Shown here piece by piece: positions 1 to 62,650 of a stretch of DNA of 62,650 nucleotides (position 1 is its first letter; each line of letters begins with the position of its first letter). The DNA is taken from positions 1 through 62,650 of the forward strand of contig CASICS010000002.1 of the NCBI GenBank assembly GCA_949373255.1, given 5' to 3'. This DNA comes from an uncultured SAR86 cluster bacterium. GTDB taxonomy: Bacteria > Pseudomonadota > Gammaproteobacteria > Magnimaribacterales > AG-339-G14. Both the position numbers and the translations under genes were made by a program. The notes under the pieces were generated by a model. That model was not told the DNA's origin. It did not search any database and was given only the letters and a program-made list of their open reading frames with translations.

Positions 1-2
1 AT

Positions 3-446
3 ATGGTAAGTGTCTCTGATGATCGAATTTCAAAATTCGATATGAAGAATTTTATTAATTCTGTTCGAAATGGAAATTTTTACGGAACTACAGGTCCATT
101 TATAGAGTTAAAAATTGATGAATCCACTATGGGCGAAATGCATTCGGGTTATCAAGGAACCCTTAACGGTCGAATTTATAGCGCTGATTGGGCTCAGGCT
201 AATAATTTAAAAATACAAATGAATGGCAATGAGATTATGGATATAGAGCTAAACGATTCTGGTATTTTTTCCATTCCACTTAAATTTATCAAAGATAGCT
301 TTGTAACTATCGAAGCTTCTGGACCAGCCGGCGAGAACTATCAAGCTGTTTACCCTGGTTTCTTTCCATACGCTTACTCTAATCCTATATATATAGATGC
401 AAATGGAGACGGTGTCTGGACTCCTCCTGGCTTAGAGACAAATTAA
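3..446 (+). CDS. C-terminal part of a PHP-like (CehA/McbA family) metallohydrolase, probably truncated by the window edge
   Basis: Motifs GNFYGTTGPFI and AYSNPIYIDANGDG resemble the C-terminus of this family; ORF begins at the window edge. Confidence 0.55.
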   Translation: MVSVSDDRISKFDMKNFINSVRNGNFYGTTGPFIELKIDESTMGEMHSGYQGTLNGRIYSADWAQANNLKIQMNGNEIMDIELNDSGIFSIPLKFIKDSFVTIEASGPAGENYQAVYPGFFPYAYSNPIYIDANGDGVWTPPGLETN

Positions 447-468
447 AATTCATTAATTGGATTTAAAA

Positions 469-1761
469 CTACTTAAAATGCTTTTCGTGAAAGTCTTGAA
501 TATCTGGATCGATTAATGCGTCAGATCTTTTTAATTCTCTAAAGAGAGTTAATGAATCAAGAGTTTTGCAACGACTTAAAGCTACGTAAGCTTGCCCTGT
601 CGCAAATGCCCCATCGCCTAAATCTACAGCGCAACTATCTAGAGTAAGACCTTGAGATTTATGTATTGTTACAGCCCAACCTAATTTAATTGGAAACTGT
701 TTAAAGGAAGACACCACTTCTTCTAAAACTTCATCGGAATCTTCGTCATATCTAAATTTTACTTTTTTCCATTCTTCTCTCTCGACTCTATGAGTCACTC
801 CATCGATCTTAACTTTGATACATTTTTTATTTTTATCTAAACATTCAGAAATAACACCGACAGTCCCGTTTACCCACCTTCCATCGCTATCATTTTTTAC
901 AAACATAACTCTTGCGTCTTTCTTGATTCTTAGTTCACGAAGAGCAGGCAAATCATTTTCCTTTAACTCTCCGAATTCTTTAGATTTTATGACTTCTTCA
1001 GGATTATCGTTGAAAGATAATTTATGACGATTAATCTCTTCTGCCCTGTTTTTACGAGACGTGAGAGTCATAAAAGGATCAGCATCTAGAGTGGAATCAA
1101 AACAATGTTTGTTTATCTTATCTATTGTTGGTTCCAAATCTTTACCTAATCTAATGTTATTTAAAAGATTGAAGAAATTCTCATCCTCTTCTTGTCGGAA
1201 AGACTCATTTAACTCGTAAAATATTTTTTCTTCGATTTCGTTAAAGCTATGCGAATCAAAAAAATAAACTGAATTATATTCACCATAAATTTCATTTTCT
1301 TCGTGCTGCTTTACTATAGGAGGGAGTTGAAAAAGGTCACCGCAAGCTATAACGTCAATACCGCCAAATGGTTGAGTTGATTTTCTATGTATCTGTAATG
1401 ATTGCGAAATTGCATCGAGCATTGGCGCTCTCACCATAGAAATTTCATCGATGATCAATAGCTCAAGATTTTTTAATAGCTTTCTAAATCCAGGATCTTC
1501 AGATTTAGTAACCTTAGGAATAGTATCGAAACCAATTCTAAAAGCAGAATTGATAGTTGTGCCTCCAATATTAAGAGCAGCTATACCAGTAGGAGCAACA
1601 ACCATCTTCTTTTTATCTACTTCGTATTTGACGCTCTCAAGTAATGTGGTTTTGCCTGTTCCCGCTGCCCCTGTTAAGAAAATAAATTTTTGATCATCGC
1701 CTTCTTCTGAAACAGCTCTGATTATTTCATCTTTTATTTGATTGAAACTCTTAACGATCAT
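469..1761 (-). CDS. Pif1/RecD-like SF1B DNA helicase
   Basis: Walker A GAAGTGKT, APTGIAA, IIDEISM, GDLFQLPP, QFPIKLGWAVTIHKSQG, QAYVALSR. Confidence 0.9.
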   Translation of the reverse strand: MIVKSFNQIKDEIIRAVSEEGDDQKFIFLTGAAGTGKTTLLESVKYEVDKKKMVVAPTGIAALNIGGTTINSAFRIGFDTIPKVTKSEDPGFRKLLKNLELLIIDEISMVRAPMLDAISQSLQIHRKSTQPFGGIDVIACGDLFQLPPIVKQHEENEIYGEYNSVYFFDSHSFNEIEEKIFYELNESFRQEEDENFFNLLNNIRLGKDLEPTIDKINKHCFDSTLDADPFMTLTSRKNRAEEINRHKLSFNDNPEEVIKSKEFGELKENDLPALRELRIKKDARVMFVKNDSDGRWVNGTVGVISECLDKNKKCIKVKIDGVTHRVEREEWKKVKFRYDEDSDEVLEEVVSSFKQFPIKLGWAVTIHKSQGLTLDSCAVDLGDGAFATGQAYVALSRCKTLDSLTLFRELKRSDALIDPDIQDFHEKHFK

Positions 1762-1824
1762 AGAACATAACGATAATTTATTATTTTTGAAATAAGCACT
1801 AAATTAATTAAAGTAAAATAATTT

Positions 1825-2580
1825 TTATATGCTAAAGCCATTGATTTTATTGGAAATATGTTTGAAGCCTTTGATGTTTGCTCCCATTAAATCCTCCATT
1901 ACAGGCGGGGTAATATTTATATTTCCAAGCTCACTCAATACCAAGTGAACATCATCATGTCCCTTCATTTGAGTCATTCTTTCAAGCCATCGATTAATAT
2001 TTGGGAAAGGCTCAAAATTAAAGAGGTTAGTAAATTGACTTTGTAATTGACCTACTTCTACATATGCTGCTATGTCTGCAATTGTCGCTTTATCGCCACA
2101 TATATAATTATTTTTTTTTAGCCATTGAGTTTCCAACGCATTCAGACCATTTTTAAATAATCTTTTAGCCATGTTAATGACGTCGTCTGTTAAGCCAAGA
2201 TCAGGTCTTGCCATTGGAGCAAAATAAGCCAAAGATGCTTCTTTTATATTTCGATGATGATAATGCAGAAAATCATCTATCTTAGCTCTCTCTTCATGTC
2301 CTTTTGGATATAAATCTACCCACTCATATTTGTTACAGAGGTAGCACATGATGGCATGAGATTCGGCTAATAAAAAACCAGTTTGAGGGTCTTCCAGTGC
2401 AGGAATTGTTCCATTGGGAAATTTATTTAAATAATCTGGATGACGTGTTCCATTTTCGGCTTTTGATCCGGGAACAGTCAACACTAATTCAAAAGGTAAT
2501 TCCTTATTGAAAAGCACCCATAGCACCGCTCTAACAGCTTGAGACAGCGGAACTCCATGAATTTTAATCATATTACTCAC
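1825..2580 (-). CDS. Glutathione S-transferase, theta-like
   Basis: SQAVRAV, cis-Pro IPAL, AESHAI, TIADI motifs. Confidence 0.85.
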   Translation of the reverse strand: MSNMIKIHGVPLSQAVRAVLWVLFNKELPFELVLTVPGSKAENGTRHPDYLNKFPNGTIPALEDPQTGFLLAESHAIMCYLCNKYEWVDLYPKGHEERAKIDDFLHYHHRNIKEASLAYFAPMARPDLGLTDDVINMAKRLFKNGLNALETQWLKKNNYICGDKATIADIAAYVEVGQLQSQFTNLFNFEPFPNINRWLERMTQMKGHDDVHLVLSELGNINITPPVMEDLMGANIKGFKHISNKINGFSI

Positions 2581-2582
2581 TC

Positions 2583-3425
2583 TTAATCGAGGTCACTTGC
2601 ATCGTGTCTTTCCACAATAGCATTATCATCTGGCCCGCTAGGCGCTCTATTTACTCTTGTCCCTCTTTTGAATGCAGGACGTTTAGCAATATCTTCAGCC
2701 CATCGTATAACGTTTTTATAAGATGCGACGTCTAAAAATTTAGCTGCGTTATAAGCATTTTTTAAAACTAACATCCCGTACCATGAACAAACAGCAATAT
2801 CAGAGATATTATAATCATCACCACATAGGTACTGCCTTGAATTTAGATTTTTATCCAATACATCTAATTGACGTTTAACTTCCATAGCAAATCGATTAAT
2901 TGGGTATTCAAATTTCTCGGGGGCATAAGCATAAAAATGACCAAAACCGCCGCCCAAAAAAGGAGCACTGCCCATTTGCCAAAATAACCATGACATGCAC
3001 TCAGCTCTTTCTGAGGGCTCGGTAGGTAAAAGCTCTCCAAATTTTTCTGCTAAATAAACCATTATTGCACCCGACTCAAAAATTCTAGTTGGAGGATTAG
3101 TGCTTACATCGAGAAGAGCAGGTATCTTTGAATTAGGGTTGATTCCAACAAAATCACTTCCAAACTGATCTCCTTCTCCTATATTAATTAAAAATGCGTC
3201 GTATTCTGCGCCTTCGTGTCCAAGTGCTAATAACTCTTCCAGCAAAATAGTTACTTTCATGCCGTTGGGAGTGCCTAATGAGTAAAGCTGTAAAGGATGC
3301 TTCCCCCTCGGTAGTTCTTTGTCATGAGTAGCTCCAGCAGTTGGCTTGTTTATATTGGCAAATTTTCCACCATTTTTACTATCCCATTCCCAAACTTCAG
3401 GTGGAGTATAAGTATCTTTTGTCAT
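2583..3425 (-). CDS. yghU: Glutathione-dependent disulfide-bond oxidoreductase (GST Nu class)
   Basis: YTPPEVWEW, GGKFANINKPTAGA, LYSLGTPNG, C-terminal ERHDASD. Confidence 0.93.
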   Translation of the reverse strand: MTKDTYTPPEVWEWDSKNGGKFANINKPTAGATHDKELPRGKHPLQLYSLGTPNGMKVTILLEELLALGHEGAEYDAFLINIGEGDQFGSDFVGINPNSKIPALLDVSTNPPTRIFESGAIMVYLAEKFGELLPTEPSERAECMSWLFWQMGSAPFLGGGFGHFYAYAPEKFEYPINRFAMEVKRQLDVLDKNLNSRQYLCGDDYNISDIAVCSWYGMLVLKNAYNAAKFLDVASYKNVIRWAEDIAKRPAFKRGTRVNRAPSGPDDNAIVERHDASDLD

Positions 3426-3466
3426 TTTCTGTCCTCGTTAATTTAAATTTATAATTAATTGATTAT

Positions 3467-4039
3467 CTAATTCCATTCAATGTGAAACATACTCTCATTT
3501 CTGCGAAACATAGGAGGCATGAAAGGACTATTGTATGTTGCTTTAATTGGTGAACTTACAATTGAAATATCATCGCTTTCTAAATATTCTTTAAGAGCTC
3601 TTGAGTGTTCATTGAAATTTTTGTCGTTAGGTCTACCTGTAAATCTCAATACAGCATAATGCCCTGCTTTAATTGAAGAAACCTCTATAGAATTATCTGC
3701 CGGAAGTGGAAGATTAGATTTATTAAACTTTTTAGGCAGATAGAACTGCATTAAATAACCTCTTTCACCCTTAACTTGAGTAACGGGAACGGTCATTGAA
3801 ATTTTTTCTGATGATTTATTCGATCCAGATATATATTTAAAAAGTTTCCTGAAAGCGCCATTCTGGCTTTCATATTCTGTTTGAACTATCAGTCTTTCCT
3901 GGTAATAACGTATTTCATAATTTTCTGATTCGGAAACTATTTTAAATGCAGGTTCTTCTATTGCCATAAGATTTATATTAAAGGATAGAAATAATCCTAA
4001 AAGAAAAATATTTTTAAATTTATACAACACTTCTATCAC
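3467..4039 (-). CDS. SOUL heme-binding protein with signal peptide
   Basis: AIEEP, AFRKLFKYISG, KISMTVPV, MQFYLP, PPMFRRNE. Confidence 0.9.
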   Translation of the reverse strand: MIEVLYKFKNIFLLGLFLSFNINLMAIEEPAFKIVSESENYEIRYYQERLIVQTEYESQNGAFRKLFKYISGSNKSSEKISMTVPVTQVKGERGYLMQFYLPKKFNKSNLPLPADNSIEVSSIKAGHYAVLRFTGRPNDKNFNEHSRALKEYLESDDISIVSSPIKATYNSPFMPPMFRRNESMFHIEWN

Positions 4040-4133
4040 TTTTTTTAATTATATTTAATCATGATAGTCTAGATAATTGTAAAACCTTTAAAGTAATTAG
4101 GGGATCATAAAACAAAAAAATTAGAGGGGACAA

Positions 4134-5105
4134 ATGATTTCAAAAGAGCAAAAACCATTAAATTCAGGATTTGGAGCGAAAACAGAACCTAAAGATATTC
4201 TCCAGGGAATTGATCTTACTGGAAAAGTTGCCATGGTTACGGGCGGTTATTCAGGAATAGGTTTAGAAACTACTAAAGCATTAGTTGAAGCAGGAGCAAA
4301 GGTCATCATTCCTGCAAGAAGAGTCTCTGTGGCGAAAAAAGAGCTTTCTGGAATTATTGAAGATAAAAATATTATTGAAGTTGATTTGGCTGATCCTTTA
4401 TCAGTTATTAGATTTATTGATGGTCTTTTAAACTCTGAACTTGCACTAGATATACTTATCAATAATGCAGGAATAATGGCTTGTCCTCAGATGCTCACGA
4501 AGGAAGGATGGGATCTTCAATTTGCTGTCAATCACATAGGACATTTTATTTTAACTAAAGGCCTCATACCTGTTTTGAAAAAAGCTACTGAACCAAGGAT
4601 AGTTACTCTTTCTTCAACGGGTCACAAACTTTCTGGCATACAATGGGATGATATTAATTTTGAGAATTCTTATGATAAGTGGCAAGCCTATGGACAATCA
4701 AAAACAGCTGCCAGCTTATTAGCAATTGAAATTAATAGTCGTTATAGAGATCAGGGAATAAAAGCCTTTTCTGTTCATCCTGGAGGGATATTTACACCTC
4801 TTCAAAGGCATTTAGAAAAAGAAGAGATGATAGCTTTGGGCTGGTTAGGTAAAGATGGAGAGCCTTCGGAACTTGCAACAGCAAATTTTAAATCAACCAG
4901 TCAAGGTGCTGCTACCAGTCTTTGGTGTGCAACAAGTCCTATGCTTAATGAAATTAGTGGAGTTTATTGTGAGAACTGTGATGTAGCTCCTAGACAAAGT
5001 GATGGTCCAGAGGCTCGATATGTTGGCGTAGCTGATTGGGCGGTTGATACAGACGAAGCCGCAAAACTTTGGGAATTAACAGAGCAAATGATTTCTAACT
5101 TGTAA
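4134..5105 (+). CDS. SDR family oxidoreductase (retinol dehydrogenase-like)
   Basis: TGGYSGIG, NNAGIM, YGQSK catalytic motif; SD AGAGGGG upstream. Confidence 0.9.
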   Translation: MISKEQKPLNSGFGAKTEPKDILQGIDLTGKVAMVTGGYSGIGLETTKALVEAGAKVIIPARRVSVAKKELSGIIEDKNIIEVDLADPLSVIRFIDGLLNSELALDILINNAGIMACPQMLTKEGWDLQFAVNHIGHFILTKGLIPVLKKATEPRIVTLSSTGHKLSGIQWDDINFENSYDKWQAYGQSKTAASLLAIEINSRYRDQGIKAFSVHPGGIFTPLQRHLEKEEMIALGWLGKDGEPSELATANFKSTSQGAATSLWCATSPMLNEISGVYCENCDVAPRQSDGPEARYVGVADWAVDTDEAAKLWELTEQMISNL

Positions 5106-5120
5106 TAATTTTTTTTAAAA

Positions 5121-7097
5121 TTACAGGCTTGAATTTAACCAAATTGGAGATGACCAAGCTCTCTCTTGAATCGTTGCAGGTATATCAGATCTAGGTTTTT
5201 CCCCTACTCTGATTGCATCCCAAGTCGACCATCTACATACAGGGTTTTCAAGAACTCTTGAATAGTAAAATGCTTCTTGTTCTTGATTGAATTCGGGATC
5301 TTGCCAAAAAGTTTTTATTTCTTTATTTCCATTATTGCTGATTGAGCAATCTTCCATATAAACACTTGCTTCGTTATCAGGACATCGATTAGTTTTTGGA
5401 TCAACACTTAGACCATCTGAACAAGCTACATCGAATACTTTTTCTTTTTGTTCTCCGCCTTCAAGCCATCCTTTGATAATCTGAACTCTTTGTAACGGCG
5501 CTCCTAAAGAGTCAGCAATCGCCCAAACAAGAAATCTAGGATTTTTACTTTCCTCAATATTTAGCGTGCCTCCCATTGGAGTACCTTTTGAATATAAATC
5601 TTTTAAAAGACTAACATCATTTAAATTAGATTTTTCTAAATTGTATCCGGCAAAAAAACGAACTTTAATCCTCGGGCCACTAGTAGCAAAAGTTTCTTTG
5701 CGTCGAAAAGCATCGTAAATTGCTTCTCGAGTATTTTCTTCAGCCCAGACACCTGTTAAACCTGAAGCTGAAAAGCCAATGAGTCTTTTTGCTGGACCGG
5801 CTATATAATTCTTTCCGTCTATTTCAGAAATCAAGTTTGGACGAATTAGCTTAGCAGTTGTAGCTAGAGCCCAATTAAATGGTATGGAGCCTCTCATATC
5901 AGCTCTTCCATCTAAAGCGCCAACTTTAGAAAAGAAAGTTTCTTCATCATATGATCCTCCGCCAACATGAGTATCGCTTGCTCCAGCAAGACCAAACTTA
6001 TAGGGATTTGTTAAGCCTTGTTCAGATAAAGTTAATCCTCTCAAATACGCATTTCGGACATAACTTCCTTTGGCATATTCAAGAAGTTTTGCTTCATCGT
6101 CACCAGGCAATTCAAATGCTGCCCACTCATCATTTTTAGAAAGTAAGGGATGTGTTTCTGAAGTTCCTTTAGCCTGAGTTATCTCTACTAGTGGTTCGTT
6201 TATAGATCTTTGTTTGGCGTATGCTTCATCTATAGGATCGCCATTATAATATGTCATTTCAAAAGCAGCGCCGCCAGATATGTTTGAATTGTGAGGTATT
6301 GCTAAACTTTCTACTCCTTCGCCTCTAAGCCCATCCATCCAGTCCCATAAATCCTCAGGATTCAGACTATCGCCCCTTATAAAGAGTCTTTTTGGTAAAT
6401 TTTTAGTATCTTGAAAGATCACATTTCGGTGTAAGTAATTATCATATAATTCTTCTGAAGAGGTATATTCATAAGCAGCAAAAGTAGTAAAGACTCCTGG
6501 TGTATAGGCACGATCAGCAGCAGCAATTGTTTCCTGCCAAACAGTTCGGCCAATTTCATCTAAGAGTTTTTTATCCACCGTTCCGTCTTCAATATCTTCT
6601 GCTAATGCTCGCGCTATTGGCCTGAAGAGATCAGCTCTTTGTAATAACGAAAATAAACTACCGCTTACATTTTCATTTATATTGTGAAGAGGTTTAAAGA
6701 CTTCATAGTTTGAAACTTTAGAAGATGTATCTGCTGCTTCCTTTATCACACCAAGAAAAACTCCATGATCTGTTACTGCATAAAAATCTAAAGGCCGACT
6801 GAGTTGAATTTGATATCCAGATGGATGAGGAATAGCCTCACCTTGAGCATACTTATAAGCATCATCTGGAGTAGCAGTTGTTCCAAAAGTATATGCATCA
6901 AACGAATTTTCAGTATGAACGTGAAGGTCTCCAAAATATGCATTTTTGTATGGATTTGGATCTGGTCTTGCCGTATTTTTTTTACCTAAAGCAAGGATAT
7001 CTTCTTGAGACAATTTAGAAGAGTGTGTCTGGTAATTGATATCCGAACATGAAATTAATATAGAAATAAATACAAAAATATATATAAAGTTTTTCAT
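5121..7097 (-). CDS. DUF3604 family lipoprotein (PHP-like hydrolase)
   Basis: Lipobox LISC; YFGDLHVHT, LDFYAVTDH, KGTSETHP, QERAWSSPIW. Confidence 0.88.
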   Translation of the reverse strand: MKNFIYIFVFISILISCSDINYQTHSSKLSQEDILALGKKNTARPDPNPYKNAYFGDLHVHTENSFDAYTFGTTATPDDAYKYAQGEAIPHPSGYQIQLSRPLDFYAVTDHGVFLGVIKEAADTSSKVSNYEVFKPLHNINENVSGSLFSLLQRADLFRPIARALAEDIEDGTVDKKLLDEIGRTVWQETIAAADRAYTPGVFTTFAAYEYTSSEELYDNYLHRNVIFQDTKNLPKRLFIRGDSLNPEDLWDWMDGLRGEGVESLAIPHNSNISGGAAFEMTYYNGDPIDEAYAKQRSINEPLVEITQAKGTSETHPLLSKNDEWAAFELPGDDEAKLLEYAKGSYVRNAYLRGLTLSEQGLTNPYKFGLAGASDTHVGGGSYDEETFFSKVGALDGRADMRGSIPFNWALATTAKLIRPNLISEIDGKNYIAGPAKRLIGFSASGLTGVWAEENTREAIYDAFRRKETFATSGPRIKVRFFAGYNLEKSNLNDVSLLKDLYSKGTPMGGTLNIEESKNPRFLVWAIADSLGAPLQRVQIIKGWLEGGEQKEKVFDVACSDGLSVDPKTNRCPDNEASVYMEDCSISNNGNKEIKTFWQDPEFNQEQEAFYYSRVLENPVCRWSTWDAIRVGEKPRSDIPATIQERAWSSPIWLNSSL

Positions 7098-7117
7098 AAT
7101 AAATAGTTTTAAAAAAA

Positions 7118-9016
7118 TTAAGCTATCGTTGTCTTAATTTTTTTCTTACTTAAACTCCAGTAAATTTTAAAGATTTTTAGAAAAAATAATCTAAAGGTTC
7201 TGTCAAAAAGAGAGACTTTTGAAATTTCTGATTTAACGTCAGAAATTTGTTTTCCTCTAATTAAGTTTCCAGGAAGAATTCCAGTTGCAGTTCCGTTCTC
7301 ACTGACTATATGACCTCTTTTGATAGTTGCTATATAACCTGTAGCATTTTGAACTAAACGTTTTCCTCCTAAAGGTAAATCATGAATCATTTTAGGATGA
7401 CTCACATTTAAATTATCAAAATCGATGATATTAATATCAGCTAACATACCTGGTTTGATTTCACCGCGATCAAATAAGCCAAAAGTTTCAGCAGTATCTT
7501 TTGTTTGTTTTTTAACTAACATCTCAAGAGGAAATTTCTTACCAGCCTCTCGGTCTCTTGCCCAGTGAGATAAGTTTGTTGTTGGCATACTTGCATCGCA
7601 AATTAGACCACAATGTGCTCCTCCATCACTCCCACCTGCAACAGAAGACTTAAGGCCATATGCTTGTTCGACAAAATTAAGTTTATAATTTTCATACGGA
7701 GTAAAGGCTGCATAAATAAGGTTTGTACCATTATTTTTCATCATTTCGTCGTACATTACCTCAAGTTCTGAGATCCCCTTTATTAAAGATATTGCTGCAA
7801 TACTATCTTCTTTCTTAGGTTCATAATTTGGAGGAGTCCCTAAGATAAATTGAGTTTTATAATTAGCAGTAAGCTTTGTTGGAAGTTGAACATCCTTTGT
7901 AATTTCTTCTCTGGTTTTAGTATTACTTTCATCAGCAAGTTTTTTTTCTATCTCTGACTCAAAATCAGGTTCTTGACTCAATAGCATATTTTTAAAATCA
8001 GGATTCTTCATGATTTCAAATTTTTGATCAAGCGGTAAATTTGAAATCTCTTTATAAGCAGGATATTGAACGAAAGGATTCAAAGAGCTTTCAAGACCAA
8101 ACATAAGACCTACATTTCTTCCAGGAAATTGAGGGCGGATATTTTTACCTTTAAGATAGTGTTCCTCTGCATATAAAATTGTTTTAGCTGCATCTCCGCT
8201 CGTTTGCAAAAAAGTCAAACCGCAGTCACTTTTATCGACATATTCTTTCATCCAAGACATTTCTATTTCTTCGTCCAACCAGTCTGATGTTATTTCCAAA
8301 GTACCTTCGCCAGCCTTATCTATACCAAAAGCCAGAGCTTTCATTTCTTCAGAACTAGCTTCAGTTCCTGGAACATATTTTCCATAAATATCTCTATGCA
8401 AAATAGTTCTTGAAGTACTGAAGCCTAAAGCACCTGCATTAATAGCTTCTGTTACAAGCTCTGACATTTTATTAATCTCTTTGTCAGAGGCATCAACTTG
8501 GTTTTGACATCTTTCGTGACCCATCACATAGCTTCTTAATGGTCCATGACCAATCATGAAACCTAAATCCATAACAAATTCTTTCTTATCGATTGCATCT
8601 AAAAACTCAGGGAAAGTTTCCCAGTCCCACTCAATGCCTTCATGCAGAGCGGCGCCCGGAATGTCTTCCACACCTTCCATCAATTGAATTAAAAAATTTT
8701 CATCGCCAGGTTTGACTGGTGCAAACCCAACTCCACAATTCCCCATAACGGCAGTCGTTACTCCATGCCAACTGGATGGTGTTAAGTATGGATCCCAACA
8801 TACCTGACCATCGTAATGTGTGTGAATATCAACCCATCCAGGCGTAACTAAATTACCTTTGGCATCAATTTCCTTTTTACCTGAATTTGCTACAAACCCT
8901 ACTAGTGAAATTTTTTCATCATCAATAGCAATGTCGCCAATGAACTGTTTTTTTCCAGATCCGTCTATAATTTTTCCATTTCTAATTACAAAATCATGCA
9001 TATTATTATTTCTCAT
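7118..9016 (-). CDS. N-acyl-D-amino-acid deacylase family amidohydrolase
   Basis: PGWVDIHTHYD, GNCGVGFAP, SDGGAH. Confidence 0.9.
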   Translation of the reverse strand: MRNNNMHDFVIRNGKIIDGSGKKQFIGDIAIDDEKISLVGFVANSGKKEIDAKGNLVTPGWVDIHTHYDGQVCWDPYLTPSSWHGVTTAVMGNCGVGFAPVKPGDENFLIQLMEGVEDIPGAALHEGIEWDWETFPEFLDAIDKKEFVMDLGFMIGHGPLRSYVMGHERCQNQVDASDKEINKMSELVTEAINAGALGFSTSRTILHRDIYGKYVPGTEASSEEMKALAFGIDKAGEGTLEITSDWLDEEIEMSWMKEYVDKSDCGLTFLQTSGDAAKTILYAEEHYLKGKNIRPQFPGRNVGLMFGLESSLNPFVQYPAYKEISNLPLDQKFEIMKNPDFKNMLLSQEPDFESEIEKKLADESNTKTREEITKDVQLPTKLTANYKTQFILGTPPNYEPKKEDSIAAISLIKGISELEVMYDEMMKNNGTNLIYAAFTPYENYKLNFVEQAYGLKSSVAGGSDGGAHCGLICDASMPTTNLSHWARDREAGKKFPLEMLVKKQTKDTAETFGLFDRGEIKPGMLADINIIDFDNLNVSHPKMIHDLPLGGKRLVQNATGYIATIKRGHIVSENGTATGILPGNLIRGKQISDVKSEISKVSLFDRTFRLFFLKIFKIYWSLSKKKIKTTIA

Positions 9017-9085
9017 TTGAATATTTTACCAAGAAACCATGTTGCTTTAAATTAAAAGCAAAACGTCTTAAAAATAAAAATTTAT

Positions 9086-9943
9086 TCAGGATGCCAAATT
9101 AGCAGATTTCCAGAATCTAGGGATAATCCAAGTTACAAAGATAGAGAAAAATATACCCAAACTATAACTAAAGAACATTCCTAGAAAGCCTTCCACTTCA
9201 ATATTTGCTTCAAGTTGAGTAATTAAAATCATACTAACAAACACGGTCAATACGCTTAATGATGATAAAAGAAATTTTTGTATTTTGCCTGAATTTAAAT
9301 GAATCTCTGAGAACCCAACAAACCAACCCGTCATTACTCCAAGAAACCAAATATTTGGTTCATGACCCTCATGACTTGGATAAGCAATATAGAAAATTAA
9401 CTGAAAGAGCAATATCAGTAACAACCAAATATGATTGCTTAAAGATTCATACACATTATTGATAACTGCAAAATTCCAAATAGCGAGGACTAAAGCTCCA
9501 ATAATTAAACCCGAAAGAACATCTCCAAAATCATGCACACCCAAATACATTCTGCTAAATGAAATTAATAGAATTAAGGTTCCAGCTCCAATAGAAATCC
9601 ATTTATTTTTCAGCTCATAAGCTAGCAATCCCCATAAAGTGACAGCTATTTGTGCATGACCGCTTGGCCAACCGTATGAAGTTCCTACTTTCGGATCCAA
9701 CATTAACTCTATTAATGGCCTAGGATCTTGAAAAAAATCTTTTAGAAAGCTGTTTATTAATCCGGAAATAAATAACAACATAGCAACTCTTGAAAACCTT
9801 GATGGCGACCAAAAAAAATATCCAAAAGTAATAAATAAAATTAAAAAAGTTGGATAGCCAAGCAATGAAATATTTTCAAAAAATATTGATAAAACTGGTG
9901 TGCGAATGTTTTCAACCCATGATAGATCATTCCAAATAGACAT
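9086..9943 (-). CDS. PAP2 family membrane phosphatase
   Basis: KxxxxxPRP, PSGH, SRMYLGVH motifs; several TM segments. Confidence 0.9.
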   Translation of the reverse strand: MSIWNDLSWVENIRTPVLSIFFENISLLGYPTFLILFITFGYFFWSPSRFSRVAMLLFISGLINSFLKDFFQDPRPLIELMLDPKVGTSYGWPSGHAQIAVTLWGLLAYELKNKWISIGAGTLILLISFSRMYLGVHDFGDVLSGLIIGALVLAIWNFAVINNVYESLSNHIWLLLILLFQLIFYIAYPSHEGHEPNIWFLGVMTGWFVGFSEIHLNSGKIQKFLLSSLSVLTVFVSMILITQLEANIEVEGFLGMFFSYSLGIFFSIFVTWIIPRFWKSANLAS

Positions 9944-9970
9944 AATTTATCCTCACTCCATATTTATTTA

Positions 9971-10603
9971 TCAAAGTAGATTATAAATCACAATAAAGTG
10001 CAATATTGCTGCCGCAATTACTAATATGTGAAAAAACTCATGAAAGCCAAAAACTTTAGGGAATAAAACCGGCACTTTAAAACCATAAGTTATGGCGCCA
10101 ATTGAGTAAATAGCTCCTCCTATCCCTATCAATGTCAATTTTAGAAAGCTTAATGAGGCGATTAATATTGGTATGAATGGTAAAGCTACCCAACCAGCAA
10201 TCAAATAGATGGACGCTCTCAAGAGACGATGAATATTTGAAAAGAAAATAGATTGGATAATTCCAATAAAAGCTACACTCCAAATAATTATTAATAATTT
10301 AGTTCCACTTTGTCCCGGCAAAGCTAAAATGCATATTGGTGTAAATGTCCCTGCAATCATCATAAATATGCCGCTATGATCTAATTTTCGAAGTTTCTTT
10401 TTTATTTCTTGCGTTGTATTCAGACGATGATAAAGAGCGCTAAATCCAAACATTGATAACAAGCCAATTGAGTAGGTTAAAATAGCGATGAATTGGGAAA
10501 GATTACTAGTTTTAAAAATTAAGATTAAGCATGGAATTATGGAGATAAAAAACATAAGCTGATGACTTATGCCGCGAAATCTTGGCTTACTAATACAATT
10601 CAT
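9971..10603 (-). CDS. Hemolysin III / PAQR family membrane protein
   Basis: SALYH, DHSGIF..IAGTFTP, FGFHEFFH. Confidence 0.9.
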   Translation of the reverse strand: MNCISKPRFRGISHQLMFFISIIPCLILIFKTSNLSQFIAILTYSIGLLSMFGFSALYHRLNTTQEIKKKLRKLDHSGIFMMIAGTFTPICILALPGQSGTKLLIIIWSVAFIGIIQSIFFSNIHRLLRASIYLIAGWVALPFIPILIASLSFLKLTLIGIGGAIYSIGAITYGFKVPVLFPKVFGFHEFFHILVIAAAILHFIVIYNLL

Positions 10604-10634
10604 TTTGTTTATTTAAACATGAAGAACAATTTGA

Positions 10635-10640
10635 TATCAT
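10635..10640 (+). promoter_or_regulatory. Extended -10 box of a probable leaderless transcript
   Basis: TGa-TATCAT 6 nt before the ATG at 10647; no SD. Confidence 0.5.
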
Positions 10641-10646
10641 CCAAAA

Positions 10647-11555
10647 ATGAATAAAAGGAAAGATGCAACTGCCGAAGGGATAGCTAAACAACGTTTGATT
10701 GAAACATTAGCCCATCCTAATAAGCGCGTCATAAATGATCCGTATGCTGCTAGATTCGTTAAAGGAGCTGGTTTGATAAAATTAATTGGTCATAAGCTCA
10801 ATGTTTGGTTGGGTCAAAAGTTAGTACCTGGTTTTCATGAGCATCTAATTTCACGTACTCGCTTTGTTGATGATTTGATTGAAAAAAGTATTTCCGCTGG
10901 AGTGGAACAATATGTCATCCTGGGAGCCGGATACGACATGCGGGCACATCGGCTCAAACTTTCACCTGCATTAAAAATTTTTGAAGTAGATCAACTAGAA
11001 GTTCAAGATAAAAAGCGTTCTAAACTACCTAAAGAATTACTCAATTCAGAAAATATCACTTATGTAAGTGTTGACTTCACTCGCCAATCTTTAGCAAAGC
11101 AACTTTTAGATGCCGGCTTCGATCAAAGCAAATCAACGATCTTTACGCTCGAAGGCGTATCTCAATACATCACTAAAGAAGCACTTGGTTCTACTCTCGA
11201 GGAGATGGCTAAGCTTACTCAAAAAGTGAGTTCATTTTTTTTCATATCTTATGTCGATGAACGTCTCAATGACAATCCCGAAGCCTGCTTTGGCAAAGGT
11301 TACCCAAAAGCTGCAAAACGTTATGCCTTGATAAAAGACTTAACAGCAAAAGTAGCTGAGCCCTGGATATCTTTTTATGATTGTGAAGAAATCAAAAACC
11401 TATTGTCGCAAAATGGTTACGCGATAAAAGAAGATGTAGTGTTAAGTGATCTAAACTCTCAGTACTTTGCTCCTGTTGGAAGAGCCCTTCCTGAAGATCA
11501 GTTATTTAACCTTGAGCGTTTTGTAATAGCAGAATCTAATAATCTCCCTCTATAA
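10647..11555 (+). CDS. SAM-dependent methyltransferase (LCM/YktD-like)
   Basis: DPYA, RTRFVDD, QYVILGAGYDMRAHR, FEVD, EGVSQY. Confidence 0.9.
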   Translation: MNKRKDATAEGIAKQRLIETLAHPNKRVINDPYAARFVKGAGLIKLIGHKLNVWLGQKLVPGFHEHLISRTRFVDDLIEKSISAGVEQYVILGAGYDMRAHRLKLSPALKIFEVDQLEVQDKKRSKLPKELLNSENITYVSVDFTRQSLAKQLLDAGFDQSKSTIFTLEGVSQYITKEALGSTLEEMAKLTQKVSSFFFISYVDERLNDNPEACFGKGYPKAAKRYALIKDLTAKVAEPWISFYDCEEIKNLLSQNGYAIKEDVVLSDLNSQYFAPVGRALPEDQLFNLERFVIAESNNLPL

Positions 11556-11678
11556 TTATTTACTTTGGCTATCGAATCATTGGATCCGCCGGAGGGGAGC
11601 CATAAAATTTAACTCTTCTTATGCGCTATGGTTTGTATGAGAAGAATCTTGATTTAATGATACTTAAAGACTAATTTA

Positions 11679-11770
11679 CTATTCCCACTCAATAGTAACC
11701 CAATTTAAAACCCTTATAGCATATAGGTTTCAAGGGTGTTGAAAAAAATGTGTAACTTTTGTGTAACTTC
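11679..11770 (-). repeat. att-like module 1: guaA 3'-end copy plus TGTGTAAC arm-like repeats
   Basis: 11681-11696 is identical (16 bp) to guaA 14050-14065; TGTGTAACT at 11749 and 11760. Confidence 0.85.
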
Positions 11771-12384
11771 ATTTTAGTATTTTAAAATTCCACCAAAAAA
11801 TAACTGGGGTTATCAGAACGGTTGGAAGCACCCACCATACCCATTCAGGTTCAAAAGGAGGATTAACAACTAAAACAGCTGTAATCACTGCAATAGTTCC
11901 TCCCATCATATTTGTTAAGTGTCTTGAAATTCTCTCTTTTCCTGTAGCAGAATTGTTTTTATAACTCCTAAAATCAGCATAACCCAAAGTAATAGATAAA
12001 AATCCGAAAACCAAAAGAACGATATATTGCGTATTACTATTCAAGAAATAGATTGCAGCTAATACCCACATTCCTATTCCTGAAAAAATCATTAAACAAA
12101 TAGCAATCCAATCCAAAATAGTTGCAACTCCTTTTCTATTTCTTGCAAAGCGCATTCCCGCAAAAGCTAAATAGAAAGAAAAGATAGCTATGAGAAACAA
12201 AAAGATATTACTGCTGATAATAGACATTGGAATAGCTGTTAAGAAGATAGTAGCCATACCCCAGAAGTATGTTCTACCTGAAAGCACATGAAGCTTTTTA
12301 CCTTTCTCAGATGAGAACTGCCAGAGCAGCACAAAACAGAGCAATTGTTCCAGCTATGATATGTATTGGTAATAGAAACTCCAT
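11769..12384 (-). pseudogene. DUF2306-like membrane protein with a +1 frameshift near codon 23-25
   Basis: ATG at 12384 gives MEFLLPIHIIAGTIALFCAALAVLI-stop (12307-12309); the other frame continues SSEKGKKLHVLSGRTY...HLTNMMGG; span 616 nt = 3n+1. Confidence 0.7.
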
Positions 12385-12465
12385 ACCCCCCCTTTTTTTT
12401 AACTTTAAAAAATTTTTGTAACTCTCTACTTGTCGACTTTACAGTTACTAAGTTAAGATTTCTAT

Positions 12466-12918
12466 ATGAATCTGCTCAACAATAAGAATCTCAAATGGAA
12501 GCACTATAATGAAGGTGATAAATTCGATTATCCTATAAAATATTCTGAATCTATTCTAGATGCGAGAGAGGATGGGCGTTTGGAGATATTAGTTAAGTGG
12601 GAACCAAATTGTTATTGTCATTTTCATAGGCATACTGCAGAAACTAGTTCTGTAGTTTTAGAAGGCGAGCTTCATGTCACCGATATCGACATTAAAACTG
12701 GAAAAGAAATTGGGAGGCGTTTAAGAGCTGTAGGAGATTTTGCACATAAAGAGCCGGGAGATGTGCATATGGAACAAGGAGGAGCAAATGGAGCTTTAGT
12801 TCTCTTCAATATTTATGCTCCTGAAGGCGACGGTAAATTAGCAGAATCTTTGAAGAAAGATGGTAGTGTTGCAAGCGCCTCAACTATGGCTAGAATTTTA
12901 AGAAAGCGCAGCAAATAA
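12466..12918 (+). CDS. Cupin domain protein
   Basis: HFHRHxxET..VLEGE and GDVHME cupin motifs; TAAGAT 6 nt before the ATG. Confidence 0.75.
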   Translation: MNLLNNKNLKWKHYNEGDKFDYPIKYSESILDAREDGRLEILVKWEPNCYCHFHRHTAETSSVVLEGELHVTDIDIKTGKEIGRRLRAVGDFAHKEPGDVHMEQGGANGALVLFNIYAPEGDGKLAESLKKDGSVASASTMARILRKRSK

Positions 12919-12928
12919 CTATATTTAG

Positions 12929-13011
12929 TTACTCCCACTCAGTAATTACCTTGTATAGAAACCCAATAGAATCAATAGTTTTAAGGCTTGTTATTTTTTT
13001 TGTGTAACTTC
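12929..13011 (-). repeat. att-like module 2: guaA 3'-end copy plus TGTGTAAC arm-like site
   Basis: ttactcccactcagtaattacc matches module 1 at 17/22; shared aaaccc..atag..ttt.aagg..tgtt; 14 bp ttttgtgtaacttc identical (12998-13011 vs 11757-11770). Confidence 0.8.
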
Positions 13012-13185
13012 TTATATGCCATAATCTAAATCTTCTCTTTAAAATCCTCTTTGTTTCCAACAACCTTCTATTTTCTTGTTACACAGTGTGTAAATCACAC
13101 TGAGTATCTTTTGGGTGACTGTCTCTTCCATTTAAGTACTCAATATTCAAATAATTCAGGAAAACTCTCTTTAGTCTTATAGACT

Positions 13186-14046
13186 TCATAAATTAGAAAT
13201 TTTACTAAGAACTGTTCCGGCTATCTTATCTTGAACTCTTGTTGCACTCCTCATAGCTTTTAAAATAATGGGCTCTTTTACTTCTTTGCTAAATTCCTTT
13301 TTATTTAAGAGATGCTTATACCATTCTAGAACTTTTGGATGTAATTTCTTAAAAGGATAACCAGAAAGAAAAAGCCTGTGGGTATATATAAACCAAGCTA
13401 TATCAAGTAATGATATTTGAACACCTAAAAGGTAGGGTTGCTTAGAAAGGTTAGACTCAAAATTATCATAAAGTTTTTTAAACTTAGAAACAGACTGGAT
13501 AACTGCTTCATCTGTTATTCCTTCTTCGTTAAAGTCTTTAAAAAACGTCAATTCCTTAATTTTATGACTGTCTTCCTTTCCTTGTATAGTTCCTGAATCC
13601 TCTTCAAGTTTTTCTATTGAGCTGGTTTTCTTTTTTCTTGCTTTGTTTCCAAAAAGAAAACGAAAACTAATGTTCCTCATATCAATATGAAGATCATCTT
13701 CTTCATTAAGTAATGTTGATATTAACTCTATGGACTCATTGGGGATTAGAGAAGGTTCAGGGAATTTCTTTTCTAAATATTTGAGTATATCGTTACTTTC
13801 TATATGGACTTCACCATCATCCACAAGCACAGGAACCAAAGCTCTTGGATTAATACCTAAAAACCAGTCTGAATAATTTTCGTCTGTAGCTAAATTTACT
13901 GGATGAGAAACCCATTCTATGCCCTTCAAATTTAAAAATATCCTCGTTTTTTGTGAGCAAGAGGAGTTACTAAAGTGAAGCAGATGAATACCTTTCCACT
14001 CTAGAACTTCTTTAGTTCGGATTTCATCTTTAATTAGCTGCGTCAT
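13186..14046 (-). CDS. Glutathione S-transferase family protein
   Basis: SSCSQKTR, INPRALVPVL, ESNDIL, SLLDI; start reassigned to the ATG at 14046 (MTQLIKD), 1 nt after the guaA stop. Confidence 0.85.
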   Translation of the reverse strand: MTQLIKDEIRTKEVLEWKGIHLLHFSNSSCSQKTRIFLNLKGIEWVSHPVNLATDENYSDWFLGINPRALVPVLVDDGEVHIESNDILKYLEKKFPEPSLIPNESIELISTLLNEEDDLHIDMRNISFRFLFGNKARKKKTSSIEKLEEDSGTIQGKEDSHKIKELTFFKDFNEEGITDEAVIQSVSKFKKLYDNFESNLSKQPYLLGVQISLLDIAWFIYTHRLFLSGYPFKKLHPKVLEWYKHLLNKKEFSKEVKEPIILKAMRSATRVQDKIAGTVLSKISNL

Positions 14047-14047
14047 C

Positions 14048-15610
14048 TCATTCCCACTCAATAGTTGCGGGTGGTTTGCTGGAAATATCATAAACCACTC
14101 TCGAAACCTTTGATATCTCATTGATTATTCGATTTGATACCAAGTTTAAAAAATCATGATCAAGTTTAGCTGCTCTAGCCGTCATAAAGTCTATGGTTTC
14201 TGCTGCTCTTAACGCTATGACGTATTCGTAACGACGGGCATCGCCAACTACGCCCACACTCTTTATCGGTAAAAATACTGCAAAAGCTTGGCTGACTTTG
14301 TCATACAGCTTATGTTTAACCAGCTCTTCCATATAAATGTGATCTGCTTCTTTTAAGATCTCTAATTTTTCTTTTGTAATATCGCCTAAGGTTCGGACTG
14401 CTAAGCCAGGGCCTGGAAAAGGATGCCTTTTGATTAAATAGTCCGGAAGACCAAGTTCTTTACCTATTTTTCTAACCTCATCTTTAAATAAAGAAGTTAA
14501 TGGCTCGACTAAAGGTAATTTCAAATAAGACGGTAAGCCACCAACGTTGTGATGAGACTTTATAACGTGTGCCTTGCCGTTTTTAACACCCGAAGATTCA
14601 ATGACATCTGGATAAATTGTACCTTGAGCTAAGAATGAAATATTTTTTAATTTTTTAGTTTCTTTCAAGAAGACATCAATAAAAGTTTTGCCAATTATTT
14701 TTCTTTTCTTTTCAGGGTCAGACTCCCCTTTTAAATTTTTGAGAAATAACTTCTCACTATCTGAAAAATTAATATTTAATTTTAAACCTCTTTTTAAATC
14801 TTTTTTAACTTGTTCGGCTTCGCCTTTCCTGAGAAGACCATTATCCACAAAAATACATTCAAGATTTTTTCCAATTGCTTTTGAAAGCAAAGCTGCAACT
14901 ACAGATGAATCAACGCCACCCGAGATTCCTAATAATACTTTCTTATCTCCGACTTGAGCTTGAATATCCTCAACGAGCGAATCTATAATATTTTTAGGTC
15001 GCCATTTTCCTGTGCATCCACAAATATCTCTAACAAAAGTTTTTAAGATTGTTTGTCCTTGTTGAGTGTGTGTGACTTCTGGATGAAATTGAAAGCCATA
15101 TTTTTTCAATTTAGCATTTTCAAAAGCAGCAATTGGACTATTTTTAGAAGACGCTACTTTTTTAAACCCTTTTGGCAACTTAGTGACTTTATCGCCATGA
15201 CTCATCCATACATTTAGATTTTTAGTTTTAGATTTCAAACCTTGAAAAATTTTTGCTTTTTGAAACGTTAATTGAGCATGCCCGAATTCTCGTTTAGAAG
15301 AAGAATCAACGTTACCACCAAAATATTTTGCCATAGTTTGCATGCCGTAACAGATTCCTAGAACTGGCAGATCGCTATTGAGGATTTTGGGGTCAAATTT
15401 TAAAGCTTTTTTAGTATTAACGGATTCTGGACCGCCTGACATTATTATTCCAGATGCCTGCATCTCATTAATTTTTTTAAATGAAGTTTCGTGTGGAACT
15501 ATTTCAGAATAAACACCTGCTTCCCTTATTCTTCTTGCAATTAGCTGAGTATATTGCGAGCCAAAGTCAAGGATGATTATTTTTTCAGATGTTATTTCTG
15601 TTTTCACCAA
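14048..15610 (-). CDS. guaA: GMP synthase (glutamine-hydrolyzing)
   Basis: LDFGSQY, GICYGMQ, SGGVDS, KSHHNVGGLP, KPPATIEWE; TTG start. Confidence 0.98.
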   Translation of the reverse strand: MVKTEITSEKIIILDFGSQYTQLIARRIREAGVYSEIVPHETSFKKINEMQASGIIMSGGPESVNTKKALKFDPKILNSDLPVLGICYGMQTMAKYFGGNVDSSSKREFGHAQLTFQKAKIFQGLKSKTKNLNVWMSHGDKVTKLPKGFKKVASSKNSPIAAFENAKLKKYGFQFHPEVTHTQQGQTILKTFVRDICGCTGKWRPKNIIDSLVEDIQAQVGDKKVLLGISGGVDSSVVAALLSKAIGKNLECIFVDNGLLRKGEAEQVKKDLKRGLKLNINFSDSEKLFLKNLKGESDPEKKRKIIGKTFIDVFLKETKKLKNISFLAQGTIYPDVIESSGVKNGKAHVIKSHHNVGGLPSYLKLPLVEPLTSLFKDEVRKIGKELGLPDYLIKRHPFPGPGLAVRTLGDITKEKLEILKEADHIYMEELVKHKLYDKVSQAFAVFLPIKSVGVVGDARRYEYVIALRAAETIDFMTARAAKLDHDFLNLVSNRIINEISKVSRVVYDISSKPPATIEWE

Positions 15611-15611
15611 G

Positions 15612-17078
15612 TTAGCTCATTCGGTAATTGGGAGCTTCTTTGGTCACGCTCACATCATGCACATGACTTTCTGTAATTCCAGAAGAAGTAATTTGAACAA
15701 ACTTAGGTTTTGTTTTCATTGTTTCGATGTCTTTTGAACCGGTATAACCCATACTTTGTCTCAATCCACCCAAGGTTTGATGCAAAGTAGTTTCAACCCA
15801 ACCTTTGTATGGCACTCGACCTTCTATTCCTTCTGGAACTAGTTTGTCGGATTGAGTAATGTTTCCTTGAAAATAGCGATCGCCTGAATTAGCTTCACCC
15901 GACATTGCTCCAACTGAGCCCATGCCTCGATAAGATTTATAACTTCTACCTTGATACAACTCTACTTGTCCAGGTGCCTCTTCCGTTCCAGCCAAGATTC
16001 CACCTAACATAACGGTGTCAGCTCCGGCGGCAATGGCTTTGGCGATATCTCCAGAAAATCTAATGCCGCCATCGGCTATAACTGGCACACCTTTTTTACC
16101 AATTGCTTTAACCACATTCGCAATGGCAGTAATTTGAGGCACTCCGACGCCCGTTACTATTCTTGTGGTACAAATTGATCCGGGACCAATTCCAATCTTT
16201 ACTGCATCAGCACCGGCTTTCACTAAGGCTAAGGCTCCTTCACCTGTGGCAACATTTCCACCAATAACTTGAAGATCTGGGTAAGTAGCTTTTACCAATT
16301 TGACCCTATCAATGATTCCTTTTGAGTGCCCGTGAGCACTGTCGACAACAATTGCATCAACTCCAGCTTGAACTAAAGCCTCAAGTCTTTCTTCGGTATC
16401 AGATCCATTGCCTATGGCTGCACCGGTTAATAGCCTGCCTTCGCTATCCTTGGAAGCAAATGGGAAATCTTTATTTTTATTAATATCTTTAAGAGTGACT
16501 AACCCTTTGAGTTTAAAATTATCATCGACTAACAGTATTTTTTCTATTCTATTTTGATAAAGTAAACCCTTAACGACATCAAGATCTTCATTCTCTTTAG
16601 CCGTAATTAATCTTTCTTTTGGAGTCATGATAGTGCCAACATTCGCGGCAAGATCCAATACGTTTCTAAAGTCTCTTGAAGTCACAATACCAACTAAATT
16701 ACCTTCATCCACTACCGGCATTCCTGAAATGTTTAGATCTTGAGTTAACTTGGTTAATTCACCGACTGTTTTATTTGAAGAAATGGTTATAGGATCTCTT
16801 ACAATGCCACTTTCAAATTTTTTGACAGCAGAAACCTCTTGCGCATGATCTTTAATGGACAAGTTTTTATGAATAATACCAATGCCGCCTAACTCAGCTA
16901 AGGCAATTGCCATTCTTGATTCTGTAACGGTATCCATTGCGGCCGATAGAATAGGAATTTTTAAAGATATATTTTTAGTTAGTTTGGTGGTTAAATCTGC
17001 CTCATGAGGAAGAACCTCAGAATAGTCTGGTACAAGAAGTACGTCGTCAAAAGTTAAAGCTTGTTCTAATAGCAACAT
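15612..17078 (-). CDS. guaB: IMP dehydrogenase
   Basis: [26 protein letters not shown]; CBS pair. Confidence 0.98.
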
Positions 17079-17084
17079 TTTCAG

Positions 17085-17090
17085 ATTATA
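17085..17090 (-). promoter_or_regulatory. -10 box of guaBA (probable leaderless)
   Basis: Perfect TATAAT 6 nt upstream of the guaB ATG; no SD. Confidence 0.6.
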
Positions 17091-17114
17091 CAGAAACGAT
17101 AAAAAAAATAAACT

Positions 17115-18350
17115 ATGGAAAATATCAATAAATTTAAAGGCTGGCAGATGGTCTATACAGCAATGATGATGGAGTTCTCTGTTGTGGGTTTTGTTTTTTA
17201 TTGTTTTCCGCTCATGTTTTCTGAATTAGAAAGGGATCTTGGCGCCTCGCAATCTCAACTTTCTGGAGCTTTATCTCTGTTCTTTATATTTTCTGCTGCT
17301 GCATCTATAGTACTTGGAAGATTAATAGACAAATACTCAGTAAAAAAAATAATGACCATTGGGGGTGTTATTTTTAGTTTGGGACTCTTTTCAATAGCCT
17401 TTATTGAAAATACTTTTAGCTTGCTTTTAATATACGCAACTTTGTTATCTATTGGTGGCCCTGCCCTTGGCAACATGTCTGTCACAAAATTAGTAGCTAA
17501 TTGGTTTGAAAGCAAAGCTGGAATGGCTTTGGGTATCGCGGCAATAGGAATATCTTTTTCTGGGGTTATTTTACCCATTTTAATCGACCCATTGATTGAT
17601 GGTATTGGCTGGAGAAACGTCTATATTCTTTTTGGGTCAATAGTTGTTTTGATTCTTTTACCAACGGTAAGATTTGTTGTAATTGATACCCCTGAAGAAA
17701 TAGGACAAAAAAAAGATAACTTGGAAACACAGCCTAATGTAAATTTAAATACGGTTTTAATGGATGTTTCAGAGTTTTTTAAGTCAAAAATTTTCTGGAT
17801 AATTTCTCTAACTTTTGCGTTTCAGTTTTTAGCAATGGGAGGCGTTCTCTTGCATCTTCCTTTGCACTCAGAAACTATAGGATTTGATAACGTTTTTTAT
17901 TTTCTTGGTTTGCCGATCAAACAAAATGTATTTGCCTATTCTCTTGCCGCCTTTGGCGGTGTTACAGGAAAAATTCTATTTGGTTATTTAATAGATAAAT
18001 TGAAAGCCAATAAGCCTGTAATGCTTATGATGTTATTACAATCAATAGGTATTTTTGGCTTAACGCTGTCTGATAGTTTTGGATTTTTTACTATCTTTTG
18101 TTTTGTGTTTGGAATGGGGTTTGGCGGCGCTATGGTCTTATTGAGCGCTTGCTTCTTAAAAGCCTTTGGCTCTGTGAATCTAGGTTCAGCCCGAGGTTTT
18201 TCTGCCTTAATCGTAGTCCCTCTGCAGCCAATAGGAATATTTATTGTTGGCAAAGCTTTTGATTTAAATATCTATATAGAGGCTTTTTTAACTATGGGAG
18301 CAGTTACCTTGATTGCAATGGCAATAGGTTCAAGAATTGTTATTAAGTAA
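17115..18350 (+). CDS. MFS transporter (OFA/MCT-like)
   Basis: About 12 TM segments; GRLIDKYS and GYLIDK motif A; NWF..KAGMALG. Confidence 0.88.
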
Positions 18351-18351
18351 G

Positions 18352-18699
18352 TTAGTCTGAATATATAGAGTCAGTTTTTGCTGCGGCAATAAAATCATTT
18401 TTATGTAGACCTTTTATTTTGTGTGACCACCAAGAAACAGTAACTTTTCCCCATTCTAAAATTATCTCTGGATGATGGTCTTCCGATTCTGCCATTGCAG
18501 CAACTTTTGAAACAAAATTTAAACCCTCTAAATAGGCATTGAAAGCAAAGCTACATCTAAGTCTTTTAATATTATTAACATCGATTATTTCCCATGCTGG
18601 AATTTGAGGCTTTAATTCAATAATCTCTTGATCAGTTACTAATGGCGCATCAATATGACAGGCCTCACAGGAATTTTCGATAAGTTTTTTTGAATTCAT
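18352..18699 (-). CDS. phhB: Pterin-4-alpha-carbinolamine dehydratase
   Basis: CEAC, EDHHP, WWSHKIKGLHKNDFIAAAKTD. Confidence 0.92.
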   Translation of the reverse strand: MNSKKLIENSCEACHIDAPLVTDQEIIELKPQIPAWEIIDVNNIKRLRCSFAFNAYLEGLNFVSKVAAMAESEDHHPEIILEWGKVTVSWWSHKIKGLHKNDFIAAAKTDSIYSD

Positions 18700-20103
18700 T
18701 TAATTAATTCCGCCTTTAGTTAATTTAGTAGGATCTAGTAATTTCTTTAATTTTGCTGCGCTTAAATCAGTTTCCTCAATAGCAACATCGATGATCGGTC
18801 TATTTTCTTTATAAGCTTTTTTAGCAATCGCTGCCGCTTTCTCATAGCCAATGATAGGGTTCAAAGCGGTAACTAAAATTGGATTTTTATTCAAAGAGCG
18901 CTCTATTGAGTCTTTATTTACTTTAAAAGTTTTAATAGCTTTATCTGCTAAACCATCCATGCCTCCAGCCAGAATATTGATGCTCTTTAATAAGTTGTAA
19001 CAAATTACTGGCAACATTACATTCAATTGAAAATTACCTGCCTGAGCGGCTACTGTAATAGTCGTATCGTTACCAATCACATCAGCTGCCACCATAGTTA
19101 CTGCTTCAGGTATAACTGGATTGACCTTGCCGGGCATGATGCTACTACCAGGTTGTAATGCTTTAAGTTCAATCTCAGAAAGCCCCGCTAAAGGACCGCT
19201 ATTCATCCACCTCAAATCATTTGATATTTTCATTAAGATAACCGCTAAATTCTTTAGCTCACTCGAAACCTGTAAGGAAGAATCTTGTGCGCTTAGACCT
19301 TGAAAAAGATTATCGCAAGGCTTAAATTTATGACCGGTTAATTTAGAGACTTCAACCGTGAATAATTTTGAAAACTGTGGATGAGCATTGATACCGGTTC
19401 CAATTGCCGTTCCGCCTTGAGGTAACTCTAATAATTTTTGTTCTAAGATTTTTAACATTTCTTTTGAAGATTCTAATTGTGCAGACCATCCGCCAAGCTC
19501 TTGAGAAAAGTCTATTGGCATTGCATCCATTAAGTGGGTTCTACCAGTTTTTATAGTTCCTTTCAAAGAATCAGCTTTTGTGTCTATGGTCTCTATTAAC
19601 TTGTCTAAAGTAGGAAATAATTTATTTACCAAATCCATATGAGCGCTTATCTTTATTGCCGTAGGAATTACATCATTGCTACTTTGACTCATATTTACGT
19701 CATCGTTGGGATCAATTTTAATGCCGCTCGATTTAGAAGCTAAATTAGCAATAACCTCATTGGCGTTCATATTAGAACTTGTTCCGGAGCCGGTTTGAAA
19801 AACATCTAATGGAAACTCTCTATTATGTTTGCTCTGCCAGACTTCTTTTGCTGCTTTTGAAATTGCATTAGCTTTTTTTGGAGCTAAAAGACCTAAGGAT
19901 TTATTAGCTTTAGCCGCAGCATCCTTTATGATTCCAAGAGAGTCTACAAAGGAATTAGTAAATGGAAAATCCATTTTAATTCCGCTTATTGGAAAATTCT
20001 CAACAGCTCTTTGAGTTTGTGCGCCATATAGAGCATTTCTTGGGACATAAACTTCTCCCAAAGTATCTTTTTCTATTCGGTAACCTTTTTTTACTTTTGC
20101 CAT
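18700..20103 (-). CDS. fumC: Class II fumarate hydratase
   Basis: QTGSGTSSNMN, GRTHLMDA, GSSIMPGKVNP; start reassigned to MAKVKK. Confidence 0.95.
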   Translation of the reverse strand: MAKVKKGYRIEKDTLGEVYVPRNALYGAQTQRAVENFPISGIKMDFPFTNSFVDSLGIIKDAAAKANKSLGLLAPKKANAISKAAKEVWQSKHNREFPLDVFQTGSGTSSNMNANEVIANLASKSSGIKIDPNDDVNMSQSSNDVIPTAIKISAHMDLVNKLFPTLDKLIETIDTKADSLKGTIKTGRTHLMDAMPIDFSQELGGWSAQLESSKEMLKILEQKLLELPQGGTAIGTGINAHPQFSKLFTVEVSKLTGHKFKPCDNLFQGLSAQDSSLQVSSELKNLAVILMKISNDLRWMNSGPLAGLSEIELKALQPGSSIMPGKVNPVIPEAVTMVAADVIGNDTTITVAAQAGNFQLNVMLPVICYNLLKSINILAGGMDGLADKAIKTFKVNKDSIERSLNKNPILVTALNPIIGYEKAAAIAKKAYKENRPIIDVAIEETDLSAAKLKKLLDPTKLTKGGIN

Positions 20104-20186
20104 AATTTTTTTATTGTTTAAAATGCAATTGTACAAAAATTTAGTTTATTAATATCAACTAATTTATATTATTTAAAGAGGCAAAT

Positions 20187-21011
20187 ATGTCAGAAGAAAA
20201 AAAAGAAATAAAACTTCCTATTGATACTTCTTTAGGAAAGCTTCCTCAAAAAGAAAAAGGCTCTTTAGCACCAATTGAGTGTAAGACCATGGAAGAACTG
20301 AGAAGGCATCAATTAGAAAGATTGGCTGCCGGCTTTAGAATGTTTTCTCATTTTGGATATGATGAAGGTATCGCTGGGCACATCACATTAAGAGATCCTG
20401 AATTTCCTCATTATTTCTGGGTAAATCCTTTTGGAATGCATTTTGGACAAATAAATATTTCAGATTTAATTCTTGTTGACCGAGATGGAAATATTGTTCA
20501 AGGTGAAGGAAAAATGCTTAACACAGCAGCTTTTGCTATTCACTCTAGACTGCACGAAGCAAGAGCTGATGTGAATGCTGCTGCTCATTCCCATTCAATG
20601 TATGGAAAATCTTTTTCTACCCTAGGTCGTCTTCTAGAACCTATAACTCAAGATTCATGTGCTTTTTATGAAAACCATGTTTTATTTGATGACTTTACAG
20701 GGGTAGTTCTTGATACTGATGAGGGAGATAAGATAGCCAAAACATTAGGAGATAAAAAAGCAGCAATTCTTAAAAATCATGGGCTTCTTACAACAGGAGA
20801 ATCTGTTGATGCAGCTTTGTGGGCTTTTTTATCCATGGATAGATGCTGTCAATCTCAGCTTATTGCTGAATCTGCGGGGCAGATGGAAAGAATAAGCGAA
20901 GATGTTGCTGAGTTAACTAAATCTCAAGTAGGTAGTGAATTTGCTATGTGGGCAAGTTTTCAACCAATCTACGATCTAATGCTTGAAAAAGACGATAGCT
21001 TCTTAAATTAA
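20187..21011 (+). CDS. Class II aldolase/adducin family protein
   Basis: EGIAGHIT, AFAIHS, AAHSHS, LKNHGLLT. Confidence 0.9.
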   Translation: MSEEKKEIKLPIDTSLGKLPQKEKGSLAPIECKTMEELRRHQLERLAAGFRMFSHFGYDEGIAGHITLRDPEFPHYFWVNPFGMHFGQINISDLILVDRDGNIVQGEGKMLNTAAFAIHSRLHEARADVNAAAHSHSMYGKSFSTLGRLLEPITQDSCAFYENHVLFDDFTGVVLDTDEGDKIAKTLGDKKAAILKNHGLLTTGESVDAALWAFLSMDRCCQSQLIAESAGQMERISEDVAELTKSQVGSEFAMWASFQPIYDLMLEKDDSFLN

Positions 21012-21601
21012 AGAGTTTTTATAAACTGCTCTATAGTATTTTTTCCAAAATACATTTCATCCTCCACAAAGAAGGTAGGAATTCCAAATACCCCTCTTTC
21101 AGCGGCTGCACTTGAATTGGCTATGAGCTTGTCTTTAATTTCTTGAGTTTCCATTAGACTAAATAACTTCTCAGAATCAAAACCTGCATCATCAAAAGCT
21201 TTTTGAATAACTTCAGGATCGTCCATTTTCTTTTCATTTTCCCACATTTCAAGTGACATCTTCGCAATGTATTCTTCTAAAAAACCCTCTTGCTCAGCGG
21301 CTAGCGCTCCTCTCATCAATTTGAGCGTGATTACAGGAAAATGTGGATTCATTTTAAAATTATTTAACCTATGGAATTCAATAAATCTTTTCATCTCGAG
21401 ATTTTCATATTCTAATTTTCCTTTAACCTCACCGAAGGCAATCATAGGAGGTTGGTTATTAGTTAATTTAAATATACCTCCTAGTAATACGGGAATATAA
21501 TTTATGTCAAACCCTATTTCATCTTGATATTTTTTTAAAGCCTTTAAACTTAGGTAGCCGTTAGGACTAGCAAAGTCGAAATAGAAATCTATTTTTTTCA
21601 T
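21008..21601 (-). CDS. 2-hydroxychromene-2-carboxylate isomerase / GST-kappa (DsbA fold)
   Basis: FYFDFASPNGY, GVFGIPTFFV. Confidence 0.88.
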   Translation of the reverse strand: MKKIDFYFDFASPNGYLSLKALKKYQDEIGFDINYIPVLLGGIFKLTNNQPPMIAFGEVKGKLEYENLEMKRFIEFHRLNNFKMNPHFPVITLKLMRGALAAEQEGFLEEYIAKMSLEMWENEKKMDDPEVIQKAFDDAGFDSEKLFSLMETQEIKDKLIANSSAAAERGVFGIPTFFVEDEMYFGKNTIEQFIKTL

Positions 21602-23373
21602 TTTTTACATTCCTCCATAGAATAATTTGATTTATTTCCCGAATCTTTCAATTCTTTAATATAGCGGCATTTAGAAGCAATATCTTTGATTCTGTCATCC
21701 GCAGCTAAGCGAATAAGCTCATCACGGTGAAACAATTGTGATTTAGTCATTCTTATTCCCTTGTCATTAATTGTATCTAAAATGATAAATTTATTGGTAT
21801 CCACATCTAAATTCCATGAATCCCATTTCGGCAGATCATTATTTCTGCCCATTTGAGGATTGCCTGAATATGCAAATTCAGCCCAATAAGACATCATTGC
21901 ATCAGACAACTGCCTTGCGGCAGATTTGTTAGAGTCATTAAAAACATAGTCTTCAAAACCAAACAAAGTCAGCATTCCAGTTACAAAGGTGATTTCAAAT
22001 CCATGAGCAGCACCAAAAATTTTAGAAAAGTCCATCCACAAAAATTTTGGCTCTTCATCCCAATCAAATCTATAAGCATAAACGTCTGGATTTCCAGACC
22101 TGATTAAAGTTCTTGCTGGGTTGTCGACTCCGTTTATTTTCCAATTGTTAGAGGAGTATTCATTTTCAATTTCATACTTCTGCTCATCCTTTATAAAGAT
22201 AAAAATATTTAAAAATCTTCTTACATAATCTGGGTCCATTGAATAAAACAATTTCATTTCGTCTCTATTAGTTCCAAGCATTGTAGGTACTTTGTTAAAT
22301 TGATTTTCCTTAAAGTTCATTCCATCAATTGGCAGCACAAAGCCATCGGCTAAAATTCTTGGAACATTGAACATTCCTCCAAAAGTTGCCTCTGCATATC
22401 CTTCGTGGATTTCTTCTGCTTTTAAGCTTTGCAAGAAATTAGTTAACAATGTTTCGTCCATAGAATCTTGCATAATTTTTGCTTCAAAGCGATCATTTGC
22501 TTGACCTTTGTTAATCAAAAATTTATTAACAGTTTCTTTTGAACTTGTAGGAAGGCCTGGATTTTGATCATCTACATAATTAGAAGCCTCTGCCAATGAG
22601 TAAGACCTTGTGGAGCCGCTTTGCGAAATAGCCCTATGAAAAAGATCTTCTGTAAGAGGCGAAGATATAAGAGAAAAAACATTATGTCCTCCTGCGGATT
22701 CTCCGAAAATAGTTACATTAGACTTATCACCACCAAAATTTTTAATATTCTTTTGCACCCATTTTAAAGCTTCTATTTGATCAAGCAGACCAAAGTTTCC
22801 CGACCTATCTTCTGCAGATTTTCCAGTCTTATTAATACTTGGATGATAGAACCATCCGAGTGGGCCAAGACGGTAATTGATAGTCACTATTATTAAATTA
22901 TGTTGGCTAGCAAGCTTACTAAAATCATAAGCGTTTCCAGTACCTGTAGTATTTCCACCGCCATGAATCCATACCATTACAGGAAAGTTAGAATCCTTAG
23001 ATGAATTTCTCGGCGCATGAATGTTTAAATACAAACAATCTTCTGAGCCGACATAATTAGAAACACTTTCGTCATAATTAACGAAACTTTTCTTTTGAAA
23101 GCATATGTTGGGATTCTCTAAAGCTTTGATGACATCTTTAGATTTACTCTTGGTAACAGGTGCTCGCCATCTCAATTCGCCTACAGGTGCTTCGGCATAT
23201 GGAATACCAGTCCAAGCAACAGAATCATAATGATTTTGAAAGCCAATTATTTGGCCAGAAGAAGAGTCTCTGAGAGTCAGCGGATCTTCAACAATATTTT
23301 TTTTTGAACCATCTTCATTTGAACAACTTAAAAGAATTATAAATAAAAAAAAGTAAGTTAATTTTCTAATCAA
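21598..23373 (-). CDS. Type-B carboxylesterase lipoprotein
   Basis: Lipobox LLSC; SEDCLYLN, WIHGGG, FGESAGG, AAHGFE. Confidence 0.92.
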   Translation of the reverse strand: MIRKLTYFFLFIILLSCSNEDGSKKNIVEDPLTLRDSSSGQIIGFQNHYDSVAWTGIPYAEAPVGELRWRAPVTKSKSKDVIKALENPNICFQKKSFVNYDESVSNYVGSEDCLYLNIHAPRNSSKDSNFPVMVWIHGGGNTTGTGNAYDFSKLASQHNLIIVTINYRLGPLGWFYHPSINKTGKSAEDRSGNFGLLDQIEALKWVQKNIKNFGGDKSNVTIFGESAGGHNVFSLISSPLTEDLFHRAISQSGSTRSYSLAEASNYVDDQNPGLPTSSKETVNKFLINKGQANDRFEAKIMQDSMDETLLTNFLQSLKAEEIHEGYAEATFGGMFNVPRILADGFVLPIDGMNFKENQFNKVPTMLGTNRDEMKLFYSMDPDYVRRFLNIFIFIKDEQKYEIENEYSSNNWKINGVDNPARTLIRSGNPDVYAYRFDWDEEPKFLWMDFSKIFGAAHGFEITFVTGMLTLFGFEDYVFNDSNKSAARQLSDAMMSYWAEFAYSGNPQMGRNNDLPKWDSWNLDVDTNKFIILDTINDKGIRMTKSQLFHRDELIRLAADDRIKDIASKCRYIKELKDSGNKSNYSMEECKK

Positions 23374-23453
23374 AGCATTCCCCTAATAAATAAGTTTATG
23401 AAACTAAACTCTTTAGTTATTATGCAAGAATATAAATAAAAAAAGAAATAATT

Positions 23454-24671
23454 ATGGAAATATCACCAATACCAACTCTTTCGAGTGAAATAAATGAAAT
23501 TAGAGAAAAGACAGCAACAATTGTTGCTGAGAAAATTATCCCTAACGAAAGTCTAATCCATCAAGGCGGTGATTCAGCTAAAAAATTAAGAGAGGAAGTT
23601 AAGAATGAAGTGAAAAGTAATAATCTTTGGGCGCCACATCTACCAAAAGAATATGGAGGTATGGGCATTGGATTTATGGCTCATGCTTATATGAATGAAA
23701 TTCTTGCTTGGTCTCCCCTATCTAATAGGTTGTTTGGTGTCATTGCTCCCAATTCCGGAAATCAAAAAATACTTTTAAAATATGGGACAGATGATCAAAA
23801 AAAGAAATGGCTAGAGCCCTTAATAGCTGGAGACATGGAATCGGCTTTCTCTATGACTGAACCTGATAATGCTGGATCAGACCCTAGATCACTAACTACT
23901 ACTGCAAAAAAAGAAGGAGATGAATGGGTTATTAATGGGCATAAAGTTATGACTTCAAATGGTATAAGAGCTGATTTTGCAATAGTCATGTGTAGAACAG
24001 AAGAAGAGGACGATAGCGGAGAAGTTAATTCAAGAATGACTCAAATTATCGTGCCAACCGATACATCTGGGTTCAATATCATAAGATCAGTACCAATTTG
24101 GGGTCGAACTGGCGGTGATCATGTGGAAATAAAGTATGAAAATGTCAGAGTTCCTATTGAGAATCAATTGGGTGCAAGGGGCTCGGGACATGCAGCTGCT
24201 CAGGATAGATTGGGCGCAGGAAGAGTATTTCATTGCATGAATAGTATTGGACAAATGTGGAGAGCATTTGATTTGATGATGCAAAGAACAACAACTAGGG
24301 AAGTTCACGGCGGCCTTTTAGAATCAAAACAATTAATTCAGGGGTTCATTGCCGACTCTTACATTGATATTCAGACTGCAAGATTAATGACAATTCATTG
24401 TGCTGAAATTATGGATTCGGATGGAGATCCAAGAGTCGATATATCAGCTATTAAAATTTATGTTCCAGCTGCTATGCATCGAGTGGTTGATAGAGCCATA
24501 CAAGTGTATGGATGGAAAGGCGTCTCTGCTGATTTGCCTCTTTTTGGAATGTATCAGGGTGCAAGGACTCTTAGACTTGCAGATGGTCCAGATGAAGTTC
24601 ATAGAATATTAATTGCGAAGCAAATACTAAAAAAATATAAAGAAGGACACTCTTGGGATTTTGGTATCTAA
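23454..24671 (+). CDS. Acyl-CoA dehydrogenase
   Basis: FSMTEPD..GSD, INGHK, RLADGPDEVH. Confidence 0.93.
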   Translation: MEISPIPTLSSEINEIREKTATIVAEKIIPNESLIHQGGDSAKKLREEVKNEVKSNNLWAPHLPKEYGGMGIGFMAHAYMNEILAWSPLSNRLFGVIAPNSGNQKILLKYGTDDQKKKWLEPLIAGDMESAFSMTEPDNAGSDPRSLTTTAKKEGDEWVINGHKVMTSNGIRADFAIVMCRTEEEDDSGEVNSRMTQIIVPTDTSGFNIIRSVPIWGRTGGDHVEIKYENVRVPIENQLGARGSGHAAAQDRLGAGRVFHCMNSIGQMWRAFDLMMQRTTTREVHGGLLESKQLIQGFIADSYIDIQTARLMTIHCAEIMDSDGDPRVDISAIKIYVPAAMHRVVDRAIQVYGWKGVSADLPLFGMYQGARTLRLADGPDEVHRILIAKQILKKYKEGHSWDFGI

Positions 24672-24674
24672 ACT

Positions 24675-25127
24675 TTACTTATAGATTATCTCAGCGTCAC
24701 TACCAATATTATCTTTAATAAAATCTATACCTGGAAATGCTGCTAATTTAATTGAAGAGCTTGCTGTTGCAATCAAGTTATTATCTTGAAATAACTCAGC
24801 AGACAAAAAACCTATTGAATTTCCAAGTTTTATAATTTTTGATCTGGCGATAGTTAAACCAGGCTTACCAGCAGACATAAAATTAACATTTATATCTATA
24901 GACATCGGTGTTTTTTGAAAGTCGGTCATCTGCATTACTAAAAAAGCCATTGAACAATCTAACATCGTTGTAATAAATCCACCTTGAATGATAGTTCCAT
25001 TTGAATGGCAATAATCTGAACTTGGAACAAAGGACATTTCAAGACTTTCATCCTTAAAATTAATTTTAAGAATTTTAGCTTTTAATGCTTCTATATAGAC
25101 CGGAACAGAAGAATTTTTATTATCCAT
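24675..25127 (-). CDS. PaaI family hotdog thioesterase
   Basis: GTIIQGGFITTMLD motif. Confidence 0.82.
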   Translation of the reverse strand: MDNKNSSVPVYIEALKAKILKINFKDESLEMSFVPSSDYCHSNGTIIQGGFITTMLDCSMAFLVMQMTDFQKTPMSIDINVNFMSAGKPGLTIARSKIIKLGNSIGFLSAELFQDNNLIATASSSIKLAAFPGIDFIKDNIGSDAEIIYK

Positions 25128-25135
25128 AATATTTT

Positions 25136-26533
25136 TTAAATAGCAGAAAAAGTTTCGATTGCTCTTTTTCTAGATGAGGACAAATCAACAATCATTTTTG
25201 GATAATTTAATTTGGCTCTCAAATCTAATTCAGGATTGTGAACTTCTTTGGGCGAAAGATCAGAAAGAAGTGGAATAAATTTCTTTATAAAATCACCCTC
25301 CTTATCAAATTTTTCTGATTGAGTGATCGGATTAAAAATTCTAAAATAAGGCGCAGCATCTACTCCGGTTGAAGCGCTCCACTGCCACCCACCTACATTT
25401 GATGCATGATCACCATCAATTAAATTTTTCATAAAATATTCCTCACCTTTTTTCCAATCGATTAGTAAATTTTTACTCAAAAACATCGCAACTACCATTC
25501 TCAATCTATTATGCATCCAACCCGTTTCATTTAATTGAGTCATTGCGGCATCTATAAGCGGTATACCAGTTTTTCCATTACACCATGCATCGAATGACTT
25601 CGGATCATCACGCCAAACAACATTCTCATACTTTTCATTAAAAGATTTTTTCATGCTAACTCGAGGGTAGTGATAAATAATATATTTATAAAATTCTCTC
25701 CATATTACTTCATTGAACCAAGAGTACTCCCCTGTTCCTGGAGAATCCTCAGATTGATTTAATAGTAAATTAACGCATGTTTTTGCAGAGATAACTCCAG
25801 AGGCAAAGTAAGGAGATAAGCCACTTGTAGAATCTAATTTTGGGAAATCTCTATATTTTTTATAATCGCTTATTTTGGAATTGAGAAAATCCTCTACAGT
25901 TTTTAAAGCTGAATTTTCGCCTGGTGGGTATAGAGATATCGCATTTTTATGATTATTATTTTCAAGATTAAATTCGGGAATTTGATCGCTTCCGTTAAAT
26001 ATTTTTTTTTGTTTTTTTGGTCCTGGGGTGAGTTCTAAGAAGTTTTTATCAAGCAAAGACCGAAAAGCTCTTGAGAAAGGAGTGAAAACTTTAAAAAAAG
26101 TATCAGATCCAGTCTTAATTAGATCAGGATTGATGATTGATGAATCAAAACTATTAAATTGAATATTTTTAGTTAAAAGTAATTTTTCAAGATCGCTATC
26201 TCTTCTTCTTTCATTTATTCCATACTCTCTATTTAAATAAATCCCTGACGCATTGACTCTCAAGGCCTCTTCTACAATCTTTTGTGCCTCTTCTTCAATT
26301 CCGTTAGCATGAATAATTTTTAAATTTATATTTAATTCATTTAAATCTTTTTTAAGAATCTCTAAATTGAGTAATTGAAATTTTATTTTTAATGGGCTTT
26401 CATTGTGATCGTTCCATTTTTTTGGATTGAAAATAAAAACTGCCTCCAAGCTATCTGATTTTTGAGAAGCCTCGAACAATGCTTTATTATCAGCAAGCCG
26501 AAGATCGTTAGAAAATATATAAAGGTTACTCAT
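25136..26533 (-). CDS. phrB: Class I CPD DNA photolyase
   Basis: DLRLADN, TSGLSPY, WREFY, GWMHNRLRM, GGWQWSAS, FRIFNP. Confidence 0.93.
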   Translation of the reverse strand: MSNLYIFSNDLRLADNKALFEASQKSDSLEAVFIFNPKKWNDHNESPLKIKFQLLNLEILKKDLNELNINLKIIHANGIEEEAQKIVEEALRVNASGIYLNREYGINERRRDSDLEKLLLTKNIQFNSFDSSIINPDLIKTGSDTFFKVFTPFSRAFRSLLDKNFLELTPGPKKQKKIFNGSDQIPEFNLENNNHKNAISLYPPGENSALKTVEDFLNSKISDYKKYRDFPKLDSTSGLSPYFASGVISAKTCVNLLLNQSEDSPGTGEYSWFNEVIWREFYKYIIYHYPRVSMKKSFNEKYENVVWRDDPKSFDAWCNGKTGIPLIDAAMTQLNETGWMHNRLRMVVAMFLSKNLLIDWKKGEEYFMKNLIDGDHASNVGGWQWSASTGVDAAPYFRIFNPITQSEKFDKEGDFIKKFIPLLSDLSPKEVHNPELDLRAKLNYPKMIVDLSSSRKRAIETFSAI

Positions 26534-26552
26534 GTTTTAGTGATTATCAAAG

Positions 26553-26666
26553 ATTTGGATATATTAGCGGGTTACTCCGTTATGAAGCAACCCGTATAAT
26601 TCGAGCTAAGGAGAGATTCTGGGGAGAAAAAGTAAGCTCGAATAAGACGAGTTTATATATCTAAAT
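26553..26666 (-). ncRNA. Candidate structured sRNA or phrB leader
   Basis: 11-bp hairpin 26568-26594 with G-U pairs on the minus strand; 9-bp perfect stem 26599-26607/26635-26643 around a CU-rich loop; outer stem 26553-26564/26655-26666. Confidence 0.45.
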
Positions 26667-26707
26667 TTAAATAGGGGTTATAAATATGGTGAATTTAGTT
26701 ATAAGCA

Positions 26708-27886
26708 TTATTTGATTACCTTAAACTCTATTTCAGCATTCTTTAATCTATTGATAAGAGCGTCTCCCAGGCCGACGGCAGAAGTTAACACGCCCCCATA
26801 CTCATTGCCACCTGGAAGGTCTTCAGCTTTAGCTAGAGTCAATGCTGACTCGCAAACTAACTTGGATGTAGATTTATATCCAGGATCTCCAGATCCATAT
26901 AAAGAACAAATTTTTATTTCTCCATCTTCCGCTTGCGCAACAAAGGTTGATCTAAACCAGCCCTTATCTTGCATTTCTTGACTTGGGCCTTCTCCTGGTT
27001 TCAAGAGAAAAGGTCTAACCAAGTATTTGATTGGTGTACTTATGACTATAAATGCTGTTAATAAACCATATGATGCAATCCTAGCGAGTCTTTTAGTCTG
27101 GAACAAACCATGCTCACCAAAACTAAAATTATTTCCATAAGGCTTCTGATTTTGCTCCATTAATGCAGCAGACCTTCTTACAACTCTTGTGTTTGCAACA
27201 GCCATTAATCCCATTCCCGACCAGCCTTCTAAGGCTTCTATTTTTTCTATCTGAAAACCATCTTTAGAATTTTCGCGCTGTTCAGCGGAAACTGTTCCTT
27301 TAGGATTTAGCACAAAAGGATCTCTCATCTCTTTGGTTAATTTTCCCATGGAAAACATTGTTTCAGTTGTACCGCCAGATGCCGTACCTAATGCTTCTTG
27401 ATATACATCAATCCTTTTAACTGGTTTATCAAACTGGGAAACAGTAAAGAAAGCACCAATGTCTGAAGGAATAGAATCATAACCACAAGAAGGAATGATT
27501 CTTATTCCTTTAGATGCAGCTTCTTCGTGATGTTTCTCGATTAAACCTCTTACCCAATGATTCTCGCCTGTAATATCTGTGTAGTGTGCACCCTCTTCAA
27601 CGCAGGCTTGAACCAATAAAGAGCCGTATCTTGCAAAAGGACCAGCGGTTGATAATACGACCTTCGTTTGTCCTGCAAGAACCCTTAAAGCGTCTAAATC
27701 ACCTCCATCAGCAATAATGACATCGCAACTTAAATTAAGATCTGCTTTTACTTTTTCTAGTTTATCTTTATTACGTCCAGCAATTGCCCAAGTTAAATCA
27801 GAATAATTTTTATTTAAATATTTTCCACAAAGCTGCCCAGTAAAACCAGTTGCGCCATAAACGATTAGTTCGTATTTTTTTTCCAC
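26708..27886 (-). CDS. Saccharopine dehydrogenase-like / trans-acting enoyl reductase family
   Basis: YGATGFTG, AGR, AGPF, YTDITGE, CGYDSIPSD, GDPGY. Confidence 0.88.
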   Translation of the reverse strand: MEKKYELIVYGATGFTGQLCGKYLNKNYSDLTWAIAGRNKDKLEKVKADLNLSCDVIIADGGDLDALRVLAGQTKVVLSTAGPFARYGSLLVQACVEEGAHYTDITGENHWVRGLIEKHHEEAASKGIRIIPSCGYDSIPSDIGAFFTVSQFDKPVKRIDVYQEALGTASGGTTETMFSMGKLTKEMRDPFVLNPKGTVSAEQRENSKDGFQIEKIEALEGWSGMGLMAVANTRVVRRSAALMEQNQKPYGNNFSFGEHGLFQTKRLARIASYGLLTAFIVISTPIKYLVRPFLLKPGEGPSQEMQDKGWFRSTFVAQAEDGEIKICSLYGSGDPGYKSTSKLVCESALTLAKAEDLPGGNEYGGVLTSAVGLGDALINRLKNAEIEFKVIK

Positions 27887-27941
27887 AAAAACTCCTTTAA
27901 AAATTAAATATTAATAAAGGGATTTTACATAGAATTCAATT

Positions 27942-29309
27942 TTATGATTCTTTATTTGAACTCTTTTTAAAAAAATCAGTTGAACTGTAGGGAAATAATG
28001 CAAAGCTTAAAATATTTTCTTCGGAAATACTCAAATCTTTTAAAGAATTTTTTTTACAAAAACTTTCTAAATCTTTTTTAAGTTCTTCAAAATTATTTAC
28101 AATAAAGTCCGCTGGTCTGGTCGTTATAGGCTCCATTTTTTCTTTTGCTAATGACCTTAATTCCTTTTTAACCTCTCCATATATTTTTCCATATTTACCT
28201 GAAATTAGATTAATCATTTCCATGGATAAATTCTTATATCTTTCTTGATCTGTAACATTGGCTAAGGCCTGGGCTCCAACTATTTGTGAAACCGGCGTTA
28301 CTAATGGTGGATAACCTAAATCTCTTCTTACTTTAGGTATTTCGTTTATCACATCATCTAATTTTTCCTCTTGTTTTAATAACTTTAGTTGAGTTTCTAG
28401 ATTAGAAAGCATCCCACCGGGAACTTGCCTGACGAGCATCTGAACATCAACTCCTTTTAAACTGCCTTCATACTCGGAGTACTTGTTTCTCAATTTTTTA
28501 AAATGGTCACTTATTTTATCTAACTTTAATAAGTCTAAATTTGATGCAAAGTTTGTATCTTCTAACATTGAAACTAATGTTTCTGTAGCAGAGTGTCCAT
28601 AAGTCATGCTCATGGACGATATAGAAGTATCAATATTATCAATGCCCGCTTCGATTGCTTTAAGGTTAGTTGCTGCTGACATTCCAGTAGTTGCGTGTGT
28701 TTGCATATGAATAGGTACAGAAATCTCTTTTTTTAACTTTGAAACTAAATTAAATGCATCGTATGGTTTTAAAATTCCCGACATATCCTTGATGGCAATT
28801 GAATCAGCTCCAAGGTCTTCCATTTCTTTAGCTAAATCTATCCAATAATTTAAACCGTGTATGGGACTTGTTGTATAAGCCATTGCTGCTTGAGCGTGTC
28901 TGTTATTTTCTTTAATTTGCAATATTGAGAATCTAATATTATTGACGTCATTCAAGGCATCAAAAACTCTAAATATGTCTATTCCGTTTTCTGCAGATTT
29001 ATTTATAAATTTTGCAACTATTTGATCACTGAAATGTTTATATCCAACTAGATTTTGCCCTCTTAAAAGCATTTGTTGTGGTGTTTTTGGCATAGCTTTT
29101 TTTAACTGCCTTAATCTTTCCCAAGGATCTTCATTTAGATGCCTTAAGCAAACATCAAAAGTCGCACCGCCCCATGATTCAATTGACCAAAATCCAATTT
29201 CATCTATCTGCGAAGCAATGGGTAAAATATCTTCTAAAGAGAGCCTGGTAGAAATTAAAGACTGATTTCCGTCTCTTAAAACAACTTCTGTTATACCTAC
29301 TTTTTTCAT
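27942..29309 (-). CDS. Oxaloacetate decarboxylase alpha / pyruvate carboxylase carboxyltransferase domain without a biotinyl domain
   Basis: LRDGNQSL, WGGATFD, EDPWERL, IKDMSG, HxH, QVPGGM, GYPPLVTP; no C-terminal EAMKM. Confidence 0.88.
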   Translation of the reverse strand: MKKVGITEVVLRDGNQSLISTRLSLEDILPIASQIDEIGFWSIESWGGATFDVCLRHLNEDPWERLRQLKKAMPKTPQQMLLRGQNLVGYKHFSDQIVAKFINKSAENGIDIFRVFDALNDVNNIRFSILQIKENNRHAQAAMAYTTSPIHGLNYWIDLAKEMEDLGADSIAIKDMSGILKPYDAFNLVSKLKKEISVPIHMQTHATTGMSAATNLKAIEAGIDNIDTSISSMSMTYGHSATETLVSMLEDTNFASNLDLLKLDKISDHFKKLRNKYSEYEGSLKGVDVQMLVRQVPGGMLSNLETQLKLLKQEEKLDDVINEIPKVRRDLGYPPLVTPVSQIVGAQALANVTDQERYKNLSMEMINLISGKYGKIYGEVKKELRSLAKEKMEPITTRPADFIVNNFEELKKDLESFCKKNSLKDLSISEENILSFALFPYSSTDFFKKSSNKES

Positions 29310-29316
29310 AGATTAG

Positions 29317-29348
29317 ATTTTATACAAAAAGTGACAATATGTCATTTT
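29317..29348 (-). promoter_or_regulatory. Sigma70-like promoter with an overlapping palindromic operator
   Basis: ATGACA(-35)-17 bp-TAAAAT(-10)-7 nt-ATG; palindrome aaagTGACA-ata-TGTCAtttt at 29328-29348. Confidence 0.55.
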
Positions 29349-29506
29349 GGTTGATAATGTTCTAATTTTTTGACGTTTTTTTTCATCAAATTTTTAAATC
29401 AAAATCAATTTTATTCGGAATTATCTTTGCCCCATAAAAGCTCTATTAAATTAAGTAAATCTAAATTAGATAAAGACATGTTAATAAAAAAACGGTTATT
29501 TTTTAT

Positions 29507-30379
29507 TTAAGACTCCAAGGAGCTCAAAATAGTTTTCCCAATGTCAGTCAAGCTTCTTACAGTTTTAACTCCGGCACTCTCTAAAGCCTTAAACTTTTCA
29601 TCTGCGGTTCCTTTCCCACCTGAAATAATGGCGCCTGCATGACCCATTCTTTTGCCCGCGGGAGCACTTGCTCCTGCTATATAAGCCACTATAGGTTTAG
29701 TAATATTGCTTTTAATAAAAGTGGCAGCCTCTTCTTCTGCTGTTCCGCCGATTTCTCCCACCATGACTATAGCTTCAGTTTGCTCATCTTCTTGAAACAA
29801 TTTTAAAATATCTATAAAGCTTGATCCTGGAATCGGATCGCCGCCGATACCAACACAGGTACTTTGACCAAATCCAGCTTTGGTAACCTGATCAACTGCT
29901 TCGTATGTCAGCGTGCCAGAACGAGAAACTATTCCTATTTTTCCCGATTGATGAATATCTGCAGGCATTATTCCTAGCTTACAAGATCCTGGTGTAATCA
30001 AACCTGGACAGTTAGGACCTATAATTATCGAGCCTAAATTATCTGCTTTTATTTTTATAGAAATCATATCCAAAGTTGGAATGCCCTCTGTAATTACAAT
30101 AATTAATTTAATTCCCGCATCTAGTGCTTCATTTATAGAATCCATGCAAAACTTTGCAGGTACAAAGATTAGAGATGTGTTGGCATCAGTAATCTCAACA
30201 GCTTCTTTAACTGAATCAAAGACGGGTCTATCTAAATGAACTTGACCAGATTTTCCTGGGGTTACGCCACCGACTAAATTAGTACCATAAGCAATTGCTT
30301 GTTCACAGTGCATAGTTGCCTGAGATCCTGTAAATCCCTGACAGATGGCGATAGTATTTTCATCGATCAAAATACTCAT
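29507..30379 (-). CDS. sucD: Succinyl-CoA synthetase alpha subunit
   Basis: [27 protein letters not shown]. Confidence 0.97.
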
Positions 30380-31536
30380 CTAGAAAGCTCCACTGCTTTT
30401 AATGCTGCTTTAGATAAATCTGATTCAGAAATTATATTTAAAGAGCTTGTTTCTAAAAGAATCTGAGCCTTTTCAGAGTTATTACCTTTTAGTCTTACAA
30501 TTACCGGAATATTTACTCCAACTTCTTCAACCGCTTTAATAATTCCTTCTGCTACTACATCGCACTTAACTATTCCTCCAAAAATATTAATCAAAATTGC
30601 TTTCACCTTTTTATCTGAAAGAATTATTTTAAAAGCCTCAGAAACGCTTTCCTTATTAACTGAACCACCAACATCTAAAAAATTAGCAGGCAATCCACCC
30701 GAAGATTTAATAATATCCATTGTTCCCATAGCCAAACCTGCGCCATTAACCATGCAACCTATATTTCCATCCAAAGCGATGTAATTTAAATCCCACTCGG
30801 ATGCTTTGAGCTCCCTTTCCTCCTCTTGTGAAGTGTCTCTCATCTTTAAAATATCTTGTTGTCTATACAAAGCGTTTGAGTCAACATTAATTTTTCCATC
30901 TAGGCATTTCAATTTTTTGCTTTCATCTATGATCAATGGATTGATTTCAACTAACGCTAAATCTTTATCGATAAAAAGCTGAATTAAGTTATTAAAGATT
31001 TTCACAAACTGTTCTACCTGTTCATCGGACAAAGCTAATCCCTTTGCAAGAAATAGTGCGTCTTCTCTTTTTGGACCCGCAATTAAATCTATCGGTACTT
31101 TAAATATTCTTTCTGGAGAATTTTCGGCGATAGCCTCTATATCTACACCTCCGTCGGGCGATGCCATGACTACAATTGATTGAGAACTTCGATCTATAAC
31201 AATCCCTAAATAGAGTTCTTTAATAATATTTGTACATTCTTCTACTAGGATTGTCGAAACAGGCTGTCCTATTTCATCTGTTTGATATGTTATGAGGTTT
31301 TTACCAATCCAATATTTTACAAAAGTTTCTATTTCTTCAATGCTATCTAATACCTTTACTCCGCCTGCCTTACCTCTTCCACCAGCATGAACTTGAGCTT
31401 TTGCAACCCATTTATTTGTTTTTAATTGTTGAACTTTATTCTCAACATCATCATGAGAATCAACTACGACGAAATTAGTGGTCGGAATGTCGTATTCTTT
31501 AAATAAAGTTTTAGCTTGGTATTCGTGTAAATTCAA
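30376..31536 (-). CDS. sucC: Succinyl-CoA synthetase beta subunit
   Basis: [24 protein letters not shown]; TTG start. Confidence 0.97.
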
Positions 31537-31546
31537 AGTGCTTTTA

Positions 31547-32284
31547 TTATAAAGCTCTTTTTACCAACATTTTCTTAATTTCGTTAATTGCTTTCGTTGG
31601 ATTTAATCCTTTAGGGCAAACAGACACACAGTTCATAATTCCGTGACATCTAAAAACGCTAAATGCATCTTCTAATTGATCCAATCTTTCTTCTCTTGCT
31701 GTATCTCTGCTATCTGCAATAAATCTGTAAGCTTGTAACAAAGCAGCAGGACCTAAAAATTTATCAGGATTCCACCAAAATGATGGACAAGCAGTAGAGC
31801 AACATCCACATAGAATACATTCGTACAAACCATCCAATTTTTCTCTGTCTTGCACTGTTTGAGGAATAGCAGTGCTATCGCTTTCTTTATCAGCAATTAA
31901 ATACGGTCTAATTTTTTTATATTGATCTACAAATTGAGTCATATCGACTATTAGATCTTTAACAACTGGTAATCCGGGTAAAGGCCTTAGCTCTAATTTA
32001 TTTTTACGAACAACTTTAGATAGAGGCGTTATGCAACCTAATCCATTCTTACCATTAATGTTCATTCCATCAGATCCACAGACTCCTTCTCTGCAAGACC
32101 TTCTAAAAGAAATAGATGAATCCTTTTCCTTAGCCAACTGAAGAGCATCTAGAACCATTATGTCCTTGTCTTTAGGAATATCTATATCAATATCTTGCAT
32201 AAAAGGTTTGTTACCTGTGTCAGGATCATACCTATAGATGCTCATTTTCAGAGTTGTTATTTGTTCGGCTGCGATAGTATTCAT
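31547..32284 (-). CDS. sdhB: Succinate dehydrogenase Fe-S subunit
   Basis: SCREGVCGSD, CILCGCCSTACP, CHGIMNCVSVCP. Confidence 0.97.
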   Translation of the reverse strand: MNTIAAEQITTLKMSIYRYDPDTGNKPFMQDIDIDIPKDKDIMVLDALQLAKEKDSSISFRRSCREGVCGSDGMNINGKNGLGCITPLSKVVRKNKLELRPLPGLPVVKDLIVDMTQFVDQYKKIRPYLIADKESDSTAIPQTVQDREKLDGLYECILCGCCSTACPSFWWNPDKFLGPAALLQAYRFIADSRDTAREERLDQLEDAFSVFRCHGIMNCVSVCPKGLNPTKAINEIKKMLVKRAL

Positions 32285-34086
32285 TAATAGGTTCTCGCGA
32301 AAGGTTGAAAAGCTTGAACTAACTTAGGTCTGAAATTGACATCTCTTTTAGTCACTTCTTTAGACTCTTTAAAATAAATTGAATGTTTTAACCAGTTTTC
32401 ATCATCTCTTTCAGGAAAATCATCTCTAGAATGCGCCCCTCTGCTCTCTTTTCTTTCGTAAGCACTAATTGCAGTTGCCTCTGCTACTTCTAAAAGATTT
32501 AACAACTCTAAAGCTTCTACTCTAGCTGTATTAAATCTTGAGGATTTATCAGCTAAATGGATATTTTCAGTTCTAGATCTAATTTCATCTAGAACTTTTA
32601 TTCCTTTTTCCATATTCTCTTCAGTTCTAAATACACCAAAACTTAATTGCATTGTTTCCTGAAGATCCTTTTTAATCTTAGAAGAGTTTTCACCTTCGCT
32701 ACTTGCATTCACTTTATTGATGTTTTTCAAAGCATTATTAACATCATCTTTGGTTGGATCTTTTATATCTATACCATTTTTAAATGATTCTTCAATATGC
32801 ATCCCAGCAGACCTTCCGAAGACAACTAAATCTAATAATGAGTTTCCACCCAATCTATTACCTCCATGCACGGAAACACATGCTGCTTCTCCGGCTGCAT
32901 AGAGCCCACCTACTATAGAGTCTGATCCATTAGATTGTTGAGTTATAACTTGACCATGAACGTTAGTTGGAATTCCTCCCATCGCATAATGACATGTAGG
33001 AACAACTGGAATTGGTTGTTCAGCTGGGTCGACGTGAGCAAAGGTTTTTGATAGCTCAGTTATACCTGGAAGCCTCTTGTGTAAAAGGTCTGCTCCTAGA
33101 TGATCTAATTTAAGGAAGCAATGATCTGCTTCTGGTCCACAGCCACGCCCTTCAATAATTTCTAACATCATAGACCTAGCAACTACATCTCTACTTGCAA
33201 GATCTTTAGCATTTGGAGCGTATCGTTCCATAAATCTTTCACCATCTTTGTTAACTAAGTAACCTCCTTCTCCTCTACAGCCTTCTGTCACTAGTGTTCC
33301 TGCTCCATGTATACCAGTTGGGTGGAATTGCCACATTTCCATATCTTGAACAGCTAAACCTGCTCTTAATGCCATTCCAGTTCCATCGCCTGTATTGATT
33401 AAAGCGTTTGTCGTTGATTTGTAAATTCTTCCTGCGCCGCCAGTAGCTAATACCGTAGCTTTAGCTTTAAGGAAGAAAGCTTCTCCAGACTCTATCTCAA
33501 AGGCAATAACGCCGGTTACTTGGTTATCGGCATTTAAAACTAAATCAATAGCAAACCATTCACTTAAAAAATTTGTTCCTGCTTTTACATTTGCTTGATA
33601 AAGAGTATGTAAAAGTGCGTGCCCAGTTCTATCAGCAGCTGCACATGTCCTTTCTGCTTGTCCGCCTTTTCCAAAATCTTTAGATTGCCCACCAAAAGCT
33701 CTTTGATAAATCTTTCCTTCTTCAGTTCTAGAGAAGGGTAAACCCATATTTTCTAGTTCAAAAACGGTTGCCGGTCCTTCTTGACACATATACTCAATTG
33801 AGTCTTGATCACCGATAAAGTCTGATCCTTTAACTGTGTCGTACATATGCCAGCGCCAATCATCATTTGGGTCAGCACTCGCTATGGCGCAGGTAATTCC
33901 TCCCTGAGCGGAAACTGTATGCGATCTCGTGGGAAAAACTTTTGAAACTACGGCAGTATTCATTCCAGATTGAGCTAGTTGCAGAGATGACATTAGGCCT
34001 GAACCACCGCCACCAATTATGATGCCATCGAATTCCTTAACTGGAAGAGTTGAAGCATCTAAATATCCTTTTCCGTTCATTGCCAT
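32284..34086 (-). CDS. sdhA: Succinate dehydrogenase flavoprotein
   Basis: [28 protein letters not shown]. Confidence 0.98.
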
Positions 34087-34096
34087 ATAAATTTAC

Positions 34097-34459
34097 CTAA
34101 TAAATTATTAAGAGACTGCAGATAATGATTCCAATTGCCTGAGAAAAACTATAAATAGTTACTATAGTCTTCACAGGTTTGGCTGCATTTCCTATTCTTG
34201 CCGGTGTAAGGTAATCCGTCACTATGTGATGAATACCTTGCAAAGAATGATAAGAAATAGAAATTGCTATCAATACTGTGCATATCTTGACAATGAGGAT
34301 ATCAAAAAAACTACTTAGTTGTATGTAATTCAAAGGTTGATACATCAACCAATAGAAGGTTATAACTGAAAAATATAGGGCCTGAAATATAGCTGTAATA
34401 CGGACTAGAACATAATCTAGTACCCCAGTTCTCTTTAATGTGTATAACTTAGTTACCAT
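34097..34459 (-). CDS. sdhD: Succinate dehydrogenase membrane anchor
   Basis: Position in operon; RITA and H..QG....TDY motifs; 3 TM. Confidence 0.88.
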   Translation of the reverse strand: MVTKLYTLKRTGVLDYVLVRITAIFQALYFSVITFYWLMYQPLNYIQLSSFFDILIVKICTVLIAISISYHSLQGIHHIVTDYLTPARIGNAAKPVKTIVTIYSFSQAIGIIICSLLIIY

Positions 34460-34824
34460 AATATTGTTGTAAAAATAAATAAAAGTATGAAACTGACTAC
34501 AAAAGTGCCAATTGCAGAATTCCTTCCTGCTTCAAGAGTCTCCCAATACCCAAAGTCCATAACGAGATGCCTGATCCCAGAAATAAAATGATAGGTCAGA
34601 CCAGCAATTAATAAATTGAAAAAAACTTTCACAAAGGTCATCTCAAAATAAAAACTAACAAGGTCAAATCCTGATTCAGAATTAACTGCCAAGAACAAAA
34701 GAAACAAGAAAGGAAGAAGTAAAATAAATATACCTACAGCTGAAACTCTATGAGTTATTGAAGACACCCCAGCTATTGGTAAATGTATTTTGAGTAGATT
34801 TAAATAAATCGGTGGTTTAGACAT
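34453..34824 (-). CDS. sdhC: Succinate dehydrogenase cytochrome b556 subunit
   Basis: SITHR, HFISGIRHLVMD. Confidence 0.93.
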   Translation of the reverse strand: MSKPPIYLNLLKIHLPIAGVSSITHRVSAVGIFILLLPFLFLLFLAVNSESGFDLVSFYFEMTFVKVFFNLLIAGLTYHFISGIRHLVMDFGYWETLEAGRNSAIGTFVVSFILLFIFTTILW

Positions 34825-34883
34825 ATTTTTTATTATTAATAGGAGAGATAAACGTGGTTATTATAAGTAGTTACAAAGTTTCT

Positions 34884-36260
34884 TCAACGCTTTCTAATTC
34901 TTTTTCGTTTTGCAATCTGACGATCAGTCAATATATTTTTTTTATTCTTAAAAGGATTTTCATTAACTTTAAGGATCAGTTTCATGGGAACACCCTTAAG
35001 TTTTAAAGCTCTTCTTGCATAATTTTCTAAGTACTTTAGATATTGCTTTGAAATAGAATCTAATTTATTTCCATGAATGATAAAAGTAGGAGGAGATGAG
35101 GCTCCTAAATTAACGTATTTGATTTTCGGTCTAAATCTTCCAGATAGAGGTGGCGGGTTTTCTTCATAAGCTCTTAAAAAAACTTCAGTAAGGGTATTGG
35201 AGTCGTATTGGATATTTCCTTTTTTTATTAATTTTATAAGAGCTAGGATCATGCTTGATGTGCCTGAACCTTTTTTTGCAGAAATGTATTTAATTTCTAA
35301 ATGCTTTGCAAATGCTAATTTTCTATTTAAGTTCCTTCGCAGGTTAGCCTTGTCATAACTGTCTAGCAGTTCAGATTTATTTATTCCTATAACTATTGGC
35401 TTACCTGAAGCAATGGTGAGTGAAATTAAATGCAAATCTTGATCTGAAATAGATTCTTTTCCATCGATTAAATATATTATTCCATCTGAAATTCGTAAAG
35501 ATTGTATTGCTTTTTGTATGGAAAATTTTTCTACTTCATCGGATATTTTTGACTTACGCCTCAGCCCAGCTGTGTCAGTCAGCCTAATATCATTACCTTT
35601 AAATTTTATTGTTTCTGAAATAGCATCCCGTGTTGTTCCAGGAACACTTGAAACTATAGATCTATCGTCTCTTAAAAGAGCATTAAAAAAAGTAGATTTT
35701 CCTGCATTTGGTTTGCCAAGAATACCTATATTTGAGCAATCTATGATTTCTTCTTCTTGAACCGGCTCTGAAGGAAATACTTTACTAATAGCTTCTTTAA
35801 AGGTTTTAATTCCCAATCCGTTCTTTGCAGAGATTTCAAATGAATTTTTAACTCCCAATGTATAAAATTCAGAAGTATTGTTTCTAGCTTTTTTTGTTTC
35901 AGATTTATTTATTGCCAAGATGTAATCTTTGCCTGATTTTCTTAACATTTCATTAATTTTTAAATCAAGGTGATGGATATTTGACGAGGCGTCGGTTAAA
36001 AAAATGAAGCCATCAGATTCTGAAATTGCTTTTTTTGTTTCTTCTAAAATTAATTTATCAAATTTTGAATCTGATTCAGTTATACCGCCTGTATCAACCA
36101 GCAAATAAGGACTCTCTTTTATTTCACAATTCCCGTAGTGACGATCTCTAGTGAGCCCAGGCAAATCCGCAATTAAAGCTAAATTTTCACCGACTAAGGC
36201 ATTAAAAAGCGATGACTTTCCAACATTAGGTCTTCCAACAATTGCTAGTAATGGTCCCAT
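34884..36260 (-). CDS. der: Ribosome biogenesis GTPase Der
   Basis: Two G domains (GRPNVGKS, GKPNAGKS; DTGG, DTAG) plus KH-like C-terminus. Confidence 0.96.
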   Translation of the reverse strand: MGPLLAIVGRPNVGKSSLFNALVGENLALIADLPGLTRDRHYGNCEIKESPYLLVDTGGITESDSKFDKLILEETKKAISESDGFIFLTDASSNIHHLDLKINEMLRKSGKDYILAINKSETKKARNNTSEFYTLGVKNSFEISAKNGLGIKTFKEAISKVFPSEPVQEEEIIDCSNIGILGKPNAGKSTFFNALLRDDRSIVSSVPGTTRDAISETIKFKGNDIRLTDTAGLRRKSKISDEVEKFSIQKAIQSLRISDGIIYLIDGKESISDQDLHLISLTIASGKPIVIGINKSELLDSYDKANLRRNLNRKLAFAKHLEIKYISAKKGSGTSSMILALIKLIKKGNIQYDSNTLTEVFLRAYEENPPPLSGRFRPKIKYVNLGASSPPTFIIHGNKLDSISKQYLKYLENYARRALKLKGVPMKLILKVNENPFKNKKNILTDRQIAKRKRIRKR

Positions 36261-36275
36261 AATTGAATTCTAGTT

Positions 36276-37409
36276 TCATTTAACTGTTAAAACAGATAAT
36301 TTGCCGGATTGATCTAATGAAACAATATTTTCATCTGATGTGGAAATTGTAATAACTTGTGATCTTGATAATTTAATTCGTCCTTTTGTAACGCCGTCCT
36401 CTTGATTAATAAAGTGCAAATATCCTTTAAAATCACCTACGACGAAAAAGTCGCCGAATCTAGATATAGATTTAAGATTTCTTAATCTGTATTCTTCATT
36501 TATCCAGATAGTTGATCCCGTCACGTTGTCAAAAGATTTAATGACGTCAAATTCGTCTATGATCAAAGTATTGTTTTTTACGCTCAGAACATCATTAGTG
36601 GATGAAGCAGCTTGACGCCAAATAGTCCTTCCATTTCTGGAGTCAATGGCAGATATATCGCCCTGATAAGAGACAGCAAAGGCTATCCCATTTTGAGATA
36701 TAGCAGATTTAGAATCTATATCAATTACTCTCTCAATTTCTGAACTAGCTTTGGATATGGTTACAGGAACTTCCCATTGAACAACCCCGCTTCTAGTTTC
36801 AATTTTTGCAAGATTACCATTAGCAAATCCTGTATAAATAAAATTTTGATCAAATATTGGCTGACTTGTGCCTCTTAAGCTCAGGCTAGGAAGAACAGCT
36901 GTATATTCCCATTTAAAATTTCCATTCTTAAAATCTAAAGCTGTTATTTTCCCATTTGAAGATTGCACAATAACAAACAGTCCATTTGTTACAGGGGCAA
37001 CAAGAATTTCTCCACTAACTTCTGATGTCCAATTTATTTCACCATTAGTTGAATTAATAGAAACAGTTTTTCCGTTATCTGTGCCAATAAATAATGATCC
37101 ATTTCCATAACCTAGACCTGCAGAGACCTCGAATCCTAAATCAAGATTCCAAATTCTCTTACCTTCTATATTGAAAGCAATTACCTCGCCTTCTTCAGAA
37201 AATGAAAATAAATTTGAATCATCTAAAATGATATCAACTCTGCCTGATGGTTCGTCAGAAAAAATACCTTTTGACCAATTTTTTTGCAATTTAATTTCAG
37301 AATCAAAATCTTGTAATTCTGCTGGCCCTTCTTTTTTTTCTGAATCAGACTGACATGCCAATAGAGTAAGAGAGATTGAGAAAAGAATTATTTTCTTTTT
37401 AAAGTTCAT
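36276..37409 (-). CDS. bamB: Outer membrane protein assembly factor BamB
   Basis: Lipobox LLAC, PQQ-like repeats, LSLRGTSQP; position between yfgM and der. Confidence 0.92.
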   Translation of the reverse strand: MNFKKKIILFSISLTLLACQSDSEKKEGPAELQDFDSEIKLQKNWSKGIFSDEPSGRVDIILDDSNLFSFSEEGEVIAFNIEGKRIWNLDLGFEVSAGLGYGNGSLFIGTDNGKTVSINSTNGEINWTSEVSGEILVAPVTNGLFVIVQSSNGKITALDFKNGNFKWEYTAVLPSLSLRGTSQPIFDQNFIYTGFANGNLAKIETRSGVVQWEVPVTISKASSEIERVIDIDSKSAISQNGIAFAVSYQGDISAIDSRNGRTIWRQAASSTNDVLSVKNNTLIIDEFDVIKSFDNVTGSTIWINEEYRLRNLKSISRFGDFFVVGDFKGYLHFINQEDGVTKGRIKLSRSQVITISTSDENIVSLDQSGKLSVLTVK

Positions 37410-37411
37410 TT

Positions 37412-38053
37412 TTATTCAGCTAAAGAAGATATCTTGATATTCAATATACCTTTATGAGTTTCAGAATTAGTCAGAGATGATGCATTTTTAAAATGTTCTT
37501 TGGCAACGGAAAAGTTTAAAAGCTCTTTTTCTAAATCTCCAAGAAATTCATATTTTATAGACTCATAAAATTCAAATTTTTTATTTAAGATCTCTTTTGC
37601 ATCATCGAATTCTTCTTTAGAAATCAAGAGCATTGATAATCTTATTCTCGATAAATCTCTTATGAAATGAACATCAGCACCTTTAGATTCTAGAGAATTA
37701 TTTGCTTCCTTAAGAAGGCTAATTGCTTTATTTGTATCGCCGATAGAGATATATTTTTTAGCTAGTTGCATATTCATTAAATCTAAATAAATTTGATTTG
37801 AAAAATTACTTTCAAAGTCTTTTTTTATTTTTAAAGATTGAGATAAATCGCTGTCAGTAGAATCTATGGATGAGTTAAATTGCTGGTATATGATTGCTGC
37901 CTCTTGAGATCTCTGATCTTTATAATTTGACCATAGGAATGAGCTTACAAAAAGGGATGAAATCAGCAAAAGAACTATTAAAACTTTTAAATAGTTTTCT
38001 TTAATCCACTCAAAGATATTTTGTATTGTTCCGTATTCTTTTTCTTCGCTCAT
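37412..38053 (-). CDS. yfgM: YfgM-like TPR membrane chaperone
   Basis: W.KEN then a TM helix and helical repeats; position between hisS and bamB. Confidence 0.8.
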   Translation of the reverse strand: MSEEKEYGTIQNIFEWIKENYLKVLIVLLLISSLFVSSFLWSNYKDQRSQEAAIIYQQFNSSIDSTDSDLSQSLKIKKDFESNFSNQIYLDLMNMQLAKKYISIGDTNKAISLLKEANNSLESKGADVHFIRDLSRIRLSMLLISKEEFDDAKEILNKKFEFYESIKYEFLGDLEKELLNFSVAKEHFKNASSLTNSETHKGILNIKISSLAE

Positions 38054-38054
38054 T

Positions 38055-39314
38055 TTAAATTAGTTGTTTTAATTTAGATATAATTTCCTCTTCATTCAAT
38101 CTTTCTTGATTATTATCTTTAGAGAGATTTTTAAATGAAAAAGAGTTTGATTCTACTTCTTCTCGGCCAATTATGATTGCAAAATCTGAATTATTTTTTA
38201 TTGCTTTTTTTAACTGAGATTTTAAATTTATATCAAGACCTGAAAATCTTATTTCCAAATCAGGCAATGCATCTCTAAGCCTTTCTGAAAAATTAGCTCC
38301 AAAATTTAATAAACTTTCTTCCAATATAATTATAGTTAATTTTTTTGACTTAGAAAAATTAAAAGCATCCTGACAAGCTAAGATGAGGCGATCGATGCCA
38401 AAGGAGAATCCTATTGCTGGCATATCCCTACCACCTAATTTTTTAGACAAGCTATCGTATCTACCGCCTGCACAAAGAGCACTTTGACTGCCTATAATTT
38501 CAGACTTCCATTCAAAGACAATGTCGTTGTAATAATCGAGTCCTCTGACTAAATTATGATTTTCTTGATAATTGATTCCTAATTCATCCAATGAATTTTT
38601 TAAATTTTTATATCTTTCAGCGGACTCTGAAGAGTAAAAATCTGAAATCCTTGGTGCGCTTATTAAGATCTTTTGAGTCTCCGTATTTTTTGAATCTAGT
38701 ATCCTGAGTGGATTTGTAATCAATCTTTTTTGACTGTCTTCATCTAATTTATCTTTGAGTGGTGTTAAAAATTTAACCAACTCTAAAGAAAATTTATCCT
38801 GTGCTTCTTTTGAGCCTAAGGAGTTTATTTCAAGAGAGACATCTGGAACTTTAAAAAAAGAAATAATTCTTTCTGCAATTTGAATAAGCTCAAGCTCTAT
38901 TGAAATAGTATCGTTGCCGTAAGCTTCTGCACTAAATTGATAAAATTCTCTATTTCTTCCTTTCTGAGGCCTTTCATACCTGTACATTGGCCCGTGATAA
39001 AAAAGTCTTTGATTGCCTTGATCTAGCAAACCTTGCTCAATTGAAGCTCTCATGCAACCAGCTGTCCCCTCTGGCCTGAGTGTCATAGATTTTTTACTCT
39101 TACTATCGAAAGTAAACATTTCTTTGTTAACAATATCCGTTTCGTCTCCAACTGATCTTTTAAATAACTCTGTTTGTTCTATTATCGGAAGTCTAATCTC
39201 TGAATATGAATAGCTTTTTAGTGTGCTGGCAAGTTTCTTTATTACTTCGCTCCAAATTGAAGATTGATCTAATGGAACATCGTGCATACCCCTTACTTTC
39301 TGAAATTTACTCAT
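38055..39314 (-). CDS. hisS: Histidine--tRNA ligase
   Basis: [30 protein letters not shown]. Confidence 0.97.
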
Positions 39315-40426
39315 GATTTAGCTATTAGCTTTTCTTCATTTTCTTGCATTATCTTAACTTTGTCTCTAACTAACATTTCTAAGTGATTAACAATGTCATC
39401 ATTTTCAATTTTATGGGCAGGAGAGCCGTCTAAATAAATCAAACTTCTTGGCGATGCTCCTGTCAGACCGACATGTGCTGCCTTAGATTCGCCTGGTCCA
39501 TTAACATAGCAACCTATAACAGCCACATCTATAGATTCTTTGATATCTTCAAGTCTTACTTCTAATTCATTCATAGTTTTTATGACATCAAAATTTTGCC
39601 TAGAACAACTTGGGCACGCAATGAAATTTATACCTTTTTTTCTTAAGCCTAAAGATTTAAGAATATCAAAGCCTACTTTGATTTCATCTACTGGATCGGA
39701 GGCCAGAGAAACTCTTAGAGTATCTCCTATACCTTCTCTCAATAATTCCCCAATAGCTATTGCAGATTTTACTGTTCCAGATCTAAATCCTCCAGCTTCT
39801 GTAAGTCCTAGGTGTAAAGGCTGTTTAATCTCTTTAGCAATTAATCTGTAACTTTCAGTCATCATAAATATGTTTGATGCTTTAATACTTAACTTAAATT
39901 GGTCAAAATTAAGTTTTAATAATATTTCAACATGAGCCATGGCTGATTCAAGCAAAGCTTCTGGACAAGGTTCTCCATATTTTTTTTGTAATTTTTTCTC
40001 TAAAGAGCCAGCATTAACGCCTATCCTAATGGGCACTCCATGATGCTCAGCGCAACTAACGACTTCTTTTACTTTTTTTTCTGATCCAATATTTCCAGGA
40101 TTAATTCTTAAGCAATCTGCCCCTGCTTCTGCCACAGCGATTGCAATCTTATAATCAAAGTGAATATCGGCAACTAAAGGAACATTGACCTTCTTTTTTA
40201 TATCTTTAAAAGCCTCAACAGCTTCAAAAGATGGGGTAGATACCCTTACTATATCCGCTCCGACATCTTCGAGTTGAAGGATCTGGGCTACAGTGGCATC
40301 AACGTCCTCGGTATTTGAATTTGTCATACTCTGAACAGAAATAGGAGAGTCTCCTCCTACAGGAACACTCCCTACATTTATCAAGGAAGATTTTCTTCTT
40401 TTAATGTTAGTCTTTGATTGATTCAA
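39311..40426 (-). CDS. ispG: (E)-4-hydroxy-3-methylbut-2-enyl-diphosphate synthase
   Basis: [32 protein letters not shown]. Confidence 0.97.
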
Positions 40427-41249
40427 TTCTTTGTCCTTCTATAAATCTAAAATGAGCATATTTTGATGCGCTTTTTATTGCTCTTGTAAAATCTACTTCT
40501 TTTTTATCAATAAAGATTTTCACTGATGGTGAATGTCCTATTTGAAAAATTAAGGGTGAAAACCCTTTAATTTCATAGTTTCCAGTTTGCATTAGCTCGT
40601 ATAACAGATTTTTTTCATTTTTGTCTTTAACGACTATCCAGCTTTCTCCGTCAACCTCGATATTAATTAATTGTTCTTTTATTTGATTTAATTTAACAGA
40701 TTTATCTTCAATGGATTCAACTTCCGTATCAATTAAATTACTCAACTCTATGTCAGAAGATTCTTTTTCAAAAGGAAAAGGTTTTTCATCAACATCTTCA
40801 GGAATCTCTACTGGATTAATATTTAAATTTTGATTGGTCATATTTTCTGACGAATCATTTTGAGTAATAAAAATTAAAAATAGAAAAATTATAACTACTA
40901 AAAAAGTGATTATTTTTGGCCATAGCCCTTTGACTTCTAAAAAATTAAATACGTTTTTATACGAATTAGCATCCCTAGAATCTTCGCTCTCATCTACGCT
41001 CTTTATATTCAGTTCTAATAAATAAAGATCATATGCCTCAAAACAATCTATTGGGTCAATTTCTAAGAAATTAAAATAAGTTTGAATATGAAACTTTGAG
41101 TATATTTCAGCAGGAAAAGAGTCAAAATCTCCTTTCTCTAGTGAAGAAAGAAAACCCTCTGGAATTTTGGTTTTTTTAGAACAGTCTCTTACTGATAGAC
41201 CTTTGGATGACCTCATTTCACCTATCTGAGATTTCCAATTAAGCTTCAT
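40407..41249 (-). CDS. rodZ: RodZ-like cytoskeleton protein (HTH-TM-DUF4115)
   Basis: N-terminal HTH (LEKGDF), single TM, SWIVVKD; position upstream of ispG. Confidence 0.8.
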
Positions 41250-41259
41250 GTCTCTATTT

Positions 41260-41664
41260 TTAGAAAATATCCGACATTATTTCTATTTCTCTCTCTGCGG
41301 AATCAGCAGAATCAGATCCATGCACGGCATTTTTTGATAGAGATTCTGCAAATTCAGCTCTTAATGTTCCTTCATCAGCTTCGTCAGGATTTGTCGCTCC
41401 CATCAAAGCTCTATAACTTTTAACCGCATTTTCTCCTTCTAAAATCTGAACCACAGCATCTCCAGATATCATAAAATCAACCAATTCTCCAAAGAAAGGT
41501 CTCTCAGAATGTTCAGCATAAAATTTTTCGGCTATTTCCTTGGAAATCAATATTTTTTTTGAATTAATTATTGCTAATCCTGAACCTGTAATTTTCTCAT
41601 TTATTTTATCTACGAATCCATTTGCAACAGCATCTGGCTTTATAATACAAAGCGTTTTTTCCAT
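41260..41664 (-). CDS. ndk: Nucleoside-diphosphate kinase
   Basis: IIKPDAV, GATNP, NAVHGSDS. Confidence 0.97.
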   Translation of the reverse strand: MEKTLCIIKPDAVANGFVDKINEKITGSGLAIINSKKILISKEIAEKFYAEHSERPFFGELVDFMISGDAVVQILEGENAVKSYRALMGATNPDEADEGTLRAEFAESLSKNAVHGSDSADSAEREIEIMSDIF

Positions 41665-41688
41665 TTTATTTTCCTTATAGTTTTTTTG

Positions 41689-41883
41689 TTATTCTGCTTC
41701 TTCTATCCAAAGAGACTGGATAGCTTCTAAAATCCTTTCTCCACATTTTTCTGGATCATCATCGAATTCTTCCAGTGAGCACACCATATTCATAAGGTCA
41801 GTAAAAAGCAAGGTTTTAGGGTCTTGATCTGGATATTTGTCAGCCAAGCAGTAAACAATTTCTTGTATTTCTGTCCACTTCAT
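41689..41883 (-). CDS. iscX: Fe-S assembly protein IscX
   Basis: MKWT, FTDL, FDDDP, E.ILEAIQ..W. Confidence 0.93.
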   Translation of the reverse strand: MKWTEIQEIVYCLADKYPDQDPKTLLFTDLMNMVCSLEEFDDDPEKCGERILEAIQSLWIEEAE

Positions 41884-41886
41884 ATT

Positions 41887-42228
41887 TTAGTGAGGGTGTT
41901 CAGAAACCATATTTATATTATATTTTGGAATCTCTATAGTTAAGTCTTCGCTTTCAATCATTATCTGACAACTTAATCTAGATCTAAGCTCTAATCCCCA
42001 GGCTTTATCTAATAGGTCTTCTTCCGTTTCAGATGCTTCATTTAGTTTATTGTAACCTTCAAGCACAACTACGTGACATGTAGTGCAGGCACATGATAAT
42101 TCACAAGCATGTTCAATATTTACTTTGTTATCCAGCATTGCTTCACAGAGAGATGTTCCGGACTGAGCTTCGAATTCAATTCCATCTGGGCAAAGCTCGG
42201 GATGTGGTTTGATTATTACTTTAGGCAT
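41887..42228 (-). CDS. fdx: ISC 2Fe-2S ferredoxin
   Basis: HACELSCACTTCH, SRLSCQ. Confidence 0.95.
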   Translation of the reverse strand: MPKVIIKPHPELCPDGIEFEAQSGTSLCEAMLDNKVNIEHACELSCACTTCHVVVLEGYNKLNEASETEEDLLDKAWGLELRSRLSCQIMIESEDLTIEIPKYNINMVSEHPH

Positions 42229-42575
42229 TAAATGCTAAAGCTTTCGCCGCACCCGCATTGGGCAGATACGTTAGGATTTATAAAAGTTAAATTGGAATTA
42301 ACTCCCTCCATAATAAAATCTACTGTAGTTCCATTAATAAAAGTAAAGCTCTTTTCGTCAACTAATACTTTAAAATCATCAAAAGGAAACTCAAAATCGT
42401 CTGATTTTGTTTCGTCTGCAAACTCAAGGAAGTAGGCATAGCCTGAACATCCAGAATCTCTAATTCCAATTCTTATCCCAGTTTCTTCTTTTCCATCCAA
42501 AAGAGATTTAATATGCTTTTGAGCGGAATCAGTAAAATCTAGATGCTTATTGGTTGTGTTTCCTGTGACTGTCAT
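42228..42575 (-). CDS. iscA: A-type Fe-S carrier IscA
   Basis: GCSG, CGCGESF. Confidence 0.92.
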   Translation of the reverse strand: MTVTGNTTNKHLDFTDSAQKHIKSLLDGKEETGIRIGIRDSGCSGYAYFLEFADETKSDDFEFPFDDFKVLVDEKSFTFINGTTVDFIMEGVNSNLTFINPNVSAQCGCGESFSI

Positions 42576-42981
42576 TGTCCTCGAAATCGATTATTGCTTT
42601 CTTGATTGCTTCCTCAGCAAGAACGCTACAATGAATCTTGATTGGGGGAAGCTCAAGAATGTCTACTATTTCTTTATTACAAATTTCTTTAGCCTCATCA
42701 AGCGTTTTACCTTTGAGCATATCAATTAATTGTCCACTTGAGGCTATAGCTGAGCCGCAACCATAAGTTTTAAATTTAGCATCTACAATTCTTTTGACCC
42801 CATCTTGGTCTTCGCATTTGATCTGTAATTTCATAACATCTCCACAAGCTGGAGCACCTACAATACCTGTTCCGACTTTATCGAAGTCTTCATCGCCTGG
42901 TTTCCATCTGCCGACACTTGCCGCCTCTGGATCTTTTAAAGTCTTTTCAAACTTTTCAACTACTTTATTTGAATATGCCAT
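42547..42981 (-). CDS. iscU: Fe-S scaffold IscU
   Basis: GAPACGDVM, KTYGCGSAIAS, LPPIKIHCS. Confidence 0.95.
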   Translation of the reverse strand: MAYSNKVVEKFEKTLKDPEAASVGRWKPGDEDFDKVGTGIVGAPACGDVMKLQIKCEDQDGVKRIVDAKFKTYGCGSAIASSGQLIDMLKGKTLDEAKEICNKEIVDILELPPIKIHCSVLAEEAIKKAIIDFEDNDSHRKHNQ

Positions 42982-43001
42982 TTTTAAAGCTCCCTAATTA
43001 C

Positions 43002-44207
43002 TTATGCCCATTCTATCTTACTTATGTCCACTCCATCTTGATACATTTCCCATAATGGAGAAATTTCTCTTAATTGGTGAACTGAGGTCTTGACAAGATC
43101 TATTGTAAAATCAATATCTTTCTCAGTTGTAAACCTTCCAAATGAAAACCTGATTGAGCTGTGGGCTAGTTCGTCTGGTCTTCCAAGGGCTCTCAAAACA
43201 TAAGAAGGCTCTAAACTTGCCGAAGTACAAGCAGATCCTGAAGAAACAGCAATATGCTTTAAAGCCATTATTAGAGATTCACCCTCTACATAATTAAAAG
43301 AAAGATTAAATATACCTGGATAACCTTCTTCAAGATCTCCATTTACATAAATTTCTTCCATATCTTTCAAGCCATCATATAGCCTGTTCTTTAAAGAATT
43401 TATTTTTTTGTAGTCACTAACCATATCTTGTTTAGCAACTTTAAAACATTCGCCCATTCCAACTATCTGGTGAGTAGGCAATGTACCTGCTCTTATTCCT
43501 CTTTCTTGGCCACCGCCGTGAAAAAGAGCTTGAAGTCTAACTCGGGGCTTTCTTTGAATATAAAGCGCGCCTATACCTTTAGGGCCATATATTTTATGAG
43601 CGGAAAACGACATCAGATCTACTTTTAATTCATTTAAATCAATCGGTATTTTACCCGCACTTTGTGCTGCATCTACATGAAATAACACTCCTTTTTCCCT
43701 TGTTATTTCACCAATTTTGGCAATATCAGTAATGACGCCTATCTCGTTATTAAGATGCATTAATGAAACTATGGCAGTATCTTCTCGAATCGCTTCTTTA
43801 ACTTGTTTGGGAGTTACAGCTCCGAATTCATCTGTTTCAAGATAAGTAACCTCAAAACCTTCCTTTTCTAATTGTCTGCAAGTGTCTAGAACAGCTTTAT
43901 GCTCTATTTTGCAAGTAACTATATGCTTTCCTTTATCTTGATAAAAATAAGCTGCTCCCTTTAAAGCTAAATTATCTGATTCAGTGGCTCCTGAAGTGAA
44001 AATTATTTCTCTAGGGTCACAATTTACTAAATCAGCTACATTCAGTCTGGACTCTTCTATGAGTTCTTCTGCTTTCCAGCCAAATGAATGAGATCTTGAT
44101 CCTGCATTACCAAAATTACCGTCGAATGAAAGACAGTCCTTCATCTTATCTATGACTCTAGAATCTACTGGAGTGGTTGATGCGTAATCTAAATATATTG
44201 GTTCCAT
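43002..44207 (-). CDS. iscS: Cysteine desulfurase IscS
   Basis: [27 protein letters not shown]. Confidence 0.97.
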
Positions 44208-44485
44208 ACTCTTATTATGTTGTTTAAAACTATTAATACAAGGTCAGGTACATCAGAAAGGTTGAATTAAAGCAGAGAATACCTTCGCTATCCAAAGAAG
44301 GTACAGGAAAGATAGTTATTTGTCAAAATCCTAGATCATAGGATATATAGGTAATCGAGCTTTACTTATACCCTTTATTTATATAATATTAAATTAGTTT
44401 TTAACTAAACTCTGCTATGTTAGAAAAGGTACAAAAAAACAGTTAGCTTTAATTATGATTTTTCGTATTTCAGTGAATCAGAGCC

Positions 44486-46498
44486 ATGAAAGATAAAAAA
44501 TATTTATTCAAGCGTAATAGTACCTGGTGGGTCAAAGTTGCTGTTCCAAAGTCTCTAAGAAATGAATTTGGGTTTGATCTTCGACAAACCACAGGTGAGT
44601 CTGATTTACAAAATGCTTTAAAGCATAGAGATAAAATTGTTAAAAACCTAAAATCTAGATTTACGAAAGATAGCAATGAGTTTGCATTGCCTTCCGATAA
44701 GTTATTAGAAAAAACTGATATATCTGACCCTCAATACTTTCACAAAGTTGTTGACTGCCAATATGCTTGTCCAGCACACACTAATGTTCCTGAATACATA
44801 AGACTTATTGCTCAAAGGAAATACACAGATGCTTATATGCTTAATTGGGAATCGAATGTTTTTCCTGGAATTCTTGGAAGAGTGTGCGATAGACCTTGTG
44901 AGCCAGCCTGTAGAAGAGGAAGAACTCATGATAAAGCTGTTGCAATCTGTCGGCTAAAAAGAGTTACATACGATAATAAAGGTGATGTTGAAATTTATTT
45001 ACCTGAAGTTCCTTCTGAAAAAAATGGAAAGAAAATTGCTCTTATTGGTGGCGGCCCTGCTTCTCTTACTGTAGCGCGAGATCTGCTTCCACTTGGCTAT
45101 GAATGCACAATTTTTGAAAAAGATCATAAACCTGGAGGCTTGATGAGAACAAATATCCCATCTTTCAGACTTCCCGAGGATGTTCTGGATGAAGAGATAT
45201 ATAGAGTTGTTGAAATGGGTGCAACTTTAAAAACTAACTCATATATAGATAAATTAAACCCTTTATTGAAAGAATTTGATTCAGTTTTTGTTGGAACTGG
45301 AGCACCTAAAGGAAAAGACCTAAATATCTCCGGGCGAAACAGGGGCTCTAAAAATATTCATATCGGTATAGATTGGCTTACCAGCATAGCTTTCGAACAT
45401 GTTAAAAAAATCGGTAAGAAAGTTATTGTTATTGGTGGAGGAAACACTGCTATGGATTGTTGCAGGTCTGCTATCAGATTGGGTGCTAAAGATGTGAAAG
45501 TAACTGTTAGGAGCCCTTATTCACAAATGAAAGCCTCAGAATGGGAAATAGAAGAAACTCAAGAAGAAGGCATACCTATATTAGATAACACCTCTCCTAA
45601 AGAGTTTTTATATGACGATAAAGGAAAGCTTTGTGGAATGAAATTTGAGAAAATGAAGCAAATAGAAATTGATGGCAAAAAAAAGATGAGGCCAACTGGA
45701 GAAGAAGTCATTTTTGAGTGCGATGATGTGCTGTTAGCAATTGGTCAGGAAAATGCCTTTCCGTGGATTGAAAAAGATATTGGTATTGAATTTGGTGAGT
45801 GGGAAATGCCAATTGTTGATAAATTAACTATGCAGTCAACGCATCCAAAAGTTTTTTTTGGAGGAGATTCAGCGTGGGGTCCAGAAAATATTATTTGGGC
45901 AGTTGCTCATGGACATCAAGCTGCTATTTCAATTGATAACTTTTGTTCTGGAATAAGCCTAAAAGAAAGACCCGATCCAATGACTAATCTTGTAAGTCAA
46001 AAAATGGGTATACACGAATGGTCATATGACAATGATATCTCTCAAGCTCAAAGATATGTTGTTCCTCATGCTGAAATGTCAAAGTCACTGAAAGATTTAA
46101 AAACAGAAGTTGAATTAGGTTTTGATGAAGAAATGGCTCTAGAAGAAGCTCAAAGATGTCTTAATTGTGATATGCAAACTGTGTTTGAAGACGATCTTTG
46201 TATTGAATGTGATGCTTGTGTTGATATATGCCCTACTGATTGTATTAACTTTATTGATAATGATACAGAAGAAAAAATTAGAGATAAATTAAGAGTTCCG
46301 GCAATAAATTTAGATCAAAGTTTATATGTTTCTGGAAAGCTAAAAACTGGAAGACGAATGGTTAAAGATGAAGACATGTGCGTTCATTGCGGCTTATGTG
46401 CTGAAAGATGCCCTACTGGTGCTTGGGATATAAAAAAGAACTCTTACAAAGAATCAAATACCTTAAGCAAAAGAATAAAAGCCAAAGAAGTTGCCTGA
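44486..46498 (+). CDS. GltD-like FAD/NAD(P)H oxidoreductase with C-terminal 2x[4Fe-4S] ferredoxin and an N-terminal DUF6538-like extension
   Basis: DCQYACPAH, GRVCDRPCEPAC, GGGPA, GGGNTAMD, CIECDACVDICP, CVHCGLCAERCP; N-terminal YLFKRNSTWWVKVAVPKSLR. Confidence 0.9.
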   Translation: MKDKKYLFKRNSTWWVKVAVPKSLRNEFGFDLRQTTGESDLQNALKHRDKIVKNLKSRFTKDSNEFALPSDKLLEKTDISDPQYFHKVVDCQYACPAHTNVPEYIRLIAQRKYTDAYMLNWESNVFPGILGRVCDRPCEPACRRGRTHDKAVAICRLKRVTYDNKGDVEIYLPEVPSEKNGKKIALIGGGPASLTVARDLLPLGYECTIFEKDHKPGGLMRTNIPSFRLPEDVLDEEIYRVVEMGATLKTNSYIDKLNPLLKEFDSVFVGTGAPKGKDLNISGRNRGSKNIHIGIDWLTSIAFEHVKKIGKKVIVIGGGNTAMDCCRSAIRLGAKDVKVTVRSPYSQMKASEWEIEETQEEGIPILDNTSPKEFLYDDKGKLCGMKFEKMKQIEIDGKKKMRPTGEEVIFECDDVLLAIGQENAFPWIEKDIGIEFGEWEMPIVDKLTMQSTHPKVFFGGDSAWGPENIIWAVAHGHQAAISIDNFCSGISLKERPDPMTNLVSQKMGIHEWSYDNDISQAQRYVVPHAEMSKSLKDLKTEVELGFDEEMALEEAQRCLNCDMQTVFEDDLCIECDACVDICPTDCINFIDNDTEEKIRDKLRVPAINLDQSLYVSGKLKTGRRMVKDEDMCVHCGLCAERCPTGAWDIKKNSYKESNTLSKRIKAKEVA

Positions 46499-48342
46499 TG
46501 CATAATTTAAAAAAAGTAGAATCAATAAGCGCTGTAAATAATTTTGTTATTAAGTTTGCCAATGTTAATGGTTCGGGATCTGCTAGTGCGAATCAGATGT
46601 TTGCTAAAGCCATGTTTAGAATGGGCATACCTGTAAGTCCAAAAAATATTTTTCCATCAAATATTCAAGGCCTTCCCACTTGGTTTGAAGTTAGAGTAAA
46701 TGAAGATGGATACTTAGGAAGCAGAGGTGGAGTTGATATAGCTGTTGCAATGAATCCACAAAGTTATTCTAAAGATGTAGAAGAAATTTCTCCAGGTGGA
46801 TTCTTACTTTACGACTCCACATGGAAAAGAAATTTCAATAGAGATGATATAACGATCATTGAAATTCCATTTACTCAATTATGCGTAGAGTCTTTTAAAA
46901 ATCCAAAACAGAGAGCTTTATTTAAAAATATTGCATACGTAGGAGCGCTATCAGCTCTTTTAGAAATAGAATATAAAGTACTAGAGACTTTAATTTCTGA
47001 ACAATTTGAAAAAAAGCCATCGTTAATTGAGCCTAACTTGAAAGCCTTAAATCTAGGCAGAGACTATGTTTTAGAAAACTTATCATTCCCCATTGGAATT
47101 ACAGTTTCTAGATCAGACAAATTAGAAAATAAAATTTTAATTTCAGGAAATGAAGCTGCTGGATTGGGTGCTGTTTATGGTGGTGCTACTTTTTGTTCTT
47201 GGTATCCAATAACGCCCTCTACATCCCTAGCCGAAGGATTTGAAAAATATGCTAAAAAATATCGTGTCGAAAAAGAAACGGGGAAAAATCTTTTTGCAAG
47301 CGTTCAAGCCGAAGATGAATTAGCTGCAATTGGAATGGCTATTGGGGCAAACTGGAATGGAGCAAGAGCTTTTACCGCTACTAGCGGGCCCGGAATTTCA
47401 TTAATGAGTGAGTTTCTTGGTCTTGCCTATTTTGCAGAAATTCCTTTGGTTCTTTTTAATGTCCAAAGAGGAGGCCCTTCAACTGGAATGCCTACTAGGA
47501 CTCAGCAATCAGATGTTTTAGCTTGCGCTTATGCTTCTCATGGAGATACAAAACACGTTCTTATCTTTCCTTCTGACCCTAAAGAATGTTTTGATTTTGC
47601 TGCCAAAGCTTTTGATCTTGCGGATCAGCTTCAAACTCCGGTATTTGTTGTCAGTGATTTAGATATGGGAATGAATGATTGGGTATGCGATAAATTTGAG
47701 TGGGATGATAAGTATTTATTTAATAAAGGGAAAGTTCTATCAAAAGATGATCTAGATGAAATGGAAAATTATGGCAGATATTTAGACGTTGATAATGACG
47801 GAATCTGTTACAGAACATATCCTGGAACTCATCCTGAAAAAGGTGCTTTTTTTACCAGAGGAACCTCTCATGATGAATTTGCAAATTATACTGAGAATGG
47901 TGATATAAACGCAGCAACATTGACTAGATTAATGAAAAAATTTAGAACAGCATCTGAATTAGTTCCAGAGCCGATAATAGAAATTAATGGAAAAGATAGT
48001 TGCGGAGTTATTTTTTACGGAAGTACTTCTCCAGCGATTCATGAAGCCAAAGACTTACTTAAAGAAAAAGAAATTAATGTAGATCTTATGCAAATTAGAT
48101 CATTTCCATTTAATTTAGATGTGTGGGAGTTTATAGCTAATCATGATCGTATTTATGTAGTCGAGCAAAATAGAGACAGTCAAATGAGGACATTGATAAT
48201 GGCTGAAGGAGGTATTTCTCCTGAAATATTAAGACCATTAGTTCATTTTACAGGCGATCCAATTCAGGCAAGTTTTATTGTTAGCAAAATCTCAGAAAGA
48301 GAAGTTAATTATAAATCACATATAAATGCTAAAAAAAGATAA
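46498..48342 (+). CDS. 2-oxoacid:acceptor oxidoreductase alpha subunit (KorA-like)
   Basis: NVNGSGSASAN, YPITP, QAEDE, TSGPG, GPSTGMPT; start reassigned to the ATG overlapping the upstream TGA. Confidence 0.93.
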   Translation: MHNLKKVESISAVNNFVIKFANVNGSGSASANQMFAKAMFRMGIPVSPKNIFPSNIQGLPTWFEVRVNEDGYLGSRGGVDIAVAMNPQSYSKDVEEISPGGFLLYDSTWKRNFNRDDITIIEIPFTQLCVESFKNPKQRALFKNIAYVGALSALLEIEYKVLETLISEQFEKKPSLIEPNLKALNLGRDYVLENLSFPIGITVSRSDKLENKILISGNEAAGLGAVYGGATFCSWYPITPSTSLAEGFEKYAKKYRVEKETGKNLFASVQAEDELAAIGMAIGANWNGARAFTATSGPGISLMSEFLGLAYFAEIPLVLFNVQRGGPSTGMPTRTQQSDVLACAYASHGDTKHVLIFPSDPKECFDFAAKAFDLADQLQTPVFVVSDLDMGMNDWVCDKFEWDDKYLFNKGKVLSKDDLDEMENYGRYLDVDNDGICYRTYPGTHPEKGAFFTRGTSHDEFANYTENGDINAATLTRLMKKFRTASELVPEPIIEINGKDSCGVIFYGSTSPAIHEAKDLLKEKEINVDLMQIRSFPFNLDVWEFIANHDRIYVVEQNRDSQMRTLIMAEGGISPEILRPLVHFTGDPIQASFIVSKISEREVNYKSHINAKKR

Positions 48343-48348
48343 TTATTA

Positions 48349-49401
48349 ATGACTTTTATTAAACCTTTAAATCATCATCCAAAATTAGAAAAAAATAATC
48401 TAGGATTAACCAGACGAGATTACGAAGGAGCTGTTTCGTCACTTTGCGCAGGTTGTGGCCATGATTCTATAAGCGCCTCAATTATCGAATCATGTTTTAA
48501 TTTAAATATAGAGTCATACAAAGTTGCGAAACTCTCGGGTATCGGTTGTTCTTCAAAAGCTCCTGCATATTTTCTTAATCAATCCCATGGATTTAACTCT
48601 GTTCACGGAAGAATGCCCTCAGTAGCCACAGGAGCTAATTGTGCAAATAGAGATCTCTTATATTTAGGCGTTTCTGGAGATGGAGATAGTGCCTCAATAG
48701 GAATAGGTCAATTTATTCATGCAATAAGAAGGCAGGTAAACATGGTTTACATAATTGAAAATAATGGAACATATGGCCTTACTAAGGGCCAATTCTCTGC
48801 AACGAATGACCTTGATTCAAAAAATAAATATGGCGATGATAATTTATTTAAACCTATAGATTTAGCAACAATGGCTATTCAACTAGGAGCTACATACGTA
48901 GCAAGAAGTTTTTCAGGAGATAGAGAGCAACTGATTCCTTTAATTATGGGAGCAATGCAGCATAAAGGCTTTGCGCTCCTAGATATAATCAGTCCTTGTG
49001 TAACTTTCAACAATCATGCTGCTTCTACTAAAAGCTATGACTATATTCGTGAACATAATGAAGCAGTTGGTAAAACTGATTTTGTTCCCTTGGGAGAGGA
49101 AATTAAAACATCATATGATGAGGGAACTTCTGTAGAGGTAAATCTACATGATGGCTCTAAATTATCATTGGAAAAAACTGATAAAAACTTTGATCCATGT
49201 GATGCAGGAAAGTCTCTAAATTTTATGAGAGAAAAAGAAAAGGAAGGAAAAGTATTAACTGGATTACTCTATGCCGATAGCACAGCAAAAGATTTAATAG
49301 AAACTTTAAATATGACAGAAACTCCGTTGAATCAATTGGATCAGGATTTGATATGTCCAGGAAGTAAAATTCTTGACTTAATAAATAAGGACTTAAGTTA
49401 A
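48349..49401 (+). CDS. 2-oxoacid:ferredoxin oxidoreductase beta subunit (KorB-like)
   Basis: LCAGCGH, SGIGCSS, HGR, GDGD, YGLTKGQ, SPCVTFN. Confidence 0.93.
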   Translation: MTFIKPLNHHPKLEKNNLGLTRRDYEGAVSSLCAGCGHDSISASIIESCFNLNIESYKVAKLSGIGCSSKAPAYFLNQSHGFNSVHGRMPSVATGANCANRDLLYLGVSGDGDSASIGIGQFIHAIRRQVNMVYIIENNGTYGLTKGQFSATNDLDSKNKYGDDNLFKPIDLATMAIQLGATYVARSFSGDREQLIPLIMGAMQHKGFALLDIISPCVTFNNHAASTKSYDYIREHNEAVGKTDFVPLGEEIKTSYDEGTSVEVNLHDGSKLSLEKTDKNFDPCDAGKSLNFMREKEKEGKVLTGLLYADSTAKDLIETLNMTETPLNQLDQDLICPGSKILDLINKDLS

Positions 49402-50109
49402 ATCTATTCCGAGTCTGTGGGCTATTTCTTGATAAGATTCAACAACATCTCCAAGTCCAAGACGAAACCTATCTTTATCTAATTTCTTTTTTGTCTCTTT
49501 ATCCCAAACTCTACATCCGTCTGGAGTAAATTCATCACCTAAGTAAATTTTTCCATCTGATTTCCCAAACTCAAGTTTAAAATCGACCAGTATCAAATCG
49601 GCTGAATCAAAAAGTTTAACTAAAATATCATTGGTTTTTAAAGTTAATTCTTTCATCACTTCAATATCATCTTCATTGGCCCAGCCAAAAGCAGTGATGT
49701 GACAATCATTTATCAACGGATCGCCTAAGGAGTCATCTTTATAAAAAAATTCAAAAATGGGAGGATCCATAACCATAGCTTCTTCCAGACCTAATCTTTT
49801 ACAGATACTACCTGCTGCAAAGTTTCTGACTACACATTCAATTGGAAACATATCTAAAGACATAACTATGCTTTCATTAGGAGTAGTTGCTTCAATGTGA
49901 TGATTGTCTACTCCCTCGTTTTGCAAGTGATCCATAATATGACTGTTAAATCTATTATTAACCGTTCCTTTACCAGCAAGTTTTTCAATTTTTTTACCGT
50001 CAAACGCAGAAGTATCGTCTCGATATTCCATAATTAGTTTTGACGGATCTGAAGTAGTATATAAAGCTTTTGCTTTTCCAGTTTTAAGGATTTCTATTTT
50101 TTCTAACAT
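49393..50109 (-). CDS. purC: SAICAR synthetase
   Basis: GKAK, DDTSAFDG, ECVVRN, DFKLEFG, DKDRFR. Confidence 0.97.
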   Translation of the reverse strand: MLEKIEILKTGKAKALYTTSDPSKLIMEYRDDTSAFDGKKIEKLAGKGTVNNRFNSHIMDHLQNEGVDNHHIEATTPNESIVMSLDMFPIECVVRNFAAGSICKRLGLEEAMVMDPPIFEFFYKDDSLGDPLINDCHITAFGWANEDDIEVMKELTLKTNDILVKLFDSADLILVDFKLEFGKSDGKIYLGDEFTPDGCRVWDKETKKKLDKDRFRLGLGDVVESYQEIAHRLGIDLT

Positions 50110-50115
50110 AATATT

Positions 50116-51063
50116 TTACGAGAGTACTTGATTAATCTGAGAGATAATTTCTTTAGACAATTCTAAATCCATTTCTTCCATAACGACAGAAATAATTGAT
50201 TCATTTTCACTAATTTTTTCTACTAAAACTTTTAAATTAAGTTTTGAAGATCTAAAAAAACCCTCGCTTGATTTTATATCAACAAAGAAAAAACCAGAAT
50301 CTCTATCAAAATCTGTCACATTGAATTTAGCTATTTTTAAAGAACGCTGAGTAGCTGTCCACGCCCGAGCAAAGCTAACCATTACTCTTATTTTTGATTG
50401 CCCTTCTTCATCAACAAAGACCTCCGTTTTATCCTTAGCATTTAGATTCAAGGCAATTAAAGAAGTTCCGCTGATAGCTCCCATAGCGCTGATCCCTTCT
50501 AAAAAATCAGTAGAGACTTCAGTAACATACTCCGATTCGTTTGAGCTCTTTATCCAAGAATTATCTTTCAAAATAAGGTGTGAAATAAAAATTTCAGAAC
50601 TTTCTCTTTGAAGTCCTCTTTCAACTCTAAATAAAAATTTATTATCGACGCCGTTTCTTTTAAAGGTCTTTGTAGAAACCTCTCCTGAACCCGGATCGGC
50701 TTCTCCAAGATTGAATTTATCATTAATTACGATATATTCTTGAAGCATAGGCCATGCCTTACTTGGCTCTAAACTAAGATAAATCCATCTAATTTCACCT
50801 AATCTATGCAATCTGACTTCATTTTTATTATCTGATGAAAAAAACTGATTTGGTGGCGGCAATTCATAAACCTTAGTTGGAGACTTTTGAACTATGATTG
50901 GAATAGGATATAAATCAGCAGACTTATATACATCTTTATCAATTATTTTTTCGAGCGCATCATTATCTTTTGCAGATAAATATTTATTAGACTTAGATTT
51001 CTCAGGGTTTGATGCGCAAGAAATCATACATGTTAAAAAAAATATATTTATTAAATATTTCAT
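50116..51063 (-). CDS. bamC: Outer membrane assembly lipoprotein BamC
   Basis: Lipobox MISC, YPIP, FARAW...V.D.DR..G; position between dapA and purC. Confidence 0.78.
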   Translation of the reverse strand: MKYLINIFFLTCMISCASNPEKSKSNKYLSAKDNDALEKIIDKDVYKSADLYPIPIIVQKSPTKVYELPPPNQFFSSDNKNEVRLHRLGEIRWIYLSLEPSKAWPMLQEYIVINDKFNLGEADPGSGEVSTKTFKRNGVDNKFLFRVERGLQRESSEIFISHLILKDNSWIKSSNESEYVTEVSTDFLEGISAMGAISGTSLIALNLNAKDKTEVFVDEEGQSKIRVMVSFARAWTATQRSLKIAKFNVTDFDRDSGFFFVDIKSSEGFFRSSKLNLKVLVEKISENESIISVVMEEMDLELSKEIISQINQVLS

Positions 51064-51953
51064 TAAATTAATTCCAATTGTTTTAATTCGTTTTTTAATT
51101 CTTGACGAAACTTTTCATCCAAAATAGTTAAAGGCAATCTAATTCCTAATTTAATAAAACCCATTAAGTAAAGTGCATACTTAACCGGTATAGGATTAGA
51201 CTCTAGAAATAAAATTCTATTTATTTCAGAAATTCTCTCATTAATTACTCTCCCCTCATCATCATCATTCATTGCGAAGCGTGCCATATCTGAGATTAAT
51301 TTAGGAATTATATTGGATGACACTGAAATAGTCCCATGCCCGCCTCTTTTGATGAAGTTATAAGAAGTAGCGTCATCTCCCGAGTATAAACAAAAGTTAT
51401 CTTTAGATATCTCTTTATCGCATAATTCCTTTAAATCTTCTAAGACATCTAAATCTCCAGTCGCATCTTTATGCCCAATGATGTTTGAATGGTTAGATAA
51501 TCTCGCCACAGTTTTTGACTCCATGAAGCTTGCTGTTCTTGATGGAACATTATATAAAATTTGGGGCATATCTACCTCATCAGCTATTTTAGAATAATGT
51601 TGAAAAAGACCTTCTTGTGAAGGCTTATTGTAATAAGGTGAAACTAATAAAGCCGCATTAGCGCCTACTTCTTTCGCAGCCCTAGTTAACTCTATAGCCT
51701 CCTGTGTTGAGTTTGCTCCCGTACCTGCTATCAAAGGAACTCTACCGTCAACATAATCGACAAAATATTTAATTAGTTCGATATGTTCCGAAAAGTTTAT
51801 TGTTGCTGATTCTCCAGTTGTTCCGATAGCCACAATTGCAGAAATTCCATTTTCAACTTGAAAATCTATCAATCTATTTAAGGCAAGAAAGTCCACAGAA
51901 CCATCTTCCATCATTGGGCTTGCTATAGCAGTAATCGCTCCAGTAATTCTCAT
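51063..51953 (-). CDS. dapA: 4-hydroxy-tetrahydrodipicolinate synthase
   Basis: GTTGES, PYYNKP, LYNVPSRT, KDATG, NPIPVK. Confidence 0.97.
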   Translation of the reverse strand: MRITGAITAIASPMMEDGSVDFLALNRLIDFQVENGISAIVAIGTTGESATINFSEHIELIKYFVDYVDGRVPLIAGTGANSTQEAIELTRAAKEVGANAALLVSPYYNKPSQEGLFQHYSKIADEVDMPQILYNVPSRTASFMESKTVARLSNHSNIIGHKDATGDLDVLEDLKELCDKEISKDNFCLYSGDDATSYNFIKRGGHGTISVSSNIIPKLISDMARFAMNDDDEGRVINERISEINRILFLESNPIPVKYALYLMGFIKLGIRLPLTILDEKFRQELKNELKQLELI

Positions 51954-52031
51954 TTTTAAAATATTTTTTAAATTTCTTTACAACAGGTTAATATTATCTC
52001 AAATATATAAATTAATAGAGGATTATGAGTT

Positions 52032-52499
52032 ATGACGATCAAAATAAACAGAAAAATTAATAAATTCAAAGCTTCTGCTACTAGTGAAAAAGAAATAGAT
52101 TCTCAAGAGTTAATGGGGAAAAATTATATTATCTATTTTTACCCAAAAGACAACACTCCGGGATGTACTCAAGAGGGTGAGAATTTTAGGGATTTATATA
52201 AAGAATTTAAAAAAATAAAAACAGAAATATATGGGGTTTCTAGAGAGAGCTTAAAGTCTCATGAAGGATTTAAAGAAAAGTTTAATTACCCTTTCGAATT
52301 AATCTCCGACCCTGATGAAAGTCTATGCAAGTTATTTGATGTCATGAAAGAAAAAAGCATGTACGGAAGAAAATATATGGGAATAGAAAGAAGTACTTTT
52401 CTAATTAACAAAGAAGGAAAGCTTTCAGCAGAGTGGAGAAAAGTTAAGGTACCTGGTCATGCCGAAGAAGTACTAGAAGCAGCAAAAAAAATTAAATAG
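52032..52499 (+). CDS. bcp: Peroxiredoxin Q (Bcp)
   Basis: YFYPKDNTPGCT, IERSTF. Confidence 0.93.
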   Translation: MTIKINRKINKFKASATSEKEIDSQELMGKNYIIYFYPKDNTPGCTQEGENFRDLYKEFKKIKTEIYGVSRESLKSHEGFKEKFNYPFELISDPDESLCKLFDVMKEKSMYGRKYMGIERSTFLINKEGKLSAEWRKVKVPGHAEEVLEAAKKIK

Positions 52500-53577
52500 A
52501 AATTTCTTTTTTTGGCCAGACTTTATAAACTGCTCTAATCAAAGTGGCAATTGGCACGGCTAATAATAAACCCCAAAAACCCCATATTCCTCCGAAGACA
52601 AGAATTGCTAAAATAATTAAAACAGGATGAAGGTTGACTTCGTTTCCCATCAAAACAGGAAAAAGAATATTTCCATCTAAAATTTGTATCACAAAGTAGC
52701 AAATAATAAATATTAAAAATTGGATATCTAAGCCCCATTGAAACAGGCCTATAGCGATTACAGGAATAGTCACTAAAATTGCTCCGAATAGTGGGATTAG
52801 TACAGAAAGACCAACTAAAATTCCTAATATTAAAGAATAATTAACTCCCAACATCCAAAAAACTATTGAGGTAACCGATCCGACAATGATCATCTCTAAT
52901 GCTTTTCCTCGGACATACCCAAATAATTGAGTATTTAAATCGGACCATATTTTAGATAATAAAACTCTCTTTTCCGGAAGAAAAAAAGTTAAATAGCCAA
53001 GCATTACCTTCTTATCCTTCAAAAAAAAGAAAACCAGTATCGGAATTAGAATAATATTTATTAATGCGCTCATAATCGTTGAAAAACCGGCGTTTAGCTG
53101 TTGTAAAAATTGCTCGGCTATAGAAGGAATAAATGACGCAGAGTTTGCAAAAATTTCTTCTATTTGCTCAGTTGTAAAATAATCAGGATACGTGGCTATG
53201 AGATCGTTAAATAAACTTTCAATAAAAGCGACAATTGCAGGTAATTCGTTCAATAAAGAGCCAATCTGACCAGAAATTAAAGGAAGAGTTAAAAATATTA
53301 AAGTGTAAGCAAAAATGAAAATTGAAAAGGTTAAATAAAAACATAGATTATTTTTTAACCCTTTATTCTTAAAAAAATTCATTAAGCCATTTAATAAATA
53401 CGCAATTAGAATTCCAATTAAAATAGGTGATATTGCTGAACCTAGAAAATATAAAGAAAGTCCTACAATAACAATAAGAAATAGAGCAGCAAATTGCTCC
53501 TCTTCATAAAAATAGCTTTTAAAAAAATTCTTTAAATAATCAAACATAATTGAACTTTGGCTCTTATAATGAATCAA
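52492..53577 (-). CDS. AI-2E / PerM family transporter (start may be 53547)
   Basis: LAYLL, FFFLKD, YVRGK, QILDGN..P, LHPV, GGIWGFWG. Confidence 0.9.
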   Translation of the reverse strand: MIHYKSQSSIMFDYLKNFFKSYFYEEEQFAALFLIVIVGLSLYFLGSAISPILIGILIAYLLNGLMNFFKNKGLKNNLCFYLTFSIFIFAYTLIFLTLPLISGQIGSLLNELPAIVAFIESLFNDLIATYPDYFTTEQIEEIFANSASFIPSIAEQFLQQLNAGFSTIMSALINIILIPILVFFFLKDKKVMLGYLTFFLPEKRVLLSKIWSDLNTQLFGYVRGKALEMIIVGSVTSIVFWMLGVNYSLILGILVGLSVLIPLFGAILVTIPVIAIGLFQWGLDIQFLIFIICYFVIQILDGNILFPVLMGNEVNLHPVLIILAILVFGGIWGFWGLLLAVPIATLIRAVYKVWPKKEISI

Positions 53578-53598
53578 AAATCATAAATAACATTTTAT

Positions 53599-55032
53599 AT
53601 GAAAAAACCTTTATTGTTTTTATTAATATATTCTTTCATCGGAACTTCATATTCCCAGTCAGTTGATAATATTCCCTCTCTTGGCGATGCTTCATCTGGT
53701 TCAATCTCTTTATCTGGAGAATATCAATTAGGTAGGCTTTGGCTGTCATTATTTAGATCATCTGTTGATGAATATGATGACCCTATTACAAAGTCTTATA
53801 TTCAAGATTTTATGTACAGGCTATCCGAAACTAGCGAAGTAAGAGATAGAAGATATGAATTTGTAACAATTGAAGATCCTTCAATTAATGCTTTTGCTGC
53901 GCCTGGAGGAATAATTGGAATTAATAAAGGCATGTTTTTAAAGACAGATAGTGAGGGAGAGTTTGCATCTGTAATGGCTCATGAATTAGCTCATTTAAGC
54001 CAACGGCACTATGCAAGATCCCAAAATCAATCTTCTCCTTTAGCCAATGCATTAATCCTTTTAGGTAGTGTTGCTGCTGCTGTTGCCTCTTCTAATCCGC
54101 AAGCAATCTATTTGGGGCCGGCATTAATTCAGCAATTATCAATAAACTTCACCAGAAGCAATGAAAAGGAAGCTGATCGCATAGGCTTTAATAATCTTGT
54201 AAAAGCTGGATTTGATCCAAGCTCTCAGTCAAAAATGTTTCAGAAGCTTCAAAAAAAGTATAGAGGGCTAAACGATGAAGCATATTCTTATTTAATGAGT
54301 CATCCTTTGCCCAAAGAAAGAGTTACTGATGCGCGAATCAGAGAAAGAAGTCTTCCAAAAAAAAATATCTATAAAGACTCTCTAGAATTCTATCTTGTGA
54401 AATCTAGAGCAGAAGTTAGTGAAGTTAAAGATTTAGAAGCTTTAAAAAATCAATATAAACAAAATATATCCAGATCCAAAAATAAAAATATTATTACCTC
54501 AAGTTCTTATGGCCTTTCGTTGGCTCTTAAAGAACAAAAACAATTTTCTGAAGCATTTGAAGTTGCCAGACAATTAGTTCAAAAAAATCCCTTTAACTTA
54601 ATTTTACAAACCAATATTTTAGAAATTCATCTAGCCTCTGAAAATTCTTTCGAGGCTGTTTCGTTAGGCGAAAATCTTCTTAGTATTAATACTGGCAACT
54701 ATGCAATTTCTTACTATCTAGCAAAAGCATACCTTCTAAACAATGAGCCAACTAAAGCAGAAAAAATACTCCTAAAAATGAGTGAAGATAATCCTGAAGA
54801 TCCGTCAATTTGGTATATTCTGGCAGAGGCTCAAGGTCTTTCTGGAAATATACTTGGACTTCACAGATCAAGAGCTGAATTTTTTATTCTTACCGGTAGA
54901 TATGATGCTGCTGTATTCCAATTAAGAGAGGCCTTAAAATTATCTCAAAATTTTTTTGAGATCAGAGAAAGCATTATTAGCAAATTAGAAGATATTTTTG
55001 AAACTAAAAGAGCGCTCAAAAATACCCCTTAA
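53599..55032 (+). CDS. bepA: M48 metalloprotease with TPRs, BepA/YfgC
   Basis: INAFAAPGG, HELAH, EKEAD, YLMSHP. Confidence 0.9.
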   Translation: MKKPLLFLLIYSFIGTSYSQSVDNIPSLGDASSGSISLSGEYQLGRLWLSLFRSSVDEYDDPITKSYIQDFMYRLSETSEVRDRRYEFVTIEDPSINAFAAPGGIIGINKGMFLKTDSEGEFASVMAHELAHLSQRHYARSQNQSSPLANALILLGSVAAAVASSNPQAIYLGPALIQQLSINFTRSNEKEADRIGFNNLVKAGFDPSSQSKMFQKLQKKYRGLNDEAYSYLMSHPLPKERVTDARIRERSLPKKNIYKDSLEFYLVKSRAEVSEVKDLEALKNQYKQNISRSKNKNIITSSSYGLSLALKEQKQFSEAFEVARQLVQKNPFNLILQTNILEIHLASENSFEAVSLGENLLSINTGNYAISYYLAKAYLLNNEPTKAEKILLKMSEDNPEDPSIWYILAEAQGLSGNILGLHRSRAEFFILTGRYDAAVFQLREALKLSQNFFEIRESIISKLEDIFETKRALKNTP

Positions 55033-55370
55033 GAAGTGATAGAAAGTTTTTTACCTGAAAGAATGTGCAGGTGGAGATGGGGAACTGTCATCCCAGCTTT
55101 TTCCCCATTATTTATAATCACATTAAAAGAATCTTCTATTCCAAGCAATCTAGAAACATCTCCTACTTTAAGCAATAGGTGTCCTAATAAATCTTGATGC
55201 TCTTTAGCGGAATCAGATATTTTATTAATTAAAATTTTAGGTATTAATAAAACGTGTATTGGTGCAGCTGGCGCAATATCTTCAATAGCAATACAAAACT
55301 CATCTTCATAAATAATTTTTGAAGGAATTTCTTTATCAATTATTTTTTGAAAAATTGTTTTATCTGTCAT
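55029..55370 (-). CDS. HIT family nucleotide hydrolase (HinT-like)
   Basis: TIFQKII, HLHLH. Confidence 0.92.
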   Translation of the reverse strand: MTDKTIFQKIIDKEIPSKIIYEDEFCIAIEDIAPAAPIHVLLIPKILINKISDSAKEHQDLLGHLLLKVGDVSRLLGIEDSFNVIINNGEKAGMTVPHLHLHILSGKKLSITS

Positions 55371-55723
55371 TTAAAAAATCTATACCCCATGTAAGTAAAA
55401 GTTAAACACAACATAACAGTTAAAAAGACGTATAAAAAAGAAATTAATAGACTTTCTTGATTGAAAAAAACTAACGCTTCTTTAGTAAATGCAGAAAATG
55501 TAGTGAAAGAACCTAAAAAGCCAATTATGAAGAAGTATTTTGCTAATGAGGATGAAGTTTCATCTTGATTAGCTACAAAAATTCCTATCAAAAAACACCC
55601 TATAATATTCACGAAAAGCGTGCCTATAGGAAATCCTATTGAAGTATGTGACAAAAAGGATGAGGCAAGATAGCGAGAAATTGCTCCCAGACCTCCTCCT
55701 AAACCTATCATTAAATAAATCAT
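55367..55723 (-). CDS. crcB: Fluoride efflux channel
   Basis: GGGLGAISRY, GTLFVN, GFLGSFTTFS. Confidence 0.93.
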   Translation of the reverse strand: MIYLMIGLGGGLGAISRYLASSFLSHTSIGFPIGTLFVNIIGCFLIGIFVANQDETSSSLAKYFFIIGFLGSFTTFSAFTKEALVFFNQESLLISFLYVFLTVMLCLTFTYMGYRFFK

Positions 55724-55730
55724 TTGTAAT

Positions 55731-55806
55731 TGGTGGGTCGTATAGGATTCGAACCTATGACCAATTGATTAAAAGCCAACTGCTCTACCAACTGAGCTAA
55801 CGACCC
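55731..55806 (-). tRNA. tRNA-Lys (anticodon TTT)
   Basis: GGGTCGTTAGCTCAGTTGGTAGAGCAGTTGGCTTTTAATCAATTGGTCATAGGTTCGAATCCTATACGACCCACCA, 76 nt with encoded CCA; TATAAT upstream at 55816-55821. Confidence 0.97.
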
Positions 55807-55826
55807 AAAAAAATGATTATAACAAA

Positions 55827-56528
55827 TCAGTTGTTAATTTTAAGCAATTCTTGTTCAGATAGAACTGCCGCTCCTGATTTTGGGTAATTAAGTATCACTC
55901 GATCAAAAAAAGCAATAGCTTGATCTATATTTTCTATCTTTATAGAAATTAAGCCTAGTTTAAAAAGTGAAACGGGAACTCTTTCATGATTTGGAAAATT
56001 AGCAATTAAAGATTGATAAGTTTCTGATGCATCTTCATACATCTCTTGTAGATAATAAATTTCGCCAAGCCAAAAATAAGAGTCTGTTACGTAAGAACCT
56101 TCTGGATAAGAAAGTATCAATAATCTTAAATTTTCAGAGGCCTCTGAATATCTTGAATTATCAATTAATTTAATAGTGTTAGACCACAAATCAAATTCTT
56201 CTTGCTCTCCATCCTTTTCGATAAGCTCTGCTAAAGGATTATTTGAAACTTCTTGCTCTTTTTCTTCTATTTCATCTTCAGTAGAAATTAAAATTATTGC
56301 TTCCAATTCGTGAATTCTTTTATCTAGATCTACATATCTTGCTTGATTAGATTCATCAAGCTTAGAAATTTCAAAAGAATTAGAGTCTATTATATTAGCC
56401 AATCTAGCTAATTCATTTTCGAGGTTTTCTAATTTTTCTATAATTAAATCTAATGATTCGTTATTAGATTGAGCATAAAAAATATTAGGTATTGTGAGAA
56501 AAATTAATAAAAGAAATGTTTTTTTCAT
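55827..56528 (-). CDS. cpoB: Tol-Pal system protein CpoB/YbgF
   Basis: Signal peptide, coiled coil (RYVDLDKRI), TPR YFWLGE; position after pal. Confidence 0.88.
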   Translation of the reverse strand: MKKTFLLLIFLTIPNIFYAQSNNESLDLIIEKLENLENELARLANIIDSNSFEISKLDESNQARYVDLDKRIHELEAIILISTEDEIEEKEQEVSNNPLAELIEKDGEQEEFDLWSNTIKLIDNSRYSEASENLRLLILSYPEGSYVTDSYFWLGEIYYLQEMYEDASETYQSLIANFPNHERVPVSLFKLGLISIKIENIDQAIAFFDRVILNYPKSGAAVLSEQELLKINN

Positions 56529-56532
56529 TTAG

Positions 56533-56997
56533 TTAAAAGAGAGATATCTCCACTCGTCTATTTTCTTTCCAAGAAGACTCGTCTGACCCGAGTTCTATTG
56601 GCTTTTCTTCTCCATAACTAATCACTTTAATTTTAGAGGAAGATACGCCTTTGATAATAAGATAGTTCTTAACTTCAATTGCTCTTTTTTCTCCAAGAGC
56701 TAAGTTATACTCTCTAGTTCCTCTCTCGTCGCAATGACCTTCTAATCTTATTGCTTTGGCATTTTTTGCAAAATCAATATATTCAGAAATTAACTCTTTT
56801 GAGCTGTCTGTTAGAGATGCTTTGTCGAAATTAAAATAAATCTTGTCTGATAAATTTATATCTAATTTTTCTGCGGAAACGTAAACATCGCTTTCTGCAG
56901 AGGCATAATCTGAAGAGGTTACTTTATCTGAAACTGTGGTGGTGCAACTTATTACAAAAAAAGTTGCGAAAATTAATGCTGCGTATTGATTTTTCAT
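56533..56997 (-). CDS. pal: Peptidoglycan-associated lipoprotein
   Basis: Lipobox VISC; IYFNFD, EGHCDERGTREYNLALG, NRRVE. Confidence 0.95.
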   Translation of the reverse strand: MKNQYAALIFATFFVISCTTTVSDKVTSSDYASAESDVYVSAEKLDINLSDKIYFNFDKASLTDSSKELISEYIDFAKNAKAIRLEGHCDERGTREYNLALGEKRAIEVKNYLIIKGVSSSKIKVISYGEEKPIELGSDESSWKENRRVEISLF

Positions 56998-57063
56998 TTA
57001 AAAACTCCTTAGAAAATGATTATAAATTAAAACTACCTAAAGGTTAGACAATTGAGTATCTTT

Positions 57064-58332
57064 TTAGTTCGCTAAGGGTGACCAAGCGGGTTCTCTCACA
57101 GATCCCTCCTGCACAGGTAAAGTGAATTTTGACTTACCGTTTAATGTGAGACCCGCTAAAAAACCTTGTGTCTTTTTCTTCGTTGCATAAATGATAATAT
57201 TTCCATTTGGCGAAATAGTTGGGGATTCATCTAATGATGTTTTTGATATTGAATTTATGAATCTACTTTTTAAATTTTTTGTAGCAATATGAAAGACCCC
57301 ATCATTACCGTGAACTAAAACAATATCTTTACCATTTGGAAAGTATCTTGCTCTTGCATTGTAATCTCCATCTAAAGTTACTCTTTTAATTCTTCCAGTC
57401 GAAACAATCAGCTCGTAAATCTGAGGTGATCCAGATCGATTGGAGGTAAATAAAAGTTTTTTACTATTTGGAGACCAAGCTGGCTCAGTATCAATTCCAT
57501 AATGTCTGGTTAAACGCGATATTTTTTTATTGCGCAGGTTATAAAGATAAATATCTGGATTTCCTGACATAGACATTACAAATGCAATATATTTTGAATC
57601 AGGTGACCATACTGGTGCGCTATTGCTCATTCCCAGTGTATCGATTGAAGATCTATTCCCTGTAAGCAGGTCCTGAATATAAATTTCTGGGTACCCCCTC
57701 TCAAAAGAAACATAGGCTAATTTTTTTCTGTCTGCAGACCATGATGGAGACATTAATGGAGATAAAGATTTAAATAATAACTGTTCGTTACTTCCGTCAA
57801 TATCAGAGATATAAATTTTATAAGAGTTTTTATTAGGATTTAAAATATAAGCTAGTTTCGTATTAAAGACGCCATCTAATCCAGTAATGCTTTGATAAGC
57901 TCTGTTACTTATAATCTTAGATATTTGCTCTAATTCATTAAGATTTCCAGAAATATCTCCTTTCAAAATAATTTTTTTTAATCCAATGTCAAACACTAAG
58001 TAATTGATATCTAAGTTGGTTAAATCAGTATTATCGACCCTTCCAATAACAACATAATCAACCTCTAAAAGCCGCCAATCTCTGTAAAAGAAATTTTCTT
58101 CAGAATTAGGATAAGACAACATTTCAGTTTTCTTAATTGAATTAAATTCTCCAAATAATGTCATGTTAGCCTCAACGAGACTTGAGATAGTTTCTCTGCC
58201 AGATAAAATTTCATTTTGAAATGGAACTATTGCTATTTTAGGTAATGTCTCTGATCCTTGAGTAATTTCTATTTTTAATTTTGATTCTGATAGTGGAGAC
58301 AGGATTAAGAAAAATAAAAAAAGTATTCTCAA
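57064..58332 (-). CDS. tolB: Tol-Pal beta-propeller protein TolB
   Basis: PD40 repeats (SPSWS, EPAWSP), LAYVSFE. Confidence 0.95.
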   Translation of the reverse strand: MRILFLFFLILSPLSESKLKIEITQGSETLPKIAIVPFQNEILSGRETISSLVEANMTLFGEFNSIKKTEMLSYPNSEENFFYRDWRLLEVDYVVIGRVDNTDLTNLDINYLVFDIGLKKIILKGDISGNLNELEQISKIISNRAYQSITGLDGVFNTKLAYILNPNKNSYKIYISDIDGSNEQLLFKSLSPLMSPSWSADRKKLAYVSFERGYPEIYIQDLLTGNRSSIDTLGMSNSAPVWSPDSKYIAFVMSMSGNPDIYLYNLRNKKISRLTRHYGIDTEPAWSPNSKKLLFTSNRSGSPQIYELIVSTGRIKRVTLDGDYNARARYFPNGKDIVLVHGNDGVFHIATKNLKSRFINSISKTSLDESPTISPNGNIIIYATKKKTQGFLAGLTLNGKSKFTLPVQEGSVREPAWSPLAN

Positions 58333-58333
58333 T

Positions 58334-58939
58334 TTAATTACCCATCGATTTAAAAACTAAATTAAAAGAGCGAAAATTTTTCTCGAAATATCTTCTATCT
58401 AAATTAATTACTTCTGGAAGGAATGATATGTTGGATATAGCTGCTAGCGCCGAATCATCAAAAACTTTATTTTTACTAGAATTTAATAATTTGAAACTTA
58501 AGATTTCTCCGGATGGTGCCAAATTAATTGTAATTTCTACTTGAATATCTTGATTAATCAGTGGGGGTTTTTTCCAAACTGAATTAATTCTTTTTTGTAT
58601 TAGATTTATTCTTAATTGAACTTCCTTGTTTTCTTTTGACAAATTAGAAGCAGTTATATCAGCATTTAAATTTTCTTGAGCAAAAATATCTAATTCCGGC
58701 TTATTTAAAATCTCATTAACTTCCAAGAGAGATTGAACCGTTGGTTCTAATTTTTTGATAGCCTTTTGAGGCATCGAAGTAATTGTTTTAATTTCTTCTG
58801 GGAGCGAAATAAATTTAATTGGAACCGAAGAAAAATTTTCTTTTTTATTACTTTTTAAAGTTAAGTCTATAGTCAAGAATAAAAAAAGTAAGGTATGAAT
58901 TACTATTGAACTTACAAACCCGATGGAGAAATTAGTCAT
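58334..58939 (-). CDS. tolA: Short TolA
   Basis: N-terminal TM with SxxxH, C-terminal TonB-like domain (SS.N..FD.SA); position between tolR and tolB. Confidence 0.8.
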   Translation of the reverse strand: MTNFSIGFVSSIVIHTLLFLFLTIDLTLKSNKKENFSSVPIKFISLPEEIKTITSMPQKAIKKLEPTVQSLLEVNEILNKPELDIFAQENLNADITASNLSKENKEVQLRINLIQKRINSVWKKPPLINQDIQVEITINLAPSGEILSFKLLNSSKNKVFDDSALAAISNISFLPEVINLDRRYFEKNFRSFNLVFKSMGN

Positions 58940-59357
58940 TATTAACCGGCTCAGTTATAAAATTGATCGATCCAGGTTTCATGTCTTGCAGCTTTGACAT
59001 TAATTTAGCAACTTCTCCAAACCTAACTTCTTTATCAGCTCTCAAGTAAATCTCTATTGAAGAATTATTAGAAAGAATTTTTTTTAGTTCTATCTCTAGT
59101 TCGCTAATAGACAATCCTTTATTTTTAAAAGATTCAAATTCTAAAAAAAATTTACCACTTGAATTGATTGAAATTGTTAAGCTATCTGAAGAAGCTCTTT
59201 CTATTGGCTGTGAATCTACCTTCGGTAAATCTACATTAATTCCTTGAATCATAAAAGGAGCTGTAACCATGAAAATTACTAAAAGAACGAGCATTACATC
59301 TACATAAGGAATTACATTTATTTCAGTTAAAAGTCTTCTTTTCTTTGATGATTGCAT
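58932..59357 (-). CDS. tolR: TolR
   Basis: EINVIPYVDVMLVLLVIFMVTAP. Confidence 0.95.
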   Translation of the reverse strand: MQSSKKRRLLTEINVIPYVDVMLVLLVIFMVTAPFMIQGINVDLPKVDSQPIERASSDSLTISINSSGKFFLEFESFKNKGLSISELEIELKKILSNNSSIEIYLRADKEVRFGEVAKLMSKLQDMKPGSINFITEPVNND

Positions 59358-59363
59358 AAGCTC

Positions 59364-60005
59364 TTATCTATTCTTTCTAGAGAGGAGTATTAAAAGTTCG
59401 TCTGAAAAATTGGAATAATTTTTTAAAATTTTATCAATTCTAGAGATGCTCCAGTTATAGGAGATCAAAGCAGGAATTGCGGTGAATAATCCTAATGCAG
59501 TTGCGACAAGAGCTTCAGAAATACCTGGGGCTACAACGGTAATAGAAACCTGTGTTAATTGAGCCAGACCTCCAAAAGCGTTCATTATTCCCCACACAGT
59601 CCCAAAAAGACCAACATAAGGACTTACTGATGCAACTGTTGAAAGAAATGCCAATCTTTTTTCAAGATCGTCCTCATGACGAGATGCAACTATATCCATA
59701 ACTTTTTTTACATCAAAGGTGGAGTCGCTTTTATTGTATTCTTCATATCCAACATAAAAGATTTGTTCTAATCCAATTTTTTTTGATTTTTTTGAAATAT
59801 CTAAAAAAAGATCATCAATATTTCTTTTTGACCAAAAGAAACTTTCAAAGTTGAAAATATCTTTTTCAACTCTAGATAAGGTTATCCAACGATCAAAGAT
59901 AAACCACCAAGATGTAATAGAGGTGCCTATTAAAATAATCATGACCATTTGAACGACAAAGCTGGCCTCGATAAATAAAGATATTAGGTCTAATTCATAT
60001 GACAT
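59364..60005 (-). CDS. tolQ: TolQ
   Basis: SPYVGLFGTVWGIM, VAPGISEALVATALGL. Confidence 0.95.
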   Translation of the reverse strand: MSYELDLISLFIEASFVVQMVMIILIGTSITSWWFIFDRWITLSRVEKDIFNFESFFWSKRNIDDLFLDISKKSKKIGLEQIFYVGYEEYNKSDSTFDVKKVMDIVASRHEDDLEKRLAFLSTVASVSPYVGLFGTVWGIMNAFGGLAQLTQVSITVVAPGISEALVATALGLFTAIPALISYNWSISRIDKILKNYSNFSDELLILLSRKNR

Positions 60006-60406
60006 TAATTAATCTCCTTTAGCATTTTTTGTTGAAATTGACTTGGCAATAATTCAGGTTTTTTTGTTTCCGCATTAATTGAACAGCAAAAGACTTCGGC
60101 TTTACATACTATAAGGCCTGATTCATTGTAAATTGTTTGTAAAAAATCAAAACTTAATTTTTTTACCTTAATTAATTTTGTTTCTATTCTTATTGTTTCA
60201 TCTAACGAAACAGGTAAAAGATAATCAATTTTTACCTTGCGGACCATAAAGATTAGGCCTGATTCTAATAATTCATTTTGTTTATAGCCAAGGGTTCTTA
60301 GGTATTCTGTTCTCGCTCTTTCTATAAACTTCAAGTAGTTAGCGTAGTAAATTACTCCCTGCGCATCTGTATCTTCGTAATAAACTCTTGTGCTGAACTT
60401 ATGCAT
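60005..60406 (-). CDS. ybgC: Tol-Pal-associated acyl-CoA thioesterase
   Basis: RVYYEDTDAQGVIYYANYLKF.ERARTE. Confidence 0.93.
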   Translation of the reverse strand: MHKFSTRVYYEDTDAQGVIYYANYLKFIERARTEYLRTLGYKQNELLESGLIFMVRKVKIDYLLPVSLDETIRIETKLIKVKKLSFDFLQTIYNESGLIVCKAEVFCCSINAETKKPELLPSQFQQKMLKEIN

Positions 60407-60446
60407 TTAAATAATAGAGCTTTAATTAGAATCTATATCAGAGCAA

Positions 60447-61883
60447 TCAAGGCCTTCTAATAACTAAGTTTCTAATTTCGGTCATATCCTCTATTGCAAA
60501 CTTTACACCTTCTCTACCTATGCCGGAATCTTTTACTCCGCCATATGGCATATTATCAACTCGATAACTAGGAACATCTCCAATAACTACTCCTCCTACA
60601 TCCAAAACATCCCAAGCTTTAAACATCTTATAAAGGTCTCTAGTGAAGATTCCGGCTTGAAGTCCAAATTTAGAATTATTTACCTCTTTAAGGGCTTTAT
60701 CAAAATCATCAAAACTGGATAAAATTGCTACCGGACCAAATGCTTCTTCTTTATAAAGATCTAGATTTTCATCTACATTTTCAATAAGAGTTGCTTCCAA
60801 CATAGAACCGTTTCTATTTCCTCCACATAAAATATTTGCCCCGTTGTCTTTTGCATTCAAAATCCATGATTCTAGTCTTTTGGCTTCTGACTCAGCAATC
60901 ATTGGGCCAATAAATGTTGTTTCATTTTTTGGATCACCAGAAACTAAATTTTTAGTCCTCTCAATAAGCATATTTTTAAATTTGTCGTATATCTCTTCAT
61001 GGATAATAATCCTTTGAACACCAATACATGATTGGCCAGATTGATAAAAAGCTCCAAAGATTACTCTCTCTAAAGCATCATCAAGATCAGAATCGTTATC
61101 TATTATTACGGCGGCATTTCCACCAAGCTCTAAAACAACTTTTTTCTTTCCTGCTTTGGCTTTTAATTCCCAGCCTACTTCCGGCGAGCCGGTAAATGAT
61201 AATAATTTCAGCCTATCATCAGTAGTGAATAGATCAGAACCGTCTCTAGAAGCCGGAAGAATAGAAAATGCACCTATTGGTAAATTAGTTTCAGCCAGAA
61301 TCTCACCAATAATGATTGCGCCTAAAGGGGTTCGTGAAGCTGGTTTCATTACGAAAGGACATCCTGCTGCTATAGCAGGAGCTATTTTATGTGCAGCTAG
61401 ATTTAAGGGGAAATTAAATGGAGATATAAAAGAACAAGCTCCGATTGGAACTCTTTTCCACATCCCTTGATAACCCTTAGCTCTTGCAGAAATATCTAAT
61501 GGTTGTACTTCACCATAAATTCTAGTTGATTCTTCTGCTGCAATTCTAAAAGTATCAATCAATCTTGAAACTTCTCCCCTAGAATCTTTAATTGGTTTAC
61601 CTGCTTCAATACATAATGCATATGATATTTCTTCAAATCTTTCTTGAAATCTGTTAACACAGTGCATCAAAATTTCTTGCCTCTCAAAGGAAGCTAAATT
61701 AGCCATTGGTTGGACTGCTTTATCTGCAGCATCTATTGCAGCATCAATAATTTTTGTATCGGCTAGAGCTACAGAGGTTGCAACTTCTCCTGTAAATTTG
61801 TCAAAAACTTTTAAGTCTTCATTAGGTTGCATTGCTTTGTTTGCAAGATACAAAGGATACTTATTTTTTAAATTCAAACTCAC
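60447..61883 (-). CDS. NAD(P)-dependent aldehyde dehydrogenase
   Basis: PFNFP, FTGS, LELGG, GQSC, EEAFGP. Confidence 0.95.
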   Translation of the reverse strand: MSLNLKNKYPLYLANKAMQPNEDLKVFDKFTGEVATSVALADTKIIDAAIDAADKAVQPMANLASFERQEILMHCVNRFQERFEEISYALCIEAGKPIKDSRGEVSRLIDTFRIAAEESTRIYGEVQPLDISARAKGYQGMWKRVPIGACSFISPFNFPLNLAAHKIAPAIAAGCPFVMKPASRTPLGAIIIGEILAETNLPIGAFSILPASRDGSDLFTTDDRLKLLSFTGSPEVGWELKAKAGKKKVVLELGGNAAVIIDNDSDLDDALERVIFGAFYQSGQSCIGVQRIIIHEEIYDKFKNMLIERTKNLVSGDPKNETTFIGPMIAESEAKRLESWILNAKDNGANILCGGNRNGSMLEATLIENVDENLDLYKEEAFGPVAILSSFDDFDKALKEVNNSKFGLQAGIFTRDLYKMFKAWDVLDVGGVVIGDVPSYRVDNMPYGGVKDSGIGREGVKFAIEDMTEIRNLVIRRP

Positions 61884-61906
61884 TCAAAACCTTCCATTAA
61901 ATTTAA

Positions 61907-62650
61907 TTATAGATTGGAACTTAGTTCTTTAATTTCTTTATTCAAAATTTTATCATTTTCACTATAGTCAGCAGGACAATCTATGACATGCACTCCAGGA
62001 GAATCAAGACAGGTTTCAATTATTGTAGAAAGACTTTCTGAATTTTCAACTCTATAGCCTTTTGCTCCGTATGCTTCGGCATACTTAACGAAATCTGGGT
62101 TGTTAAATGAAAGACCAAAATCTTCAAATCCCATGTTTTCCTGTTTCCATTTAACCATTCCGTAACCAGAATCATTAATAATCAATACTGTTAAGTTAAG
62201 ATTTAATCTGACGGCGGTTTCTAATTCCTGACTATTCATCATAAATCCTCCATCACCACAAATAGCCATAACTTTTTTTTTCAGGAAAGACCATAGAAGC
62301 AGCCATTGCCGATGGAAGTCCTGCGCCCATGCTTGCAAGAGCATTATCTAAAAGAACGGTATTAGGTATTTTTGCATTGTAGTTTCTTGCAAACCATATT
62401 TTATATACGCCATTATCTAAAGCAATAATTCCATCTGATGGCATTGCTTTCCTTACAACCCTTACAAGGTAAGGAGGAAAGATAGGAAATCTTTTATCAT
62501 CTCTAATATTTTTTGTATGCTCTACTTCAGCTTTTCTAGCCGAGAGCATTGCTGAAAAGTCCCAATTTTTATTAGGTTCTAGCGATTGTTTAATTTGCCA
62601 AACTGCATTTGCAATATCGCCGATAATTTCAATTTGAGGAAAATAAACTG
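61907..62650 (-). CDS. Acetolactate synthase large subunit-like TPP enzyme, 3' part only, with an apparent +1 frameshift in an A9 run
   Basis: VYFPQIEIIGDIANAVWQ..DNGVYKIWFARNY..DNALASMGAGLP joins GDGGFMMNSQE..ND in the next frame at 62273-62281. Confidence 0.85.

Follow-up and report, generated by a model that had tools for sequence, protein, structure and literature searches.

GIsul2 is a genomic island of Shigella, Acinetobacter and IncC plasmids that inserts at the guaA 3' end, where its core sequence is 5'-GAGTGGGA-3' (PMC9376610). Its integrase gene lies at the guaA side and the resolvase gene resG is carried aboard; moreover, the integrase excises and integrates CR2-sul2, an integrase-less unit delimited by three att sites in a row (PMC9376610). 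The tycheposons of Prochlorococcus and the additive flexible genomic islands are marked by recurring repeats of tRNA ends (bioRxiv 10.1101/2020.12.28.424599; PMC10872708). These elements are larger, at 4-200 kb as cited in PMC10872708, and guaA is mentioned in neither of the two texts.

The window analyzed here is a stretch of 62,650 nucleotides from an uncultured SAR86 cluster bacterium. A preliminary description reported three copies of the guaA end in it and read the region behind guaA as a time-ordered cassette array that lacks an integrase. That observation was confirmed and its interpretation is partly supported. With a probability of about two in three, the last codons of guaA serve as an attachment site at which small integrative cassettes without an integrase form a tandem array. 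GIsul2 with its CR2-sul2 unit is the closest known system.

Cores, tails and cargo in the window

The guaA gene (14048-15610, minus strand) encodes a GMP synthase of 520 aa with the Pfam domains GATase and GMP_synt_C, lies downstream of guaB (15612-17078), and is present in all 41 related genomes. Three copies of its end, GAGTGGGA with a stop codon behind it, are present in the window in a single orientation. The pattern TCCCACTCARTA has three matches, all on the plus strand, compared with 0.02 expected by chance; none of 100 shuffled sequences reached three, and the 928-kb assembly holds no further match. The bare 8-mer is found 17 times in the genome, and its combination with the upstream tail described below is confined to two places, both in the array; the module is not dispersed genome-wide. 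Read on the minus strand, the copies give ATIEWE-TGA, VITEWE-TAA and VTIEWE-TAG, keeping the frame of EWE and stop. Positions 11681-11696 and 14050-14065 are identical (both ATTCCCACTCAATAGT), 12931-12946 match them at 81%, and the cores are spaced 1250 and 1119 nt apart. The coordinates and sequence statements of the preliminary description all hold.

All three cores are on the minus strand. Core 1 (14048-14065; ...ACTATT GAGTGGGA A TGA) terminates the functional guaA gene and also serves as left junction for a cassette carrying a glutathione S-transferase (GST) gene. Core 2 (12929-12949; AATTACT GAGTGGGA G TAA) is where the GST cassette ends on its right side and where a cupin cassette has its left junction. 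Core 3 (11679-11699; TTACTATT GAGTGGG AATAGTAA, stop TAG), in which GAGTGGG is flanked by an 8-nt inverted repeat, is the distal end of the array. The flank past it (11647-11678, minus strand; TAAATTAGTCTTTAAGTATCATTAAATC...) is conserved, being found after the single or last core in three relatives (G003, G006 and G016) and after the first core in a fourth (G004). Flank, core 3 and its tail are linked, since one contig of metagenome run X1 covers 9000-11807.

Both distal cores carry a conserved upstream tail in which two direct repeats of 9-10 nt, 11 nt apart, are followed by an A/T run, AAACCC..GGGTTT, 17-18 nt and the core. In sequence it resembles the P arm of lambda-type attachment sites. 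The motif TGTGTAACTT is found at 11749, 11760 and 13001, at distances of about 55-70 nt from the cores; 0.08 matches are expected, and one unrelated match lies at 48997. Tail 3 (11700-11769, minus strand) has two copies of AAGTTACACA with an 11-nt period (11749-11769), the A/T run, CCCTTGAAACC..AAGGGTTT and 17 nt before the core. Tail 2, the P-arm-like tail of the GST cassette (12950-13101, minus strand), has a single AAGTTACACA at 13001-13010, AAAAC..GGGTTT, and an inverted pair GTTACACA/TGTGTAA at 13078-13101. Its usual form has two repeats, since contigs of three metagenome runs (X9, X10 and X12) contain an extra TTTTGTGTAAC after position 12997.

The GST gene (13186-14046, minus strand, 286 aa) begins with an ATG 1 nt past the guaA stop codon, and its identity was confirmed by Pfam (GST_N_2, 68.6 bits). 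What had been described as a single second unit proved to be two cassettes fused by loss of the intervening core. The body of the cupin cassette (12422-12918, plus strand) consists of a cupin-like gene antiparallel to guaA (12466-12918) and 44 nt upstream of it. The proposed cupin identity rests on a Cupin_7 match of 23.7 bits, below the cut-off of 27. Next to it lies the relic of a tail (12381-12421, minus strand; AGAGTTACAAAAA and an A/T run) that has neither the inverted repeat nor the core, which places the fusion of the cupin and membrane-protein cassettes here. In a genome of another genus (G058) the cupin cassette is intact at its end, with a tail of its own and a core with one mismatch, GAGCGGGA. 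The membrane-protein gene (11769-12385, minus strand) is frameshifted: the reading frame from the ATG at 12385 meets a stop codon and the open reading frame list gives 11769-12344, and most metagenome contigs have one base fewer than the window at 12313-12315. In another genome (G126) this gene forms a discrete 745-bp cassette flanked by two cores. Its earlier label, DUF2306, was not confirmed, as neither the window frame nor an intact homologue matched any Pfam family at E<=1 apart from a chance-level match to TssN.

Variation among relatives and in metagenomes

Extra core copies with tails were found on the same strand within 10 kb behind guaA in 10 of 20 relatives, and the downstream regions of these 20 hold none on the reverse strand. 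Clusters of two to five copies that bracket different cargo are present in 22 of the 50 species of the family, at the same locus and on the same strand in every genome examined. The median of the 35 core-to-core intervals is 1,135 bp, and 22 of them are at most 1.3 kb; unit sizes range from 0.1 to 1.5 kb and arrays reach five cores. Many modules are decayed. In the GST cassette of a genome from another family, f2 (G074), only about 23 nt separate the stop codon of the gene from the next core, and in G158 the core is missing where two cargo genes have fused. A unit of 119 bp in G058 consists of arms only. The variable number and cargo of units, with sharp boundaries at the module, which the preliminary description had named as support for its reading, were thus found both in relatives and in metagenome contigs, and together these support reading the copies as attachment-site cores, each belonging to a unit that was inserted at the 3' end of guaA.

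The tail accompanies cores outside guaA. A tandem 8-mer repeat accompanies 36 of 54 such cores, which were drawn from 120 stretches, and in 35 cases its period is 11 nt, compared with 9.6% of random positions and only 2 of 56 guaA ends; the repeat pair is missing in 18 of the 54 modules, which we attribute to decay. An alignment of 46 tails gave the consensus AGTTACAAA..TTACAAA...AAACCCTT...AAGGGTTT...ACTATT GAGTGGGA. In this tail RNAalifold predicted no base pairs, and the named inverted repeat showed no covariation, with 75.4% of cells pairing compared with 74.5% after shuffling (142 of 500 shuffles were as high).

The three cargo genes have no match in any of eight congeners and recur in more distant genomes. 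The GST gene shares 90% DNA identity over its reading frame with that of the f2 genome G074, in which the core-1 junction (the core and then ATGAGATGACGCAG) also stands 5' of the gene. The membrane-protein gene (11765-12377) is 90-91% identical to copies in three other f2 genomes (G152, G150 and G158), and the cupin region (12422-12941) is 88% identical to that of G058, where a junction similar to that of core 2 (the core, then GTAACTAAA..ATTATTT) precedes the gene. The guaA proteins of the window and f2 are only 64-65% identical. In the genomes of f2 and of the other genus the shared cargo begins right at a core, at other positions of the array. The preliminary description held that each copy had once been the functional guaA end. 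This can apply at most to the stop-codon side of the core. The same junction recurs in other genomes, and the stop codon and the sequence that follows it travel with the cargo. The 90-91% homology ends at the borders of the reading frames, tail 3 occurs behind three different cargos, and tails 94-96% identical to it lie behind other cargo in one f2 genome (G170) and in G064. Cargo and tail therefore do not always travel together, a poor fit to simple movement of a cassette as one block.

Metagenome contigs revealed variation within populations. In run X1 the guaA end is joined to the cupin cassette and the GST cassette is precisely missing, and this form coexists with the full form in a single run. 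In three others (X9, X10 and X12) the guaA end is joined to the membrane-protein gene; two contig joints fall at 12374/12377 and not at core 2. The time order proposed earlier is not established, as forms in which guaA is followed by the membrane-protein gene, by the cupin gene, or by the GST gene and then the cupin-membrane pair are as compatible with excision or loss as with addition at the guaA side. A contig of run X10 also jumps back from 14051 to 12933, with a short side of 53 nt. This jump might mark a circle junction or reflect a tandem copy; as near-identical tails follow different cargo, a GST cassette that follows a different cassette with a similar tail would explain it just as well.

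Integrases at the guaA end

A protein of 406-430 aa with a PF00589 domain is encoded directly after guaA in four of 201 genomes of the order (G004, G034, G041 and G092), and among the 49 other genomes of the family only two have the integrase. PF00589 was matched at 34.4 and 53.4 bits, where the cut-off is 27.1. Residues R257, K296, R372, H373 and Y404 are invariant in all six aligned integrases, and we read them as the putative catalytic residues. In G004 and G034 the next open reading frame encodes a serine resolvase, and in Hydrogenophaga bisanensis an integrase gene is placed after guaA in the same way. Among 69 testable metagenome relatives of the integrase, 41 are preceded by GAGTGGGA at a distance of no more than 700 nt. 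The majority of the 41 follow ...KPPATIEWE*, and some are preceded by a tail and are therefore located inside an array. The integrase elements terminate in the same type of tail as the cassettes, and one of them (L149) has window-like AGTTACAAAC/CTACAAAG repeats. Candidate integrases whose elements carry similar tails at their ends thus occur in other genomes, next to guaA.

The window's own genome (an assembly 77% complete) contains no integrase of this family, its only PF00589 match being one Xer-like protein on another contig. In IMG/VR no sequence matched the integrase profile or the tail-core pattern, so that no transfer vehicle was found there. Searches of PLSDB by tblastn with three marine or relative integrases returned 0, 33 (weak) and 6 matches, none of them GIsul2-like; the one record inspected was not GIsul2, and the hosts listed are unlike those that PMC9376610 names for GIsul2.

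Proposed mechanism, alternatives and described systems

In the cassette array that we favor, each cassette consists of a stop codon, a cargo that is mostly a single gene, a P-arm-like tail about 70-100 nt long, and finally the core. A lambda-type tyrosine integrase would exchange strands within GAGTGGG(A), its partners being a circular cassette (tail-core-cargo) and, as target, the end of guaA or any of the cores that the array already contains. An incoming cassette would give guaA a new stop codon and often a cargo reading frame that starts on or just behind that stop, where it might be read from the guaBA transcript. Such read-through is probably not general, as a same-strand frame of at least 60 aa comes within 30 nt after only 23 of 110 cores; at TGA-type junctions a frame overlaps the stop or starts within 9 nt in 12 of 25 cases. 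The integrase would be supplied by rarer 3-7-kb elements that occupy this site and carry int immediately behind guaA, followed by the serine resolvase. With the integrase absent from the assembly, the small cassettes would be moved in trans, and they may still be mobile. The window's array holds three cargo modules, GST, cupin and membrane protein, and is partly decayed through loss of one repeat from tail 2, loss of the core between the latter two, and the frameshift.

The truncated tails, fused cassettes and frameshift could also be plain decay of full-size guaA islands that once had their own integrases, the small units being immobile now as ever. Short units in two genomes (G007 and G005) would suit this account, as they combine the left arm of the integrase elements (GTAATAACAC.CCCT..AAC) with a TTGTAAA-type tail and have no integrase, and so would the arms-only unit. 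We nevertheless consider it unlikely: one-gene cassettes share exactly the same left junction in different families, at 88-91% identity and at differing array positions, and GST-less and full forms occur together in one run. Furthermore, the excess of arrays (22 of 50 species) over integrases (2 of 49 other family genomes) would call for many independent, very similar erosions. The preliminary description had offered eroded islands and cassettes moved in trans as alternatives; the array displays both discrete cassettes and decay. The independent reassortment of cargo frames and tails could also point to an additive flexible island that exchanges DNA by homologous recombination through guaA, the tails and the downstream flank, with no current site-specific role. 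This is improbable, because guaA proteins about 64% identical across the transferring families are too divergent to serve as homologous arms, and only the 8-nt core and short motifs are common between families, with unit boundaries at the core.

Nearly all array-bearing genomes encode just two Xer-like recombinases, and host XerC/D, as in dif modules and IMEX elements, or an unrecognized enzyme might move the cassettes with the guaA integrase elements as mere co-tenants. Such an origin is very improbable, given that the integrase elements share the tail-core module of the cassettes and that these integrases track the guaA core across distant hosts; paired arm-type repeats, moreover, are a hallmark of lambda-type integrases and not of Xer sites. 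A hairpin containing AAGGGTTTCAGA also stands behind tRNA-Pro on contig C22, as it might if the copies were chance repeats or a terminator or REP-like element that resembles the guaA end. That reading has a negligible probability and is refuted by the expectation of 0.02 core-pattern copies, by copies restricted to one strand and one locus in every genome examined with the EWE-stop frame kept, and by a tail-core combination confined to this locus.

With GIsul2 the window array shares insertion at the guaA 3' end and direct repeats with the core GAGTGGGA; a guaA-proximal tyrosine integrase is shared as well, but only by relatives (G004, G034, G041, G092 and Hydrogenophaga). A resolvase gene follows int in G004 and G034, whereas alpA does so in GIsul2. 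The marine cassettes also differ in being one-gene units of 0.1-1.5 kb, each with a long arm module, in arrays of up to five cores, and in carrying ordinary metabolic and detoxification genes, not resistance genes, in streamlined planktonic hosts.

The term integron-like stands as an analogy only. As in integrons, mostly single-gene cassettes without an integrase are arrayed at one site behind a fixed transcription unit, each with its own recombination site at the distal end; similar kinds of cargo (GNAT, GST, small membrane proteins) recur, and in both systems the origin of the cassettes is unexplained. However, there is no IntI, the integrase is not resident, and the platform is the end of a housekeeping gene. 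There is also no attC-type site, with neither an inverted core copy nor covariation in the inverted repeat, and recognition instead appears arm-site dependent and lambda-like, judging by the tail motifs. Integron cassettes are promoterless and co-oriented with the upstream promoter that expresses them; in the guaA arrays a minority of cores are closely followed by a same-strand frame, as given above, and the cupin gene points the opposite way. We tentatively raise a broader possibility, which we rate at somewhat less than even, that streamlined marine bacterioplankton have a second gene-cassette system, parallel to integrons and based on a lambda-type integrase. Single-gene cassettes with an arm module of about 90 nt and the 8-nt guaA core would be captured serially at the guaA end, partly expressed from the guaBA transcript, and exchanged between families whose core genes are about 65% identical, with the integrase a rare transient guest (about 2% of genomes) and not a resident.

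In accretions of ICEs with cis-mobilizable elements (CIMEs) and in tandem arrays of SGI1, att-bounded elements without an integrase pile up at one site and use the integrase of a related element, and the guaA array resembles them in its accretion at one attachment site and its presumed dependence on the integrase of a related element. The CIMEs and SGI1 arrays arose by deletion from large conjugative or mobilizable islands in Firmicutes and Enterobacteria, whereas the units here are mostly single genes and no conjugation or mobilization genes were seen. Likenesses to tycheposons and additive islands, in the available parts of those accounts, include streamlined marine or freshwater planktonic hosts, insertion of tyrosine-recombinase elements at a conserved gene's 3' end, gene-end copies that mark successive insertions, tandem forms, and ecologically useful cargo. 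Those parts describe no one-gene cassettes that carry a conserved arm module, and the target there is a tRNA or tmRNA gene in place of guaA. The window itself has a single tRNA gene, for tRNA-Lys, at 55731-55806.

The guaA end and its copies

At the guaA attachment site, the window carries an array of cassettes that lack an integrase; the array is partly decayed and belongs to a marine bacterium with a streamlined genome. A genome of 1.2 Mb, 34% GC, an order made up of four small-genome families, and presence in marine runs suggest that this bacterium may belong to SAR86. The guaA gene (14048-15610, minus strand) lies behind guaB and ends in ...ACTATT GAG TGG GAA TGA. The 16-mer around this end recurs identically at 11681-11696 and with 81% identity at 12931-12946, at spacings of 1119 and 1250 nt. 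The pattern TCCCACTCARTA occurs three times in the window, where chance would give 0.02 occurrences, and no further match was found in the 928-kb assembly (26 contigs, 77% complete). We refer to the last guaA codons, GAGTGGGA and the stop, as the core: core 1 is the functional guaA end, core 2 lies at 12929-12949 and core 3 at 11679-11699. The EWE-stop reading is kept in all three, with TGA, TAA and TAG as stops, and the guaA-end copies reported in the preliminary description were thereby borne out. Both distal copies carry on their guaA side a similar stretch, the tail, which holds TGTGTAACTT twice in one case (11749/11760) and once in the other (13001). Tail plus core is confined to the array in the whole genome; the bare 8-mer occurs 17 times genome-wide, its other copies having no adjoining tail. 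A fourth GAGTGGGA in the window, at 8625-8632 within a 632-aa ORF (7118-9016), has no tail, lies outside the array, and is kept as coding sequence in the relatives G001 and G005.

The array holds a GST gene (13186-14046), whose ATG stands 1 nt past the guaA stop, a weak cupin gene (12466-12918) on the strand opposite to guaA, and a membrane-protein gene between the copies. The last has no Pfam family, and its earlier DUF2306 label was not borne out. Rfam and tRNA scans of the array region gave no matches. The cupin and membrane genes had been described as one unit of about 1.25 kb between cores 2 and 3. Homology mapping places a cupin module at 12941-12422 and a membrane module at 12377-11765, separated by a 44-nt linker that keeps the AGTTACAAAAA word and has no core, and the cupin cassette of G058, a genome of another genus, closes with its own tail and a one-mismatch core. 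This stretch is therefore two fused cassettes that have lost the core between them.

Parts of the window are contained in 20 public runs from 10 studies, eight of which have half or more of the sampled words. When contigs of four marine runs were mapped on 9000-16500, one variant in run X1, possibly the sample from which the window came, was found to consist of the guaA end, the 17 bases normally behind core 2, and the cupin gene, with the GST cassette precisely missing; the full form is also present in X1. In variants from X9, X10, and X12, the membrane gene is attached a few bases past the guaA stop (12374/12377 joined to 14039/14043). One X10 contig leads from the beginning of the GST gene back to core 2 and its tail, tail 2; this contig may represent a GST cassette behind another cassette with a like tail and is not proof of a circle. 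The joint 11697->13152 in X10 (side 24) and other short-sided joints inside guaA were set aside as too weak. Contig depth was likewise set aside as a gauge of how abundant the cassettes are, as it cannot rank genes.

Contigs from X9, X10, and X12 carry an extra TTTTGTGTAAC in tail 2, after window position 12997, which shows that one of the two 11-nt arm repeats has been lost from the window's copy. In the window's membrane gene, the ATG at 12385 meets a TGA after 25 codons. Most contigs are one base shorter at 12313-12315 and so regain a frame that agrees with the homologue in the related genome G158. The gene is therefore frameshifted in the window, as a pseudogene or through an error of assembly. 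The array had also been described as time-ordered, a claim that we do not retain, since the same nested forms arise whether cassettes integrate at any of the cores or are excised between any pair of them, and arrival order is not readable from such forms.

The tail module and the putative recombination site

Tails were compared at 54 stop-bearing cores other than guaA ends, drawn from 120 stretches. A tandem 8-mer repeat lies 65-80 nt upstream of 36 of these cores, with an 11-nt period in 35 of the 36, compared with 9.6% of random positions and 2 of 56 guaA ends. A perfect 5-bp inverted repeat is present at 19 of the 54 versus 13% of random positions. The consensus of 46 aligned tails reads AGTTACAAA..TTACAAA, an A/T run, AAACCCTT, about 12 nt, AAGGGTTT, 17-18 nt, and ACTATT GAGTGGGA. 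Eight modules were omitted from this alignment; seven of them (L041_6868, G005_9470, G152_2305, three from G074, and G151_3782) have neither repeat nor inverted repeat, and the eighth, L081_4046, has the repeat. The repeat word varies among tails (GTTACA(A/C)A, CATACAAAC, TGACACA, TTGTAAA, ACTACA(A/C)A), and many tails are truncated. In lambda-type attachment sites the P arm has a pair of direct repeats, spaced by one turn of the helix and set at a constant distance from the short core, and by analogy the tail looks like such an arm.

A folded, attC-like site or a terminator was considered as another account of the tail. RNAalifold predicted no pairs in the 46 tails, and the AAACCC/GGGTTT repeat paired no better than shuffles, and both readings were rejected. 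Given that it also lacks covariation, this inverted repeat looks like a conserved pair of half-sites in duplex DNA, not a fold. Half-sites ACTATT/AATAGT flanking GAGTGGG are complementary at 4 or more of 6 positions in 39 of the 56 guaA ends and in 31 of the 54 modules. Random 6-mers reach this level in 6.7% of cases, a control that ignores the stop-codon constraint on the right side; for this reason inverted half-sites were dropped as a general feature and only core 3 is described in these terms. The stop codon and following bases move with the cargo and the tail moves on the opposite side of the core, a pattern from which the predicted exchange point must fall within GAGTGGG(A).

Arrays and shared cargo in related genomes

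The 10 kb downstream of guaA was compared across 20 genomes drawn from the window's own genus and family. All recurrences of GAGTGGGA in these regions are on the guaA strand and none on the opposite strand. In 10 of the 20 genomes, including G007 with a degenerate, stop-less copy, extra cores preceded by tails enclose different genes, and thus the variable units and cargo that the preliminary description had named as support are present in relatives. A pattern scan found at least two clustered same-strand cores in 22 of 50 family genomes, with the first copy confirmed as the end of guaA in 13 of these 22 arrays. The 35 intervals between clustered cores, computed from scan coordinates, span 119-6,351 bp (median 1,135 bp), and 22 are 1.3 kb or less. 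These core counts are lower bounds because degenerate cores, among them GAGCGGGA in G058 and GAATGGGA in the locus stretch L133, escape exact matching. Only about one fifth of cores are closely trailed by a co-oriented ORF. In the nearest relative, G001, whose guaA is 91% identical, there is only one core, and the genes behind it differ. In its locus (L034) the guaA stop is followed by AGAAGTTACAAAGTTAAAAAAAT, an arm-repeat word plus A-run without a second core, which is possibly the relic of an array. Cargo-less units, with only arm sequences between two cores, were seen at 119 bp in G058 (L068, oriented 2987-3106) and 176 bp in G005 (L035, oriented 4239-4415).

Using 11650-14047 as a DNA query against 201 genomes of the order, we found none of the GST, cupin, and membrane genes in eight congeners. 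The GST gene has 90% DNA identity in G074, of another family (f2), the membrane gene 90-91% in G152, G150, and G158 of f2 and 82-86% in a further family (f3), and the cupin gene 88% in G058 and 84% in f2 and f3. The guaA protein is 60-65% identical to that of the families sharing cargo. In those other genomes too the cargo begins at a core with identical first bases: the GST gene stands behind an internal core in G074, the cupin gene behind the second core in G058, and the membrane gene lies directly behind guaA in G158, behind an internal core in G150, and in G126 as a cassette of its own, 745 bp long with a core on each side. A DLH-hydrolase cassette is common to G004 (same genus) and G034 (another family), and further cargo includes a HAD hydrolase, MerC, GNATs, a methyltransferase, a P-loop kinase-like protein, an amine oxidase, a GIY-YIG protein, and several family-less ORFs. 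The 90% cargo homology stops at ORF borders. Tails 94-96% identical lie behind three different cargos, in the window, G170, and G064, which indicates that cargo and tail reassort. The membrane and amine-oxidase genes are separate cassettes in G126, G170, and G008; in G158 (L066, 3990-5785) they are fused, with an ATGA stop/start overlap and no tail or core between them, and this looks like cargo fixed through loss of the recombination module.

The integrase and comparison with known systems

The guaA cassette system is widespread and variable, with a rare integrase. Most of 41 relatives scanned have two Xer-like recombinases and no others. PF00589 proteins are encoded about 150 nt past the guaA core in G004 (430 aa) and G034 (406 aa), each directly followed by a serine resolvase; the two integrases share 29% identity over their full length (E = 1e-50). 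With a profile search, members of this family were recovered from four of the 201 genomes of the order, namely G004, G041, G034, and G092, and each lies right behind guaA. These integrase elements measure 3.3-7.1 kb and close with a second core preceded by a tail of like design; beyond the element lie three integrase-less units in G004 and another three in G034. In an alignment of six integrases R257, K296, R372, H373, and Y404 are invariant. Most tyrosine recombinases have histidines in the HxxR motif and at a later H/W position; here the usual histidine positions are occupied by invariant Y369 and G394-T395.

Outside the order, an integrase behind guaA was found in Hydrogenophaga bisanensis and a gammaproteobacterial MAG, and was absent in a Thioglobus relative. 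Among the best 80 of 151 metagenome relatives of the integrase, the sequence of 69 reaches 150 nt or more upstream of the match, and GAGTGGGA lies within 700 nt upstream in at least 41 of the 69, a lower bound since variant cores such as that in L133 exist. Most of these 41 integrases follow ...KPPATIEWE*; some follow a tail, and in these the integrase element therefore lies inside an array. The element in L149 ends in AGTTACAAAC/CTACAAAG repeats of the type found in the window's tails. The integrases nearest that of G004 (41-46% identity) come from metagenome contigs and a Thioglobus MAG (L082-L099 and L060). Most of them lack both an upstream GAGTGGGA and a nearby tRNA, and this subgroup seems to use a target other than the guaA core. 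A phage or satellite origin was set aside, as neither integrase relatives nor the tail-core pattern was found in IMG/VR, and these searches turned up no phage or other transfer vehicle.

How genes are gained and exchanged in 1-Mb genomes with almost no mobile-element machinery is an open question in marine microbiology, for which the guaA locus offers a concrete, testable route of acquisition. Its ingredients would be a universally conserved 8-nt target at the close of an essential gene, cassettes of a single gene each with an identifiable recombination module, and an integrase that could come from outside. GIsul2, which has the genes int and resG, targets GAGTGGGA at the 3' end of guaA; the unit CR2-sul2, bounded by a third att site, has no integrase and is both excised and integrated by that of GIsul2 (PMC9376610). 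Target and principle are the same as in the marine cassettes, and a principle from clinical resistance islands is thus extended to the open ocean. Three tblastn searches of PLSDB with the marine and relative integrases gave no GIsul2-like match, and the shared GAGTGGGA target may be inherited or convergent. Integrons are the closest functional analogy, so that this part of the earlier term "integron-like" stands; set against the defining traits of integrons, the arrays did not qualify as such. Tycheposons and additive islands with tRNA-end repeats offer an ecological parallel. We found no description of guaA cassette arrays in marine plankton in the literature, though they might be listed in the supplements of papers on tycheposons and structural variants. 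The locus also provides a compact integrase-and-site pair whose natural target is present in most bacteria.

A link to tRNA genes was dropped, as none was found in five array loci or beside 29 integrase relatives without an upstream core. A tRNA 3'-end fragment (GGTTCGAGTCC...) lies in a guaA-array tail of G005, just ahead of the core (L035, locus coordinates ~7440-7500, oriented 3040-3104), a locus in which ARAGORN found no tRNA gene. In the window's own genome, on another contig (C22:15650-15770), a tRNA-Pro is followed by TATAAGGGTTTCAGACGG...AACCCTT, a hairpin that holds the AAGGGTTTCAGA word common to many tails; this may be chance, a common terminator, or a hint at related elements that target tRNA genes.
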